Notes under the pieces: model-generated
Told to the model about the DNA's origin: nothing
Database searches by the model: none
Seen by the model: the letters and a program-made list of their open reading frames with translations, nothing else
From: an uncultured Acidobacteriota bacterium
GTDB taxonomy: Bacteria; Acidobacteriota; Thermoanaerobaculia; UBA5066
NCBI GenBank assembly: GCA_963839295.1
Contig: CAWIUK010000002.1
Location: 186,330 to 250,329, forward strand
Direction: 5' to 3'
Length of the DNA stretch: 64,000 bases
In this document: positions 1 through 64,000 of the stretch, piece by piece
Numbering within the stretch: position 1 is the stretch's first letter
How the letters are laid out: each line of letters opens with the position of its first letter
Program-made: the position numbers and the translations under genes

Positions 1-1760
1 GTCTTGAGGGGCGCGGGGGCCGCGGCCCTCTCGTCGAGCCTGCGGAACGGCTTTTTCGCGTCCGCCATGTAGAGCTGGAAGCGCAGTCCCTGGAAGCCGG
101 AGAAGATGATCTTCTCCTGCCCGTCGGGCCCGAGGAACGCCGCGGGCCCGACGGCCGCGCCGATGACGTCGGTGTACTGGACCATCTCGCCCGTCGCGAG
201 GGTCTGCCCGTAGACGTTGTAGATGCCGCCGCGCGAGGAGGTGTAGTAGAGGCGCTTGCCGTCCGGCGAGAAGGACGGGTCCTCGTCGTTGCCCTCGCCC
301 CAGGTCACCTGCTCGACCTTCGTCGGGTCGGCGAGGGGGAAGCGGACGATCTTCGCGCGGCCGCCGATGATCTTCGAGTGGTAGACGTACGCGCCGTCGG
401 GCGAGAAGACGGGCGCCTCGTCGTACGCAGGGTCGTTCGTGAGGTTCCGGACCGCATTCGTCTTGAGGTCCAGGAGGAAGATGTCGCGGCTGTTCCCCTC
501 GATCGCCGAGAAGACGATCTCGTTACCGGAGGGCGACCAGGACGGCGCCATCGGGACGTCGGGCGCGACCGCGATGCGGTCGAGGAGGCCGCCGCCCTTC
601 GCGGAGAAGATCAGGAGCTTGCGGCCGCGCTCCTGCCGGCCGAACACCGCAATCCGGTCGCCGTCCGGCGCGAAGGACAGGTCCCGGCCGCTCTCGGGTC
701 CGGTCGTCAGGTACTGGCCGACGATGTACTCGTACTTCGTCGTGTTTCCGGGCGAAAGGTTCTTGTAGAGCTTCCGTTCCTTGACGGAGAGGAGGCCGAT
801 GTCGACCTCGTTCCGGTACGTCGTGAGCGTCGCGACGAAGTCCCCGGAGGGCGACGGGGCCGCGCCGATCTCGAACGACTCGCGGCCGTACGGCCCGACG
901 CGGAAACGCTCGCCGTACTCGGAGGCCTCGCCCTTGACGGCGAGGAGCGGAAGGTACTTGCGGCGGAGGTAGCGGCGGAACTTGAGGTCGAAGTCGTCGG
1001 GCTGGATCTCGAAGGTCCGGCGGAGGGCGACCGCGATGTCCCGCCCGAGGAACGAACGGAACTCGAAGATGAAGTCGCGGACGCCGTCCTTGCCCCACTC
1101 GGACTCGATGAAGTCGAAGACCGCGTGCCCGTAACGGTAGGCGGGGTAGCCGCCGATCTGGACCTTCGTGATCGGCGGGATGAGGTCCGAGTTCACGGCG
1201 TCCCTCAGGTACATCCGGTCCTTGTCGTCCTCGTCGTTGCCGAAGTAGGACGCCATGCCTTCCATGAACCACGTGGGCGGGTTCGAGGTGAGGGCGCGGG
1301 AGAGGCTGCCGCCGAAGAGGATCTCGTACTGGAAGACGTGCGTGAGCTCGTGCTGGATGAGGGCCTGGAGCTTCTCGTCCGGCACGTCGATCGGCAGGAC
1401 CATCCGGTTGCGCGCCGGCTCCGCGAACGCGCCGACCCCCTCGGGGATGAAGTTGAGGTCGACGTTGTTCTGCTCGAATTCCGCGTGCGTCGAGAAGTAG
1501 ATGATCGGGATGCGTTTCGGGATCTGGTAGTTCAGCCGGCGGGAGAGCTCGTCGTACGCCGACTCGGCCATCGAGACGACCTTCTGGAGCGTCGCCTTTT
1601 CACGCGAGTAGTGGTAGACGTCGAAGTGCGTCGACTGGTAGATCGACCAGTCGAACGTGTCGTAGACGATCTTGTTCTGGCCCTGGGCGAGGAGGGCGGG
1701 CGCCGCCGCCGCGACGCCGAGCAGGAGGACGAGGGAGAGGGCCTTCCTAGTCGAAGACAT
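1..1760 (-). CDS. Secreted HExxH metallopeptidase-like domain fused to TolB/PD40-type beta-propeller repeats (3' end lies outside the window)
   Basis: Absent from the ORF track because there is no stop in the window. My minus-strand translation from ATG 1760-1758 gives MSSTRKALSLVLLLGVAAAAAPALLAQG (signal peptide), then IQHELTHVFQ (HExxH), then repeated FAPDGDRIAV, WSPSGNEIVF, FSPDGAYVY, FSPDGKRLYY propeller motifs. Third codon positions are G/C-rich throughout. Confidence 0.75.
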   Translation of the reverse strand, partial: MSSTRKALSLVLLLGVAAAAPALLAQGQNKIVYDTFDWSIYQSTHFDVYHYSREKATLQKVVSMAESAYDELSRRLNYQIPKRIPIIYFSTHAEFEQNNVDLNFIPEGVGAFAEPARNRMVLPIDVPDEKLQALIQHELTHVFQYEILFGGSLSRALTSNPPTWFMEGMASYFGNDEDDKDRMYLRDAVNSDLIPPITKVQIGGYPAYRYGHAVFDFIESEWGKDGVRDFIFEFRSFLGRDIAVALRRTFEIQPDDFDLKFRRYLRRKYLPLLAVKGEASEYGERFRVGPYGRESFEIGAAPSPSGDFVATLTTYRNEVDIGLLSVKERKLYKNLSPGNTTKYEYIVGQYLTTGPESGRDLSFAPDGDRIAVFGRQERGRKLLIFSAKGGGLLDRIAVAPDVPMAPSWSPSGNEIVFSAIEGNSRDIFLLDLKTNAVRNLTNDPAYDEAPVFSPDGAYVYHSKIIGGRAKIVRFPLADPTKVEQVTWGEGNDEDPSFSPDGKRLYYTSSRGGIYNVYGQTLATGEMVQYTDVIGAAVGPAAFLGPDGQEKIIFSGFQGLRFQLYMADAKKPFRRLDERAAAPAPLK

Positions 1761-2433
1761 AGCGATTCGCCTCCCGCTCGCGGACGACGAAGAGACCGAG
1801 GAGCTGGTTTTCGAGGGAGAACAGGTTCTCGAAGAGGCCGGCGAGCTCGTCGGCGGCGCGCTTGTTCTTCTCTTTCGTGTCGCGGAAGTTCTCCTGGAAG
1901 AGGCGGGCGCCCGTCCGGCCGTCCAGCGCGAGGACGGTGACGTCGAACGTGAAGCCGGTGGACTCGATGAGGACCTGCCGGTAGTACTTCCGCTGGTCGA
2001 TCGGGCTGACGTACTCCTCGGCGCGGTAGCCGGACTTGTTCTCGACGCGGAAATCCACGACGCCGGTCAGGACGATGTCGGCGCCGGTCCGCGCCCCGAT
2101 TCCCCTCCAGAAGTCGCCGGCCTCGCCGAGCTCCTTGAGGTGCTGTGTCGGAAGGCGGACGTCCGCCGGCATCGTGACGACCGTCATCTTCGTGCGCTTC
2201 GAAAGCTGCTTGCCGAGGTAGCGGCGGAACTCGGCGTCGAGGTCGAGGTCCTTGTACTTCGGCACGTCCTTCTGGTCCGAGAGCTTCGAGGCGACGAGGA
2301 AGGGGGCGAGCGTGATCCGCTCGCGGCCCGTCACGGCGAGCTTCGGACGAAGCGGGAGCCTGAGCTTGACCTCCTTCGAGGGCGAGCACGCGGCGAGAAG
2401 GAAGGCGAGGGCGGCCGCGACGGAACGGCGCAT
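1747..2433 (-). CDS. Lipoprotein of unknown function
   Basis: ORF 1747..2907 trimmed to ATG 2433: MRRSVAAALAFLLAAC (LAAC lipobox). ATGA overlap with the upstream stop and 14-nt overlap with the downstream gene. Confidence 0.7.
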   Translation of the reverse strand: MRRSVAAALAFLLAACSPSKEVKLRLPLRPKLAVTGRERITLAPFLVASKLSDQKDVPKYKDLDLDAEFRRYLGKQLSKRTKMTVVTMPADVRLPTQHLKELGEAGDFWRGIGARTGADIVLTGVVDFRVENKSGYRAEEYVSPIDQRKYYRQVLIESTGFTFDVTVLALDGRTGARLFQENFRDTKEKNKRAADELAGLFENLFSLENQLLGLFVVREREANRYVFD

Positions 2434-2981
2434 CACGCCGCCCCTCCGGGGGCGAGCGTCGGCGCCGGGGCGGGCGTCGGGACCAGGGGTGCGGGGGCGG
2501 GAGACGGGGCGGCCGCGGGAGCGGCGGCCGGAGTCGGCGCGGGCGTGGGCGCTGGCGGGACGGCTCCCGCAGCGGCCGGCGCATACGAAGACGGTGCGGG
2601 CAGGGAGGAGGCGCGCTGCACCGACGTGTAGTACTCGGCGAAGCGCGCGTAGTTGCGCTTGATCATCGCGTCCTGGGGCGCGAGCGCGAGGGCGCGCTTG
2701 TAGGCGGCGAGGGCGCGGGTCGTGTCCCCGATGCTCTCGTACGCGACCGCGAGGTTGTTCTGGATCTGGGCGTCGTTCGGCTTCTCGGCGGAGGCCTTCT
2801 CGTACCGGAAGAGCGCTTCGCGCCAGAAGCCCTTGCGCGCCATCTCGGAGCCGTACGCTTTCTCGGTCTTCCAGGATTCGTCGGTCCCGCCCGACGCGCA
2901 GGCCCATGCTCCGGCCGCGAAGGCCGAGAGGACGGCAGCGGCGACGGCTCGGCGAAGACGCGTCACGGTGCGGTCGGGCAT
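2433..2981 (-). CDS. Secreted TPR-repeat protein (possible lipoprotein) with Pro/Ala-rich tail
   Basis: C-terminal part of ORF 2433..4163 from ATG 2981. Signal peptide AVAAAVLSAFAAGAWAC, TPR-like NNLAVAYESIGDTTRALAAYKRALALAP, and a PAPTPAP tail. Confidence 0.7.
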   Translation of the reverse strand: MPDRTVTRLRRAVAAAVLSAFAAGAWACASGGTDESWKTEKAYGSEMARKGFWREALFRYEKASAEKPNDAQIQNNLAVAYESIGDTTRALAAYKRALALAPQDAMIKRNYARFAEYYTSVQRASSLPAPSSYAPAAAGAVPPAPTPAPTPAAAPAAAPSPAPAPLVPTPAPAPTLAPGGAA

Positions 2982-3140
2982 TATAGACAGCGACTCTGGC
3001 GCGATTTCCCGCAAGAGGGGTGCCGCATCCGAACGGTCGCCGCCGATCTCAGGACAGGACTCGCGTGGTCGCGAGCGGCCCGCGGAAGACGGGCCCGGGC
3101 CCTCCGGAGACTGCTCGAAGCCACGGAGACTCCGTCTCAC

Positions 3141-4151
3141 GTGCGGGCCCTGTCCTCCGCGGAGGCCGCGCGGATCGCCGAAGAAGCCGAGGACGTCGTC
3201 GCCCCGCTCCTTTCGCCGGACCTCGGGGCGACCGACGCCGACCTGCGCCGCTTCGAGGCCTCGGGCGCGCGCGTGATCTTCTTCGGGGACGCCGAGTACC
3301 CGGAACTTGTGCGCGAGATCACGGATCCGCCGCCGCTCCTGTTCGCGCGCGGGGCGCCCGTGCCGCCGGCGCCCGCGGTCGCGCTCGTCGGGGCCCGCCG
3401 CGCGTCGCGCGTCGCCCTCGAGACCGCGGCCGTTCTCGCGCGGGGCCTCGCCGAGGCAGGCGTCTGTGTCGTCTCGGGGTTCGCCCGCGGCGTGGACGCG
3501 GCGGCGCACCGCGCGGCGCTCGAGGCCGGCGGCCCGACGATCGCCGTCTTCGGCTGCGGCGTGGACGTCTGCTATCCCGCCGAGCAGCGCGGGCTCCTCG
3601 AGACGCTCCTCGCGACCGGGACGGCGCTCTCGGAGTTCCCCATGGGCGACGGGCCCGAGCCCTGGCACTTTCCCGTGCGCAACCGGCTCATCGCGGGCCT
3701 TTCGCGGATCGTCTGCGTCGTCGAGGCGGCCGAAAAGAGCGGCTCGCTCATCACGGCGCGGTGCGCCACGGGCTACGGACGCGACGTCGCCGCCGTGCCC
3801 GGCTCGGTCCTCGCGCCTCTGGCCGCCGGGTCGAACGCGCTCCTGAAGGACGGCGCGATCCTCGTCCGCTCGGCGGACGACCTCCTCGCGGAGCTGCCCG
3901 AGGAGGACCGCCGGCGCCTGAACCGCGCGGTGGCGGCGCGCGCGGCGGCCGCCGTTCCCGATCTCCCGCCCGACGCGGCGGCGCTCCTCGCGGTCCTCGA
4001 CCCGGACGAGCCGCGCGACGCGGACGCCCTGATTCCGGCCGCGGGACTGGACGCGGCGCGCTTCTCGGCGGCTCTCCTGCACCTCGAAATCGAGGGCCTC
4101 GCGACCGCCCTTCCGGGAGCTCTCTTCGTCCGCTCGCGCCCCCGGAGTTGA
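3141..4151 (+). CDS. dprA: DNA-processing protein DprA/Smf
   Basis: GFARGVDAAAHRAAL, WHFPVRNRLIAGL and VVEAAEKSGSLITA motifs. Conserved position directly upstream of topA. GTG start. Confidence 0.85.
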   Translation: MRALSSAEAARIAEEAEDVVAPLLSPDLGATDADLRRFEASGARVIFFGDAEYPELVREITDPPPLLFARGAPVPPAPAVALVGARRASRVALETAAVLARGLAEAGVCVVSGFARGVDAAAHRAALEAGGPTIAVFGCGVDVCYPAEQRGLLETLLATGTALSEFPMGDGPEPWHFPVRNRLIAGLSRIVCVVEAAEKSGSLITARCATGYGRDVAAVPGSVLAPLAAGSNALLKDGAILVRSADDLLAELPEEDRRRLNRAVAARAAAAVPDLPPDAAALLAVLDPDEPRDADALIPAAGLDAARFSAALLHLEIEGLATALPGALFVRSRPRS

Positions 4152-4178
4152 CAGGCGTGGCATCGTGGCGGGTCCGGT

Positions 4179-6959
4179 ATGGCCAAGTCACTCGTGATCG
4201 TCGAGTCCCCCGCGAAGGCCGCGACCCTCGGGAAGTTCCTCGGGAAGGACTTCACCGTGATGGCCTGCTACGGCCACGTCCGCGACCTGCCGCGAAAGGG
4301 AATCGCGGTGGACCGCGAGCACGGGTACACGCCGACGTACGAGGTCCTCCCCGGCAAGGAGCGCACCGTCGCGGACCTCAAGAGGGCCGCGAAAGGCGCC
4401 GACACGATCTACCTCGCGGCCGACCCCGACCGCGAGGGCGAAGCCATCTGCTGGCACCTCCAGGAGATCCTCAAGCCCGGCTCCCCGAAGACGACGTTCC
4501 ACCGCGCCGAGTTCCACGAGATCACGAAATCCGCGGTCACGCGCGCGGTCCAGAACCCCGGCGTCATCGACCAGAACCGCGTGAACGCGCAGCAGGCCCG
4601 CCGGATCATCGACCGGCTCGTCGGCTACGAGGTCTCGGACCTGCTCTGGTCGAAGCTCTGGAGAGGGCTGTCGGCGGGACGGGTCCAGACCGTGACGCTC
4701 CGGATCATCGTGGAGCGCGAGAGCGAGCGCGAGCGCTTCGTCCCGGTCCCGTACTTCTCGGTTCCCGTGACGCTGAAGAAGGGCGAGACCGCCTTCCCGG
4801 CGCGCGTGGTTGTCTGGAAGGGCGAGAAGCTCAAGTTCGACGGGACGGACCCGCGTCTCGCGACGGCCGCCGACGCCGAGGCCGCGCGCGGCCACGTCGA
4901 GGGCGCCGCGCTCTCGGTCGTGAAGGTGGACGCGAAGGAGCGCAAGAGCAGCGCGCCGCCGCCCTTCACGACGTCGAAACTGCAGCAGGGGGCCGCGCGC
5001 ATCGGGTTCAGCGTCCGCCGGACGATGCAGATCGCCCAGAGGCTCTACGAGGGCAAGACGATCGGCGACCGCGGGACGATCGGCCTCATCACGTACATGC
5101 GCACGGATTCGACACGGACGGCCGAAGAGGCGCTCGTGGCCGTCCGGGACTTCATCGGACGGACGTACGGGCCGCGCGCGCTCCCGGAGGAGGCGCGGCG
5201 CTTCCGCCAGAAGAAGGACGCGCAGGACGCGCACGAGGCCATCCGTCCGACGTCGCTCGACCTCCCCCCCGAGGCGGTCGCGCGGGCCCTCGCGCCGGAC
5301 GAGCTGAAGCTCTACCGCCTCATCTGGAACCGGTTCGTCGCGTCCCAGATGAGCCCGTCCGTCTCGGAAGTGACCTCCGTCGACATCGAGGCGGTCAAGG
5401 GGGGCGTGGCCGCTCTCCTGCGCGCCTCGGGCACGGTCCTCAAGGACCCGGGCTGGCTCAAGGTCTACGAGAAGGACGCCGAGCCCGAGCCCGAGGAGAA
5501 GGACAAGGCCGAGGCCGACGCGGAGGCCGCGGACGGAAACGGCGACGGGAACGGGGCCTCGAGCGAGAAGGTGCGCCTGCCGGCCCTCACCGCGGGCGAC
5601 GCGCTCGCGCTCGTCTCCGTCGCGACGGAGGGCCACGAGACGCAGCCGCCGCCGCGTTTCAACGAGGCGTCGCTCGTGAAATTCCTCGAGGAGAACGGCA
5701 TCGGCCGCCCGTCGACGTACGCCGAGATCATGCGCAAGATCGAGGATCGCGAGTACGTGAGGAAGAAGGACCGGCGCTTCACGCCGACGCCGCTCGGCCG
5801 GCTCGTCGTGGACCTCATGCGCGAGGGCTTCGACGACTTCTTCCAGACCGAATACACGGCGAGGATGGAAGAGGAGCTGGACGAGGTCGAGGAGGGGAAG
5901 CTCGACTGGAGAAAGGCCCTGGCGGAGTTCGACGGAAAGTTCGTCAAGGACCGCGACAAGGCGAAGAAGAAGATGGTCTCGGTCAAGGCGGGCCTCGCGC
6001 TCGCCGAGGTCCGGCGGCGCTTCGTCGACTTCAAGCTCACGAACGATCCGGGCGACGCGTGCCCGAAGAGCGGCCATCCGCTGAAGCTCCGGATGGGCAA
6101 GGCCGGCCTCTTCATCGCGTGCTCCGGCTACCCGGACTGCGACTTCACGCAGGACATCCCCGAGGTCGAGGAAGACCCGATCGACGCCACGGAGCTCGAG
6201 GGCCAGACCTGCGAGGAGTGCGGCAGCCCGATGAAGCTTCGCACGGGCCGGAACGGCTCGGCGTTCCTCGGCTGCACGGCGTATCCCGTGTGCCGCAACA
6301 CCGTGCCCGTGAAGGTCGCGGGCGGGAAGGCCGAGGCCAAGCCCGACGTCCCGACCGGCGAGACGTGCCCGAACTGCGGCCACGGCCTCGTGACGCGACA
6401 CGGCCGCTTCGGCGACTACGTCTCGTGCTCGAACTATCCCGCGTGCCGGTTCAAGCCGCCCAAGCCCGTCACGCTCACGGGCGTGAAGTGCCCGGTCTGC
6501 AGGACGGGCGACATCCTCGTGAGGCGCGGGCGCTTCGGGCCGTTCTACGGGTGCTCGAACTACCCGTCGTGCGAGAAGAACTTCAAGGCCCGGCCCGTCC
6601 CGAAGGCGTGCCCGAACTGCAGGGCGCCGTACCTCCTCGTGCGCGACCGCAAGGCGGGACCGTTCTACGTCTGCGAGACGGAAGGCTGCGGCCTCGACGT
6701 CGCCGCGAGCGATCTCGACGCCTTCGAGCCCACGACGCGCATCCCCGAGGGTGCGCTCGAAGCCGCGATCGCCGAGGCGCGCGTCCCGGCGCCGGTCAAG
6801 GGCGCGAAGAAGCGTGCGCCCAGGGCCCCGCGCGCGAAGGCTGCCGCCGAATCGCCGGGGAGCGCCGACCCGAAGGTCGCGAAGGCGGCGAAAGCGGCGA
6901 AGGCCGCGAGAGCCCCGAGGGCTGCAAAACCCAGGACGTCCCGGCCGCGCACGGGCTGA
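4179..6959 (+). CDS. topA: DNA topoisomerase I
   Basis: N-terminus MAKSLVIVESPAKAATLGKFLG (Toprim). Several C-terminal CxxC...CxxC zinc ribbons and a Lys/Ala-rich tail. 926 aa. Confidence 0.97.
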   Translation: MAKSLVIVESPAKAATLGKFLGKDFTVMACYGHVRDLPRKGIAVDREHGYTPTYEVLPGKERTVADLKRAAKGADTIYLAADPDREGEAICWHLQEILKPGSPKTTFHRAEFHEITKSAVTRAVQNPGVIDQNRVNAQQARRIIDRLVGYEVSDLLWSKLWRGLSAGRVQTVTLRIIVERESERERFVPVPYFSVPVTLKKGETAFPARVVVWKGEKLKFDGTDPRLATAADAEAARGHVEGAALSVVKVDAKERKSSAPPPFTTSKLQQGAARIGFSVRRTMQIAQRLYEGKTIGDRGTIGLITYMRTDSTRTAEEALVAVRDFIGRTYGPRALPEEARRFRQKKDAQDAHEAIRPTSLDLPPEAVARALAPDELKLYRLIWNRFVASQMSPSVSEVTSVDIEAVKGGVAALLRASGTVLKDPGWLKVYEKDAEPEPEEKDKAEADAEAADGNGDGNGASSEKVRLPALTAGDALALVSVATEGHETQPPPRFNEASLVKFLEENGIGRPSTYAEIMRKIEDREYVRKKDRRFTPTPLGRLVVDLMREGFDDFFQTEYTARMEEELDEVEEGKLDWRKALAEFDGKFVKDRDKAKKKMVSVKAGLALAEVRRRFVDFKLTNDPGDACPKSGHPLKLRMGKAGLFIACSGYPDCDFTQDIPEVEEDPIDATELEGQTCEECGSPMKLRTGRNGSAFLGCTAYPVCRNTVPVKVAGGKAEAKPDVPTGETCPNCGHGLVTRHGRFGDYVSCSNYPACRFKPPKPVTLTGVKCPVCRTGDILVRRGRFGPFYGCSNYPSCEKNFKARPVPKACPNCRAPYLLVRDRKAGPFYVCETEGCGLDVAASDLDAFEPTTRIPEGALEAAIAEARVPAPVKGAKKRAPRAPRAKAAAESPGSADPKVAKAAKAAKAARAPRAAKPRTSRPRTG

Positions 6960-6984
6960 CGCCGGCGGAAAGGCCCGAGGTCCC

Positions 6985-7902
6985 CTAGACGTCCAGCTCG
7001 CCGCGCATCACGAGGACGGCGCTCCCCTCGACGCGCACGCCCGCGGGGCGGCGGCCGTCGACGAGGACCGTCACGTCGAGCTCGGACGGACGGCCCATCT
7101 CGACGCCCTGGTCGATCGTGAAGCGCCCGCGCCCCTCCGCGGCGCCGCCCGGAACCGCGCCGTGGAGCGCGAGGTAGACGCCGAGGGGCCCCGCGGCCGA
7201 GCCCGTCGCCGGGTCCTCGGGCACGCCCGCGCCCGGCGCGAACATGCGCGCCCGGAGGCGGGCTTCGTCGAAGGCGAAGAAGAAGAGGCCGAGGACGGAC
7301 AGCTCCTTCTCGAGGTCGGAGAGAAGGCGCGTGTCGGCGACGGCGGACGAGACCGCGCCGGTCGACGCGAGCGGCACCATGAGAAACGTGTTCCCGGTCC
7401 CGACGGCCTGCGGCGGAAGGTCGGGGTGGAGCGCGTCGAACGGGACGCCGAGCGCCGCGGCGATCCGGCCCTTCACGTCGTCTCCCGTGACGGGCGCCTT
7501 CCACTCGGGCTTTCCCTGCTCCATCCGCACGCGCGAGACGCGGCCGTCCTTCTTCAGGAGCTCGAGCCGGAGCGGGCCGAAGCCCACCTCGATCGTGAGG
7601 GGCAGGACTCCGTCCGGCGCACCGTCCGCCACCCTGCCGAGCGCCGCCATCACGACGGCGGTCCCGACGGTCGGGTGGCCCGCGTACGGGATCTCCCTCA
7701 CCGGGACGAAGGTCCGCTGGAGGTAGGCGCGCGCGGGATCCTTCGGCGGCAGGACGAACGTGGACTCGGAGTAGTTGATCTCGCGTGCGACCGACTGCAT
7801 CTGGGCGGCGGTGAGGCCGCGTGCGTCCGGCACGACGAGGAGCGGGTTGCCCGTGAAGGGCCGGTCCGTGAAGACGTCGCACGTGACGAACGAGACCTTC
7901 AT
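6985..7902 (-). CDS. PhzF-family isomerase-like protein
   Basis: MKVSFVTCDVFTDRPFTGNPLLVV and EINYSESTFVLPP are typical PhzF-family N-terminal motifs. 305 aa. Confidence 0.85.
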   Translation of the reverse strand: MKVSFVTCDVFTDRPFTGNPLLVVPDARGLTAAQMQSVAREINYSESTFVLPPKDPARAYLQRTFVPVREIPYAGHPTVGTAVVMAALGRVADGAPDGVLPLTIEVGFGPLRLELLKKDGRVSRVRMEQGKPEWKAPVTGDDVKGRIAAALGVPFDALHPDLPPQAVGTGNTFLMVPLASTGAVSSAVADTRLLSDLEKELSVLGLFFFAFDEARLRARMFAPGAGVPEDPATGSAAGPLGVYLALHGAVPGGAAEGRGRFTIDQGVEMGRPSELDVTVLVDGRRPAGVRVEGSAVLVMRGELDV

Positions 7903-7912
7903 GACGACCCTC

Positions 7913-8629
7913 TCATGCGGGGGACGTTACCGCCCTCAGGCAGGTCCGGAAACGGCAAAGGCCGACCATCGGCAGGGCCCGGTCGAGGGCGCCGAGGACG
8001 GGGTACGGGCTCGCGGAGAAGAAGAGGTCCTCGACGCGGAACCCGGCCGCCTCGACGAGCGCGACGACGCGAGCGGCGGGGCGGACGCCGATGTGGTCCT
8101 CCTGCTGGAGACCGGGCACGGCGGCCTTGATCCGCTCGGCCCAGTGCGCCGCGTTCGGCGTGTAGATCGCGAGGGCGCCGCCGGGGCGGAGGATCTTCGC
8201 GGCGCTCGCGAGGCACGGCGTGAGCACGTCGTCGAGGACGTGCTCGACGAAGTCCGCGAGGAGCACGACGTCGAAGGGCCGGGAGGCGACGCTCGTGAGG
8301 TCGCGCGCGTCGCCCTCTTCGAAGCGGGCGTTCGGGACGCCGCGCGCGGCCTGCTCGGCGCGCGAGGCGTCGACGGCGGCGCGCGAGGCGTCGATCCCGA
8401 CGACCTCCGCGACACGCGGCGCGAGGAAGAACGCCGTGTCGCCGCGCGCGGACCCGACCTCGAGGACGCGGGCGGACGGCGACGGCCGGACGATCCGGAG
8501 GAGCGCCGCGTCGCGCTCTCGGTACTTGCGCGGGCTCCGCAGGAACCAGTGCGGGCGGTACATCCGCGCGTAGTACTCCGGGCCGTAGACGTCGGCGTTC
8601 GGAGCGAACTTCCGGCCGTCTTCCGTCAC
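7913..8629 (-). CDS. Class I SAM-dependent methyltransferase (paralog B)
   Basis: ORF 7913..9388 trimmed to GTG 8629 by alignment with the upstream paralog. VLEVGSARGD (motif I). GTGA overlap with the upstream stop. Confidence 0.75.
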   Translation of the reverse strand: MTEDGRKFAPNADVYGPEYYARMYRPHWFLRSPRKYRERDAALLRIVRPSPSARVLEVGSARGDTAFFLAPRVAEVVGIDASRAAVDASRAEQAARGVPNARFEEGDARDLTSVASRPFDVVLLADFVEHVLDDVLTPCLASAAKILRPGGALAIYTPNAAHWAERIKAAVPGLQQEDHIGVRPAARVVALVEAAGFRVEDLFFSASPYPVLGALDRALPMVGLCRFRTCLRAVTSPA

Positions 8630-9330
8630 GGCTTCACGGCCCGCATCAGGATGCGATACCGGAACGTCTCCCCGACGAGCGGGAGCGGCGCGAGCGCGCC
8701 CTCGACGAGACGGACGAGCGGGAACGGCGAGACGGACCACGTGTCGAGCGCGAGCCGGAAGCCCGCGTCCGAAAGGAAGCCGCGGTACGCCCGGGCCCGA
8801 CGGACCGCAATGTGCTGCGGGAACTGCTTCAGGACGACGTCGTGTGCCTTGAGCCGCTCGACGTAGTGCGCCCGGTCCGGCGTGTAGAGCCCGAGGCGCC
8901 CGCCCGCCCTCAGGACGCGGCGCGACTCGGCGAGCATCGCCGCGAGCGTCGGGTCGTCGACGTGCTCGACGAGGTCGATCGCCGCGACGGCGTCGAACGA
9001 GGCGTCGGCGAACTGCGAGAGGTCCGCGACGTCGCCCTTCGCGAACGAGACGTTGCCGATTCCGTTCGCGAGGCGGGCGTGCTCGGCCAGTTCGAGCGCG
9101 TCGTCCGAGGCGTCGAGGCCGACGACGTCCCGGACGTGCCGCGCGAGGAAGAACGTGACGTCGCCGCGCGCCGAGCCCAGCTCGAGGACGCGGTCGGAGG
9201 GGCGGGCGTCGATGACCCTGAGGGCGTCCCGGTTCCGCTCCTCGTACTTGCGCGGCGGGTTCGTGAACCAGTGGCTCTTGTGGAGCCCCGCGAAGTACTC
9301 CGGATCGTAGAGGTGGCCCTCGAACGTCAC
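8626..9330 (-). CDS. Class I SAM-dependent methyltransferase (paralog A)
   Basis: VLELGSARGD motif I, DAVAAIDLVEHV and LRAGGRLGLYTP. 234 aa. Confidence 0.8.
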   Translation of the reverse strand: MTFEGHLYDPEYFAGLHKSHWFTNPPRKYEERNRDALRVIDARPSDRVLELGSARGDVTFFLARHVRDVVGLDASDDALELAEHARLANGIGNVSFAKGDVADLSQFADASFDAVAAIDLVEHVDDPTLAAMLAESRRVLRAGGRLGLYTPDRAHYVERLKAHDVVLKQFPQHIAVRRARAYRGFLSDAGFRLALDTWSVSPFPLVRLVEGALAPLPLVGETFRYRILMRAVKP

Positions 9331-9378
9331 GGCGGAAGTCTACGCACGGTCCGCCGCGCCGGCCCCTAGAATCCCCCG

Positions 9379-10740
9379 ATGGCGTCACGCGTCACGGTGA
9401 TCGGCGGCGGGTTCGCGGGCGTGGAGTGCGCGCACCAGCTCCTCCGGCGCGGCCACCCGGTGACGCTCGTCGAGATGCGGCCCGTCCGGACGACGGACGC
9501 GCACGCGACGGACCGCCTCGCCGAGATGGTCTGCTCGAACTCGTTCCGGTCGGACAACCCGGCGAACGCCGTCGGACTCCTCAAGCGCGAGATGGAGAGC
9601 GTCGGCTCCCTGGTCCTCGAGGAGGCCCGGAAGGCCGCCGTTCCGGCGGGCGACGCGCTCGCGGTCGACCGGACCGTCTTCGCGGAGGCCGTCACGCGCC
9701 GCCTCGCGGGGCAGCCCCTCCTTACGGTCGTGCGGGCCGAGGCCGAGACGCTGCCCGACCCCGGAGACGGGTACGTCGTCGTCGCGACCGGCCCCCTCAC
9801 GTCGCCCGCGCTCGAGCAGGCGCTCCTCTCGGTCCTCGGGGAGAAGTACCTCTACTTCTACGACGCGATGGCGCCGATCGTCGAGGCCGCGTCGCTCGAC
9901 CTCCCGAAGCTCTACGCGCTCTCGCGCTACGGCAAGGGCGGCGGCGACGACTACCTGAACGTCCCGCTCTCGCGCGCCGAGTACGAGGCGTTCGTCGCCG
10001 CGCTTCTCGCCGGCGAGAAGGTCCCCTTCCACGACTTCGAGAAGGCCGTCTACTTCGAGGGCTGCCTGCCGGTCGAGGCGATGGCCGAGCGCGGCGTCGA
10101 GACGCTGCGGCACGGGCCGATGAAGCCGTTCGGCCTCCCCGACCCGCGCACCGGGCGCGAGCCCTACGCGGTCGTCCAGCTCCGGCAGGACGACCTCGCA
10201 AAGACGCACTTCAACCTCGTGGGCTTCCAGACGAAGCTCAAGGTCGGCGAGCAGCGGCGGATCTTCCGGATGCTGCCGGGCCTCGAGGGCGCGGAGTTCG
10301 TGCGGTACGGCATGCTCCACCGGAACACGTACGTCAACGGCCCGGCGCACCTCGACCGGCTCTTCCGCTGGCGGAAGGACCCGCGCGTCTTCTTCGCGGG
10401 CCAGCTCACGGGCGTCGAGGGCTACCTCGAGTCGGCCGCCACGGGCCTCATGGTGGGCGCGACGCTGGTGCAGCTCGCCGAAGGGCGGGAGCCCGTGCCG
10501 CTCGCGTTCTCGACGGCGCTCGGCTCGCTCGCGAGGCACGTCTCGACGCCGCGCGAGGGCGTCTTCACGCCGATGAACGTGACGTTCGGCCTCATCGACG
10601 ACGCCGACGTCGCGCCGTCGAAGGACCGCGCGAAACGGCGCGCCGAGATCGGCCGCCGCGCTCTCGAGGAGGTCGCGCGCTGGAAGGCGGACGCGCTTCC
10701 CGTGCCGTCCGTCACGGTCCCCGGCGGGTCCGGCCCCTAA
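9379..10740 (+). CDS. trmFO: Methylenetetrahydrofolate--tRNA-(uracil-5-)-methyltransferase TrmFO
   Basis: VTVIGGGFAGVECA FAD fold, EMVCSNSFRSD and FFAGQLTGVEGYLES motifs. Conserved topA-trmFO-xerC-hslVU neighbourhood. Confidence 0.93.
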   Translation: MASRVTVIGGGFAGVECAHQLLRRGHPVTLVEMRPVRTTDAHATDRLAEMVCSNSFRSDNPANAVGLLKREMESVGSLVLEEARKAAVPAGDALAVDRTVFAEAVTRRLAGQPLLTVVRAEAETLPDPGDGYVVVATGPLTSPALEQALLSVLGEKYLYFYDAMAPIVEAASLDLPKLYALSRYGKGGGDDYLNVPLSRAEYEAFVAALLAGEKVPFHDFEKAVYFEGCLPVEAMAERGVETLRHGPMKPFGLPDPRTGREPYAVVQLRQDDLAKTHFNLVGFQTKLKVGEQRRIFRMLPGLEGAEFVRYGMLHRNTYVNGPAHLDRLFRWRKDPRVFFAGQLTGVEGYLESAATGLMVGATLVQLAEGREPVPLAFSTALGSLARHVSTPREGVFTPMNVTFGLIDDADVAPSKDRAKRRAEIGRRALEEVARWKADALPVPSVTVPGGSGP

Positions 10741-10760
10741 AATCATCGCGGAGGGACTCC

Positions 10761-11093
10761 GTGAAGAAATACGCCCCCGGCTTTCTTTCCGCCGCCGCGC
10801 TCGCCGCGCTCCTCGCCGCCCCGCCTCTCGCGGCCGCCGACGCGCGGTCCGAGAACTTCCAGACATACTGCTCCGTCTGCCACGGGGACGACGGGACGGG
10901 ACAGACCGAGCAGGGCAGGAAGAAAGGCGCCCGGGACTTCACGAACGCCCGCTGGCAGGACAAGGTCGACGACGCGCGCCTCACGCGCTCGATCACGAAG
11001 GGGCACGAGAAGATGCCCTCCTTCGAGAAGAAGCTCTCGGCCGACGAGATCAAGGCGCTCGTCGCCGAGGTGCGGACGTTCGCGAAGAGATAG
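10761..11093 (+). CDS. Secreted monoheme class I c-type cytochrome
   Basis: C-terminal part of ORF 9426..11093 from GTG 10761 (GGAGGGA 4 nt upstream). Signal peptide, a single CSVCH motif, and distal GHEKMPSF. Confidence 0.75.
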   Translation: MKKYAPGFLSAAALAALLAAPPLAAADARSENFQTYCSVCHGDDGTGQTEQGRKKGARDFTNARWQDKVDDARLTRSITKGHEKMPSFEKKLSADEIKALVAEVRTFAKR

Positions 11094-12022
11094 TGCGCAG
11101 CCGCCTCGCGGATGAGCTCGCCGCGTTCGACCGCCACCTCGCGGACGAGCGCGGCGTCTCGCGGCACACGCGGGCGGCGTACGGAAGGGACCTCGGCCGG
11201 TTCGCCGCCTTCCTCTCGAAGGTGTTCTGGAACCGGCCGCTCGAGAAGATCGCGGGCAGGGACGTCGACGCGCTGGCCGTCCGGTCCTACATCGCCGCCC
11301 TCCGGGCGGACGGCCTCGCGAAAGCGTCGATCGGCCGGCACCTCTCGGCCCTGCGCACGTTCTTCGCGTTCCTCAAGCGCGAGGGGAGCGTCGAGGCGAA
11401 CCCCGCGAAGGCGATCGCGACGCCCCGGAAGGAGCAGGCCCTTCCGCGCACGCTCTCGGTCACGGAAGCCGGCGCCGTCGTCGAGGCGCGGGGCCGAGAG
11501 GGCGCGCTCGGGGCGCGCGACCGGGCGCTCCTCGAGCTCCTGTACGCGACGGGCCTGCGCGTCTCGGAGCTCGTCGGCCTGAGGCTCCAGGACGTCGACC
11601 TCTCCGCGCGGCAGGTCCGGACGGTGGGCAAGGGCCGGAAGGAAAGGATCGTCCCGTTCGGGCGCGCGGCCGCGGACGCCGTGAAGACGTGGCTCAGGGC
11701 GAGGGCCGCCCTCGCGCCGACCGCCCGGGACGCGGATTTCCTTTTCCTGAACGCGCACGCGGGGCGGCTGACCGATCGCAGCGTCCGGCGCATCCTCGAC
11801 CGGGCCATGCTCGGGGCGGACGTCTCGCGCCACGCCTCCCCGCACGCGCTCCGGCACTCCTTCGCGACGCACCTCCTCGCGGCCGGCGCCGACCTGCGCT
11901 CGATCCAGGAGCTCCTCGGCCACGCGTCACTCTCGACGACGCAGCGGTACACGCACCTCGACGCCGAGCGGCTCCTCGAGGTCTACCGCAAGAGCCACCC
12001 GAAGGCCGAAGAGCGGGACTGA
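11093..12022 (+). CDS. xerC: Tyrosine recombinase XerC
   Basis: N-terminal SAM-like domain. ATGLRVSELVGL, HALRHSFATHLL and LGHASLSTTQRYTH catalytic motifs. Sits upstream of hslVU. Confidence 0.9.
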   Translation: MRSRLADELAAFDRHLADERGVSRHTRAAYGRDLGRFAAFLSKVFWNRPLEKIAGRDVDALAVRSYIAALRADGLAKASIGRHLSALRTFFAFLKREGSVEANPAKAIATPRKEQALPRTLSVTEAGAVVEARGREGALGARDRALLELLYATGLRVSELVGLRLQDVDLSARQVRTVGKGRKERIVPFGRAAADAVKTWLRARAALAPTARDADFLFLNAHAGRLTDRSVRRILDRAMLGADVSRHASPHALRHSFATHLLAAGADLRSIQELLGHASLSTTQRYTHLDAERLLEVYRKSHPKAEERD

Positions 12023-12048
12023 GTCCGTCCCGGCGCTAGACTCCCCGC

Positions 12049-12591
12049 GTGGCGCATCCGGCTTTCCACCACACGACGATCCTCTGCGTGAGACGCGGCT
12101 CCTCCGTCGCGCTCGGCGGCGACGGGCAGGTCACGATGGGGACGACCGTCGTGAAGCACGGCGCCTCGAAGGTCAGGCGCCTCCTCGACGGGAAGGTCCT
12201 CGCGGGCTTCGCGGGGTCCACGGCCGACGCCGTGACGCTCTTCACGCGCTTCGAGAAGAAGCTCGAGGAGTTCCACGGCCAGCTCGAGCGCGCGGCCGTG
12301 GAGCTCGCGACGGACTGGCGGACGGAGAAGACGCTCCGGCAGCTGGAGGCGCTCCTCGTCGTCGCGGACGCGAAGGTCTCGCTCCTGCTCTCGGGCACCG
12401 GCGACGTCATCGCGCCCGACGAGGGCGTCCTCGCCGTGGGCTCGGGCGGTCCGTACGCGGCGGCGGCGGCGAAGGCGCTCCTCCGCCACTCGTCGCTCGA
12501 CGCCGCCGCGATCGTGAAGGAGTCCCTCGCGATCGCCTCGACGATCGACATCTACACGAACGACACGATCAAGGTCGAGACGCTGCCGTGA
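12049..12591 (+). CDS. hslV: ATP-dependent protease subunit HslV
   Basis: [21 protein letters not shown] and the GSGGPYA motif. GTG start gives an 8-residue extension before the Thr-Thr. Confidence 0.93.
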
Positions 12592-13934
12592 CTCCCCTCA
12601 CGCTGCGCGACCTGTCGCCGCGCAAGATCGTGGCCGAGCTGGACCGTCACGTCGTCGGCCAGGCGAAGGCGAAGCGCTCCGTCGCGATCGCGCTGCGGGA
12701 CCGCTGGCGCCGCCAGCGCCTCCCTCTCGACCTCGCCCGCGACACGACGCCGAAGAACATCCTGATGATCGGGCCGACGGGCGTCGGCAAGACCGAGATC
12801 GCGCGGCGCCTCGCGCGCCTCGTGGACGCCCCGTTCGTGAAGGTCGAGGCCTCGAAGTTCACCGAGGTGGGCTACGTCGGGCGGGACGTCGACTCGATCG
12901 CGCGCGACCTCGTCGACGCCGCGATCCGGCTCGTGAAGGAGGAGCGCCGCGCGCGCGTCGCGGACCGGGCGGCGGCCGCCGCCGAGGAGCGCCTCGTCGA
13001 CCTCCTCGTGACCGCTCTCGCGACGGACGCCGCCGGGAAGGCCGTCCTCGCGGACGGGCGGGACCGGGTCCGGCGCGACCTGCGCGAAGGCAAGCACGAG
13101 GCGCGGGAGGTCGAGCTCGAGATCGCCGACGACCGGACGCCGCAGATCTCCGTCATGGGCCCGCAGGGAATGGAGGAGATGGGGATCGACATCCCCGGCA
13201 TGCTCCCGGGCCTGTTCGGGGGGCCGAAGAAGAAGAAGGTCCGCGTGCCGGTCTCCGAGGCGCGGCCGCTCCTCCTCGAGCGCGAGGCGGACGCCCTCAC
13301 GGACGAGGCGACGCTGGCGCAGGAAGCGATCCGCAGGGCCGAGGAGACGGGCATCGTGTTCCTCGACGAGATCGACAAGATCGCCGGGCGCGAGGGCGCG
13401 CGCGGCGGGCCGGACGTCTCGCGCGAGGGCGTCCAGCGCGACCTCCTGCCGCTCGTCGAGGGGACGACGGTCAAGACGAAGCACGGGATGGTCCGGACGG
13501 ATCACGTCCTCTTCGTCGCGGCGGGCGCGTTCCACGTCGCGAAGCCGTCCGACCTGATCCCGGAGCTGCAGGGCCGCTTCCCGATCCGCGTCTCGCTCGA
13601 CGCGCTCAGCGAGGAGGACTTCCTCCGGATCCTCACGGAGCCCGAGCACGCGCTGCCGAAGCAGTCCGCCGCCCTTCTCGGGGCGGACGGGATCACGCTG
13701 GAGTTCGCCGACGACGGCCTCCGCGAGATCGCCCGCGCCGCCGCCGAGGTGAACCGCAACCTCGAGAACATCGGCGCGCGCCGCCTCCACACGATCCTCG
13801 AGACGGTCCTCGAGGAGATCTCCTTCGCGGGCCCCGACGCGGCCGGGGCGCGCGTCGTCGTCGACAAGGCGTACGTCGAACGCGCGCTCGAGGGCCTCGT
13901 CCGCGACCGCGACCTGTCGCGCTTCGTGCTGTAG
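12588..13934 (+). CDS. hslU: ATP-dependent protease ATPase subunit HslU
   Basis: [30 protein letters not shown] Walker A and [10 protein letters not shown] Walker B. GTGA overlap with hslV. Confidence 0.96.
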
Positions 13935-13971
13935 CCGGAAGAGAAGATTGAAGAGAGAGAGATTTCTTCGA

Positions 13972-15144
13972 ATGGTTGGGAGGAGAGGAGCGCGGGGGGA
14001 GACCGGTGCCTCGACGGGCGTGGAGGCTCGCCACGCGCATCGCGCGCCTCGACCCGGCCCCTCGTTCAAAGAAATCTTCTCTTCTCTCGCTCTTCTTCTT
14101 TTTCTCTCGGCCTGTGGCCGCAAGCTCCCGCCCGTCGCGCCGCTCCTCGTCCTCCCGGCGCGCGTCGACCCCATCCGGATCAGCCAGGAGGGCTCCGACA
14201 TCGTCCTGCGCTTCCCGTACCCGTCGCTCACGAACGCGGGGGCGACGCTCACGAACCTCACGAAGGTCACCGTGATGCGGGAGATCGCGGGCGCGCGCGA
14301 GGGGCAGCGCGTCCCGCCGCCGCCGGCCGACGCCGGGGCGCGCGGGCGCGACGAGAAGGCGTTCAAGGCGCGCGCCGAGACCATCGCCACGCTCGCCCCG
14401 GCGGACCTCGACGCGGTGACCGCCGGGCCCGATGTCGTTTTCCGCGACGACCTCGTCCCGCTCTACCGGGAGAAGCGGGTCGGGCGCGTGATGCTCCGGT
14501 ACGCCGTGACGGCGACGCGGGACAAGAAGCGCGTCTCGGACCTGTCCGAGATCGTGTCGATCATCCCGCGCGTGCCGCCCGACCGGCCCCTCCGGATCAT
14601 CGCGACCGTCGAGGAGAGCCGCGTGTGTCTCGACTGGCTCGCCCCCGCCGCGATGCTGGACGGCGCGACGCCCGCGGTCGTCGCGGGCTACGCGATCTAC
14701 CGGCGCGAGGCGTCGGACGAGGAGTACGACGACAAGCCCCTCGGCGTCGCGATCGGCGTGGCCACGTACGTGGACGAAAGCGTCCGCGCGGACCGGTCCT
14801 ACGTCTACACCGTCCGGGCGGCGCCGGTCGCGGACGTCCCGCTCATCCTCGGCCCTGCGGCGGACCAGGTCGCCGTGTCGACGAAAGACGTCTTCCCTCC
14901 GCCGGCGCCCGAAGGCCTCCTCGCCCTCGTCGAGTCGGGCGGGACGCGGCTGGTCTGGAACCCGTCGCTCGCGCCGGACATCGCGTTCTACCGGGTCTAC
15001 CGGCTGGACGGGGGGGCGAGCACGCGGATCGCGGACGGCCTGAAAGACCCGATCTATTTCGACGCGGGGGCCGCGGGACGCGCGTACGGCGTCACGGCCG
15101 TCGACCGCTCGGGCAACGAGAGCCCGATGGGGACGGCGAAGTGA
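13972..15144 (+). CDS. Lipoprotein with fibronectin-III-like repeats (start uncertain: TTG 13948, ATG 13972 or GTG 14020)
   Basis: LLLFLSAC lipobox. Repeated beta-rich segments (LDWLAP..YAIYRRE, LVWNPS..YRVYRLD). Codon usage upstream of 14020 looks non-coding. Confidence 0.6.
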   Translation: MVGRRGARGETGASTGVEARHAHRAPRPGPSFKEIFSSLALLLFLSACGRKLPPVAPLLVLPARVDPIRISQEGSDIVLRFPYPSLTNAGATLTNLTKVTVMREIAGAREGQRVPPPPADAGARGRDEKAFKARAETIATLAPADLDAVTAGPDVVFRDDLVPLYREKRVGRVMLRYAVTATRDKKRVSDLSEIVSIIPRVPPDRPLRIIATVEESRVCLDWLAPAAMLDGATPAVVAGYAIYRREASDEEYDDKPLGVAIGVATYVDESVRADRSYVYTVRAAPVADVPLILGPAADQVAVSTKDVFPPPAPEGLLALVESGGTRLVWNPSLAPDIAFYRVYRLDGGASTRIADGLKDPIYFDAGAAGRAYGVTAVDRSGNESPMGTAK

Positions 15145-16028
15145 CCGGGTCCCCGCTCGGCGCCCTCCCGCCCCGCTTCACGAAGATGAGCGGGGCCGGA
15201 AACGACTTCCTGGTGTGGGAGGCCGCGGTCGCGGTGGGCGCGGCGGAGATCGCCGCGATCCGGCTGCTCTGCCGCCGCGGCACGGGTGTCGGCGCCGACG
15301 GCGTCCTCTTCGTGCGGCGGGCCGGCGCCGGCCGCGTCGCCGTCGACTACCGCAATGCGGACGGGTCCGTGGGCCGCTTCTGCGGGAACGGGACGCGCTG
15401 CGCGGCGCGATTCGCGGTCCTGAGAGGGCTCGCCCCGGACGCCATGACGGTCTCGACGGGATGGGGCGACGTCCGCGCGCGCGTCGAGGGCGCGTCGGTC
15501 ACGCTCACCCTCCCGGAGCCGGTCGCCGTCGGACGCGCCGTCTCCTCGCTCGACGCGACGGGGACGTTGCAGCCCGAGGCCGTCGCCGTCGCCGTCGGCG
15601 TGCCGCACGTCGTCGCCTTCGTCGCGGCCGGCGTGGACCTCGCGACGCTCGACCTCGCGCGCTTCGGGCCCGCGCTCCGCCGCCACCCCGACATGCGCGA
15701 GGGCGCGAACGCGAACCTCGTCGAGTTCCTCGGGCCCTCGCGCCTCCTGGTGAGGACGTGGGAGCGCGGCGTCGAGGCCGAGACGCTCGCGTGCGGCTCG
15801 GGCGTCGTCGCGTCGGCCGTGGCCGCCTGCGCCCTCGGCCGCGCGCGCGCCCCGGTCGCCCTCGAGACGCGCTCGGGCGAGACGCTCACGGTCGGTTTCC
15901 GGTTCGCGGGCGAGGTCGCCCGGGACGTGACCCTCTCGGGCGACGCGCGCGTCGTCTACGAGGGGACGCTGGACCCGGAGGAGTGGGGGCCGCCGCGGGA
16001 ATCCCGGGGGTCAGCCAGCCCCGCCTGA
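15141..16028 (+). CDS. dapF: Diaminopimelate epimerase
   Basis: FTKMSGAGNDF, FCGNGTRCAARF and ACGSGVVASA (the two catalytic Cys motifs). GTGA overlap with the upstream stop. Confidence 0.9.
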   Translation: MTGSPLGALPPRFTKMSGAGNDFLVWEAAVAVGAAEIAAIRLLCRRGTGVGADGVLFVRRAGAGRVAVDYRNADGSVGRFCGNGTRCAARFAVLRGLAPDAMTVSTGWGDVRARVEGASVTLTLPEPVAVGRAVSSLDATGTLQPEAVAVAVGVPHVVAFVAAGVDLATLDLARFGPALRRHPDMREGANANLVEFLGPSRLLVRTWERGVEAETLACGSGVVASAVAACALGRARAPVALETRSGETLTVGFRFAGEVARDVTLSGDARVVYEGTLDPEEWGPPRESRGSASPA

Positions 16029-17527
16029 CCCGTCGAACGGAGCGCGGCGAGCAGCTTCCACGGGAACCCGCCGAACGAGCCGGACGACATCGAAAGGACG
16101 ACGTCGCCTTCCCGGAGCGCCGGGACGAGCGCCGCGAGGAGGGCCTCGGGGGTGTCCGCGGTGAACGCGGGGATTCCCGCCGCGGCGAGACGCGCGACGA
16201 GCGCATGCGCGTCGAGCGCCCCCGGCCCGCCGGGCTGCGCGAGGCGGGCGGCGTGGAACGGCGCCGCGAGGGCGACGGCACCCGCCCCGGCGAGCGCCTC
16301 CGCGTAGGCCTCGAAGAAGTCCGCGCGGCCCGCCGTCATGGAGCGCGGCTCGAACGCCGCCCAGACCCGGCGGCCCGGGAAGCGGCGCTTCGCTCCCGCG
16401 ATCGTCGACGCGACGGCGGTCGGGTGGTGGGCGAAGTCGTCCACGACGGTGACGGACGCTTCGGTCCCCAGGGTCTCCATGCGGCGCTTCACGCCGCGGA
16501 AGGAGGCGAGGCCGCCCGCGAGCTGGTCCGGCTTGAGGCCGAAGCCGAGCGCGACGCCGAACGCCGCGAGCACGTTCGAGACGTTGTGGCGGCCCGCGAG
16601 CGGCGACAGGACGGAGTACGGCTCCTGTCCGGAGCGGTGCACGGTGAAGCGTGTGCCTCCTTCGCCTTCCGCCACCTCCGTGGCGAGAAGATCCACGTCG
16701 GGCGCGCCTGCGGGCCGCGGCGCGACGCCGTAGAGCAGGACGCGGGCGCGGGCGGCGCCGAGGACGTCGCGGACGTTCGCGTCGTCTCCGTTCGCGACGA
16801 TCGTCCCCCCCTCGGGCGCGAGCGCGGCGCCGGCGCGGAAGGCGGCCTTCACGGCGGCGAGGTCGGCGTAGAGGTCCGCGTGGTCGAACTCGACCGACGT
16901 CAGGACGAACGTCCGCGGCGCGTAATGGAGGAACTTCGGCCCCTTGTCGGCGTAGGAAGTCGAGTATTCGTCGCCTTCGACGACGAACGGGATCCCGCCG
17001 CCGAGCGCCGCGGGGCCCGGGAAGTTCGCGGGCTCGCCGCCGACGAGGTAGCCCGGGTCGCGGCCCGCCGCCGCGAGGAGCCACGCCGTGAGCGCGGTCG
17101 TCGTCGTCTTTCCGTGCGTCCCTGCGACCACGACGGGGTGCCGGCCCGCGAGGATCTCGTCGTGAAGCGTCTCGGGCATCGACCGCACGCGGAGGCCCCG
17201 GCGGAGCGCCTCGAGGACCTCGGGGTTGTCCCTGCGGGCGAGGTTGCCCGCGACGACCTCGGTGACGTCGCCGGCGACGTTCCCGGCGGAGTACGCGGGC
17301 AGGACCGCGATGCCGAGGGCGGCGAGACGGTCGGACATCGGCGGGTAGAGCGGACCGTCGGAACCCGTGACGCGCTCGCCGCGAGCGAGGAGCAGTGCGG
17401 CCAGGGGCGTCATCGCAGTCCCACCCACGGCGACGAGGTGGAACGTGCGAGGAGCGGCGGGCACCGGGCGCGCAGTTTGCAAGACGGCCTCCGTGCCGTC
17501 AAACGGCGCCTCGGTGGCGCGTTCCAT
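15956..17527 (-). CDS. mpl: UDP-N-acetylmuramate:L-Ala-gamma-D-Glu-meso-DAP ligase (murein peptide ligase)
   Basis: ORF 15956..17851 trimmed to ATG 17527. VGGTAMTPLAALL..GSDGPLYPPMS (Mpl signature), AGTHGKTTTTAL P-loop and DDFAHHPTA. Confidence 0.85.
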   Translation of the reverse strand: MERATEAPFDGTEAVLQTARPVPAAPRTFHLVAVGGTAMTPLAALLLARGERVTGSDGPLYPPMSDRLAALGIAVLPAYSAGNVAGDVTEVVAGNLARRDNPEVLEALRRGLRVRSMPETLHDEILAGRHPVVVAGTHGKTTTTALTAWLLAAAGRDPGYLVGGEPANFPGPAALGGGIPFVVEGDEYSTSYADKGPKFLHYAPRTFVLTSVEFDHADLYADLAAVKAAFRAGAALAPEGGTIVANGDDANVRDVLGAARARVLLYGVAPRPAGAPDVDLLATEVAEGEGGTRFTVHRSGQEPYSVLSPLAGRHNVSNVLAAFGVALGFGLKPDQLAGGLASFRGVKRRMETLGTEASVTVVDDFAHHPTAVASTIAGAKRRFPGRRVWAAFEPRSMTAGRADFFEAYAEALAGAGAVALAAPFHAARLAQPGGPGALDAHALVARLAAAGIPAFTADTPEALLAALVPALREGDVVLSMSSGSFGGFPWKLLAALRSTGQAGLADPRDSRGGPHSSGSSVPS

Positions 17528-17629
17528 CGGCCTGCCCGGCAGGTCCCACGTATACTCGCCGGGCGCGAATTGAGAGTTTTTCAGGGGGTCCGGCGCCGCC
17601 GCCCCCGTTTCCGAAGGAGGCTCCCGGAC

Positions 17630-18676
17630 ATGATCTCTCCCCGTCGCTCCAGAATCGTCTCCGCGCTCGCGGTGGCCGCGTTCGCGATCTCGGTGCTGCC
17701 GTCCCCCCTCGCCGCGCAGGCGAAGGCCGGGGAACCGTCGGGCCCCAAGCTCGTGATCGTCGAGGACAAGAAGGACGTCGGCCAGGTCGCCAAGGGCGAG
17801 CCGATCAAGCACGTGTTCGTCCTCAAGAACACGGGCAACGCCGACCTCCACATCACGGACGTCAAGCCGTCCTGCGGCTGCACGGTCCCCGAGTTCGACA
17901 AGGTCATCAAGCCCGGTGGCGAGGGGAAGGTGACCCTCACCGTCGACACGAAGAACTTCTCGGGCCCGATCTCGAAGACCGCGCTCCTCATCACGGACGA
18001 CCCGACGGTGCCGCAGAAGACGCTCTTCCTCTCGGCCGTCGTCAAGCCGTTCGTCGACGCGCTCCCCTACGGCTTCTTCCGGATCACGGCACTCTCGGGC
18101 GAGGCCTCGTCCGCGGAGGTCATCCTCGTGTCCGACGAGCCGGACTTCAAGCCGACGAAGGCGGAGGCTCCGAACTCCTTCCTGCGCGTCGCGCTCGCGC
18201 CCGTGCCCGAGAAGGAGCTCGTGAAGGACCGCGGCCCGAACCAGTGGAAGGTGACCGTCACGACGGCCCCCGACGCGCCCGAGGGCCTGCTCGGCGGCAC
18301 CGTGAAGATCGCGACCGGCGCCAAGAAGCAGCCCGAGGTCGAGCTCCAGGTCACCGGGTTCATCAAGCCGACGGTGTCCGTGACGCCGCTGTCGATCAAC
18401 TTCGGGAACTTCGACCCGAAGGGCGACCCGCAGAAGCGGAACGTGATGCTCGTGAACAACAACGCGGCCGTCGAGAACTTCTCGGTCACGAAGGTCGAGA
18501 CGAGCGTCCCCGGCATCACGGCCGAGGTCGTGCCGGTCGACAAGTCGCGCGTCCAGGTCGTCCTCACGGTCGACCAGAAGATCAAGAAGGGCGTGTTCGA
18601 GGGCGACCTCACGATCAAGACGAGCGACAAGGCGAAGGCCGAGGTCAAGGTCCCGATCAAGGGCGTCATCCTCTAG
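17630..18676 (+). CDS. Secreted DUF1573-like (PapD/ASH-like beta-sandwich) protein
   Basis: C-terminal part of ORF 15215..18676 from ATG 17630 (GAAGGAGG upstream). Signal peptide, then FVLKNTGNADLHITDVKPSCGCT. Confidence 0.75.
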   Translation: MISPRRSRIVSALAVAAFAISVLPSPLAAQAKAGEPSGPKLVIVEDKKDVGQVAKGEPIKHVFVLKNTGNADLHITDVKPSCGCTVPEFDKVIKPGGEGKVTLTVDTKNFSGPISKTALLITDDPTVPQKTLFLSAVVKPFVDALPYGFFRITALSGEASSAEVILVSDEPDFKPTKAEAPNSFLRVALAPVPEKELVKDRGPNQWKVTVTTAPDAPEGLLGGTVKIATGAKKQPEVELQVTGFIKPTVSVTPLSINFGNFDPKGDPQKRNVMLVNNNAAVENFSVTKVETSVPGITAEVVPVDKSRVQVVLTVDQKIKKGVFEGDLTIKTSDKAKAEVKVPIKGVIL

Positions 18677-18701
18677 GGATCCCGGCTGCCGCGGAAGACG
18701 A

Positions 18702-18725
18702 GGGGGCGCTTCGGCGCCCCCTTTT
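18702..18725. terminator. Rho-independent terminator shared by convergent genes
   Basis: GGGGGCGC-TTCG-GCGCCCCC followed by TTTT. Lies between stop 18676 (+) and stop 18725 (-). Confidence 0.7.
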
Positions 18726-19399
18726 CATTTCTTCCGGCGCGGGGCCGACGTCGGCTGCGGCGAGGTCGGGACGTCGTGCAGCGGCGGGTACGGGAGGACG
18801 GCCGCCTCTTCGGCGATCGCCTTGAAGAGATTCAGGGCCGTGAGGCGCCGCGCGCGGCGCCGGGGTATGTACGTGGGCGACAGGAGAGCGGAGAACGGCG
18901 AGTCGGCGTCGTAGTGCGAGGCCAACGACAGGTCGGTCGTCCCGTCCGGGCGCCCGTCGACGAAGAACGAGAGCGTCAGGCGCTCGACCTTCGCGTCGAG
19001 AAGGTCCGCGTCGTCCGACTTCAGCAGGAAGGCGAGGACCTCGCCGGGCTGGAGCGCGATCACGGCGAGGTCGATCCTCCGGGGCCCGTCGGCCGTCGTC
19101 GCGTCGATCGTGAGGACGTCGCCCTTGGACGCCGTCGGGCCCTTGCCGTAGGACGCGCGCCGGGGCACGACGCCGGGAATGCCCGCGAGAAGCCAGGTGC
19201 TCACCGTCTCGGGCCCCACCAGGAGGCGCCAGACGACGGCCTTGGGCGCGGTGATCGAGACGCACTCGGCCCCCTGGAACGTGGCGATGGGCGTCTCCGT
19301 GTAGCTCCTCAGCCGCGTCGTCAGCGGGTCGGGTTGCTGCGCGGCTCCGCCCTGCGCCGCGAGGGCGGCGAGGGCGAGCATCGCGAGGAAGCGCTTCAT
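18725..19399 (-). CDS. Secreted protein of unknown function
   Basis: MKRFLAMLALAALAAQGGAAQ signal peptide. Coding-like codon usage. No family recognised. Confidence 0.6.
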   Translation of the reverse strand: MKRFLAMLALAALAAQGGAAQQPDPLTTRLRSYTETPIATFQGAECVSITAPKAVVWRLLVGPETVSTWLLAGIPGVVPRRASYGKGPTASKGDVLTIDATTADGPRRIDLAVIALQPGEVLAFLLKSDDADLLDAKVERLTLSFFVDGRPDGTTDLSLASHYDADSPFSALLSPTYIPRRRARRLTALNLFKAIAEEAAVLPYPPLHDVPTSPQPTSAPRRKK

Positions 19400-19440
19400 C
19401 CGTTCAGCATAACGGGAAATCCGGCGTCTACAATTCCCGG

Positions 19441-19878
19441 ATGCGACTCGCGAGTCCCCCGTTTCTCGCGCTCCTCGCGCTGCTCGTCTCCGCCGCGCCG
19501 CCCGGGGCCGCCCAGGAGACGCCGCCGGCGACGCCGGCGCCGTTCCGCTGGGAGGGCCTCGCGCGCCGGAACGCCGGCCTCGTGGTCTTCCGGAGCCGCT
19601 GGGACCCCGGCGTCCTCGAGCTGCGGGACGACCTCGTGCGCTGGACGGACCGCGTGAACCCCGGGAAGAACCTCGTCCTGCCCGCGCGGCGCCTGACGGG
19701 GCACACGATCCGGTGCCGCGGCGGGGCGGAAGCGCCGTGCACGGAGTGGCGCCTCTCGACGAAGACCGAGACCTACGTTTTCCGCGAAGTTCCGCCCGCG
19801 GGCGGGGCGACCCTGCGGCGCGCGTTCGAGGCCCTGCTCGGGGCCTACCCGGACATCCCGTCCGGCGAGGAGCGCTGA
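19441..19878 (+). CDS. Secreted protein of unknown function
   Basis: MRLASPPFLALLALLVSAAPPGAAQ signal peptide. 145 aa. Confidence 0.55.
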   Translation: MRLASPPFLALLALLVSAAPPGAAQETPPATPAPFRWEGLARRNAGLVVFRSRWDPGVLELRDDLVRWTDRVNPGKNLVLPARRLTGHTIRCRGGAEAPCTEWRLSTKTETYVFREVPPAGGATLRRAFEALLGAYPDIPSGEER

Positions 19879-19879
19879 G

Positions 19880-20398
19880 TCACTTCCGGGCGGGGACGGG
19901 CGGGAGGATCTCGAGCCAGTCGAAGCTCGCCGAGAGCGTGCGCTCGTCGGTGGCGCCGGGCACGCGGTCCCTCGGGGACTCGGCGTACGCGAAGACGAAC
20001 TTCAGCTCGTTGACGCCGCGCTTCCACGCGTCCCGGGGCGTCGGGATGCCGTAGACGCGCGGCTCGCCCCCGAGCGTCAGGGTCTCGATCTTCCGGTCGT
20101 TCACGTAGAACGTGAGCGTCTGCGCGGGCCCTCCCGGGTAGCCGAACGGCCAGCAGCGGAAGCGCACGAGGCGGTCCCCGTCGGCGCGGCTCTGGACGAC
20201 GAGGCGCGCTTCCCTGCCGTGGGCCCAGACGAACGTGTCGCCGGAGTCCGTCTTCTCGAACCCGTCCCAGCCCGGACCGAGCGCGCCCGCCGTCGTCTCG
20301 GGGTCGAAGTTGAGCGAGCGCGTCTCGTCGACGCGGCGGCAGGACGCGGTTGTCGCGAGCACGGCGAGGGCCGCGAGGGGAAGGAGCGTCTTTTTCAC
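19880..20398 (-). CDS. Secreted protein, possible lipoprotein, unknown function
   Basis: ORF 19880..20443 trimmed to GTG 20398: VKKTLLPLAALAVLATTASC. Confidence 0.6.
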   Translation of the reverse strand: MKKTLLPLAALAVLATTASCRRVDETRSLNFDPETTAGALGPGWDGFEKTDSGDTFVWAHGREARLVVQSRADGDRLVRFRCWPFGYPGGPAQTLTFYVNDRKIETLTLGGEPRVYGIPTPRDAWKRGVNELKFVFAYAESPRDRVPGATDERTLSASFDWLEILPPVPARK

Positions 20399-20408
20399 GG
20401 GGCGAAGT

Positions 20409-20792
20409 CTAGCGCCGGACTTCGGCGCCGCGCACCTCGACACCCGTCGCCACGAAGACGGCGCGCCCCTCGCGGGTCTGCGCCCGGCCCTCGGCCGCGA
20501 GCGTCCCGCCCGCGAGGTCCGCGGGCAGCGCGTACGAGCCGTCCGCCACGATCGGGAGGACGGCGTCCCCCTCCTTCAGGGCCGGCTTCCCGGCGCCCCC
20601 CTCGTTCTTCCCCTCGACGCGGACGTTCTTCGCTTCGAATCTTCCGGGCGCGGCGACGACCGCCGCGACGCTCACGGCCGTGAGCCCCCTCAGGGGCTTG
20701 CCGTAGAGGTCCGCCGCGCTCGCGGGCGAGGCGGCGAGGGCGGCCGCGAGGGCCGCGAGGGCCGCGGCGGCGCGGAGGGTGAATCGCGTCAC
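20409..20792 (-). CDS. Small secreted protein of unknown function
   Basis: C-terminal part of ORF 20409..22121 from GTG 20792. Signal peptide AAAALAALAAALAASPASA. GTGA overlap with the upstream stop. Confidence 0.55.
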   Translation of the reverse strand: MTRFTLRAAAALAALAAALAASPASAADLYGKPLRGLTAVSVAAVVAAPGRFEAKNVRVEGKNEGGAGKPALKEGDAVLPIVADGSYALPADLAGGTLAAEGRAQTREGRAVFVATGVEVRGAEVRR

Positions 20793-22018
20793 GGGAGCGG
20801 GAATGCCTTCGTCCCGGTGAACGTGTACGGAGCCGGGATGCTCACGCCCGGGCAGGGCGCGCCGTTCGAGCCGGTGACGCGCGTGTAGCTGACGTTCCCG
20901 TAGACGGAGCCGTCGACGTTCGAGTAGATCGTGCCGCTGAACGTCGCGTCCGGCTGCGCCCCGTTGAACGAGATCGAGCCGTCCGATTGCGTGACGAAGC
21001 TCGTGTTGCTGTTCGTTCCCTGCGAGGCGCCGAAGGCCTGGAACGGGAAGACGTAGCTCTGGCCGCCGCAGTTCGGGACGACGATCGACATCGAAAGGAA
21101 GTCTCCGCTCCCGGCCACGATGTCGAGGCGTCCCGAGAAGTCGTATCCGCCGTCGTTCAGGAGGAGGCCGAAGGCCCCGTTGTTCGCGATCGCCACCTTC
21201 ACGGGCGGCGAGTAGCTGACCGACGCGATCGCGTTGTCGATGACCGAGGCGCCCGTCGCGACGGGGCCGCCGCTCTTGACCGTGACCGTCGCGGTGAGCG
21301 TCGTGTCGACGCCGTTCCCGCCGGGCGTGTAGCCGAACGCGTTCGCGATGTCGTTGATCTGCGTCTGGGCCAGCCTCGCGAGCGTGACGTCGCGCGTCCC
21401 GAGGACCGTGCCGTCGCTCTTGACGAGCGCGACGGTCACGACGGTGTTCCCGGACGTGTTCGCGGAGAGGAGGAAGACGTTCGTCCGGTAGCCGCTCGCC
21501 GAGCTCGCCGAGGCGGACACGTACGGGACGTAGGCCGTCTCGCCGGAGGCGGCGAGCTGGTCGGTGTTCTGCGCGGGGATCGCGAACCCGTTCGTGCCCG
21601 GGACGCCGGTGTGGCTCAGAGCGTTCGCGACGAGCGTCTGCGAGAGCACCCACACGGGCACGGGCGTCACGCCCGTCGACTGGACGAGGAGGCCGCCGGC
21701 GCCCGTGACGCCGAACTTCGTCCCGAGGACGTCGTCGATCGCGAGCGTCGAGTGGGCGTTCACGGTCACGCTGACCTTCGCGGGGTTCGTGCCGTTGTCT
21801 CCCGAGCCGTCTCCGCTCGCGGGAAGGAACGTGATGTCGACCGGAGCCGCGACCGCGTTCGGGTTCACGATGCGGAGAGACGACCGGTAGTCCTCGCCGT
21901 TCCTGCCGGTCGCCTTCGCGGACGTCACGACCCACTGCGTCGTGGAAGGCGTGTCCGCGAGAAGGGCGGCGGGCGTCAGAAGGGCGGTGACGAGGGCGAT
22001 TTTGAGGGGCAGGCGCAT
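20789..22018 (-). CDS. Secreted Thr/Ser/Asn/Gly-rich beta-type protein of unknown function
   Basis: MRLPLKIALVTALLTPAALLA signal peptide. 409 aa. No catalytic motif recognised. Confidence 0.65.
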   Translation of the reverse strand: MRLPLKIALVTALLTPAALLADTPSTTQWVVTSAKATGRNGEDYRSSLRIVNPNAVAAPVDITFLPASGDGSGDNGTNPAKVSVTVNAHSTLAIDDVLGTKFGVTGAGGLLVQSTGVTPVPVWVLSQTLVANALSHTGVPGTNGFAIPAQNTDQLAASGETAYVPYVSASASSASGYRTNVFLLSANTSGNTVVTVALVKSDGTVLGTRDVTLARLAQTQINDIANAFGYTPGGNGVDTTLTATVTVKSGGPVATGASVIDNAIASVSYSPPVKVAIANNGAFGLLLNDGGYDFSGRLDIVAGSGDFLSMSIVVPNCGGQSYVFPFQAFGASQGTNSNTSFVTQSDGSISFNGAQPDATFSGTIYSNVDGSVYGNVSYTRVTGSNGAPCPGVSIPAPYTFTGTKAFPLP

Positions 22019-22062
22019 GCGGTCGGTTCCTCTCGCCGGGATTTTGGCCCGGATTCGACGCG

Positions 22063-22085
22063 AAAAGGCCGCGAAGATCGCGGCC
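22063..22085 (-). terminator. Rho-independent terminator after the GNAT gene
   Basis: On the minus strand: GGCCGCGA-TCT-TCGCGGCC followed by TTTT, 38 nt after stop 22123. Confidence 0.6.
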
Positions 22086-22122
22086 CGCGCCCGGAAGTGT
22101 CGCCCGTCCCGCCGCCCTCACG

Positions 22123-22974
22123 TCAGAAGAGCGGGCCGGGCGCCCCCGCGAGGCGCCGGAAGTCCCCGCGCCTCCTTAGCGCGAGGAGCGGGATCGCCTC
22201 TTTGGCGGCGAGTCCCGTGCGCCGCGCGGCCTCGAGGAGCGGCGCGGCCTCCGCCGGGACGCGGACGACGAGCCGCGACGCGCCGGACGCGCCCGCGCGC
22301 GCCGCGAGCGCGAGGAAGAGCTGGGCGGCGGCTTCGGGGCTGCGGCCCGCGGCGGGCCCGATCCACGCCGTCCTGCCTGAGAAACGGAGGGCGCCGACGG
22401 CCTCGGGCCGTCCGCGGCGGCGGAGCGCGAGAACCTCGCCTTTCGCGACGGCGCGCTCCCACTCGGCGGGACGCGCGAAGCCCCGCGTCTCGCGGTCCAG
22501 GTCCGCGACCCAGCCGGAGAGCGGCGCGCCGAAGCCGACCGGCTCGAGGGGCGCCGTTGCGTCGGCGCGCTCGGGCGGGGCGCCGGCGAACGACAGGACG
22601 AGCGTGCGAAGCGACAGCCCGGCACGGAGAAGAAACGCGATTCCCTCCGGGCCGGAGGCCGCCAGCGCCTCGAAGTCGCGGGCGTGCCGAGCCGTCCCGT
22701 ACGCGCGGACGGCCTCGAGGAGAGCCCGGCCGACGCCGCCTCTCCGATGCGCGGGGTCGACGTCGAGACGCGCGAGGAGAAGTGCGTCCTCGCGCACTGC
22801 CGAGGCCGCGCGCCCCAGGACGCGTCCGTCTTCCGAGGCCGCGACGAGGGCCCCGTCGGGGTCCGTCGCGAGGAGGGCGGCGTCCGGGCCGGTTCTCGGC
22901 CACTCTCCCAGACGGGCAGGCCGGATCCGGAACGGTACGGTTTTCAGGGCGGTCACCCGGGCGGACGCTAACAC
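22123..22974 (-). CDS. GNAT-family N-acetyltransferase (two-domain)
   Basis: VDPAHRRGGVGRALLEA acetyl-CoA binding motif. 283 aa. Confidence 0.75.
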   Translation of the reverse strand: MLASARVTALKTVPFRIRPARLGEWPRTGPDAALLATDPDGALVAASEDGRVLGRAASAVREDALLLARLDVDPAHRRGGVGRALLEAVRAYGTARHARDFEALAASGPEGIAFLLRAGLSLRTLVLSFAGAPPERADATAPLEPVGFGAPLSGWVADLDRETRGFARPAEWERAVAKGEVLALRRRGRPEAVGALRFSGRTAWIGPAAGRSPEAAAQLFLALAARAGASGASRLVVRVPAEAAPLLEAARRTGLAAKEAIPLLALRRRGDFRRLAGAPGPLF

Positions 22975-23060
22975 CCGGGCGGTCGGGGCCGGGATCGCGG
23001 GCGCGGACCAATCTCCCGTTTCTTTTCAATCCAATCGGGGCGAGGCAACGGATTGACGGC

Positions 23061-23660
23061 ATGAAGAAGCGAAACGTGGGTCGACCCAGGGACGGAAACC
23101 CCGCCGAAACGCGCCGGGAGATCCTCAAGGCAGCCGAGGAAACCTTTGCGGCTTCAGGCTTTGTCGGGGCCACGACCCGCCAGGTCGCCGCCCGCGCCGG
23201 CGTCAATGTCGCGACGCTTCACTATCATTTCGGAAACAAGGCGCGCCTCTATCGGGCCGTGCTCGACGCGGCCGTCTCGGGCGAGGTCGTCGAGGCGAAG
23301 CGCTCCAGCTCCCCGGTCGAGCGGCTCACCGCGGTCGTCGAGTCGCTCTGGGACTTCGCGTGGACGCGGCCCTCGCTCCCCCGGCTGAGCCTTCTCCACC
23401 GGCTCGCCGGGCCGGCGCTCGCTGCCGGGGGCGCGCACGAACCGCTGGACGACCCCCGCGCGAGGCTCCTCTCGAAGACGATCGCGGACGTCGGGGTGAA
23501 AGGCGCGTACGGGCCCGAGGACGCCGCCCGGTTCGTCCTCGTCCTCATGGACGGCGCGCTGGTCGCCACGCGCAACGGCCACGGCGCCGAACACTCCGTT
23601 CCCGAAGCGCCGCGGCGGGCGGTCGTCGCGGCGGCGCTGCGCGTCACCGGCCTGGCCTGA
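23061..23660 (+). CDS. TetR/AcrR-family transcriptional regulator
   Basis: From ATG 23061: REILKAAEETFAASGFVGATTRQVAARAGVNVATLHYHFGNK, the HTH signature. Confidence 0.9.
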   Translation: MKKRNVGRPRDGNPAETRREILKAAEETFAASGFVGATTRQVAARAGVNVATLHYHFGNKARLYRAVLDAAVSGEVVEAKRSSSPVERLTAVVESLWDFAWTRPSLPRLSLLHRLAGPALAAGGAHEPLDDPRARLLSKTIADVGVKGAYGPEDAARFVLVLMDGALVATRNGHGAEHSVPEAPRRAVVAAALRVTGLA

Positions 23661-24963
23661 GGCCGAGGACGAGCACCGCCGCGTTGACTCCCGTCCCCGC
23701 GAGGACCGGGTCGACGCCGGCGACGTGGAGGAAGCGCTCGAGCATCGCCGCGGCGCCGCCCAGCACCATCGCCGCGCCCGCGAACCGCCGGTCCACCCGG
23801 ACGCCGGGAACGAACGCCGCGAGCGTCGGGAGGATGAGGCCCGACGCGAAGAGCGTGTAGCCGAGCCGGAACGTCTCGACGAGGTCGCGAAGGACGAGCG
23901 CCACCGCGAGGCCGGCCGCTCCGTAGGCGACGACCGAAACGCGCGCGAGCCGCACGCCCGCGCGCGGGACGAGGTCGTGCGCCGTGGCCGCCGCGGCCGA
24001 AAGGAGGACCGAGTCCGCGGAGGACTGCATCGTCGCGACGAGCGCGACGAGGAGGAGCGGCGCGAGCGCGGGGCCCGCGAGCGCGAACACCGTGCGCGGA
24101 AAGAGCTGGGCCGGGGGGCCGCCGACGCCCCGGGCGACGCCCGCGAGCGCGATCGCACACGTTCCGAGGCCGAAGACGAGCTTGGCGAAGGCCGCGCCGA
24201 ACGAGGCGCGCCGCGCCGCCGACTCGTCGCGGGCCGAGAGCACCTTCGCCCACACGTCGCTCCCGACGGCGTGCGGCAGGCCGACGAGGACGAGGAGCGC
24301 GAGGACGTCCCCCCATCCGAGGGCGGCGCCGGTCGGGAACGCGAGGAGGCGCGGCGGGGGCGGCGTCCGCGCGAGCTCGGCGAGCGCGAGCGGCAGCGCG
24401 ACGAGGAGGAGGCCCAGGGCCATGAGCGCGAACTGCAGGAGGTCCGTGCCGACGACGGCCCGCTGGCCGCCGAGCGCCGTATAGAGGACGAAGAGCGCGG
24501 CCGTCAGGACGAGGACGCGCGACGGGTCCCACGGCGTCGTCGCGACGATCACGGTCTGGGTCGCCTCCGTCAGGAGCGCGAACCACACGATCTCGGCGGC
24601 GACGACGAGCACCGCGGCGATCCGCCGGACGCCCGGGCCGTACGTCCGGCCGATGACCTCGGCGATCGTCGTTGCGCCCGTCGCCCTCACGCGCGGCGCG
24701 AGGAACGCGCCGAGCGCGAGGAGGCCGAGCGCGCCCGAGAGGTCGAGCCAGAGCGCGGGCAGGCCCTTCGAGGCGACGAGCGCGGCGAGGACGAGAGTCG
24801 TCGACCCGCCGATGACCGTCGACGAGAGCGCCACTCCCGCGCGGAAGGCGCCCAGACCGCGATCCGCAACGAGGAACGCGTCCGTCGAGCGCGAGGCGTC
24901 CCGCGCCGAGAGGACGCCGACGAGGAGGACGGCGGCGCCGTAGAGGACGAGGGCGAGGACCAC
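23644..24963 (-). CDS. Sodium:solute symporter-family-like polytopic transporter
   Basis: C-terminal part of ORF 23644..25866 from GTG 24963. About 12 hydrophobic segments. The family call rests on overall resemblance only. Confidence 0.55.
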   Translation of the reverse strand: MVLALVLYGAAVLLVGVLSARDASRSTDAFLVADRGLGAFRAGVALSSTVIGGSTTLVLAALVASKGLPALWLDLSGALGLLALGAFLAPRVRATGATTIAEVIGRTYGPGVRRIAAVLVVAAEIVWFALLTEATQTVIVATTPWDPSRVLVLTAALFVLYTALGGQRAVVGTDLLQFALMALGLLLVALPLALAELARTPPPPRLLAFPTGAALGWGDVLALLVLVGLPHAVGSDVWAKVLSARDESAARRASFGAAFAKLVFGLGTCAIALAGVARGVGGPPAQLFPRTVFALAGPALAPLLLVALVATMQSSADSVLLSAAAATAHDLVPRAGVRLARVSVVAYGAAGLAVALVLRDLVETFRLGYTLFASGLILPTLAAFVPGVRVDRRFAGAAMVLGGAAAMLERFLHVAGVDPVLAGTGVNAAVLVLGLRPGR

Positions 24964-24968
24964 GCGGG

Positions 24969-26135
24969 TCAGGCCGAGAGGACGTCGCGGGCGTACGCGG
25001 CGAGGAGGCGGGCCGCGTGCGGAAGGGCCCGCTCGTCGAAGTCGAAGTCCGGGGAGTGGTGCGGTCCGCGCGGGCCGTCGGTGCGCGCGGCGCCGACGAA
25101 CACGAAAGCGCCCGGCACTTTTTGCAGGAACTCCGAGAAGTCTTCGCCGCCCATCGTCCGGCAGTCTCCGGTCGCGCAACCCTCGCCGAGGACGGCGGCG
25201 GCGGCGCGCCGCGCGCGCGCGGCCTCCCCGGGGTGGTTCACGAGCGCGGGCGTGAGCCTGCGGTAGACCGTTTTTGCGGCGCAGCCCGCGGCGGCGGCGG
25301 CGTGGGCGGCGATTTCCGGGACGAGCGCCGAGAGGCGCTCGCGCACGTCGCGGTCGAAGGAGCGGCAGGTCCCCGTGAGCGTCACGGACTCCGGGAGGAC
25401 GTTGAAGGCGGAGCCGCCGTGCACGGACGTGACGGAGACGACGGCGGGCTGGAGCGGAGAGAGGCGCCGCGCGACGACGGTCTGGAGCGCGGTGACGACC
25501 AGAGCGGCGGCGACGACGGCATCGCGCGTCTCGTGCGGGGAGGCCGCGTGGCCTCCGGGGCTCGTGACGTCGATCCGGAACTCGTCGACGGCGGCCATCA
25601 TCGCGCCCGGGGCGACGCCGACGACGCCGAGCGGCAGGGAGGTCCAGAGGTGGATGCCGAAAGCGGCGTCGGGGCGCGGGTCGTCGAGGACGCCGTCGGC
25701 GATCATCGCCTCCGCGCCGCCCGCGCCTTCCTCGGCCGGCTGGAACGCGAAGACCACGCGGCCGGAGCCGGGCGGATCGAGAAGCAGCAGGTCGGCCGCC
25801 GCGTCCAGGGCGGCCACGTGACCGTCGTGCCCGCAGGCGTGCATCCGCCCGTTCGTGGAGGCCCACGGCAGCCCCGTTCGTTCCTCGACGGGCAGCGCGT
25901 CGAGGTCGGCGCGCAGGAGGACGGTCTTCCCGGGCCGCCCGGTGTCGAGGACGGCGGCGACGCCGGTCTTCCCGAGGCCGGTGCGCACCGCCAGGCCGCG
26001 CGCGCGCATGCGGTCCGCCGCGACGCGCGCGGTCTCGACCTCCTCGAATGCGGTCTCGGGCCGCGCGTGGAGCGTCCGCCGGAGCGCGACCGCGGCCGCG
26101 TCGACGGCGCGGGCGTCCTTCGCGAGCGGATTCAC
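24969..26135 (-). CDS. M20-family amidohydrolase (N-acyl-amino-acid/hippurate hydrolase type)
   Basis: From GTG 26135: HARPETAFEE, MHACGHDGH and FQPAEEGAGGA motifs. Confidence 0.88.
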   Translation of the reverse strand: MNPLAKDARAVDAAAVALRRTLHARPETAFEEVETARVAADRMRARGLAVRTGLGKTGVAAVLDTGRPGKTVLLRADLDALPVEERTGLPWASTNGRMHACGHDGHVAALDAAADLLLLDPPGSGRVVFAFQPAEEGAGGAEAMIADGVLDDPRPDAAFGIHLWTSLPLGVVGVAPGAMMAAVDEFRIDVTSPGGHAASPHETRDAVVAAALVVTALQTVVARRLSPLQPAVVSVTSVHGGSAFNVLPESVTLTGTCRSFDRDVRERLSALVPEIAAHAAAAAGCAAKTVYRRLTPALVNHPGEAARARRAAAAVLGEGCATGDCRTMGGEDFSEFLQKVPGAFVFVGAARTDGPRGPHHSPDFDFDERALPHAARLLAAYARDVLSA

Positions 26136-26174
26136 GCCGGGATCATAGGCCGCTCCCCTTGCTATCCTCGGGCC

Positions 26175-26516
26175 GTGGCCGAGACCCTCCGGAGGACCTT
26201 CACGTTCGACGAGGCGCGCGCGCTCCTCCCGGCCGTGCGCGAGAAGACGCGCCGGGCCCTCGAGGCGCTCGGCGGCCTCGCGGCCGTGTCGGACGAGGAC
26301 GCCGAGACCACCCGCACGCGCACGGAGCGGGCCGTCGAGGGCATCCTGAACGGATGGCGCGAGGAGGTCGAGGCCCTCGGAATCGAGGTCAAGGGCCCGT
26401 GGCTCGTCGACTTCGACTCGGGAGCCGGCTACTACTGCTGGAAATGGCCCGAGGAGTCCCTCGAGTTCTTCCACGGGTACGAAGAGGGCTTCGCGGGGCG
26501 CGTGCCCCTGCAGTAA
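26175..26516 (+). CDS. DUF2203-family protein
   Basis: From GTG 26175: FTFDEARALLPAV ... VKGPWLVDFDSGAGYYCWKWPE..FFHGYEEGFAGRVPL. Confidence 0.7.
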   Translation: MAETLRRTFTFDEARALLPAVREKTRRALEALGGLAAVSDEDAETTRTRTERAVEGILNGWREEVEALGIEVKGPWLVDFDSGAGYYCWKWPEESLEFFHGYEEGFAGRVPLQ

Positions 26517-26520
26517 CGCG

Positions 26521-27078
26521 TCAGGCGATCCCGAGGATCCGCCTGCCTTCGGGCGTCATCATCTCCGCGCTCCACGGCGGGTCCCACACGAGCTGGACCT
26601 CGGCCTCCCTGACGCCCGGCACCCGCGCGACGCGGGACTGCGCGTCGGCGGCGATCGCGGGGCCCATCCCGCAGCCGGGCGCCGTCAGGGTCATCTTCAC
26701 CTCGACGCGCGTGCCGCCCTTCTCCGCGGCGAGGACGCGCAGGTCGTAGACGAGGCCGAGGTCCACGATGTTCACGGGGATCTCGGGGTCGTAGACGGTC
26801 TTGAGGGAGTCCCACAGCGAGTCCTCGCTGACGGGGCCGACGGCGGAAGCGGGCGCGTCGTCCGCGGCCCCCGCCGTGATGCCGAGGGCGTCCCCATTCT
26901 CTCCGGAGATGCGGAAGAGCCCGCCGAGTTCGGGCGCCTGCACGGTGAGCGTCCCGCCGAGCGACTGCGTCAGGAAGACGTCCGTGCCGGCCTTGAGCAT
27001 GACGGGGTCGCCCGACGGGATCCGGATGGCCGGGCAATCGCGCGAGAGCTGGTGGGCGGTGGGAACCTGCGGTGTCAT
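26521..27078 (-). CDS. sufT: SufT-like Fe-S assembly protein (C-terminal DUF59/MIP18 domain)
   Basis: From ATG 27078: VYDPEIPVNIVDLGLVY and MTLTAPGCGMG motifs. ATGA overlap with the MFS stop. Confidence 0.8.
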   Translation of the reverse strand: MTPQVPTAHQLSRDCPAIRIPSGDPVMLKAGTDVFLTQSLGGTLTVQAPELGGLFRISGENGDALGITAGAADDAPASAVGPVSEDSLWDSLKTVYDPEIPVNIVDLGLVYDLRVLAAEKGGTRVEVKMTLTAPGCGMGPAIAADAQSRVARVPGVREAEVQLVWDPPWSAEMMTPEGRRILGIA

Positions 27079-28274
27079 GGGGTGGACTCCTCCGCGCGCG
27101 GCGGCGCGTCTCCATTCTCCTTCAGGAGGCCCGCGGCGGAAAGGACGAGCGCGCCGCCCTGCAGCGCGGCCGCGGCCCAGTGCGGGGCGTCGGGGCCGAC
27201 GCGCAGGTAGAGGTTCTCTCCGGCGAACGGACCGAACACGCGGCCGAGCGAGGCCATGGACTGGTAGGCCCCGAGGATCTCGCCCTGTTCGGTCGCCGCC
27301 GTGCGGCGCGAAACGAGGGACGACAGCGTGGGCGTCGTAATCCCGATGCCGAGCGCGATGACGGCGATCGCCGCGAGGAGGCGCGGGACGGTCGTCCCGA
27401 ACCGCAGCGCGAGAAAGCCCGCGATCAGGAGGACGCAGCCGGCCATCACGAGGCGCGCCTCGCCGAAGCGCGGCGCGAGCCGGCGGACGATGCCGCCCTG
27501 GACGACGACCGAGCACACGCCGACGAAGACGAAGAACCACGCGACCGTGGACGGCCCCGTCCCGAGACGGAGCGAGAGGAACTGCGCGAACGTGGACTCG
27601 AAATTCGCGAAGGCGGTCGTCGTCACGAAGGAGAGGAGCATCAGGGCGCCGATCTCCGGGCGGCGGAATGCCTTGAGGAGCGAGCCCGTCGAGAAGAGGG
27701 GAACCGACGGCGCGACCGTTCCCGCTGGCCGCGTCTCGGGGAGGCGGAAGAAGGCCCAGAGGCACGCGGTCGCCGAGAGCGCGGCCGCGAACAGGCCGGG
27801 CGCGGATTCGCCGAGCCGAACGGAGAAGCCGCCGATCGCGGGCCCGAAGATGAAGCCGAGGCCGAACGCGATCCCGACCATCGCCATCCCGCGCGTGCGT
27901 TCGGAGGGCGCCGTCGAGTCCGCGATGACGGCTTGCGCGGTCCCGATGTTCCCGCCCGTCGCGCCGGGGAGGAGGCGGGCGACGAAGAGCATCGGGAGCG
28001 AGCGCGCGAACGCGAAGAGAAGGTAGCCGACCACCGTCCCGAGGAGCGAGAAGATGATCACGGGGCGCCGCCCGTACCGGTCCGAGAGTCGGCCGAGGAG
28101 GGGCCCGAAGATGAACTGCATCGCGGAGTAGCTCGACATCAGGAGCCCGAACGCGAGCGCGGACGGGTGGTATTTCTCCGCGTAGAGAGGCAACAGCGGG
28201 ATCACGATCCCGAAGCCGAGGAGGTCGATGAAGACCGTCAGGAAGACGATCTTCAGGATGGAGCGGTCGTTCAG
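27075..28274 (-). CDS. MFS transporter (Tet/TCR-like); only plausible start is CTG 28274
   Basis: C-terminal 399 codons of ORF 27075..33719: ILKIVFLTVFIDLLGFGIVIPLLP and GRLSDRYGRRPV (MFS motif A). No ATG/GTG/TTG lies between the erpA stop and TM1. Confidence 0.8.
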   Translation of the reverse strand: MNDRSILKIVFLTVFIDLLGFGIVIPLLPLYAEKYHPSALAFGLLMSSYSAMQFIFGPLLGRLSDRYGRRPVIIFSLLGTVVGYLLFAFARSLPMLFVARLLPGATGGNIGTAQAVIADSTAPSERTRGMAMVGIAFGLGFIFGPAIGGFSVRLGESAPGLFAAALSATACLWAFFRLPETRPAGTVAPSVPLFSTGSLLKAFRRPEIGALMLLSFVTTTAFANFESTFAQFLSLRLGTGPSTVAWFFVFVGVCSVVVQGGIVRRLAPRFGEARLVMAGCVLLIAGFLALRFGTTVPRLLAAIAVIALGIGITTPTLSSLVSRRTAATEQGEILGAYQSMASLGRVFGPFAGENLYLRVGPDAPHWAAAALQGGALVLSAAGLLKENGDAPPRAEESTP

Positions 28275-28642
28275 CTGAAGGATTTTCCGCAGCCGCAGCC
28301 GGACGTCGCGTTCGGGTTCTCCACGGCGAAGCCCGCTCCGCGCATGTCCTCGACGAAGTCCACGGTGGAGCCGTGGAGCTTGAGCGCGCTCGCCGGATCG
28401 ACGACGACCTCGATGTCCTTCACGGCGAGGACGTGGTCCGTCGGCCTCTTGTCGTCGAACGTGAAGCCGTACTGGAAGCCGGAGCATCCTCCGCCCTGGA
28501 TGAAGACGCGCAGCGGCTTGTTCGCGGCGTCGGGCATCTTCGAGGCGAATTCCTTCACCTTCGCGACGGCGCGATCCGTCACGCTGAGAACGAAGACGGA
28601 CGGGGACACGACCTGCGTGGCGGTCTCGGGAGCGCTGGACAT
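28271..28642 (-). CDS. erpA: Iron-sulfur cluster insertion protein ErpA/IscA (HesB family)
   Basis: Trimmed to ATG 28642 (GGAGGA 7 nt upstream). GGGCSGFQYGF and the C-terminal GCGCGKSFS motif. Confidence 0.9.
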   Translation of the reverse strand: MSSAPETATQVVSPSVFVLSVTDRAVAKVKEFASKMPDAANKPLRVFIQGGGCSGFQYGFTFDDKRPTDHVLAVKDIEVVVDPASALKLHGSTVDFVEDMRGAGFAVENPNATSGCGCGKSFS

Positions 28643-28976
28643 TGACTGGTCCTCCATCGGCGCGCGCGCCGCCTGTGGAATATGGCCGCGAACACCCGCG
28701 GAAGTCAAACGGGCGAGAGGGGTTGCGTATTCCCACAGCCCGTGAAAAACCCCACCATCTAGTGGCCTCTTCGTGTAAAAACACTATCCCTTGCGTTTTC
28801 CCCTTGAAATTCGATCTCAGCGGCACTACCTTGTTCGACAGACCTGACAACGACCCGGCGATCGCGAACAGTCGTCTTCCCCGGTCAGACGAAGGGCCAG
28901 AGGTGCCGCCGGGTGGCGGCAAAAAGAGGACAAACCGCTCACGTCCGAGGAAAGTGAGAGGAAGGCGTTTCCGTCC

Positions 28977-31916
<2,940 letters not shown>

Positions 31917-31958
31917 TGTGAGGCGCGGCGCGCCCGTGGTGCGAGACTGAGCGCACGC

Positions 31959-33713
31959 ATGGTGCGGCGCGCGTTCGGCGCCTTCGGCGCGGTGCAGACG
32001 TTCTTCTGGCTCGCGCGCCGGGACCGGTTCGAAGTCCTTTTCTGGTTCACGGGGGAGTCGTGGCTCTACGTCCTGCTCCTCTGGCTGAAGGACCTCGCGC
32101 TCGCGGCCGCCGCGGGCTGGATCGCGGCGAGGCTCCTGGCGCTCGTCACGGAAGCGGCCGCGCGCGAGGAGCGTGAGCCCTCTCCGCCGCTCCGGCCGCT
32201 CGCCGAGGCGGCGTGGGTCGTCCCGGCCCTCGCGCTCGGCGTCGTCCTGCGATGGGTCTTTGCGGCGTGGAACCCGCCGGGGCTCTGGGTCGACGTCGTC
32301 TACGCGGCGCGGCCGCTCTTCGGCGGCGCTCCTCCGCCGCTGTGGGGCGCCTCGCCGTTCGGGGAGAACCCGGCGAGTTCCGAGGTCGTGTCCAACCTGT
32401 ACGTCGGATTCGTGCGCGGCGTCTTCGCGCTCTTCGGGAGCGGCGAGACGGGCTTTTTCGCGATCTCCGCCCTGCCGGGCAGCCTCGCGGTCCCGGCCGC
32501 CTGGTGGCTCGCGCGAGAAGCGTCCGGCCCGCGGACCGCGGCCGTCGCGGCCGTGCTCGGCGCGCTGCTCGGGTGGCCTCTTCTCCTGTCGCGCTGGTCG
32601 TCGACGGCGGCGCTGCTCCTCGTCCTCGTCCTCGTGGGAGCCGCGGCGACGCTGCGCGCCCGTCGCACCGGAAGCCTCGCGCTCGCCGCGCTCGCCGGAG
32701 CGTGCGTCGGCCTCTCGCTCCACACCCACGCGTCCGCCGGCGCGGTCGCGGCGGGTTTCGCCGCGTTCGCTCTTCTGGAAATGCGGCGCGCCCCGTCCCG
32801 GCGGCTCGTCCTCGCGGCTGCGGCGGCCGCGGCGCTGGCGTTCGCGCCGCTCGCCTGGGCGTTCACGGCGGGCGACAGCCGCCTCGGAGGGCACCTGCGC
32901 GACGTCCACGTCGGGACGCCCGTGAAAGGCGTGGACGCGCCGCACGCCCCCGGCGTTCTCCGCCTGCCCGCGGATCTCGCCGCGAACGCGCTCGAGTACA
33001 CGGGCGTCCTTCTCTGGACGCGCGACCCGAACCTGCGTCACGCGGGGGGGCGGGGCGTCATGACGCCGCTCGTCGGCGCCGCCGCGCTCCTGGGGTTCGG
33101 CCTCGCGGCCTCGCGGCGGCGGCCCGCGGACGTTTTCCTCCTGCTCCTGGCGGGCGGAAGTCTCCTCGCGGGCATCCTGTCGAACCCCGGCGGCTCGCCG
33201 AACACGCTGCGCGTGGCGGCGCTCGCCGTCCCGGCAGCGCTCTTCGCGGCCGCCGTCCTCGACGCCGCGATCGCCGCCGCCGCCCGCGCCGGCGCGGCCT
33301 CGCGGGCCGTCCTCGTCGCGGGCCTCGCGGCGGCCCTGTTCGCCGCGGAGTCGCTGCCCGTCCTCGTGGATCTCCCCGGCGCGAGCGCACGATTCTGCGG
33401 CGCGGAGACCGACGCGGGCCGGCTCCTCGGGCGTCTCGCGGAGGCGCCCGTCGTCGAGGAGACCGGAGCGTTTCTCCACCCGGTCGTCGTCGAGGCGGTC
33501 GCGCACGGGGCGGACCGCGGCCTCCCGCTGACCTCTTTCGCGAGGAAAACGCCCGCCGGGATTCTCGCGTCGAGGCCCCCGGGCTCCTTCTGGGTGCTCG
33601 CGTCGCGCCGCGGCCTCGCGACGCTCGCGGCGGGCGGCCTCAGGTGCGGGCGCGGAATCGAGCCGGGTGGAGGCGCCGGCGTTCTCCTCGCGCGGGTGAA
33701 GCCGCGCGGTTGA
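31959..33713 (+). CDS. Polytopic membrane protein, possibly a GT-C-type glycosyltransferase
   Basis: More than 10 hydrophobic helices and a soluble C-terminal region. The family assignment is weak. Confidence 0.5.
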   Translation: MVRRAFGAFGAVQTFFWLARRDRFEVLFWFTGESWLYVLLLWLKDLALAAAAGWIAARLLALVTEAAAREEREPSPPLRPLAEAAWVVPALALGVVLRWVFAAWNPPGLWVDVVYAARPLFGGAPPPLWGASPFGENPASSEVVSNLYVGFVRGVFALFGSGETGFFAISALPGSLAVPAAWWLAREASGPRTAAVAAVLGALLGWPLLLSRWSSTAALLLVLVLVGAAATLRARRTGSLALAALAGACVGLSLHTHASAGAVAAGFAAFALLEMRRAPSRRLVLAAAAAAALAFAPLAWAFTAGDSRLGGHLRDVHVGTPVKGVDAPHAPGVLRLPADLAANALEYTGVLLWTRDPNLRHAGGRGVMTPLVGAAALLGFGLAASRRRPADVFLLLLAGGSLLAGILSNPGGSPNTLRVAALAVPAALFAAAVLDAAIAAAARAGAASRAVLVAGLAAALFAAESLPVLVDLPGASARFCGAETDAGRLLGRLAEAPVVEETGAFLHPVVVEAVAHGADRGLPLTSFARKTPAGILASRPPGSFWVLASRRGLATLAAGGLRCGRGIEPGGGAGVLLARVKPRG

Positions 33714-33719
33714 CCGCAC

Positions 33720-33748
33720 GGGGGCGGGCCGCGGAACGGCCCGCCCCC
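33720..33748. terminator. GC-rich hairpin between convergent genes (no T-run)
   Basis: GGGGGCGGGCCG-CGGAA-CGGCCCGCCCCC, a perfect 12-bp stem between stops 33713 (+) and 33763 (-). Confidence 0.5.
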
Positions 33749-33762
33749 GGAGGACGCGAGGC

Positions 33763-34710
33763 TCAGCGGATCGGGACGGGCGTCGGCGTCGGCGCCACGA
33801 CCCGGCCGGGCGGGCCCGGGACCACGTGCGGAGCGAGCGGCGGCTTGCCGGGCGCCGGGCAGTTCTGGGGCGCGCCCATCTCGATGACCTTCATCCCGTT
33901 CCACGTCGCGGGGCCCGGGCCGGCGTTGTTCCCGTAGTCGGACTCGTCGACGGCCTTGTTGTCGTTCACGCTCGCGCGGAACGGGTGCGGCGCGCCGGAC
34001 GTCATGTGCGCGGGGTTCGCGGCGTAGTAGGTGACGTCCACCGGGACGTTCCGGGTCTCGCCGGGGTTCATCGGCGGGTTGATCCCGACGCCCGTCCCGA
34101 AGTCGTCGGGGTTCGGGAGGTGCATGTCCTTGACGACGACGGCGGGCTGCTTGCCGGCGGGCCACGTGGCGGCGCCCTGGTTTTTCACGCCGACGGAGAA
34201 GCGGTAGACCATCTGCCCCGGCGCGCAGGTCCCCCACTTCTCGAGGCCGAAACTCGTGATCACGAGGTCCGGCTTGGCAGCGCCCGCGGCGGTCGCGGGG
34301 CACGTGAACGTGAGCGAGACGTTCTCGCCCGAGCGCGCCGAGAGGATCTCCTTCTGGTTCGAGTCCCACATCCGGAGGACGACCTCGTGGACGGTCTGCG
34401 TCGCCGGGGTCGCCGGCGAGCAGAGCGCCGAGAAGCGCACCTTCACGACGCCGACGCCCTTCGTGATCGTCTCCGGTTTCGCGACGTACGGGACGCCCGT
34501 CATCGACAGGGTCACCTGCGCGGTGTCGTGGGCGTCGAGGGTGTAGCCCATCGTCGCCTCGAGGGAGTTTCCCGCGTTCAGCGGGGTGTTCGGGAAGGCG
34601 CCGGGGGAGGCGCTCCCCGAGAGGTTGAAGTTGTTGAAGTGGTCGAAGGCGGCCGCGGGCGAGGCGAGGGCGACGCACACGGCGGCGAGGACGAGAGCGG
34701 CACGTTTCAC
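33763..34710 (-). CDS. Secreted CARDB-like domain protein
   Basis: Signal peptide MKRAALVLAAVCVALASPAAA. PDLVITSF..VGVKNQGAA..VDESDYGNN is CARDB-like. Confidence 0.65.
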   Translation of the reverse strand: MKRAALVLAAVCVALASPAAAFDHFNNFNLSGSASPGAFPNTPLNAGNSLEATMGYTLDAHDTAQVTLSMTGVPYVAKPETITKGVGVVKVRFSALCSPATPATQTVHEVVLRMWDSNQKEILSARSGENVSLTFTCPATAAGAAKPDLVITSFGLEKWGTCAPGQMVYRFSVGVKNQGAATWPAGKQPAVVVKDMHLPNPDDFGTGVGINPPMNPGETRNVPVDVTYYAANPAHMTSGAPHPFRASVNDNKAVDESDYGNNAGPGPATWNGMKVIEMGAPQNCPAPGKPPLAPHVVPGPPGRVVAPTPTPVPIR

Positions 34711-34893
34711 GGGTTCCTCCTGTCGTGGGGGAATCTAGACCGGGTACGCCCCGCCGCAAGGGCTCCGCATGGCCCGAAAGCGCCAGAAAGGGGCCGGGCG
34801 GCGTCACGGCGCGCCCGGAAGGCCTTCCGGCGCCGCCGAATGGTTCAAATGAGGGATAGACGGGCTGTGCAGCGACCTTGACATTGACGGTGG

Positions 34894-36531
34894 ATGACTC
34901 TGTCCCGGATCCCCTTCCACCGGCGGCTCGGGTTCAAGATCACCGCAACCGCGGCCGCGGCGATCCTCGTGCCCGTCGCGATCGTCGCGGCCGTGACGAT
35001 CCGCGCCCAGCACGAAGAGCTCGTCGCGCGGGCCCAGGGGAGCGCCGCGATCCTGTCCGAGACCGTCCGGAGCGCGACGCACGACTTCATGCTCAAGGAC
35101 CAGCGGGAGGACGCGTACCGGATCGTCGAGATCGTCGGGCACGAGAGCCTCCGCAAGGACAGCTCGATCGAGAGCGTGCGGATCTTCAACAAGCAGGGCG
35201 CGACGGTGTACTCGACGGACCGTTCGGAGATCGGGCGCGTCGCCGACAAGCGCGCGGACGTCTGCGCGCCGTGTCACGGCGGGGCGGGCGCGCCCGTCAC
35301 GAACCCGGACCCGGAGACGCGCAGCCGGATCACGACGTCGGGCGGCCACCGGATCCTCTCGTTCGTGACGCCGATCTACAACGAAGCCGACTGCGCCTCC
35401 TCCGGGTGCCACGCCTCCCCGAAGGACCAGCGCGTCCTCGGCCTCCTCGACGTCGCGCTCTCCCTCAAGGAGGTCGACGACCGCCGCGCCGCCGCGACCT
35501 GGCGGATCGTGGGCCTCTCGCTCCTCGCGCTCGTCGTCCTCACGGCGCTCGTGACCGCGATCGTCCGCGTGCTCGTGCTCCGCCCCGTCTCGGACATGCT
35601 CGCGGCGACCCGGGACCTCGCCCACGGCGGCACGCCCGGACCCCTCAGGGTCCGCTCGCACGACGAGCTCGGAATGCTCGCGGGCTCGTTCAACGAGATG
35701 AGCGCCTACCTGAGGTACGCGCGCGACCGCCTCGAGGCGGCGGCGGGCGACCTCGAGCGCCAGGTCGAGGAGCGGACGGCGGCCCTCCGGCAGGCGCAGG
35801 ACGCGCTCGCCCAGAGCGAGAAACTCGCCTCGCTCGGGACGCTCTCCGCCTCGATCGCGCACGAGATCAACAACCCGCTCGCCGGGATCCTCACGTTCGC
35901 GCGCCTCATGTCGCGCACGCTCGAGTCCGGCGAGGTCGACGACGCCGCGCGCGCCGCGTGCCTGAAGAACCTCGGCCTCATCCAGCGCGAGACCGAGCGC
36001 TGCACGCGGATCGTGCGGAGCCTCCTCGACTTCGCGCGCGCACGGCCGATCGAGCTCAACGACGTGGACGCGACGTCCGCGCTCGACGAGGCGGTCTCCC
36101 TGACGCAGCACAAGCTCCAGCTGCAGCAGGTTGTCGTGGCGAAGAACGTCGACGGTCCGGCCGTCGTCCGGGGGGACTACGGCCAGCTCCGCCAGGTCTT
36201 CGTGAACCTGATCCTGAACGCGTGCGACGCGATGCCGAAGGGCGGGACGCTCTCCGTCACGTCCCGGAAGGTCGACTCCGGACGCGCCGTCGAGATCGAG
36301 TTCGCGGACACGGGCACGGGCATCGCGCCCGAGCACCTCTCGCGCATTTTCGACCCCTTCTTCACGACGAAAGAGATGGGAACGGGCCTCGGGCTCTCCG
36401 TCGTCTACGGCGTCGTCGAGAAGCACGGCGGGTCCATGAAGGCGCAGAGCCGCCTCGGCGAAGGGACCACGATGACGGTGCGGCTGCCGCTCGCCGGGGA
36501 GGCGGCGGCGCCGGCGGGCGCCGCCGCGTGA
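34894..36531 (+). CDS. Sensor histidine kinase (HAMP-HisKA-HATPase) with two c-type heme motifs in the periplasmic loop
   Basis: TM1 around residues 15-37 and TM2 around 202-228. CAPCH (residues 124-128) and CASSGCH (167-173) lie between them. H-box SIAHEINNPLAG, N-box NLILNACDAM, G-boxes DTGTGI and GTGLGLS. Confidence 0.9.
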   Translation: MTLSRIPFHRRLGFKITATAAAAILVPVAIVAAVTIRAQHEELVARAQGSAAILSETVRSATHDFMLKDQREDAYRIVEIVGHESLRKDSSIESVRIFNKQGATVYSTDRSEIGRVADKRADVCAPCHGGAGAPVTNPDPETRSRITTSGGHRILSFVTPIYNEADCASSGCHASPKDQRVLGLLDVALSLKEVDDRRAAATWRIVGLSLLALVVLTALVTAIVRVLVLRPVSDMLAATRDLAHGGTPGPLRVRSHDELGMLAGSFNEMSAYLRYARDRLEAAAGDLERQVEERTAALRQAQDALAQSEKLASLGTLSASIAHEINNPLAGILTFARLMSRTLESGEVDDAARAACLKNLGLIQRETERCTRIVRSLLDFARARPIELNDVDATSALDEAVSLTQHKLQLQQVVVAKNVDGPAVVRGDYGQLRQVFVNLILNACDAMPKGGTLSVTSRKVDSGRAVEIEFADTGTGIAPEHLSRIFDPFFTTKEMGTGLGLSVVYGVVEKHGGSMKAQSRLGEGTTMTVRLPLAGEAAAPAGAAA

Positions 36532-37071
36532 ACGAGGTCCTCCTCCTGTGGATCGGGCAGAAGGAACCCGCCCCGGACCTCCTCGACGGCGTCCACCGGA
36601 GCGTCGCGCGCGAGTTCGAGGTGCCCGTGCGCCTGCGCGTCTCGCCGGACCGGCCCGGGGACGCCTTCGACCCGCGCCGGGGGCAGCACTCCTCCACGCG
36701 GATCCTCGCGTGGCTGAAGGACCGGCACGACGGGGCGCGCCGGGTCCTCGGCGTCACGGACGCCGACCTGTTCATCCCGATCCTGACCTTCGTGTTCGGC
36801 GAGGCGCAGCTCGGCGGCCGCGCGGCCGTCGTCTCGACGGCCCGCCTCGGCGACACGCCGCTGATCCCCGGCGAGGCGGCGCGCATCGCCCTGCGCCTCC
36901 AGAAGGAAGCCGTTCACGAGCTCGGACACACCTTCGGCCTCCTGCACTGCGCCGACGCGCGCTGCGCGATGGCGCGCTCGCCCAGCCTGAGGCACGTCGA
37001 CGCGAAGTCCCCCGCCCTCTGCCGCACCTGCCGCGCGCGAACCCGCGAACTCTCGGAAAACGGAGACGTCC

Positions 37072-38466
<1,395 letters not shown>

Positions 38467-38492
38467 GAATCACAACCCCCCGTTGAGAAAGC

Positions 38493-38517
38493 GAACGCGC
38501 GGGCCTCCCGCGCGTTC
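38493..38517 (+). promoter_or_regulatory. 11-bp perfect inverted repeat: terminator-like hairpin and/or enhancer (UAS) site
   Basis: GAACGCGCGGG-CCT-CCCGCGCGTTC, 27 nt after the regulator stop. Its centre is about 83 bp upstream of the -24 GG. Confidence 0.45.
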
Positions 38518-38586
38518 CTCCGCTTTTCCGGGGCAATCTGCTGTGGCCGCACGTGTTGCGGGCCGTGCGGGCCGCCGCGCGAACGG

Positions 38587-38602
38587 TGGCCCGGTCCGTG
38601 CA
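38587..38602 (+). promoter_or_regulatory. Sigma-54 (-24/-12) promoter
   Basis: TGGCCCGGTCCGTGCA compared with consensus TGGCACG-N4-TTGCW. The GG and GC dinucleotides have the correct spacing. Located directly downstream of a sigma-54 activator gene. Confidence 0.55.
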
Positions 38603-38616
38603 ACCCCTTCGTCGCC

Positions 38617-38874
38617 ATGTTGAACGACACCACGACCGCCTGCCCCTGGCTGAAGCAAGTGGTGATGCTCTATTGCGACGCCTGCCCGACCAAGAAGATG
38701 GTCCCGAAAGACCAGCTCGTGTCGCAGGGTCCGTGCCTCACGGGTTCCTTTGCGGAGTGCGCCATGTACCGCGAGATGGTCAAGAGGATCGAGGCAGGCG
38801 CCGCCGCCGCTGATGTTGCCGTTGACACGGAGGCGAGCCGCAAGGCCGCTTCCGGGAGGGAGGTCCCGTCATGA
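38617..38874 (+). CDS. Small cytoplasmic Cys-rich protein of unknown function
   Basis: 85 aa. Cys at positions 9, 20, 23, 40 and 48 (CPW..YCDAC..PC..EC). No signal peptide. First gene after the -24/-12 element, with no SD. Confidence 0.6.
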   Translation: MLNDTTTACPWLKQVVMLYCDACPTKKMVPKDQLVSQGPCLTGSFAECAMYREMVKRIEAGAAAADVAVDTEASRKAASGREVPS

Positions 38875-38954
38875 TCGCCACCGTCCCGCTCGCCGTCCTC
38901 GCCGTCCTGACTCTTCTTGCGATGGCCCATCACAGCCGGGTCCGCCCCGCGTAA
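38871..38954 (+). CDS. 27-aa single-TM micro-ORF (MIATVPLAVLAVLTLLAMAHHSRVRPA)
   Basis: ATGA overlap with the upstream stop. GGGAGGGAGG ends 5 nt upstream of the ATG. Mostly G/C third positions. Its TAA lies inside the next gene's AAGGAG. Confidence 0.4.
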   Translation: MIATVPLAVLAVLTLLAMAHHSRVRPA

Positions 38955-38967
38955 GGAGAGAGTGACG

Positions 38968-39873
38968 ATGAACCTGAACCGCCGCAACCTGTTCCAGATC
39001 GCCGGCGCCGCGGGCGCGGCCACGATCGCGGGCCGCGCCCTCTCGTCGGCGACGACGCGCAGCGCCGCCAAAGACGCCGTCGGCGTCCTCGTGGACACGA
39101 CGCGCTGCGTCGGCTGCCGCGCCTGCGAAGCCGCGTGCTCCGAGGCGAATGGCCTCGCCGGGCCCGAGAAGCCGGGCGACGACACCGTGTTCGCGTCGCG
39201 CCGCCGGACCTCCCCCACGAGCTTCACGGTCGTGAACAAGTCGGCCGAGAAGAGCCCGAGCGGCGAGGACCGTTACGCGAAGACGCAGTGCATGCACTGC
39301 GTGACCCCCGCGTGCGCGTCCGGCTGCGTCGTCAAGGCGCTCGAGAAGACGGCCGCCGGGCCGGTCGTGTACCACGAGGACCGTTGCCTCGGCTGCCGCT
39401 ACTGCATGATCGCGTGCCCCTTCGGCGTTCCGAAGTACGAGTACACGAAGGCGGCCCCCCTCGTGCGCAAATGCACGTTCTGCGCGGCGCGCCAGGAAAA
39501 GGGCCTGCCGCCCGCCTGCACCGACGCGTGCCCCTCGGGCGCGCTCACGTTCGGAAAGCGGGCCGACCTCCTCGAGGAGGCCAGGACCCGCATTTACCAG
39601 AACCCCGGCAAGTACGTCCACGAGATCTACGGAGAGGACGAAGCCGGCGGCACGAGCTGGCTGTACATCTCGGACGTCTCCGCGGCGAGCCTCAACCTCC
39701 CGCAGGACATCGTGAAGAAACCCTACCCCGAGATGGCGGACGGCGCGCTCTCGGCCGTCCCGTTCATCGTGACCTTGTGGCCGCCCCTCCTCATGGGCCT
39801 CTACACCTTCAGCAAGCGCCGCGACGACGTCGCCGGACGCGAAAACGGACAGAAGGGAGCCGGCCATGAGTGA
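38968..39873 (+). CDS. Tat-exported 4x[4Fe-4S] ferredoxin-type subunit (HybA/DsrO/NrfC-like) with C-terminal TM anchor
   Basis: Trimmed to ATG 38968 (AAGGAGAG upstream). NRRNLFQIAG twin-arginine signal. CVGCRACEAAC, CMHCVTPACASGC, CLGCRYCMIACP and CTFC..CTDACP clusters. C-terminal AVPFIVTLWPPLLMGLYTF. Confidence 0.88.
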   Translation: MNLNRRNLFQIAGAAGAATIAGRALSSATTRSAAKDAVGVLVDTTRCVGCRACEAACSEANGLAGPEKPGDDTVFASRRRTSPTSFTVVNKSAEKSPSGEDRYAKTQCMHCVTPACASGCVVKALEKTAAGPVVYHEDRCLGCRYCMIACPFGVPKYEYTKAAPLVRKCTFCAARQEKGLPPACTDACPSGALTFGKRADLLEEARTRIYQNPGKYVHEIYGEDEAGGTSWLYISDVSAASLNLPQDIVKKPYPEMADGALSAVPFIVTLWPPLLMGLYTFSKRRDDVAGRENGQKGAGHE

Positions 39874-41089
39874 GACCTTCGACCGCGTCGCGGTTTCGAC
39901 CCTCGTTCGCGAAAAGGTCCTCCTCGGGATGGAACCGAAGGCATACGCGAAGAGCCTGCTGACGAAGACGAACGCGATCTTCGCGGCGATCCTCCTCGTC
40001 GGCCTCCCGACGATCGCCTACCGGTTCTGGAAGGGCATGGGCGCGGTGAGCAACCTCTCCCAGACGAACCCGTGGGGCCTCTGGGTCGCGTTCGACGTCG
40101 TCTGCGGCGTCGCGCTGGCCGCCGGCGGCTACACGGTGGCCGCGGCCGTCTACCTGTTCGGTCAGAAGCAGTTCGCCCCGGTCCTGAGGCCCGCGATCCT
40201 CACCGGCTTCCTCGGCTACCTCTTCGTCCTCGTCGGCCTCGTCGTCGACCTCGGCCAGCCCTGGCGGCTCCCCTACCAGTTCTTCCTCACGCCCGGGACG
40301 ACCGCCGTCATGTACGAGGTCGGCTGGTGCGTGTTCCTGTACCTGATGGTCCTCGCCCTCGAGTTCCTCCCGGCGGCGCTCGAGTGGCTCGGGATGACGA
40401 AGGTCCGGCGTTTCATGAGCGCGATCTCGATCGCGATCATCGTCCTCGGCGTCACGCTCTCGACCCTCCACCAGTCCTCGCTCGGCGCCTTCTTCCTCAT
40501 GTCGCCCGGCAAGCTCCACCCCCTGTGGTACTCGCCGTTCCTCCCGATCTTCTTCTTCGTGTCGTCGATCGCGGCGGGCATCGGCATGGTCATCTTCGAG
40601 AGCTCGGTCTCGCACCGGGCGTTCCAGGACCAGCTCGACCCCGAAGCGCACGTCGACATGGACGCCCTCCAGCTCGGGCTCGCCAAGGGCGGCGCGGTCG
40701 TCCTCTTCGCCTACTTCTTCGTCCGCCTCCAGGGCCTCGTCGCGAGCGGCCGGTGGGACCTCCTCCTGACCGGCTGGGGCGCGTGGTACGCCCTCGAGAT
40801 GCTCGGCTTCGTCCTGCTGCCGTCGCTCCTCTTCGCCTTCGCGGTGAGGACGCAGAGCGCGCGGCTCGCGCGCGCCGCCGGCGTCATGACGGTCCTCGGC
40901 GTCGTCCTCAACCGCTTCAACGTCGCGCTGATCGCGTTCAACTGGAACGTGCCCGACCGGTACGTTCCCGCGCTCGGCGAGATCGTCATCTCGGTCACGA
41001 TCGTCACGCTCGGCGTCCTCGTGTTCCGCTGGATCGTCAACCGCATGCCGGTGCTCCACGAGCATCCGGAATGGCGCGGCGTCCACTGA
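39866..41089 (+). CDS. NrfD/PsrC-family (HybB/DsrP-like) quinone-interacting membrane subunit
   Basis: 407 aa, about 10 TM helices. NPWGLWVAFDVVCGVALAAGGY motif. 8-nt overlap with the upstream gene. Confidence 0.88.
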   Translation: MSETFDRVAVSTLVREKVLLGMEPKAYAKSLLTKTNAIFAAILLVGLPTIAYRFWKGMGAVSNLSQTNPWGLWVAFDVVCGVALAAGGYTVAAAVYLFGQKQFAPVLRPAILTGFLGYLFVLVGLVVDLGQPWRLPYQFFLTPGTTAVMYEVGWCVFLYLMVLALEFLPAALEWLGMTKVRRFMSAISIAIIVLGVTLSTLHQSSLGAFFLMSPGKLHPLWYSPFLPIFFFVSSIAAGIGMVIFESSVSHRAFQDQLDPEAHVDMDALQLGLAKGGAVVLFAYFFVRLQGLVASGRWDLLLTGWGAWYALEMLGFVLLPSLLFAFAVRTQSARLARAAGVMTVLGVVLNRFNVALIAFNWNVPDRYVPALGEIVISVTIVTLGVLVFRWIVNRMPVLHEHPEWRGVH

Positions 41090-41108
41090 AAGAGGAGAGA
41101 GGAAACTC

Positions 41109-41774
41109 ATGCACGCCAACGACGTCCTCAGCCCTCACGCCACCAAGGCCATCGAGTACCTGCTCGCGGTCTCGTACCTCCTGCTCTTCATCCCCTTCTG
41201 GCGCTTCGTGAACGGCGCGTCGGTCGCGCAGGCCTTCGCGACGGGCTGGTTCCAGGTCCCGGAAAACGTCCACCTGCACCGCGGCCACTCCTGGGCGAAG
41301 ACGTTCGGCGGCGCGGTCGCGGTCGGCCTCGACGACTTCGCCCACAAGCTGATCGGCCCGCTCGACGCCGTCCAGCTCCCCGCGGTCGGCACGTCGCTCC
41401 GCCAGGGCCAGAAGGCCTTCACGGTCGTCGCCGACGGCAGGCCCTTCGACGTCGTCTCGCCCGTCGACGGGAACGTCGTCGCGGTGAACGAGGTCGTCCG
41501 CGCGCACCCCGCCGACGCGGTCCGCGACCCCTACGGCACGGGCTGGCTCCTGAAGGTCGAGCCCCGCTGGCTGACCGCGAACATCAAGAACCTCGTCTCG
41601 GGCGATGCCGCCCGCCGCTTCCTCGACGCGGCCGCCGAAGTCCTCGCGGGCCGTATGAGCCCCGAGCTCGGCGTCGTCCTCCAGGACGGCGGCACGCCGG
41701 TCCACGGGATCGCCCGCGAGATCGACCCGGAGCACTGGGACTCGCTCGTCCGCACGTCCCTCCGGGGCGAGTGA
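41109..41774 (+). CDS. Membrane-anchored GcvH-fold (barrel-sandwich) protein lacking the lipoyl-lysine
   Basis: N-terminal TM AIEYLLAVSYLLLFIPFWRFV. GHSWAK..VGLDDFAHKLIGP..LPAVG..VVSPVDGNVVAVN..DPYGTGWLLKV resembles GcvH. Confidence 0.7.
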   Translation: MHANDVLSPHATKAIEYLLAVSYLLLFIPFWRFVNGASVAQAFATGWFQVPENVHLHRGHSWAKTFGGAVAVGLDDFAHKLIGPLDAVQLPAVGTSLRQGQKAFTVVADGRPFDVVSPVDGNVVAVNEVVRAHPADAVRDPYGTGWLLKVEPRWLTANIKNLVSGDAARRFLDAAAEVLAGRMSPELGVVLQDGGTPVHGIAREIDPEHWDSLVRTSLRGE

Positions 41775-41784
41775 GGAGGACGCC

Positions 41785-42132
41785 ATGAACACCCTCCTCC
41801 GCTTCCTCGCGGCGACGCTCCTCCTCGCCCTTTCCACGACGCTCGACGCGGGGGCGCTGCCGAACCTCCCGAAGGACCTGGCGCTCCCGCAGGGCGACGG
41901 CAGCCCGGGCGTCGTCACCTTCCGCCACGACGCGCACGTCGACGCCTCGCGGCCCGACTGCACGACCTGCCACCCGAAACTCTTCCCCATCGTCAAACGC
42001 ACCGCCTCTTCGGCCGCCCCCGCCGCGATCCGCCACGCCGACATGGAAAAGGGCAAGAGCTGCGGCTCCTGCCACGACGGCAAGAGCGCCCACGGCCTCG
42101 ACGACTGCGGGACGTGCCACCAGGCCAAGTGA
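41785..42132 (+). CDS. Periplasmic triheme c-type cytochrome (c7/c3-like)
   Basis: Signal peptide plus CTTCH, CGSCH and CGTCH in a 115-aa protein. Confidence 0.85.
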   Translation: MNTLLRFLAATLLLALSTTLDAGALPNLPKDLALPQGDGSPGVVTFRHDAHVDASRPDCTTCHPKLFPIVKRTASSAAPAAIRHADMEKGKSCGSCHDGKSAHGLDDCGTCHQAK

Positions 42133-42141
42133 GGTGACGTC

Positions 42142-42840
42142 ATGACGCCTCTCGAATTCCTCCAGCTCGCCGGCATCTTCCTCGCGGGTCTCGTCGTCCG
42201 GATCCTCGCCTTCACCCTCGTGATCGCGGTCTGCACGCTCCCGATCATCGCCGCCTGGGCGCTCTGGCGAGCGTGGCAGATGATGCGCGACCGGCGCATC
42301 GGCCTCGTCGACATCGCGGGGCTCGAGTTCGCCGAGGCGCACCATTACGCGCCCGGCCACACGTGGCTCGCGCGGAAGAGCCGCGGCACGGTCCGCGTCG
42401 GCCTCGACGAGATCGCGGGCCGGCTCCTCCATGCGCCGACGAGCGTCTCGCTTCCGCGGCCGGGGACCGTCCTCGCCGCCGGCCTCCCCGCCGCCACCGT
42501 GAACTGCGGCGGCCGCTCGGCCACGCTCTCCGCCCCGGTGTCGGGCACCGTCGTCGCGATCAACCCCAGGGTCCTGCGGGACCCCGCGCTCCTCGAGGAG
42601 TCGCGCTACCGCAACGGCTGGCTCTTCTCGATGAAACCCGCGACGGCTTCGTTCCTCACGCTCCCGACCGGCGCCGCCGCGCGCTCCTGGTTCCAGGACG
42701 AGACGGCGCGCTTCTCGCACGCGCTCGAGACCGAGCTCGGCCTTCTTGCGGCCGACGGCGGCGAGCTCGTCGTCGAGGCGCCCGCGCTGCTGTCCGAGGA
42801 GAAGTGGCAGCGTCTCGTCTCGGAGTTCCTGAAGGGCTGA
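42142..42840 (+). CDS. Membrane-anchored GcvH-fold protein lacking the lipoyl-lysine (paralog 2)
   Basis: Hydrophobic N-terminus (residues about 6-43), then RAWQMMRDRR. GHTWLA..VGLDEIAGRLL..LPRPG..LSAPVSGTVVAIN..YRNGWLFSMKP. Confidence 0.7.
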   Translation: MTPLEFLQLAGIFLAGLVVRILAFTLVIAVCTLPIIAAWALWRAWQMMRDRRIGLVDIAGLEFAEAHHYAPGHTWLARKSRGTVRVGLDEIAGRLLHAPTSVSLPRPGTVLAAGLPAATVNCGGRSATLSAPVSGTVVAINPRVLRDPALLEESRYRNGWLFSMKPATASFLTLPTGAAARSWFQDETARFSHALETELGLLAADGGELVVEAPALLSEEKWQRLVSEFLKG

Positions 42841-42847
42841 GCCGGCG

Positions 42848-43306
42848 TCAGCGCTTGCCGAACAGCTTGTCGAAGGCCGAGCGCGCCCCGTCGGGCGTGT
42901 CGGCGGCCTTCGTGCCCGTGAGGTCCATGCTCACGACGGGCGCGTAGAGCGCGCAGTCGTTCGCCTTCGACTTCGCGGCGATCGGCGCGGGGATCTCCTG
43001 CCGGCACTGCCAGCGCGCGGCGCCGTCGAAGTGGCGGCACTGGCTGCAGGCATGGAGCGCGGCCCCGCACTTCCGGCAGACCGCGGCCGCCGTCACCTCG
43101 GGATCGTTCTTCTCGCCGCAGGCCTTGCAGCGGAAGACCTCGTCCCGGTGGCGGTCGGCGCCGCGGCCGCGGGGGGCGCCCTCGAGGCGCGCCGGGCGGT
43201 CGGAAAAGAACCCGCCGCCCCCGCCGCCCGAGCCTCCCGTGCCGCCGGTCCGGGCGCCGTCCTGATAGCCCTTCGAGCGGTACTTGCGATCCGACATCTG
43301 CTTCAT
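42848..43306 (-). CDS. Gly-rich, zinc-ribbon-like Cys-rich protein of unknown function
   Basis: Trimmed to ATG 43306 (or 43297): MKQMSDRKYRSKGYQD, a GGSGGGGGG tract, then CKACG..CRKCG..CSQC..C. Confidence 0.6.
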   Translation of the reverse strand: MKQMSDRKYRSKGYQDGARTGGTGGSGGGGGGFFSDRPARLEGAPRGRGADRHRDEVFRCKACGEKNDPEVTAAAVCRKCGAALHACSQCRHFDGAARWQCRQEIPAPIAAKSKANDCALYAPVVSMDLTGTKAADTPDGARSAFDKLFGKR

Positions 43307-43351
43307 TCTACGGTCCCGGGGCCGGGCCGTAGAATGCGCGCCAGGGACTGA

Positions 43352-43714
43352 ATGAGATTCCTTCTTCGAATCCTCGTGAACGCGGCCGCTCTGTGGGTCG
43401 CATCGCAGTTCCTGCCGGGGATCCACGCGGGCGGGCCCGGCTCGTTCCTCGCCGTTGCCGTCGTCTTCGGCATCGTGAACGCCTTCATTCGCCCGCTGCT
43501 CAAGCTCCTGAGCTGCCCGGTCATCCTCCTGACGCTCGGTCTCTTCACTCTCGTGATCAACGCGCTCATGCTCATGCTCACGGCATGGGCCTCCCGGCTG
43601 CTCGGAATCGACTTCACGGTCGACGCGTTCTGGCCGTCGGCCTTTCTCGGCGCGCTGATCGTCTCCATCGTCTCGACGGTCCTGTCCTGGTTCATCCCGG
43701 ACAAGGCCGCGTGA
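43352..43714 (+). CDS. Phage-holin-family-IV-like small membrane protein (YvlD/DUF360 type)
   Basis: MRFLLRILVNAAALWVASQFLPGI..FGIVNAFIRPLLKLLSCPVILLTLGLFTLVINALML. Confidence 0.8.
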   Translation: MRFLLRILVNAAALWVASQFLPGIHAGGPGSFLAVAVVFGIVNAFIRPLLKLLSCPVILLTLGLFTLVINALMLMLTAWASRLLGIDFTVDAFWPSAFLGALIVSIVSTVLSWFIPDKAA

Positions 43715-43743
43715 AGCACTTCCCTCAAAGGAGCTCTCCCCCC

Positions 43744-44586
43744 ATGCGTGTTCCGGTCTGCCTGATGGCTCTCGTCGTCCTCGCCGGCTGCGCGAAGCAG
43801 CCCGCCGCCCCCGCCGCGAAGCCCGCGGCTCCCGAGGCGGCCCCCGCGGCGTCCGCGTCCGGCGTCGTGCCCGCCGCGCCCGCGCCGCCGACCCTCACCG
43901 TCTCGGGCACCGTCCTCGAGACGATGGACGCGTCGGACTACACCTACATGCGCCTCAAGACCGCGACCGGCGAGACCTGGGCGGCCGTGAACAAGACGAA
44001 GATCAAGAAGGGCGACGCCGTCACGGTCACGAACGCGATGGTGATGGACGGGTTCCAGAGCAAGACGCTCAACCGCACGTTCGACCACATCCTGTTCGGC
44101 ATCCTGGCCGGACCCGGCGGCGCGTCGCCCGCCGCAGCCGGCGCCGCGGCGCTGCCGATGGTGTCCGACCACGCGCCCACGGCGGGGACGACCGGCGGAG
44201 AGACGCCGCAGCAGATGGCCGCGCAGCACGGCCAGGCCGCGGGAGGGCCCGCGGACGCGCCGGACGTGAAGGTCCCGAAGGCCGAAGGAGCGAACGCGAA
44301 GACGGTCGCCGAGCTCTTTGCGCAGCGCGCCACGCTCAAGGGCAAGGACGTCACCGTGAAGGCCAAGGTCGTGAAGGTCACGGCCGCCGTCATGGGCAAG
44401 AACTGGCTCCACGTGCGCGACGGCTCCGGCTCGAAGGCGACGAAGGACAACGACCTCACCGTGACGACCGACGCGACCGCGAAGGTGGGCGACGTCGTGA
44501 CCGTGACCGGCCTCGTCTCGGTCGACAAGGACTTCGGGGCCGGCTACGCGTACCCGGTCATCATCGAGAGCGCGAAGCTGAAGTAA
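43744..44586 (+). CDS. Lipoprotein with two OB-fold-like repeats
   Basis: From ATG 43744 (AAGGAG upstream). VVLAGC lipobox. Two repeats ending in GDAVTVTNAMV and GDVVTVTGLVS. Confidence 0.65.
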   Translation: MRVPVCLMALVVLAGCAKQPAAPAAKPAAPEAAPAASASGVVPAAPAPPTLTVSGTVLETMDASDYTYMRLKTATGETWAAVNKTKIKKGDAVTVTNAMVMDGFQSKTLNRTFDHILFGILAGPGGASPAAAGAAALPMVSDHAPTAGTTGGETPQQMAAQHGQAAGGPADAPDVKVPKAEGANAKTVAELFAQRATLKGKDVTVKAKVVKVTAAVMGKNWLHVRDGSGSKATKDNDLTVTTDATAKVGDVVTVTGLVSVDKDFGAGYAYPVIIESAKLK

Positions 44587-46873
44587 GGCCCGCGGCGAGG
44601 AACGCGAGGAGCGTCAGCAGGGAGACGAGAGCGCCGGCGCGAAGTCCGGGCGTGAGGTAGCGAAAGACGATCCGGTGCTCTCCGGCGCCGACGCGCACGG
44701 CGCGGAAGAGGCCGTCCGCGGTGAGGATCGTCGCCGGCCGCCCGTCGAGCTCGGCCGACCAGCCTCTCGCGTTCTCCTCGAGGAGGACGGCATACCCGCC
44801 GTTCGCCGAGCGGCACGTGACGACGACCTCCTCGGGCCGCGGCGAGGCTGCCGCGCACGGCTCGAGGGAGCCGGCCGACGCGAGGGGCTCGGCGCCGGCC
44901 CCGGAGACGACGATGCGCGCCGGGTCGCCTTCGCGCCCCGGCGTGGCGAGGGAGGCGAGGCCTTCGTCCTCCGATTCGGCCCGCGCGGCCCGCGGCGCAA
45001 CGAACGCGCGCGGCCTCACGGAACCGGTCCCGACGACGCCCCACCCGGCGAGCCGTGAGAGGACGGGAGAGCCCGGCGCGAAGCGCCCGGGCTCGGGCAG
45101 CATCGCGTAGTCGACTCCGGCGAAGCTCACGAAGGCCCGGAAAGACAGGCGCGGGACCGTCTCGTCCCAGAACCTGCGGGACCGGGCGCTGTCGCCCGTC
45201 TCGAACCCCGGCACGACGTCGAAGCCGAAGAGCGACGCCACGTTCGTGTCGAGAGCCTCGAGCGTGGCGGTTGCGATCTGGGCTCCGGTCTCGAGCGTCG
45301 GCCGGGCGAGGTTCTCGTGGTCGATGAAGATGCGCGGCCGCGGGGCGGTCCCGGCGCGCGGCGGGCGGGGCAGCGCCGCGAGAAGGCGAGGCGTGTGCGC
45401 GAGGAGGGCGCGGGGCGCGAGCGCCGTGAGGGCGCGGGCCGCGAAGACGAGCGGCAGCGCGACGGAGCAGAGCGCCAGCGCCCCCGCGACCCCGGCCGCC
45501 CGCCTCCCGACGAGAACGAGCGCGAGCGCGAAGAGCGCCGCACCCGCGGCCGCGACGCCGGCGCCCGCCGCGGACAGCGCGAGTCCTTCTCCCGCGTTGA
45601 GTCCCGCGGCGCCCCGGCCGAGCCGGGACGCGAGCGCCGCCTGCTCGTTCCGGAAGTGCCCGACGGCGGCGCCGCCGGCCGCCAGGAGAGCGGCGGAGAC
45701 GAGAGAGACCCGGATCAGCCCGCGCGCCGGGAGAGCGTTCTCGAAGACCCGCGAGAACCCGGCTCCGGCGGCGACGACCCAGATCAGGAGGGCGCCGAAG
45801 AAGAACTTCTCGGGGAAGTTGATCCACCGGAGAGGCGGGAGGAAAGCGCGCAGCGCCCCGTAGAGCGGCGTGTACGAGCCGAACGCGAAGAGGAGGAAGA
45901 CCAGCGAGCCCAGGAGCAGGCGGCGGATCCGCGGCGCGCGCGCGGCGGCGAGGGCGAGAGCGAGGACGGGAACGCCGAGAAAGAGGCTGAACGCGTAGCA
46001 CGGGTCTCCGGCCGGGAGGCCCAGGGCCGGCCCGACGAACCAGCTCTCGTTCCCCTCCGAGCCGAACGCGAGCGGCCAGACGCACTCGAGGAGCCGTCCC
46101 GGCGGCATCGACCATTTCAAGGGCCCGGCGGCGGGAGCCTGGGCGCGGGCGCTCCGGCCGAGGAGGAGAAGGGCCGGGAGGAGGCCGACGGCCGCGAGAG
46201 AGAGCCCTCCGGCCGCCGGCAGCAGAAGGCGCCTCAGGCCGGCGAGCGGACGCCCGGCGGTGAGGACGACCGCCAGCGTGACGAGGCCGGCGACGACGAC
46301 GAATCCCGGCTCGCCCGAGAGGAGCTGGAGCGCCACAGCGGCCGCGAACGCGGCGCCGGTCCACCGCCGCGCACCCGGCGGGCCGGGGCCGTCCGCGTGC
46401 ACGAGGCCGGCGAGAGCCAGCCAGGGGATCCACGTCACGTACGGAATCGCTCCGTTCGGGATTGCCGAGACGACGAAGCCGTTCGTGACGACGACGGCGC
46501 CGGAGAGGAAGGCGCCGGGCGGGCCCGCCCCGAGACGCCACGCGAGGGCGGCCGCCCCGAGCGAGAGGATCAGGAGCTGGACGAGCGTGAGGGCGTCGAA
46601 GGCCCACGGCGAGCGCGAGAGGGCGAGAAGCCAGGTGAGGGGCGACGTGACGCCGTGGACGGGATTCGCGGCGAGCGCGACGCCGAACCCGACGCCGTCG
46701 AACCACTCCGGAACGCGGCCGGCGGCGAAGGCGGCGGACAGGGCCGCGCGCGACGGGCGCGTGAAGCGCAGCGCGTCGCGCAGGACGAACGTCTCGCCGA
46801 GGAAGATCACACGGGCCCAGACCGCGGCGATCAACGCTGCGAGGCCGAGGGCGACGAGGGCCGGGCGCCGCAC
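44561..46873 (-). CDS. YfhO-family polytopic membrane protein (start likely GTG 46873 rather than 46972)
   Basis: Many TM helices and a C-terminal LFRAVRVGAGEHRIVFRY segment. Codons between 46972 and 46874 are rare types (AGG AGA TTA TCA CCA). Confidence 0.7.
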   Translation of the reverse strand: MRRPALVALGLAALIAAVWARVIFLGETFVLRDALRFTRPSRAALSAAFAAGRVPEWFDGVGFGVALAANPVHGVTSPLTWLLALSRSPWAFDALTLVQLLILSLGAAALAWRLGAGPPGAFLSGAVVVTNGFVVSAIPNGAIPYVTWIPWLALAGLVHADGPGPPGARRWTGAAFAAAVALQLLSGEPGFVVVAGLVTLAVVLTAGRPLAGLRRLLLPAAGGLSLAAVGLLPALLLLGRSARAQAPAAGPLKWSMPPGRLLECVWPLAFGSEGNESWFVGPALGLPAGDPCYAFSLFLGVPVLALALAAARAPRIRRLLLGSLVFLLFAFGSYTPLYGALRAFLPPLRWINFPEKFFFGALLIWVVAAGAGFSRVFENALPARGLIRVSLVSAALLAAGGAAVGHFRNEQAALASRLGRGAAGLNAGEGLALSAAGAGVAAAGAALFALALVLVGRRAAGVAGALALCSVALPLVFAARALTALAPRALLAHTPRLLAALPRPPRAGTAPRPRIFIDHENLARPTLETGAQIATATLEALDTNVASLFGFDVVPGFETGDSARSRRFWDETVPRLSFRAFVSFAGVDYAMLPEPGRFAPGSPVLSRLAGWGVVGTGSVRPRAFVAPRAARAESEDEGLASLATPGREGDPARIVVSGAGAEPLASAGSLEPCAAASPRPEEVVVTCRSANGGYAVLLEENARGWSAELDGRPATILTADGLFRAVRVGAGEHRIVFRYLTPGLRAGALVSLLTLLAFLAAGLTSASRSR

Positions 46874-46940
46874 CGCGGCAGGGTACCAGCGGCCGCCCGC
46901 GGCGCCCGCTCTTGACGGGCGGAGTAATCTCCTTGGGCTC

Positions 46941-47021
46941 GTGAACGCGCCCAACGCCTTCGCCTTCTTCACCGTCGCCGGGTATTTCTATACGCCGGCG
47001 AGGAGGGGCGCCGCCGCGTAG
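46941..47021 (+). promoter_or_regulatory. Candidate Phe/Tyr-rich leader peptide ORF (VNAPNAFAFFTVAGYFYTPARRGAAA)
   Basis: 26 codons, 6 of them aromatic, including TAT codons. Ends 28 nt upstream of a strong terminator and 87 nt upstream of the aromatic biosynthesis gene. The GTG start has poor SD spacing. Confidence 0.35.
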
Positions 47022-47048
47022 GCGACACCGACCCCGGGTGATTCCCGA

Positions 47049-47088
47049 GGCCCCCCTCCGAAACGACGGAGGGGGGCCTTTTTCTTTT
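47049..47088 (+). terminator. Rho-independent terminator/attenuator in the 5' leader of the aromatic biosynthesis gene
   Basis: GGCCCCCCTCCG-AAACGA-CGGAGGGGGGCC followed by TTTTTCTTTT. There is no upstream plus-strand gene to terminate. Confidence 0.7.
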
Positions 47089-47107
47089 GTCCCCAAGGAG
47101 GCTTCCC

Positions 47108-48997
47108 ATGGACGGATCGACCCCCGACAACGCTGTCCCCGACGTCCCGACGCCGCGCGCGGGCTACCAGGGCGAGCCGGGCTCGTTTTCCGCGCGCGCG
47201 GCCGCGCGCGCCGGCCGCCCGCTCGCGTACGCGACGTTCGACCGGCTCCTGCGGGCGCTCCTCGGAGGCGAGGTGGACGTCGCGGTCCTCCCCGCCGCGA
47301 CGCACGGCGCGGGCCCCGTCGTCGAGCCGCTGGAGGCGCTCGCCCGGGCCCTCGAGGCCGGCGCCGTCCCGCTCGAGGTGCGCGAGGAGATCGCCGTCCC
47401 GGTCCGCCTCGTCCTCGCGGCCCCTTCCGGCGTCGCCGAGGAGGACGTGAAGGAAATCCATTCCCAGCCGCCGGTCCTGCGGCAGTGCGCGCGCCTCCTC
47501 GCGCGCCTCGACGCCGTGCCCGTCGAGACGCACGACACGGCTTTCGCGGCCCGGCGCGTCGCCGAGCTCGGCGGAGCGCGCGCGGCCGTGTGCTCCGAGG
47601 AGGCCGCGCTGGAAGCCGGTCTCGTCGTCCTCGAGGAGGACGTGTCGGACGTGAAGCCGAACGCGACGCGCTTCTGGACGGTCGCGCGCCGCTCGGACGC
47701 CGAGCCGACCGTCCGGGCGCTCTTCTTCGGCGGCGCCCGCCTCGCCTCCGCGCTGCACGACGCGGGCGCCGAAATCCTGATGCTGGCGGGCCGTCCCGGC
47801 GCGGCGGTGGGCGGGTTCGCGACGGTCCCCGCCGCGGCGCTCGGGAAAGCCGCGGGCCTCGCGGCGAAGGCGGGCGAGACGCTCGTGTGGCTCGGCCCCG
47901 CGCCCGACCACGTGCCTCCGCCGCGCCTCAGGGACGCTCCGCGGGCGACGGAGGTCCGCGCGGCCACCGTGGTCACGGCGGGGACGTTCACGGTCGGAGG
48001 CGGACGGCGGGCGGTCATCGCGGGCCCGTGCGCGGTCGAGTCGCCGGAGCAGGTGATGCGTCTCGCGAAAGCCGTCGCGCGCGCCGGAGCGACCGCGCTC
48101 CGCGGAGGCGTCTTCAAGCCCCGCACGTCGCCGTCCGCGTTCCAGGGCCACGGCCTCGAAGCGCTCGGCTGGCTGAGGGACGCGGGCGACGCGGTGGGAC
48201 TGCCGATCGTCACGGAGGTCATGGCGCCCGCGCAGGTCGAGCCCGTCGCGCGCCTCGCGGACGTCCTCCAGATCGGCGCGCGCAACTGTCAGAACTACGA
48301 CCTCCTGAAGGAGGCCGGCGGCGCGGGGCGCCCCGTGATGCTGAAGCGCGGCTTCGGGACGACGGTCGAGGAGTGGCTCAGCGCCGCCGAGTACATCCTC
48401 GCCGCGGGCTGCCGCGACGTCCTCCTGTGCGAGCGCGGAATCCGGACGTTCGAGCGCGCGACGCGCGGCACGCTCGACCTCGGTGGTCTCCTCGCGGCGC
48501 GCTCCCTCACGCACCTGCCGCTCCTCGCGGACCCCTCGCACGCCGCGGGCCGGAAGGAACTCGTGCCGGGCCTCGCCCGCGCCGCGTGGGGCGCCGGCGT
48601 CGACGGCCTCATGATCGAGGTCCACGACGCGCCTGAGTCCGCGCTCTGCGACGGGCCGCAGGCGCTCCTGCCGGACGACCTCGAGATGCTTCTCGACGAG
48701 TTCGGCCTCCTGCCGGGGCGCACGGGCTCGGTCGAACGCGTGCGGCGCGCGATCGACTCCGTGGACTCCTCCATCGCCGCGCTCGCGGCCCGGAGGCTCG
48801 AGCTCTGCCGCCGCGTCGCGGAGGTCAAGAAGTCGACGGGGAGGCCCGTCCGCGACGAGGCGCGCGAGGCGACCGTGCGCGCGCGCTTCGCCGAGAGCCT
48901 CGGGAAGGACGCGACGAAGGCCGCGGGCCTCGCGGACGCGCTCATCGCCCTCGGTCTCGAGGCCGAGGGATGGGAGGGGGACGTCACTCCCCGATGA
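47108..48997 (+). CDS. Tri-domain fusion: prephenate dehydratase - DAHP synthase (type I-beta) - chorismate mutase (AroQ)
   Basis: ATG 47108 (AAGGAGG upstream). PDT domain [23 protein letters not shown] domain [30 protein letters not shown] domain [29 protein letters not shown]. Confidence 0.9.
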
Positions 48998-49403
48998 TCT
49001 TGATCAGGACGCGCTTGGCCCTTCGGCCGTCCCACTCGCCGTAGAAGATCCGCTCCCACGTCCCGAAGTCGAGGCGGCCGTTCGTGATCGCGACGACCGC
49101 CTCGCGGCCCATGAGCTGGCGCTTGACGTGCGCGTCCGCGTTGTCCTCGCCCGTGTCGTTGTGCCGCCACGCGCGCACGGGCTCGTGCGGGACGAGCGCC
49201 TCGAAGAACCGCTCGTAGTCGGCGTGGAGGCCCCTCTCGTCGTCGTTCACGAAGACGGAGGCCGTGATGTGCATCGGGTTCACGAGGCAGAGCCCTTCCC
49301 TGACGCCGCTCTCCTTCACGGCCGCCTCGACCTCGGGCGTGATGTTCACGAAGCCGATGCGGGCGGGGACGTTCAGCGTGAGGACCTTCCGGTGGGACTT
49401 CAC
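48984..49403 (-). CDS. YjbQ/UPF0047-family protein (secondary thiamine-phosphate synthase type)
   Basis: From GTG 49403 (GTGA overlap with the kinase stop): [41 protein letters not shown]. Confidence 0.88.
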
Positions 49404-51565
49404 GGGTTCTTCTCGCCCTTCTCCGGGGCGGGCGCCGCGTCGAGCTCCTTCAGCGCGGCCTCCGCGGCCTTGGCGGCGTCGCCTCCCGGCGGCGCGACGC
49501 GGAGGATGTCGTCGTAGAGCCGGCGCGCGTCGCCCGTGCGCCCGGCGGCCCGGTAGAGGCCCGCGAGGCCGACGCGCGCCGGGAGCGCTTCCGGTGAGAC
49601 GGGCTCGGCGCGGAGGATTTCCTCGTAGAGCGTCTGGGCCCGGAGCGGGTCGCCCCCGCGCTCGGCGGCCTGCGCGAGGCGGAGGGTCGCCGTGCGGGCC
49701 GCCTCGGCGTCCGACCCCGCGCGAGCCTCCTCGTACGCGCGCAGGGCGTCGTCGCCGCGCCGGACGCTCTCGAAATACTCGCCGCGCTTGAGGAGAGACT
49801 CGCCGCGCGCGGCGGGGATCGCCGCGAGGCCGTCGAGGGACTTGAGGAGGCGGGCCTGGTCGCCGGTCCGCCTCGCAAGGTCCGCCATCGTACGCAGGAG
49901 GGCCGTGCGGGTCTCGACGCGCGACGTTTTCGCCACGGCAGCCGCGTAGAGGTCCCAGGCCGCGGCCCCGCCGCTTTCCTTCTCGGCGGAGGCGCCGCGC
50001 TCGAGGATCTGCGCGAGCGGCTCGTCCGCAGCCAGGCCGCCGGTCCGGCCGGCCGCGAGGTCGGCGCGGGCCGGCGCCGCCTCCGGCGCGAGGCCTTCGG
50101 GCAGCCTCGGCGCCCGGCGCGCCCACCAAGTGCCGGCGAGGACGACGGCGAGCACGGCGGCGGCCGCGAGCGCGATCCGGAGGCGCGCGCCGGGCCGGGC
50201 GGACGGCGCGGCGGGCAGCGTCCGCGGGCTCGCGGGAACGGAAGCCGGCGCGGGCCTTGCCGCGTGCGCGGGCCCCGGGTCGGATGAGACGAGCGACGCG
50301 ATCTGTCCCTGCGTGTACGGGTCCGGCGGCGCGAGGGACTGGAGCTTGCGGAAGAACCGCATGAGGTTCACGAAGTCGTGCTCGAGGCGGTAGAGCTTCG
50401 CGAGCTGCAGGAGGAGCGCGAGGTTGTCCGGCTCCTTTCGAAGCTCCTCCTCGAGCGTGCGGATCTTCGCGTTGTCGAGGGGCTTGACGCGCTGGCCCGC
50501 GCGCAGCGCCGCCGTCCGGAAGAGCTCCTGCGCCTTCGGGTCGTGCGGGGCGCAGGCGACGGTCCGGTACGCGGCCCAGAGTGCCTCCTCGGGCCGCGCC
50601 GAGGAGTCGTTCAGGAGCTTCTCGGCCGCCGCGGTGGACTCCTCGGCGAGCCGGTGATTGCGCGCCGCGACGAAGGCGCCGGGGTCGTCGAGGAAGGTGC
50701 GGAACAGGACGCCCGTCTTCTCGACGTGTTCCTTCTCGAAGACGGCCCGGAGCGCCGTCGAGGCCGTCGCGGCGTCCGGAAAGCGCAGGGAGCGGTCCTT
50801 CGCGTGGAGCCCGCGCAGGAACGTGTCGACGCCCGGGGGGATCGTCGGGTCGAGGAGCGACGGGAGCTCGGGCTCGGTCTCCGCGACGCGGCGCAGCGTG
50901 ACGGCGATCGAATCGGCCGTGAACGGGTTGTACCCGCAGAGGAGCTCGTAGAGGACCGTGCCCATCGAGAAGAGGTCGCTGCGCGCGTCCAGATCGTCGC
51001 CGCGCGCCTGCTCGGGGGACATGTGGGCGGGCGTCCCGACCACGGTTCCCGTCATCGTGAGGCGGGTGAGGTGCTCGGCGTGGCTGATCCCGAAGTCGCC
51101 GATCTTGACCGCGCCGTCCCGGGTCCACATGACGTTCTGCGGCTTGATGTCCCTGTGGATGATCCCTTTCCGGTGCGCGGCCGCGAGGCCGTTCAGGGCC
51201 TCGTCGACGGCGTAGAGCGCGATCTCCCACGGGAAGCGGCCCGTCTCCTGCCGCAGGCCGTGGAGCTCGCCGCCGTCCACGTACTCCATGACGATGTACG
51301 CGTTCGACGGCGTCGGGCTGCAATCGAGGAGCTCGACGATGTTCGGGTGCTTGAGCGCGATCTGGATCCGAATCTCGTGGAAGAAGCGGTCGAGGAAGTC
51401 CGGGTCCGTCGCGAGGTGCGGAAGAACCTTCTTGATCGCGACCCTGCGCCCGGTTCGCTCGTCGGTCGCGAGAAAGATCTCCGCCATGCCGCCGAGTGCG
51501 AGCCGGCGGACGATCTTGTAGTGGTCGATCCGCTCCGGCGCCGGAGGGCCGCCGCCTTCGGGCAT
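49400..51565 (-). CDS. Ser/Thr protein kinase with TM segment and C-terminal TPR repeats
   Basis: [25 protein letters not shown] and GTPAHMSPE motifs. Ala-rich TM, then TPR-like repeats. Confidence 0.93.
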
Positions 51566-51600
51566 GGTGCGGAGATCTTACGCGGCTACACTCCGCGGCC

Positions 51601-52422
51601 GTGACGCCCCGCGCCCCGGCCCCTCCCGTCCTCGCCGTCCTCGACGTGGGGTTCCACCGTCACCCGGACCTCGCCGCACGGCGGGTCGTCGCCTGCGTGG
51701 ACGCGACCTCCCGCCGCGTCGTCCCGTTCCGGTACGGGGCGAGGGGGACGGAGGCCGAGCACGGGACGCGGACGATGCTTCTCGCGGCCGGCAGCGGCCG
51801 CGCGAGCGGCCTCGTCTCCCCCGCGCCGCGCGCGAAGGTCGTCCTCGTGAAGGTCGGCGAAGGCGGGCGCGTCCCGCGCGCCGCGATCGTCCGCGCGTAC
51901 CGCTGGCTCGCGGCGCACGGGCCGGGGCTCGGGGTCCGCGTCGCGCTCTGCCCGTTCGGCGACGACGTCGAGCATCGGGGAAGCCGGAGCGAGGTGCCGG
52001 GGCTCGTCGCGGCGCTCGCCGCGCGCGGCATCGTCGTCGTCGCGGCGGCGGGCTGGGACCGCGCGAACGAAGTGGTCTCCCCCGCGCGCGCGAGGGACGC
52101 GATCGCGGTGGGCGGCTGGGACGTCGCGGAGGGCCGGCCCGCGCGCGGCCCCCGGGTCGGCCCCGTTGCAGGCGTCCTCAAGCCGGACCTCCTCGCGCCC
52201 TCGGTTCCGCTCGAGGTGCCGTGCCTCCTCGGGAGCCGGGCGCACGAGCGAGCCGGCGGAACGTCGTTCGCGGCCTCCCTCGTGGCGGGCGCCGCCCTCC
52301 GCATTCTCGAACGGGAGCCGGGGCTCGCGAAGGACGGCGTCCTCGCCCGGCTCACGGCGCTCGCCCGCCCCGTCCCGGGCCAGCCCCCCTTTCTCCCGCT
52401 CCGGGCGCTCCGGCGGGGCTGA
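51601..52422 (+). CDS. Small S8 (subtilisin-like) serine peptidase homolog
   Basis: From GTG 51601: VLDVGF (Asp), EHGTRT (His), [12 protein letters not shown] (Ser). Confidence 0.7.
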
Positions 52423-52518
52423 CCCCCGATTTCCCGGGATTTCCGGGGCTCTGCGTCTGGACTCAGATGCAACTGCACCATTCCAATCGGCTTTCGGGAA
52501 GGGCATCGTTTCTCCACC

Positions 52519-52998
52519 ATGAGCGGAAACACCGACGAACGCCGCGTTTTCGACGAGTTCTTGAAGCGCAAGGGGCTGAAGGTCACGCGCGAGAGGACGG
52601 CCGTATTCGACGAGATCTTCTCGACGCACCGGCACTTCGACGCCGACGACCTCGTGAGCCGGATGCGCGAGCGCGGCACGAAGATCAGCCGCGCGACGAT
52701 CTACCGCACGCTCGAGCTGCTGTACGGCTGCGGGCTCGTGGGGCGGGTCCGCCTGAACGAGGAGAAGTACCGCTACGAGCGGCTCCGCAAGGGCGAGCAC
52801 CACGACCACCTCGTCTGCACGAACTGCGGCAAGGTCGTCGAGTTCATCGACGGCGCCATCGAGAAGCGCCAGGACGCGGTGTGCAAGGAGCACGACTTCG
52901 TCGCGACCTCGCACTCGCACCAGATCTGGGGCCTCTGCGGAGCCTGCCGGAAGGTCGCGCTGAAGGCGCCGGGCCGGGCCTCCGTCACCGCCGCGTAG
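52519..52998 (+). CDS. Fur-family metal-responsive transcriptional regulator
   Basis: RATIYRTLELL winged helix, HHDHLVCTNCG and a C-terminal CGAC motif. Confidence 0.9.
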   Translation: MSGNTDERRVFDEFLKRKGLKVTRERTAVFDEIFSTHRHFDADDLVSRMRERGTKISRATIYRTLELLYGCGLVGRVRLNEEKYRYERLRKGEHHDHLVCTNCGKVVEFIDGAIEKRQDAVCKEHDFVATSHSHQIWGLCGACRKVALKAPGRASVTAA

Positions 52999-53008
52999 AC
53001 TCGGGCGC

Positions 53009-54430
53009 GTGCCCGTCGCCGTCGTCTGGCTGCGGCGGAACCTCCGCCTCGACGACAACCGTGTGCTCGACGCGGCCCTCCGGGCCGCGGACGCGGTCGT
53101 TCCGGTCTTCGTCCTGGACGATCATTACCTGGCGGAGGACTTCTCCCCGCCGCGCCTGGCATTCCTCGCCGGGTCGCTGACGGAGCTCGCCGCCGCGCTC
53201 GGAAGGAAGGGCGGCCGTCTCGTCGTCCGCAGGGGACCCGCGGGGGAGGCTCTCGGGGCGCTCTGCCGCGAGACGGGTGCGGACGCGGTCTTCACGCACG
53301 CGGACCACGAGCCCCACGGCGCCTCGCTCCTCGAGGAGGCGCGGGGCTCGCTCGAGGCCCAGGGGACGTCCCTCCACGCCGTCGAGGACCTGCTCCTTCT
53401 TCCGCCCGGCGGGATCGCGACCCGGGAGGGCCGGCCGTTCACGGTCTACACGCCGTTCTCGCGCCGCTGGCTCGAGGCCGACAAGCCCGCTCCCGTCCCC
53501 GAGTCCGCGCACGTCCCGGCGCCCGCCGCCGTCCTCTCCCCCGCGTTTCCGTCGATCCCCCTCGGGAAGGTGCGCGGGTTCCTCGAGACCGGTCCGCCCG
53601 GGAACCCCCGGGGCGGGGCCTCCGAGGCCCGGCGGACGTGGGACGCGTTCCGCGCGTCCGCGCTTCTGCGCTATGCGGTCGAGCGCGACCGGCCGGACCT
53701 CCCCGGGACGTCGCGCCTGTCGCCGCACCTGCGCTTCGGGACGATCGGCGTCCGACGCGTCCTCGCCGAAGCGCGCGAGGCGTGGAGGGACGCTCCGCCG
53801 TCGGGGAGGAAAGGAATCGAGACGTTCGTGAAGGAGCTCTGCTGGCGCGAGTTCTACGCGGGCATCCTCGCCGCGTTTCCGCGCGTCCTGACGGAGAACT
53901 TCCGGAAGGAGTTCGACGCGTTTTCGTGGGCGACGGGCGCGGAAGCCGAGCGCCGTTTCACGGCGTGGGCCGAGGGGAAGACGGGCACCCCGATCGTGGA
54001 CGCGGGGATGCGCCAGCTCCTCGCCGAGGGCTGGATGCACAACCGCGTGCGGATGATCGTCGCGTCCTTCCTGACGAAGGACCTCCTCGTGGACTGGCGG
54101 CGCGGAGAAGCGTTCTTCCGGCGGCATCTCGCGGACGGCGATCCCGCCTCGAACAACGGCGGCTGGCAGTGGGCCGCCGGGTGCGGGACGGATGCGCAGC
54201 CGTTCTTCCGGATCTTCAATCCCGTCCTGCAGGGGAGGAAGTTCGATCCCGGCGCGGCATACGTGAAGAGATGGGTGCCGGAGCTCGCGGGCGTCGAGGC
54301 GGCCCCGGCGGATCTCCACGCGCCGTGGACGCTCCCGAACCCGCCCGCGGACTACCCCGTTCCCGTCGTCGAGCATTCCGAGGCGAGGAAGGCGGCCCTC
54401 GCGGCGTTCGCGTCCCTGAGGAAGGGCTGA
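53009..54430 (+). CDS. phr: Deoxyribodipyrimidine photolyase (class I CPD/cryptochrome family)
   Basis: VVWLRRNLRLDDN, TSRLSPHLRFG, WREFY, GWMHNRVRM and NNGGWQW motifs. Confidence 0.93.
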   Translation: MPVAVVWLRRNLRLDDNRVLDAALRAADAVVPVFVLDDHYLAEDFSPPRLAFLAGSLTELAAALGRKGGRLVVRRGPAGEALGALCRETGADAVFTHADHEPHGASLLEEARGSLEAQGTSLHAVEDLLLLPPGGIATREGRPFTVYTPFSRRWLEADKPAPVPESAHVPAPAAVLSPAFPSIPLGKVRGFLETGPPGNPRGGASEARRTWDAFRASALLRYAVERDRPDLPGTSRLSPHLRFGTIGVRRVLAEAREAWRDAPPSGRKGIETFVKELCWREFYAGILAAFPRVLTENFRKEFDAFSWATGAEAERRFTAWAEGKTGTPIVDAGMRQLLAEGWMHNRVRMIVASFLTKDLLVDWRRGEAFFRRHLADGDPASNNGGWQWAAGCGTDAQPFFRIFNPVLQGRKFDPGAAYVKRWVPELAGVEAAPADLHAPWTLPNPPADYPVPVVEHSEARKAALAAFASLRKG

Positions 54431-54437
54431 GGCCGGC

Positions 54438-56567
54438 CTACGGCGAAAGGGGCGTGGCGGCGTCGAGATGCGGGGCTTGCGTGTCGAGCGGGAGGCCGTA
54501 GAGCGCCGCGTACGCGCCCTGGAAATAGAGGACGCGCTTGACGTAGACGCGCGTCTCGGCGATCGGGATCGACTCGAGGAACTCGTCGGACGCCACGGAG
54601 CCCGCGGCCTTCTTCCACGACCGCACGCGCCCGGGCCCCGCGTTGTAGGCCGCGACGGCCGACGCCGTGTCGCCGTGGAACTCGGCGAGGAGGTCGCGCA
54701 GGTAGGCGGCGCCGAGACGGACGTTCTCGCCGGGGTCCCTGAGGTCGGGCCGCCCCTTGCCGCCGTTCTCGCGCCGGAAGAGCGTCCGCCCCGTCGCGGG
54801 CATCACCTGCATGAGACCGAGCGCGCCGGCCTTCGAGCGGATGTCGGCCGTGAAGACGCTCTCCTGCCGGATGACGCCGAAGAGCAGCGAGACGGGGACG
54901 CCTGCCCGCAGGGCCTCGGCCTCGACGAGGGCCGCGTGCGCGAACGGGTAGAACGCCCGGCGCGCCTCGTCGGGCACGGCGCCCTCCTCGGGCGTCCCGA
55001 GCTCGGGATAACGGCGCTTCAGGAGGGCGGCGGCGCGGCGGTAGTCGCCCGTCCCGGCGGCGACGCGGGCGGAGAACACGGGGTCGGGCGCGGCCTCGAG
55101 TTCGGCGGCGTCGCCGGCGAGGTTTGGGAAGCCGCACAGCAGGAACTCGCGCGACGGGGCGAGCGGCGTGTCGCTCTCGGCCGAGGTGTCCTCGGACGCG
55201 ACGGGCGCGGGCGCGGCGACGGACATGCCGAGCGCCGCGGCGGCCCACCGTGCGTAGAGATCGGGCGCGGCCCCGGGAACGAGGTTCGCGTAGAGGCTGC
55301 GTGCGCCCGGCGCGTCGCCGAGGCGCTCCTTCGAGCGCCCGGCCCAGTACGTCGCGCGCCGCCGGACGCTCACGTCGCGCCAGAGCGCGGCCTGGTCCTC
55401 GAACGCCCGCGCGGCCTCGGCGAAACGGCCGGCCGTGTAGAGGTCGAAGGCGTCGCGAAACGACTCGGCGGCGCCCGCGTCGTTCCCGGGGTCGATCTCG
55501 AGAAGGCGCGGGAGGAGGGCCGTCGCCTCGTCCTTCCGGCCGGCGCGGAGGGCGAGGCGGACGCCGCCCTCGAGGACGCGTCGACGGTCCTCGTCGGCGA
55601 GCGCTCGCGCGAGAAGGGCGGGGAGGTCGGCAAGGCGCGCGTCCGCCCGCGCGCGCTGAGCGGGAGAGAGCGCCGGCGGGGCCTTGGGCGGAGCCGGCCT
55701 GGCGCCGCGCCGACGGCGGGTGTGGCGCGCGGGGGCCGGCGCCAGGACGCGCGCATCCGCGAGCCACGAGAGGGCGGCGCGGTGGAGCGATTCCGCCTCG
55801 GAGATCCCGTCGGGCGGCGGGAGCGCGAGGATCCGCTGCGCGTCCTTCGGTCCGCCAGCGGCGAGCCAGGCCTCGGCGGCCGCGGTCCTGACGCCCGCGG
55901 GAGGCGTGGTGCCGAGCGACTTGAGGAGCGAGGCGGCCTGCTTCGGGTCGCGCGCGGCGATGGCGCGCGCGCGGGCCGCGCGGGCTGCGGCGGGCGCGAT
56001 CTTCGCCGCGGCGTCGAACTCGGCGCGGTCCGCCTCGTCGAAGAGGTCGGACGCGCGCTCGGGCGCGTCCGGCCACGCTCCCACGAGGGCGGCGAGCGTG
56101 CGGCGCCCCGCGTCGCGCGACTCCGCCGCCCGCGCGAGAGCGAGCGCCCGGGCGATCGAGGCGCGCGGGTGGCGCGGGTCGGGCTCGCCCCGCGCGGCGA
56201 GCGCGTCGCGCACCGCGCGCTTCTCGGCCGCCGTCGCGGCGAGGCGCGCGGCGTCGCCGAGGGCCTCGCGGGCGAGGACCTCGCCCTGCGAGGACGCATA
56301 GGCGAGAAGCGCGGCGACCGAAGTCTTCCTCGCGGGAATGCCGGCGGAGAGCCCGATCCACGGCGCGAGGCCCGGGAGGCCGAGCGGGGCGCCGTCGAGC
56401 CCGGCGACGAACGCCGGAGCCGTGCCGTCGGCGCGCGCGAGCGCGACCGCGGCGGACGCGAAGGCCCGCCGCAGGGCGGGCAGCCGTACGGCGACCGGCG
56501 CGGGAGCGTCCGGCGGGAGGCCGGGCGCGGCGAGGACCGCGAGAAGCGCGGCGACGGCGGGGCTCAG
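54438..56567 (-). CDS. slt: Soluble lytic murein transglycosylase (Slt70-like); the signal peptide is reachable only from CTG 56567
   Basis: IRQESVFTADIRSKAGALGLMQVMP and AYNAGPGRV motifs. The track ORF starts at GTG 56213, but the frame stays open and coding-like upstream (SPAVAALLAVLAAPG). Confidence 0.85.
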   Translation of the reverse strand: MSPAVAALLAVLAAPGLPPDAPAPVAVRLPALRRAFASAAVALARADGTAPAFVAGLDGAPLGLPGLAPWIGLSAGIPARKTSVAALLAYASSQGEVLAREALGDAARLAATAAEKRAVRDALAARGEPDPRHPRASIARALALARAAESRDAGRRTLAALVGAWPDAPERASDLFDEADRAEFDAAAKIAPAAARAARARAIAARDPKQAASLLKSLGTTPPAGVRTAAAEAWLAAGGPKDAQRILALPPPDGISEAESLHRAALSWLADARVLAPAPARHTRRRRGARPAPPKAPPALSPAQRARADARLADLPALLARALADEDRRRVLEGGVRLALRAGRKDEATALLPRLLEIDPGNDAGAAESFRDAFDLYTAGRFAEAARAFEDQAALWRDVSVRRRATYWAGRSKERLGDAPGARSLYANLVPGAAPDLYARWAAAALGMSVAAPAPVASEDTSAESDTPLAPSREFLLCGFPNLAGDAAELEAAPDPVFSARVAAGTGDYRRAAALLKRRYPELGTPEEGAVPDEARRAFYPFAHAALVEAEALRAGVPVSLLFGVIRQESVFTADIRSKAGALGLMQVMPATGRTLFRRENGGKGRPDLRDPGENVRLGAAYLRDLLAEFHGDTASAVAAYNAGPGRVRSWKKAAGSVASDEFLESIPIAETRVYVKRVLYFQGAYAALYGLPLDTQAPHLDAATPLSP

Positions 56568-56577
56568 GGAATCCCGC

Positions 56578-58254
56578 TCAGCCCATCGACCCGAGCGACT
56601 CGGCGCGCCCGTCCGCGAGGATCCGGACGAGCTCGTCCTTGAAGAAGTCGTTCTCGCGGCGAATGTGCTCCGGCGTGCGCTCGTCGTAGACCTGCCGGCT
56701 CCGCTCGATGTCGTCCTTGAGGCGCTCGTAGAGGTCGCCGGCCGCGCGACCCTCGTCGACCTTCTTCTCGTTGTAGAGCTTGATCTCGGAGATCAGGAGA
56801 CGGGCGAGGCGGCGCGCGTCGTCGAGCGAGCGCTGCGGACCGTCGGCGGTGCCCGCGCGGCCGCGCGGCACGAAGCCCGAGATCGGGCGGATCCCGGCGT
56901 CCTTCGGCGGGAGAACGGCGGAGACGCCCGTGCGAGGCGCGGGTTTCTGGACCGTGACGTCCTCGACGCCGGGCGCCGAGCCGCGCAGGGCCGCGCTGGA
57001 CGCGCGAAGCGCCTCGAAGGCGCCCGTGAAGTCTCCCGTCGACGCGCCCGAGAGCGGCGACGGGATGCCGGACGGCGGAGGCGGCACCGACGGGCTGGGC
57101 GGGGGCGTGATCGACGGGTAGGGGAGCGAGGCTGCGGGCGCCGGCATCGGCGGCGGCGGGGGCGGCGCCCCGAGAGACGGGATCGCGCTCGTGAGGCCGG
57201 GGTCCGAGAACATGTGCCGCGGCGCCGGAATCGCGCGCTTGCCCGACTCCTCGATCGCGCGCAGGGCCTCTCGCGCGTCGGTGGGACGCAGGCGCGGCGA
57301 CGCGGGCGGCGGCGGAGGCGGAGCCGCGGGCATCGCGACGGTCGCGGCGGGAGGCGCGACGGGCGCGGCGATCGTCGCGGCCGTCGGCGCCATCGAGAGC
57401 GAGTCGAGATCCGGCGGCGCGGGCGCCGGTGCGGCGATCGTGGCGCCCGCAGGGACGTGCTCGAAGCGGGCGATCCTCTCGCCGGTGGGCGTGAGAGTCG
57501 GGGAGGGGATCTTCTTCCTCGCGGCGAGGAGGTCGACGGCGAGCCCCGTCACGAACGTGAGGACCTCGATCGCGGCCTCGTTGAGACGCCCCTCCTCGCC
57601 GGGCAGCTCGTCCGCGCAGACGAGTCCGGCCAGGCGGTCGCGGATGACCATCGGGACGAGGAGCGTTCGTGCGGGCGCGGGCCCCGAGAGCGCACGGCGC
57701 AGCGGCGAGCGCTCGTCGGGCGGCTCGGCGAGCATCGAGCGCTGGCCTTTCAGCACGGCCGCGACGAAGGGGTCGTCCTCGGTCGAGAGGTCCACGGAAC
57801 GGACCGACTCGTCGCGCCCGCCCGTCGCGTCGTAGCCGACGGCCTTCCAGCCCGTGAGCCGGTCGTTGCGCAGGACGAGGAGGGCGACGCGCGAGGCGTG
57901 TGCCTGCGTCTGCGAGAGGAAGCGCGAGAGGACGTCCACCTGCGTGCGCGCGGACTCGACGGCCGCGAACGAGCCGCGGACGACGGTCCAGTCGGCCTGC
58001 GCGGGCGCGGCCGGCGCCGCGGCCCTGGGTGCGGACGCGGAGGCGGGCGCGGCGTCCTCGAGCATGAGGGCGACGATGTCCTCGGGGAACAGCGGCTTGG
58101 CCTGCGCGGGGATCTTTTCGGACAGGGACGCGAGGAGCGCCTCGATGTCCCGGCGGGCGTCGACGAGACCCGACTTCCACGTCGCGAGGTGGTCCTCGAG
58201 GTGCGTGGACAGCGATTCGATCAACCGGCGTGTCGCGGCGGGATCCACGGACAT
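56578..58254 (-). CDS. GAF-like domain protein with long Pro-rich linker and conserved charged C-terminal helix
   Basis: Trimmed to ATG 58254. RVALLVLRNDRLTGWKAVGY..LLVPMVIRDRLAGLVCADE (GAF-like). PPPPPP tracts. C-terminal LARLLISEIKLYNEKKVDEGR. Confidence 0.6.
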   Translation of the reverse strand: MSVDPAATRRLIESLSTHLEDHLATWKSGLVDARRDIEALLASLSEKIPAQAKPLFPEDIVALMLEDAAPASASAPRAAAPAAPAQADWTVVRGSFAAVESARTQVDVLSRFLSQTQAHASRVALLVLRNDRLTGWKAVGYDATGGRDESVRSVDLSTEDDPFVAAVLKGQRSMLAEPPDERSPLRRALSGPAPARTLLVPMVIRDRLAGLVCADELPGEEGRLNEAAIEVLTFVTGLAVDLLAARKKIPSPTLTPTGERIARFEHVPAGATIAAPAPAPPDLDSLSMAPTAATIAAPVAPPAATVAMPAAPPPPPPASPRLRPTDAREALRAIEESGKRAIPAPRHMFSDPGLTSAIPSLGAPPPPPPMPAPAASLPYPSITPPPSPSVPPPPSGIPSPLSGASTGDFTGAFEALRASSAALRGSAPGVEDVTVQKPAPRTGVSAVLPPKDAGIRPISGFVPRGRAGTADGPQRSLDDARRLARLLISEIKLYNEKKVDEGRAAGDLYERLKDDIERSRQVYDERTPEHIRRENDFFKDELVRILADGRAESLGSMG

Positions 58255-58350
58255 ACGTCTCCTGACGGCGCCAGAGCTTGGGCCCATTCGGCGTCGTGTC
58301 CCGGCATTATATTCAAACGGAACGACTTGGGTCGCCCGGATGCGGCCGGA

Positions 58351-58379
58351 TTGACGGGCGGCCTCCCGCCCCTTAGCAT
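58351..58379 (+). promoter_or_regulatory. Sigma-70-type promoter upstream of rpsU
   Basis: TTGACG, a 17-nt spacer, then TAGCAT, about 70 nt upstream of GTG 58448. GGAAGGAGGG SD precedes the start. Confidence 0.45.
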
Positions 58380-58447
58380 GTGGGGTTTGCCCGCGTCCGG
58401 AGCCTCGTGTCCGGACCAGTCGGGGCGCGGAAGGAGGGATTCCAAAA

Positions 58448-58654
58448 GTGCCGCTGATCCACGTCAAAGAGGACGAGTCGTTCGAGAACGCCCTGCGCCG
58501 TTTCAAGCGCAAGTGCGAGAAGTCCGGCATCCTCTCCGAGCTCAAGAAGCGTCAGCACTACGAGAAGCCCTCGGCCAAGCGGAAACGCAAGGCCATCGCC
58601 GCCCGCAAGAAGATGCTCCGCAAACTCGCCGAAGAGCGCCGCACCGGGATGTAA
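58448..58654 (+). CDS. rpsU: 30S ribosomal protein S21
   Basis: [42 protein letters not shown]. Confidence 0.95.
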
Positions 58655-58665
58655 ATTCCCGGTCC

Positions 58666-61088
58666 GTGTCGTCCTCCCAGGCTCACTCCGAACTCGACTG
58701 GCCCGGCGTGCTTCGGCTCGCCGGGCGCTTTTGTTCTTCGGAGCGCGGCCGGTCCCGCCTCCTCGCCACGGCGCCGTCCCCCGACCCCTTCGAGGTCGCA
58801 CGGCGTCTCGGCGTCACGCGCGACCTCCAGAGGCGCCGCGCCGTGCGGCCCGCGATCGCGCTCGCGGGCGTGGACGAAGGGGCGCCGCTCGTCGCGCGGC
58901 TCGGCCCCGCGAACCGCGCGCTCAGCCCCGAGGACCTGCTCGACCTGTTCCTCCTCGTCGAGCGCGCGGAGGGCGCGCGCGTCGCCGTCCCCGTCGAGGA
59001 CGCGGAGCTTCCGGACCTGACGGAGCTTCTCCGCCCGCTCGTGTCGTTCGAGGACCTGCTCGCCGAGCGCGAGCCCACGTTCGAGCCAGACGGGCGCGTC
59101 AAGGACACGGCCTCCGCGCGTCTCTACGCGCTGCGTGCCGCGATCCAGCGTCTCCGCCGCGACGTGGTGAGGAAGCTCGACGAGCTCGCGCGCCGGGAGG
59201 GCGACGCGCTCTCCGGCGGTTACGTGACGGAGAAGGGCGGGCGCTACTGCCTCCCCGTGCGCTCGGACCGGCGCGAGGCCGTGCAGGGCCTCGTGCACGA
59301 GAAGTCGGGCTCGGGCCAGACGTTCTTCGTCGAGCCGCTCGCCGTCGTCGAGGACAACAACGCGCTCGCCGAGGCGCTCGAGGAAGAGCGCGAGGAAGTG
59401 CACCGCATTCTCGTCGCCCTCACGGCGCGCTTCTCGCAGCGGAGGGCCGAGCTCCTCGCCGCGGTCGAGATCCTCACCGAGCTCGACGCCGCGCAGGCGC
59501 GTGCCGAGTTCTCGTCGGCCACGGGCGGCGTCTACCCCGAGTTCGGCGACCGTCTCGTCCTGAAGGGGGCGCGCCACCCGCTCCTCGACCGGCGCCTTGC
59601 CCAGCTGCGCGCCGAGGTCTTCGGCGAGGACGAGGAGCGCCACTCCGACGCGGTGCCGCTCGACCTCGAGCTGCCGGAGGGGACGCGGACGCTCCTCCTC
59701 TCGGGTCCGAACGCGGGCGGCAAGAGCGTCGCGATGAAGACGGCCGGGCTCTTCTCGCTCCTCGCGCAGTCGGGCTTCGCGATCCCGGCCGCCGCCGGCT
59801 CGACGCTCCCGGTCTTCGACGCCGTCCTCACCGTCGCGGGCGACGCCCAGGACCTCCTCGGGGACCTCTCGTCCTTCGCCGCCGCGATGACGCGCACGGC
59901 GCGCGTCCTCGCGGGGGCGACGCCGAGGAGCCTCGTCCTCCTCGACGAGCTCGGGAGCGGAACCGACCCCGACGAGGGCGCGGCGCTCGCGATCGCGGTC
60001 CTGCAGGAAGACCTCGCGCGGGGCGGCTTCACCGTCGCGACGACGCACCTCTCCGCCGTCAAAGAGTGGGCGCAGGACCGGCCCGGGGTCCTCTCGGCCG
60101 CGATGGAGTTCGACGAGAAGGCCGGCCGGCCGACGTTCCGAGTGAGGCCCGGCGCGTTCGGCCGCTCGCGGGCGCTCGCCGTGGCCGAGCGCGCGGGCCT
60201 CCCCGCCCGCGTTCTCGCGGCCGCGAAGGCGAGGCTCGGGGACAAGTGGATGGCCGCCGACGCCGCGCTGCAGCGCCTCGAGTCCGAGACGCGCCGCGCG
60301 CGCGAGGAGGCCGACGCCGCGAAGACCGCGGCCCTGAAGGCGCAGGCGCGCCTCGCCGAGCTCGAGAAGGAGCGGGCCGCGCTCGCTCTCGAGCGGGCGA
60401 AGGTGAAGGAGAAGGCGAAGGAGCAGATCGAGAAGGCGCTCCTCGTGCTCCGCGAGAAGACGCGCCAGGAGCTCGAGCGGATGCGCGAGGACCTCAAGGC
60501 GGGCCGCAGCGTCGGCAGGGGCGCGCTCATGACGGTGACCCAGAGCGCGCGCGAGGCCGCGCTCGGCCTCTTCGGCGCGGAGGAGCCCGAGGCGCCGTCC
60601 GGGCCCGTTTCGCCGGGCATGGACGTGAAGGTCGCGCCGTTCGGCTCGGTCGGGCGACTGCTCGCGCTGTCGCCGCGCGGAGAGGCGGAAGTCGAGATCA
60701 AGGGCAAGCGGATGCGCGTGGACGTGAGGTCGCTATCACCTGCGTCCACGGCCCCAATGGGTCGTCCGAACCGCGAAGGCGCAGGCCGCGCGGGCCCGGG
60801 CCGGGGTCTTCCGACCTCGGGCCGGCCTCCCCCGCCGTCGTCGCGACCGCCGAGATCGTTCTCGTCGGCCAGCGCGTGGACGCGGCGCTGCCGCTCGTCG
60901 AGCGCGCGATCAACGACGCGCTCCTTTCGGGCAAGGGCGCGCTCCGCCTCGTCCACGGGCACGGCACGGGCCGCCTCGCGGCCGCCGTGCGGGAGTTCCT
61001 GACGACGCACCCCGGCGTCGCGTCCTTCCGCTACGCGGACGCGTCCGAAGGCGGGCCCGCCGTCACGATCGCGAGGCTCGATGTCTGA
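58666..61088 (+). CDS. mutS2: Endonuclease MutS2, interrupted by a 1-nt frame change before the Smr domain (frameshift, sequencing error or pseudogene)
   Basis: GTG 58666 in the frame of ORF 56338..61002. GPNAGGKS Walker A and LLDELGSGTDP. The Smr domain (LVGQRVDAAL..RLVHGHGTGRL) lies in the frame of ORF 58731..61088. Confidence 0.85.
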
Positions 61089-62904
61089 CCAGCAATACGA
61101 CATCAACGACGACGTCAAGCGCGACGTCCTCGCCGCGACGGACCTCGTCGCGCTGATCGGCGGCTCGACGTCGCTGAAGAAGATGGGGAAGTCGTGGAAG
61201 GGCCTGTGCCCCTTCCACGGCGAGAAGTCGGCGTCGTTCTACGTCCACCCGGACAAGGGCTTCTACTACTGCTTCGGCTGCGGGGCGAAGGGCGACGCGA
61301 TCACGTTCGTGCGCGAGACCGAGCGCATGGACTTCCCGGAGGCCGTTGCCTACCTCGCGCGCCTCGCGGGGGTGACGCTTCCCGTGCGCCGGAGCGGCAC
61401 CCGGGCCGACCGCGGGCGCGACTCGCGCGCCTCCGAGGCGCTCGCGGCGGCGGCGGCCTTCTTCCGGGCGGGCCTCGGCTCGCACCCGGCGGCGCGCGCC
61501 CTGCTCGAGAAGCGCGGCCTCTCGCCCGAGGAGGGCGCGGCGTTCGGGTTCGGCGCGGCGGCCGACTCGTGGGACGCGCTCAAGAACGGCCTCGGCGGCC
61601 GGTTCACGGAGGAGGCGCTCGTGGACGCCGGCCTCCTCCAGAAGAACCCCGAGACGGGCCGCGTCTACGACCGCTTCCGCAACCGCCTCACGGTCGAGAT
61701 CCGCGACCCGCGCGGAGAAGTCCTCGGCTTCGGCGCCCGGGCGTTCGGCGACGAGCAGCCGAAGTACCTGAACTCCCCCGAGACGGCGCGCTTCTCGAAG
61801 GGGAAGCTCCTGTACGGCCTCGACCGCGCGCGCGAGGCGATCCGAAAGGAGGACGCCGTCCTCCTCGTCGAGGGCTACTTCGACCGCATCGCGTGCGAGC
61901 GCGCGGGCCTCGCCTGGGCCGTGGCCTCGATGGGCACCGCGCTCACGCCCGCGCAGGCCGACCTCCTGTCCCGACATGCCGGCACGGTCATCGTCGCTTA
62001 CGACGGCGACCCTCCCGGCGTCGCCGCGTCGTTCAAGGCGTTCCCGCTCCTCCTCGCGCGCGGCGTGAACGTGAAGCTCCTCGCGCTGCCGGACGGGCAC
62101 GACCCCGACTCGTTCCTCGCCGCGCACGGCGCCGAGGCGCTCCGCGCCGAGGTGGTGGCGGCGCGGCCGCTTCTCGACGCGCTCCTCGCCGGGATCCCGC
62201 CGGCCGGGAGCGACGCCGTCGAGCGCGCGGGCAAGCTGCGCGAGGCGGCCGAGATCCTCTCGGCGGCGCCGGACCCGCTCCTCCGAAACGAGTTCCTGAC
62301 GGGGCTCGCCCGCGGCGCGGCCGTCCCTCTCGGGGTGCTTTCCCGGGGGGGCGCGGCAGCCGAGGGGAAGAAAGCCGCCCCTCAGGCGGTTAGGAAGGAC
62401 CCGGTGGCGCCACAACAGGAGCTGCCGGAACAGGAGGCACGGGTTCTTTCCGCCATCCTCTCCGATTGGCCCGAGAGCGCACCGCTCGTGGGGCGCATCC
62501 CGGTCGAGCTTTTTACACATCCAACTGCCCGGGAAGTCTTTACGGCCTTGAAAGAGTTTGCGTCTCAGCCGGGAACCCTTGATTTTTCGTCACTTACGAC
62601 CCATCTTGGGGCGGATGCAGGGCCCGTGGCCGCGCAGCTCCTCCTCAGGGAGGGCAGTCCAAGGGCGGAAGTCGGAGGCGCGGCGGGCTCGGAGGGGCTC
62701 AGCCGCATCCATATCCCGTTGATGCAGTTGAAGATACGCCTGCTGGAGGAGACGGCGAGGAACCTCCAGCCCGAGATCCAGAACGCCTCCTCCGCCGGAG
62801 ACCAGAAGGCCGGCGAAGCCGCGACGAGACGGAAACAGGACCTGGCCGAGGAAATCCGCCGCCTCAAGGCGGAACTCAAAGCCGAGACGCAGAGACGAAT
62901 CTGA
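61081..62904 (+). CDS. dnaG: DNA primase
   Basis: CPFHGEKSASFYVHPDKGFYYCFGCGAKGD zinc finger and Toprim LVEGYFD. 607 aa. Confidence 0.95.
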   Translation: MSDQQYDINDDVKRDVLAATDLVALIGGSTSLKKMGKSWKGLCPFHGEKSASFYVHPDKGFYYCFGCGAKGDAITFVRETERMDFPEAVAYLARLAGVTLPVRRSGTRADRGRDSRASEALAAAAAFFRAGLGSHPAARALLEKRGLSPEEGAAFGFGAAADSWDALKNGLGGRFTEEALVDAGLLQKNPETGRVYDRFRNRLTVEIRDPRGEVLGFGARAFGDEQPKYLNSPETARFSKGKLLYGLDRAREAIRKEDAVLLVEGYFDRIACERAGLAWAVASMGTALTPAQADLLSRHAGTVIVAYDGDPPGVAASFKAFPLLLARGVNVKLLALPDGHDPDSFLAAHGAEALRAEVVAARPLLDALLAGIPPAGSDAVERAGKLREAAEILSAAPDPLLRNEFLTGLARGAAVPLGVLSRGGAAAEGKKAAPQAVRKDPVAPQQELPEQEARVLSAILSDWPESAPLVGRIPVELFTHPTAREVFTALKEFASQPGTLDFSSLTTHLGADAGPVAAQLLLREGSPRAEVGGAAGSEGLSRIHIPLMQLKIRLLEETARNLQPEIQNASSAGDQKAGEAATRRKQDLAEEIRRLKAELKAETQRRI

Positions 62905-62909
62905 GTGAG

Positions 62910-62929
62910 GCGCCCGGGGCCCCGGGCGC
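62910..62929. promoter_or_regulatory. Perfect 20-bp GC palindrome abutting the rpoD ATG
   Basis: GCGCCCGGGGCCCCGGGCGC between the dnaG stop (62904) and ATG 62930. Confidence 0.5.
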
Positions 62930-64000
62930 ATGGGAAGTGAGACACCGGTGACCGTAGAAGAAAAACACCCCGAAGTCCGGACGCTGATCAACCTCGGCAA
63001 GGAGCGCGGGTATCTCCTGTACGACGAGATCTACCAGGCGCTGCCCGAGGAGCTCGCGAACGCTCCGGAGGAGCTCGACGAGATCTACATCCGCTTCGGC
63101 GACTTCGGCATCGAGGTCGTCGACGTCCCCGAAAAGGCGACGAAGAAAGCGGCCGCGCCCGGCACCGAGACGACGGTCCCCGACCCGGCCACCGTCGAGA
63201 AGACGAACGACCCGGTCCGGATGTACCTGCGCGAGATGGGCACGGTGAAGCTCCTCGACCGCGAGGGCGAGGTCTCGATCGCGCGGCGCATCGAGAACGG
63301 CGAGGCGAAGATCTACCGCGCGCTCTCGACGAACCGCGTCGTCCTCGAGGAGATCCTCCGGATCGTCGAGCAGGCCAAGAAGGACAAGAACGTCGCGCGC
63401 GGATTCCTCGAGTTCGCGGCCGCGGCCCTCGAGGACGCCGACGAGATCGACCCGCGCACGGCGCACCGCATCGAGGGCATCCTCGGGCACTTCAAGAAGA
63501 TCGCGAAGATCGACGGCGAGCTGCGCAAGCTCGCCGACAAGAAGCGGCCGGCGGTCAAGCCGAAGCGGCTCACGGTCAAGGCGTTCGCGCAGGCGAAGGC
63601 CCACGCGAAGTCCGGCGGCAAGCCGGTCCCGCCGACGAAGCCCGTGCCCATCGTCGACCCGGCGATCGACCGCCGCATCTCCGAGATCGCGCGCCTCATC
63701 CACGCGATCGACTTCACGCCGGCGACCCTGCTCCGGATGGTGAACATCCTCCGGGACATCGACCGCCAGTTCGCGATGCCCGAGGCCACGATCCGGCAGG
63801 ACCTCGCGAACATCAAGAAGGAGAAGAACGAGGTCCGCCGCGACTTCTACAAGCGCCGCGTCTCCAAGTACCGCCAGATGCTCAAGGACCTGGAGGAGAA
63901 GTACGGCGTCTCGCACGACGAGATCAAGAAGACGATGCGGCAGATCCGCGAGGGCGAGGACGAGGCCGACCAGGCCAAGCAGGAGCTCATCGTCGCGAAC
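62930..64000 (+). CDS. rpoD: RNA polymerase sigma factor RpoD (5' part; runs off the window)
   Basis: Not in the ORF track. My translation: MGSETPVTVEEKHPEVRTLINLGKERGYLLYDEI..NDPVRMYLREMGTVKLLDREGEVSIARRIE..AKQELIVAN. In frame to base 64000. An alternative GTG start is at 62948. Confidence 0.93.
   Translation, partial: MGSETPVTVEEKHPEVRTLINLGKERGYLLYDEIYQALPEELANAPEELDEIYIRFGDFGIEVVDVPEKATKKAAAPGTETTVPDPATVEKTNDPVRMYLREMGTVKLLDREGEVSIARRIENGEAKIYRALSTNRVVLEEILRIVEQAKKDKNVARGFLEFAAAALEDADEIDPRTAHRIEGILGHFKKIAKIDGELRKLADKKRPAVKPKRLTVKAFAQAKAHAKSGGKPVPPTKPVPIVDPAIDRRISEIARLIHAIDFTPATLLRMVNILRDIDRQFAMPEATIRQDLANIKKEKNEVRRDFYKRRVSKYRQMLKDLEEKYGVSHDEIKKTMRQIREGEDEADQAKQELIVAN

Follow-up and report, generated by a model that had tools for sequence, protein, structure and literature searches.

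The fusion gene for prephenate dehydratase, DAHP synthase and chorismate mutase in this uncultured Acidobacteriota bacterium is preceded, immediately before its ribosome-binding site, by a strong transcription terminator, which raises the question of how the gene comes to be transcribed and what decides when. The window, by which we mean the whole 64,000-nucleotide stretch of DNA that was analysed, has a GC content of about 72%, and the parts of the locus that frame the question are these:

44561 to 46873, minus strand: yfhO-like membrane protein gene (Pfam YfhO), divergent and outside the element
47049 to 47060, plus strand: region 3, the terminator left arm GGCCCCCCTCCG, common to the antiterminator and the terminator
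47067 to 47088, plus strand: region 4, the terminator right arm CGGAGGGGGGCC (47067-47078) and the T tract TTTTTCTTTT (47079-47088)
47095 to 47101, plus strand: Shine-Dalgarno sequence AAGGAGG of the regulated gene, conserved in orthologues
47108 to 48997, plus strand: the regulated gene, a prephenate dehydratase, DAHP synthase and chorismate mutase fusion of 629 aa (Pfam)

The fusion protein, starting from the ATG at 47108, contains the Pfam domains PDT (residues 19-195), DAHP_synth_1 (293-527) and CM_2 (545-598), with the DAHP synthase belonging to the type I family and the chorismate mutase to type II. Since Pfam detected no ACT regulatory domain in it, this step may be controlled largely through the attenuator described below.

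The first-pass annotation of this DNA had placed a strong plus-strand terminator at 47049-47078, with no plus-strand gene upstream for it to terminate. Every coordinate proved correct, and the yfhO-like gene upstream indeed lies on the minus strand. The hairpin consists of a 12-bp stem with a 6-nt loop, which the pattern scan extends to 14 pairs (47047-47080); its fold has an energy of -32.0 kcal/mol, it lies 20 nt 5' of the ATG of the fusion gene, and it is conserved in 29 orthologous loci. No stronger terminator-like site was found in 60 kb, and the one other strong terminator in the window, at 18700, is an ordinary 3'-end terminator. The surrounding region, 46930-47110, folds with a z score of -5.1 against dinucleotide shuffles. 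A generic genome-wide repeat was rejected as an explanation for the hairpin, which is present in a single copy in the window and once per leader locus, and a search for further attenuators within the window found none.

We conclude that the element is most likely a classical ribosome-mediated transcription attenuator of the fusion gene, in which a leader peptide senses the charging of tRNA-Phe and tRNA-Tyr. This is based on the sequence parts themselves, their conservation, the coding signature of the leader, the alternative pairings with their covariation, and the geometry. Of 43 orthologous loci in MAGs of Thermoanaerobaculia and Holophagales, 29 have the set of leader, antiterminator and terminator, with the order of the parts identical in all 29, while the genes upstream of them vary and the fusion proteins are 65-95% identical to that of the window. 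An attenuator had been the original interpretation of the locus, and this joint conservation supports it; aligning the orthologues showed that the aromatic ORF is conserved along with the terminator in these 29 loci. A MAFFT alignment with RNAalifold of whole leaders recovered only the terminator, and in it the position of the Tyr hairpin with respect to the Tyr codon shifts from one leader group to another. Since the ORF region misaligns in this way, per-sequence folds and an anchored alignment were used in its place.

The leader itself is defined by two features:

46941 to 47021, plus strand: leader ORF, 26 codons plus TAG, VNAPNAFAFFTVAGYFYTPARRGAAA, a conserved in-frame ORF of 25-31 codons
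47019 to 47021, plus strand: leader stop codon TAG, with an in-frame stop in 29 of 30 leaders

The coordinates first given for this ORF stand, but its length does not follow from the window: the frame has no upstream stop until 46260, and the 26 codons are therefore set only by choosing the GTG at 46941 as the start, a choice that is justified by the orthologues and not by the window alone. Stop codons are rare at about 72% GC, so by our own estimate an open frame of 26 codons is not unusual and its openness is weak evidence; what goes beyond chance comes from conservation. The orthologous leaders start with ATG (16) or GTG (13), stop with TAG (23), TAA (4) or TGA (2), and have six different lengths between 25 and 31 codons that differ by whole codons. 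In one locus (L065) the leader carries a 1-nt frameshift, and the other 28 are in frame.

The leaders are enriched in aromatic codons, with Phe making up 9.7% of residues, compared to 3.4% in the window genes, and Tyr 5.8%, compared to 1.5%. TTY triplets occur 76 times in frame and 6 and 23 times in the other two frames (38 versus 2 and 12 when one leader per cluster is counted). As reported at first, the window leader has six aromatic codons, four for Phe and two for Tyr, and both Tyr codons are TAT; the rarity of TAT, then judged by eye, is borne out by a count of 15 TAT to 208 TAC in the window genes. One Tyr codon, corresponding to Tyr17 of the window, is found in every leader and is TAT in 26 of 29. 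Phe codons are scattered and number 0-4 per leader, with two as the longest run, and the N-terminal half of the leader is variable in sequence while its Phe count is kept. The aromatic codons are few compared with pheL, some leaders having only two (L021, for example, has one Phe and one Tyr). The best-conserved peptide segment is G-[x]-Y-[TSA]-P, located 10-12 codons before the stop, and part of the peptide conservation (G-x-Y-x-P, RRG and GGG) is due to RNA pairing constraints rather than to the peptide.

Upstream of the leader start are two promoter-like motifs:

46912 to 46917, plus strand: TTGACG, a -35-like motif, found as TTGAC[AG] in 27 of 30 leaders
46925 to 46930, plus strand: TAATCT, a -10-like hexamer (TAnnnT) with 10 nt between it and the leader start

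The T, A and final T of the hexamer are invariant in the alignment, and the start codon follows it after a 10-nt spacer in 22 of 27 leaders. TTGAC[AG] occurs nowhere else in the Thermoanaerobaculia loci. In the window it lies only 7 nt from the hexamer, an arrangement (TTGAC-N7-TAnnnT) without sigma-70 spacing, and it could belong to an unusual promoter or be bound by a transcription factor. A more remote possibility is that this leader-specific motif, at about -25, is an operator that would add a second layer of control by a transcription factor. The arrangement was rejected as the general promoter type of the organism since it occurs at leaders only. A canonical promoter with a 17-nt spacer is present at rpsU. 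An inverted repeat around TAnnnT was also considered as a 5' RNA hairpin or operator and was dropped, being no better than shuffles (mean z of -0.86).

The GTG start and its poorly spaced Shine-Dalgarno sequence had been recognized as a caveat from the outset, and the orthologues bear on both points. This GTG is ATG in 16 of 29 of them, and none of the 29 has a Shine-Dalgarno-like sequence before the leader start, while the main gene has a strong one. The putative translation of the leader must therefore use a leaderless mRNA or a very short 5' UTR, and with TAnnnT only 10 nt upstream, a leaderless or near-leaderless start is plausible.

Besides its coding capacity, the leader RNA has a predicted structure upstream of the terminator, built from the following parts:

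46959 to 46970, plus strand: region 1, the Phe7-Ala8-Phe9-Phe10 codons (TTC GCC TTC TTC), predicted to form the 1:2 hairpin base with the antiterminator strand
46975 to 47001, plus strand: predicted apical hairpin containing the Tyr15-Phe16-Tyr17 codons (TAT TTC TAT, 46983-46991)
47002 to 47008, plus strand: region 2, the antiterminator strand GGAGGGG, within leader codons 21-23 and complementary to 47053-47059

According to the folds, the Phe codons would double as the 5' strand of the 1:2 (anti-antiterminator) hairpin, with the Tyr codons at its tip, which would give the leader the full classical four-region layout. The region 1 strand is pyrimidine-rich, and 46959-47010 of the window folds at -26.4 kcal/mol with a z score of -3.4. 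A Tyr tip together with a pyrimidine strand paired to a G-rich strand at the base was seen in 9 of the 12 leaders chosen as representatives. When all leaders were compared with shuffles, the duplex between the upstream part of the ORF and the G-rich strand came out barely ahead (mean z of -0.8). Most of the 29 orthologous leaders are predicted to fold the conserved Tyr codon into a hairpin, with differing stem sequences, and in L008 and L043 this hairpin has only a weak stem with an 11-nt loop.

These hairpins bear on an explanation that we consider improbable, namely that the ORF is incidental to constraints on RNA structure and the switch is set in trans, when a TRAP- or PyrR-like protein, a small molecule or, as in T-boxes, an uncharged tRNA binds the RNA. 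Much of the conserved sequence does fall in hairpins, the conserved Tyr triplet at a hairpin tip resembles a displayed codon, and a leader without a Shine-Dalgarno sequence and with an open frame that is unremarkable at 72% GC would fit such a model. However, the exchange of ATG for GTG and of TAG, TAA and TGA for each other, the whole-codon indels and the in-frame TTY triplets are not expected of an untranslated RNA, nor is a variable N-terminal half that retains its Phe count as its sequence changes. Searches against Rfam gave no match to the T-box or to another family in the window even at an E value of <=10, with Phe_leader likewise missing from 46700-47300 at that threshold, and nothing reached the gathering score there or across the ten orthologous loci examined.

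The antiterminator proposed in the first-pass annotation, GGAGGGG (47002-47008) with CCCCTCC (47053-47059), is confirmed in its complementarity, is conserved, and is flanked by pairs that covary. All leaders form the duplex between antiterminator strand and left arm, with energies from -15 to -28 kcal/mol. Its seven core pairs are kept in nearly all 30 leaders, in an anchored alignment that was registered by complementarity and hence favours the pairing percentages, and three flanking pairs covary (GC/CG 11:8, GC/CG 12:2 and CG/UA 9:5), with a score that was reached by none of 500 shuffles. The terminator varies in concert at its inner end (CCG, CCCC or CCGC with CGG, GGGG or GCGG), so that the covariation is three-way, linking the antiterminator, the left arm and the right arm.

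The spacing of these parts fits a translating ribosome. In the window, 13 nt separate the start of the Tyr17 codon from that of GGAGGGG, whose end is 11 nt away from the stop codon; among the leaders, the distance from the start of the conserved Tyr codon to the A of GGAGGGG is 13-19 nt (mode 15), and from this A to the stop codon it is 13-20 nt. If the ribosome is taken to cover -15 to +12 nt relative to its A site, a general assumption, then with Tyr in the A site its edge stops shortly before the antiterminator strand, and at the stop codon it covers this strand. Folding of the window RNA with the ribosome masked agrees with the logic suggested at first, that stalling frees the antiterminator and reaching the stop masks it: an A site at Phe7, Phe10 or Tyr17 lets the antiterminator form in the nascent RNA, and one at the stop codon hides the antiterminator strand and gives the terminator. 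When left untranslated, the nascent window RNA prefers the antiterminator at equilibrium, and the translation-free state therefore depends on folding kinetics.

From these parts we infer the transcription start, the translation of the leader, the response to amino acids and the relative weight of Phe and Tyr. Transcription would probably start a few nucleotides before, or at, the GTG at 46941, and as RNA polymerase moved on through the downstream segments, a ribosome would translate the 26-codon leader. When Phe-tRNA and Tyr-tRNA are plentiful, the ribosome would reach the stop at 47019 and cover GGAGGGG, whereupon the left arm (47049-47060) would pair with the right arm (47067-47078) and transcription would end in the T tract. 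If it stalled instead at Phe codon 7, 9 or 10 or at Tyr15-Phe16-Tyr17, the ribosome would melt or block the 1:2 hairpin, in which the Phe-codon strand would otherwise sequester GGAGGGG. The exposed strand would then capture CCCCUCC in the left arm ahead of the synthesis of the right arm, which would keep the terminator from forming and let the fusion gene be transcribed.

The antiterminator strand also resembles a Shine-Dalgarno sequence. From the end of the GGAGG to the last sense codon there are 7-14 nt, the usual spacing between a Shine-Dalgarno sequence and the P site. It is conceivable, though we think it unlikely, that the strand is a mimic and that the terminating ribosome, besides blocking it sterically, pairs it with the anti-Shine-Dalgarno end of its 16S rRNA, which would help to set the termination decision. 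If true, this could explain why the G-rich and C-rich strands, three in all, are near-invariant despite proteins that are as little as 65% identical.

A ribosome could also stall for another reason, in that G-x-Y-x-P might be an arrest peptide of the TnaC kind that responds to a free aromatic amino acid and not to a shortage of charged tRNA. The segment is the best conserved of the peptide and has a fixed distance of 10-12 codons to the stop, and it is unusual for a starvation sensor that a single Tyr codon is the only universal one among the leaders. The logic would be inverted, however, since a stall at Tyr exposes the antiterminator and an abundant amino acid would thus induce the biosynthetic gene. 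Moreover, the G, G and P codons are explained by the GC-rich arms of the hairpin, and the peptide upstream of the motif is not conserved, all of which makes arrest very improbable compared to stalling for lack of charged tRNA.

Still less probable is a hairpin that acts as a constitutive terminator or insulator against upstream read-through or antisense-related transcription and that involves no switch. In seven orthologous loci, a plus-strand gene does end just 5' of the leader region, and the upstream gene in several orthologues is lipoprotein-like. The upstream gene of the window is on the opposite strand, however, and the hairpin is located about 130 nt past the stop of such an upstream gene and after a conserved promoter-like motif. 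A terminator of -32 kcal/mol placed 20 nt before the start of an essential biosynthetic gene would silence that gene. There is no room for a separate promoter between 47088 and 47108, and the hairpin is accompanied by a conserved antiterminator and leader ORF that covary with it. That 46874-46972 is instead an N-terminal coding extension of yfhO on the minus strand, with the plus-strand leader as its mirror image, is scarcely credible even though the minus-strand frame is open up to the GTG at 46972, since the codons upstream of 46873 include rare ones (TTA, AGA, CCA and TCA), yfhO is upstream in L031 only while the leader is common to 29 loci, and the tblastn match to the YfhO of L031 begins at residue 20 of a query starting at GTG 46873, the likely yfhO start, all in keeping with the initial judgement that the Lys-rich extension is non-coding.

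Stand-alone DAHP synthase genes in other lineages (L047-L064) were examined for leaders, and none were found. A metagenome scan for the terminator pattern CCCCCCTCC-N3-16-GGAGGGGGGC, which aimed to find the same leader before other genes, returned at least 120 rows; 80 loci among the matches listed were unrelated G-rich repeats or hairpins, and none of these had the fusion gene downstream. We found nothing specific in the literature searched on aromatic attenuators in Acidobacteria or on the triple fusion. The element adds a regulatory element for aromatic amino acid biosynthesis in the little-studied Acidobacteriota (Thermoanaerobaculia and Holophagales lineages), with a proposed Phe/Tyr sensor tied to an unusual three-enzyme fusion gene, and the approximately 30 leader sequences could seed a new RNA family. 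It changes no principle of gene regulation, and it would extend classical attenuation, with a probably leaderless leader peptide, beyond Proteobacteria and Actinobacteria.

Among known systems, the aromatic T-box leaders of Firmicutes share the proposed read-through of a terminator when a specific tRNA is uncharged and the choice between terminator and antiterminator, but here there is no T-box sequence, specifier-loop architecture or Rfam match, and the proposed sensor is a translated ORF. The layout resembles that of Escherichia coli trpL, with four segments in predicted 1:2, 2:3 and 3:4 pairings, regulatory codons in or beside segment 1, and a stop codon placed so that the terminating ribosome covers segment 2. 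Unlike in trpL, segments 2 and 4 are near-identical G-rich strings, segment 3 is C-rich and almost invariant across the clade, an apical Tyr-codon hairpin is nested in 1:2, and two small hairpins, one of which holds the stop codon, are nested in 2:3.

In E. coli pheL-pheA, a leader ORF with Phe codons precedes the prephenate dehydratase gene together with a terminator and antiterminator, and a ribosome stalled at the Phe codons prevents termination (PMC3082878, PMC11802643). The same elements are present at the locus described here, where a gene encoding prephenate dehydratase is preceded by a leader ORF with Phe codons and by a terminator that competes with an antiterminator. In contrast to pheL, with its 15 codons and runs of consecutive Phe codons (PMC3082878), the leaders here have 25-31 codons, no run longer than FF, a Tyr codon in every case and no Shine-Dalgarno sequence; the phylum is a different one, and the regulated gene also includes DAHP synthase.

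The aroR leader of Corynebacterium glutamicum, with Phe-Tyr-Phe before the DAHP synthase gene aroF, also acts by ribosome stalling (PMC11802643, PMC3890552). It resembles the leader described here, with its Tyr-Phe-Tyr, in being a mixed Phe/Tyr leader before a DAHP synthase gene, a functional analogy only, drawn from its description. The lineages are unrelated, aroR being actinobacterial, and homology is unlikely given the phylogenetic distance. Only Phe limitation is effective in C. glutamicum, whereas the universal leader codon here is that of Tyr. Both organisms have a high GC content, and leaderless translation of a leader peptide occurs in C. glutamicum, where the leader-peptide mRNA of the ilvBNC attenuator is leaderless (PMC11857589).

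The short reading frame and hairpin ahead of the aromatic fusion gene probably make up a leader-peptide attenuator of the classical type, set by the supply of Phe-tRNA and Tyr-tRNA. The coordinates in the first-pass annotation all proved correct on re-checking the window sequence, and the features are arranged as follows.

Likely start at GTG 46873, minus strand, upstream of the leader: yfhO-like membrane protein gene
46912-46930: CTTGAC[AG]-N7-TAnnnT motif, at the same place in 27 of the 30 leaders (the window and 29 related loci)
GTG 46941 to TAG 47019-47021, plus strand: leader ORF of 26 codons, peptide VNAPNAFAFFTVAGYFYTPARRGAAA
47002-47008, plus strand: antiterminator strand GGAGGGG, complementary to CCCCTCC at 47053-47059
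47049-47060 and 47067-47078, plus strand: terminator stem, GGCCCCCCTCCG and CGGAGGGGGGCC, with a loop of 6 nt
47079-47088, plus strand: T tract TTTTTCTTTT, directly 3' of the stem
47095-47101, plus strand: Shine-Dalgarno sequence AAGGAGG of the fusion gene, 3' of the T tract and before ATG 47108
47108-48997, plus strand: fusion gene, its protein with domains for prephenate dehydratase at residues 19-195, DAHP synthase of family I at 293-527 and type II chorismate mutase at 545-598

When charged Phe-tRNA and Tyr-tRNA are plentiful, the ribosome would reach the stop codon and hide the antiterminator strand, so that the terminator forms and no fusion-gene mRNA is made; when they are scarce, it would stall at the Phe or Tyr codons, and the free antiterminator strand would capture the left arm of the terminator and allow read-through. 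Sensing both amino acids suits the fusion gene because its enzymes catalyse the entry into the common aromatic pathway (DAHP synthase), the entry into the Phe/Tyr branch (chorismate mutase) and a Phe-specific step (prephenate dehydratase). The leader controls a single gene, since the 3' neighbor is a convergent Ser/Thr kinase gene. Pfam searches of the fusion, at leader-bearing and at leader-less loci, revealed no ACT regulatory domain. The three-enzyme fusion is itself unusual, its architecture recurs in every orthologue tested, whether or not a leader is present, and the literature searched does not mention it together with Acidobacteria. The remaining neighbors are unrelated to amino acid synthesis. 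Elsewhere in the window, 38917-42840 encodes a 4Fe-4S dicluster protein, an NrfD-like membrane protein and then two tandem glycine-cleavage-H (lipoyl-type) domain genes, with a sigma-54 activator gene upstream.

A homologue scan taking one genome per species returned 66 loci, 43 of which hold the N-terminal portion of a fusion-gene orthologue (65 to 95% protein identity), every one of them from a MAG with the label Thermoanaerobaculia, Holophagales or Acidobacteriota. The upstream region of 29 of these 43 matches the window in its parts and their order: CTTGAC[AG], 7 nt, TAnnnT, about 10 nt, ATG or GTG, a frame of 25 to 31 codons with a GGAGGGG-like string near its 3' end and an in-frame stop, and, about 30 nt past the stop, the hairpin GCCCCCCUCC...GGAGGGGGGC and its T tract. 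The first-pass annotation had named terminators kept without the aromatic frame as a possible contrary finding; in these 29 loci the two occur together. The upstream neighbors of the leader differ (yfhO in L031 only, a lipoprotein-like gene in L001, L003, L008, L030, L032, L034 and L040, and others elsewhere), so it is the fusion gene that the conserved block accompanies. Leader and terminator are absent from the other 14 loci (L004, L005, L009-L019 and L038, around position 3000), where the fusion gene lies immediately 3' of that same lipoprotein-like gene, which is on the plus strand and has no Pfam match; a degenerate hairpin and T tract in L038 may be a relic. Stand-alone DAHP synthase genes of other lineages had no such leader. 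A partial fusion-gene copy, 84% identical, in a MAG labelled Acidithiobacillales (L044) probably reflects faulty binning, not gene transfer.

The reality of the leader ORF cannot be demonstrated from the window sequence alone. The annotated coordinates of the 26-codon frame stood, but it had been overlooked that the frame has no upstream stop as far back as 46260; stop codons are scarce in such G+C-rich DNA (about 72% in the window), so an open frame of this length is unremarkable. The coding signature comes from the 29 in-frame leaders (the window and 28 of the 29 leader-bearing loci), which start with ATG (16) or GTG (13) and no other codon, stop with TAG (23), TAA (4) or TGA (2), and have six lengths (25, 26, 27, 28, 29 and 31 codons), all in frame, so that length changes in whole codons. 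Phe makes up 9.7% of leader residues against 3.4% in window genes, and Tyr 5.8% against 1.5%. Of the TTY triplets, 76 are in frame and 6 and 23 in the two alternative frames; with one leader per sequence cluster the counts are 38, 2 and 12. The N-terminal half varies freely while retaining Phe codons (codons 7, 9 and 10 in the window, 5, 7 and 9 in L031, and 7 and 10 in L002), and such variation around retained regulatory codons is the usual evolution of leader peptides. Every leader has one Tyr codon 10 to 12 codons ahead of the stop, which is TAT in 26 of 29; both window Tyr codons are TAT, a codon whose rarity had been judged by eye and is borne out by 15 TAT against 208 TAC in window genes. 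In the remaining leader, L065 (2770-2960), a 1-nt frameshift separates the conserved ATG from the conserved stop, and the downstream frame still encodes ...PAFFDLGGHFYTPPRRGPAA*; this is possibly an assembly error, the contig naming suggesting a long-read MAG. The coding signature argues against an incidental ORF in an RNA switch that responds to a protein, tRNA or metabolite, as does the lack of any Rfam match at gathering score in the window or ten orthologous loci, and of a Phe_leader or T-box hit even at E <= 10, and we consider such a switch unlikely.

The strong plus-strand terminator proposed earlier was confirmed: the stem extends to 14 pairs by pattern scan, folds at -32.0 kcal/mol and ranks strongest among terminator-like sites in the 60 kb scanned, and 46930-47110 has a folding z of -5.1 against dinucleotide shuffles. 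That scan found no further attenuator candidates in the window; the only other strong site, at 18700-18733 (GAGGGGGCGC TTCG GCGCCCCCTT and a T tract), is an ordinary intrinsic 3'-end terminator lying 24 nt past the stop of a 1153-aa gene. A metagenome scan with the terminator pattern gave, among the matches listed, unrelated sequences. All 30 sequences, window included, share the ten core pairs with little or no variation, and the end pairs covary, with a compensating C-to-U and G-to-A change in L026.

The proposed antiterminator pairing holds in the window and across the leaders, the G-rich string forming a duplex of -15 to -28 kcal/mol with the left arm in every one. The leaders aligned too poorly over their whole length for consensus folding except at the terminator, and we used an anchored alignment of 15 nt of antiterminator and 16 nt of each arm. 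Seven core pairs are retained in essentially all sequences in a register chosen by best complementarity, which favors pairing, and three flanking pairs covary (GC/CG 11:8, GC/CG 12:2 and CG/UA 9:5). The alignment has a covariation score of 0.086; shuffles score 0.051 +/- 0.007, with none of 500 reaching the observed value, and slid registers 0.014 to 0.067. At its inner end the left arm has CCG, CCCC or CCGC, depending on the group, and both partners change in step, to (A/C)GG, GGGG or GCGG/GUGG in the antiterminator strand and to CGG, GGGG or GCGG in the right arm, respectively.

In most leaders, the conserved Tyr codon is predicted to lie in or beside the loop of a GC-rich hairpin whose stems vary by group (GCCGGGUAU/AUACGCCGGC, GGCGGAUA/UAUCCGCC, GCCGAGUA/UAUUCGGC and GGCGGCGU/ACGCCGUC), with only a weak stem and an 11-nt loop in L008 and L043. 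In the window and 9 of 12 representative leaders, this hairpin is extended at its base by pairing of upstream pyrimidine-rich codons, often Phe UUC UUC, with the antiterminator strand. The extended hairpin (-26.4 kcal/mol, z = -3.4 in the window) is likely a classical anti-antiterminator, a grading that reflects the mean z of -0.8, slightly better than shuffles, for this duplex across all leaders. An arrest peptide sensing a free amino acid is very unlikely, as its logic would be inverted and the hairpin arms account for the conserved Gly and Pro codons.

Counted from its first base, the conserved Tyr codon is 13 to 19 nt (mode 15) 5' of the A in GGAGGGG, an A that is itself 13 to 20 nt ahead of the stop codon. 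If the ribosome is assumed to occupy roughly -15 to +12 nt relative to the A site, the edge of one awaiting Tyr-tRNA would fall just short of the antiterminator strand and one at the stop codon would cover it. Folding window RNA with footprint positions blocked, and nascent RNA cut before the right arm, reproduced the stall-and-mask logic put forward earlier: nascent RNA adopts the antiterminator and two nested small hairpins when Phe7, Phe10 or Tyr17 occupies the A site, whereas a ribosome whose A site is on the stop codon masks the antiterminator strand and the full RNA adopts the terminator. Ribosome-free nascent RNA likewise favors the antiterminator at equilibrium, so termination without translation would require the anti-antiterminator hairpin to form first. 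A plain terminator or insulator is also very unlikely, as it would leave the ORF and the conserved, covarying antiterminator unaccounted for and would silence the fusion gene.

The terminator core GCCCCCCUCC/GGAGGGGGGC (window 47050-47077) is near-invariant in leaders whose orthologue proteins are merely 65% identical, which is more than pairing alone requires. The three-way pairing constraint accounts for part of this, and Shine-Dalgarno/anti-Shine-Dalgarno mimicry could contribute. From the measured distances, GGAGG ends 7 to 14 nt ahead of the last sense codon, and it is a doubtful but conceivable idea that it mimics a Shine-Dalgarno sequence held by the terminating ribosome's anti-Shine-Dalgarno; together with three-way pairing, this might account for the near-invariant G-rich and C-rich strands.

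The least credible reading, that the leader region is a coding extension of yfhO, conflicts with rare codons and with leaders at loci lacking yfhO. The yfhO-like gene is on the opposite strand, in line with the earlier claim that no plus-strand gene lies upstream. Its open frame extends to GTG 46972, with rare codons beyond GTG 46873, and since the leader is conserved in loci without yfhO, 46873 is the most likely start of the gene, which makes the leader region intergenic, as the annotation had judged in calling the Lys-rich extension noncoding. Very long open frames at 44544-47096 (minus), 45317-46915 (plus), 46260-47021 (plus) and 46988-48625 (minus) are wrong-frame or antisense to yfhO and the fusion gene, with Arg/Pro/Gly-rich translations of a kind that is a common high-GC artefact; one is the leader frame continued upstream.

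The attenuator works like Escherichia coli pheL-pheA (PMC3082878), with aromatic codons sparser and more scattered than in pheL and just two in a few leaders. The closer working likeness is to Corynebacterium glutamicum aroR, a Phe-Tyr-Phe leader ahead of the DAHP synthase gene aroF (PMC11802643, PMC3890552). The element belongs to no Rfam family and the literature searched describes no aromatic attenuator in Acidobacteria; by these absences and the working likeness, we therefore class it as a new example of a known mechanism.

The weak start signal noted earlier holds, with GTG or ATG starts and a Shine-Dalgarno sequence before 0 of 29 leaders, unlike the fusion gene, which has a strong one. 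The TTGAC-to-TAnnnT distance is 7 nt, not 17, and TAnnnT lies 10 nt ahead of the start in 22 of 27 leaders, with a pyrimidine-rich spacer. A leaderless or near-leaderless mRNA is plausible from this arrangement, and the ilvBNC attenuator of C. glutamicum offers a precedent (PMC11857589). Among the sequences scanned, the short-spaced motif occurs at these leaders alone; it may be a -10 element with a factor-binding site (operator), or an unusual promoter, and an inverted repeat around TAnnnT was no better than chance. In the same window, rpsU (ribosomal protein S21; 58351-58650) is preceded by the canonical promoter TTGACG-17-TAGCAT and by GGAAGGAGGG as its Shine-Dalgarno sequence, so the organism uses standard sigma-70 spacing and Shine-Dalgarno-led initiation elsewhere.
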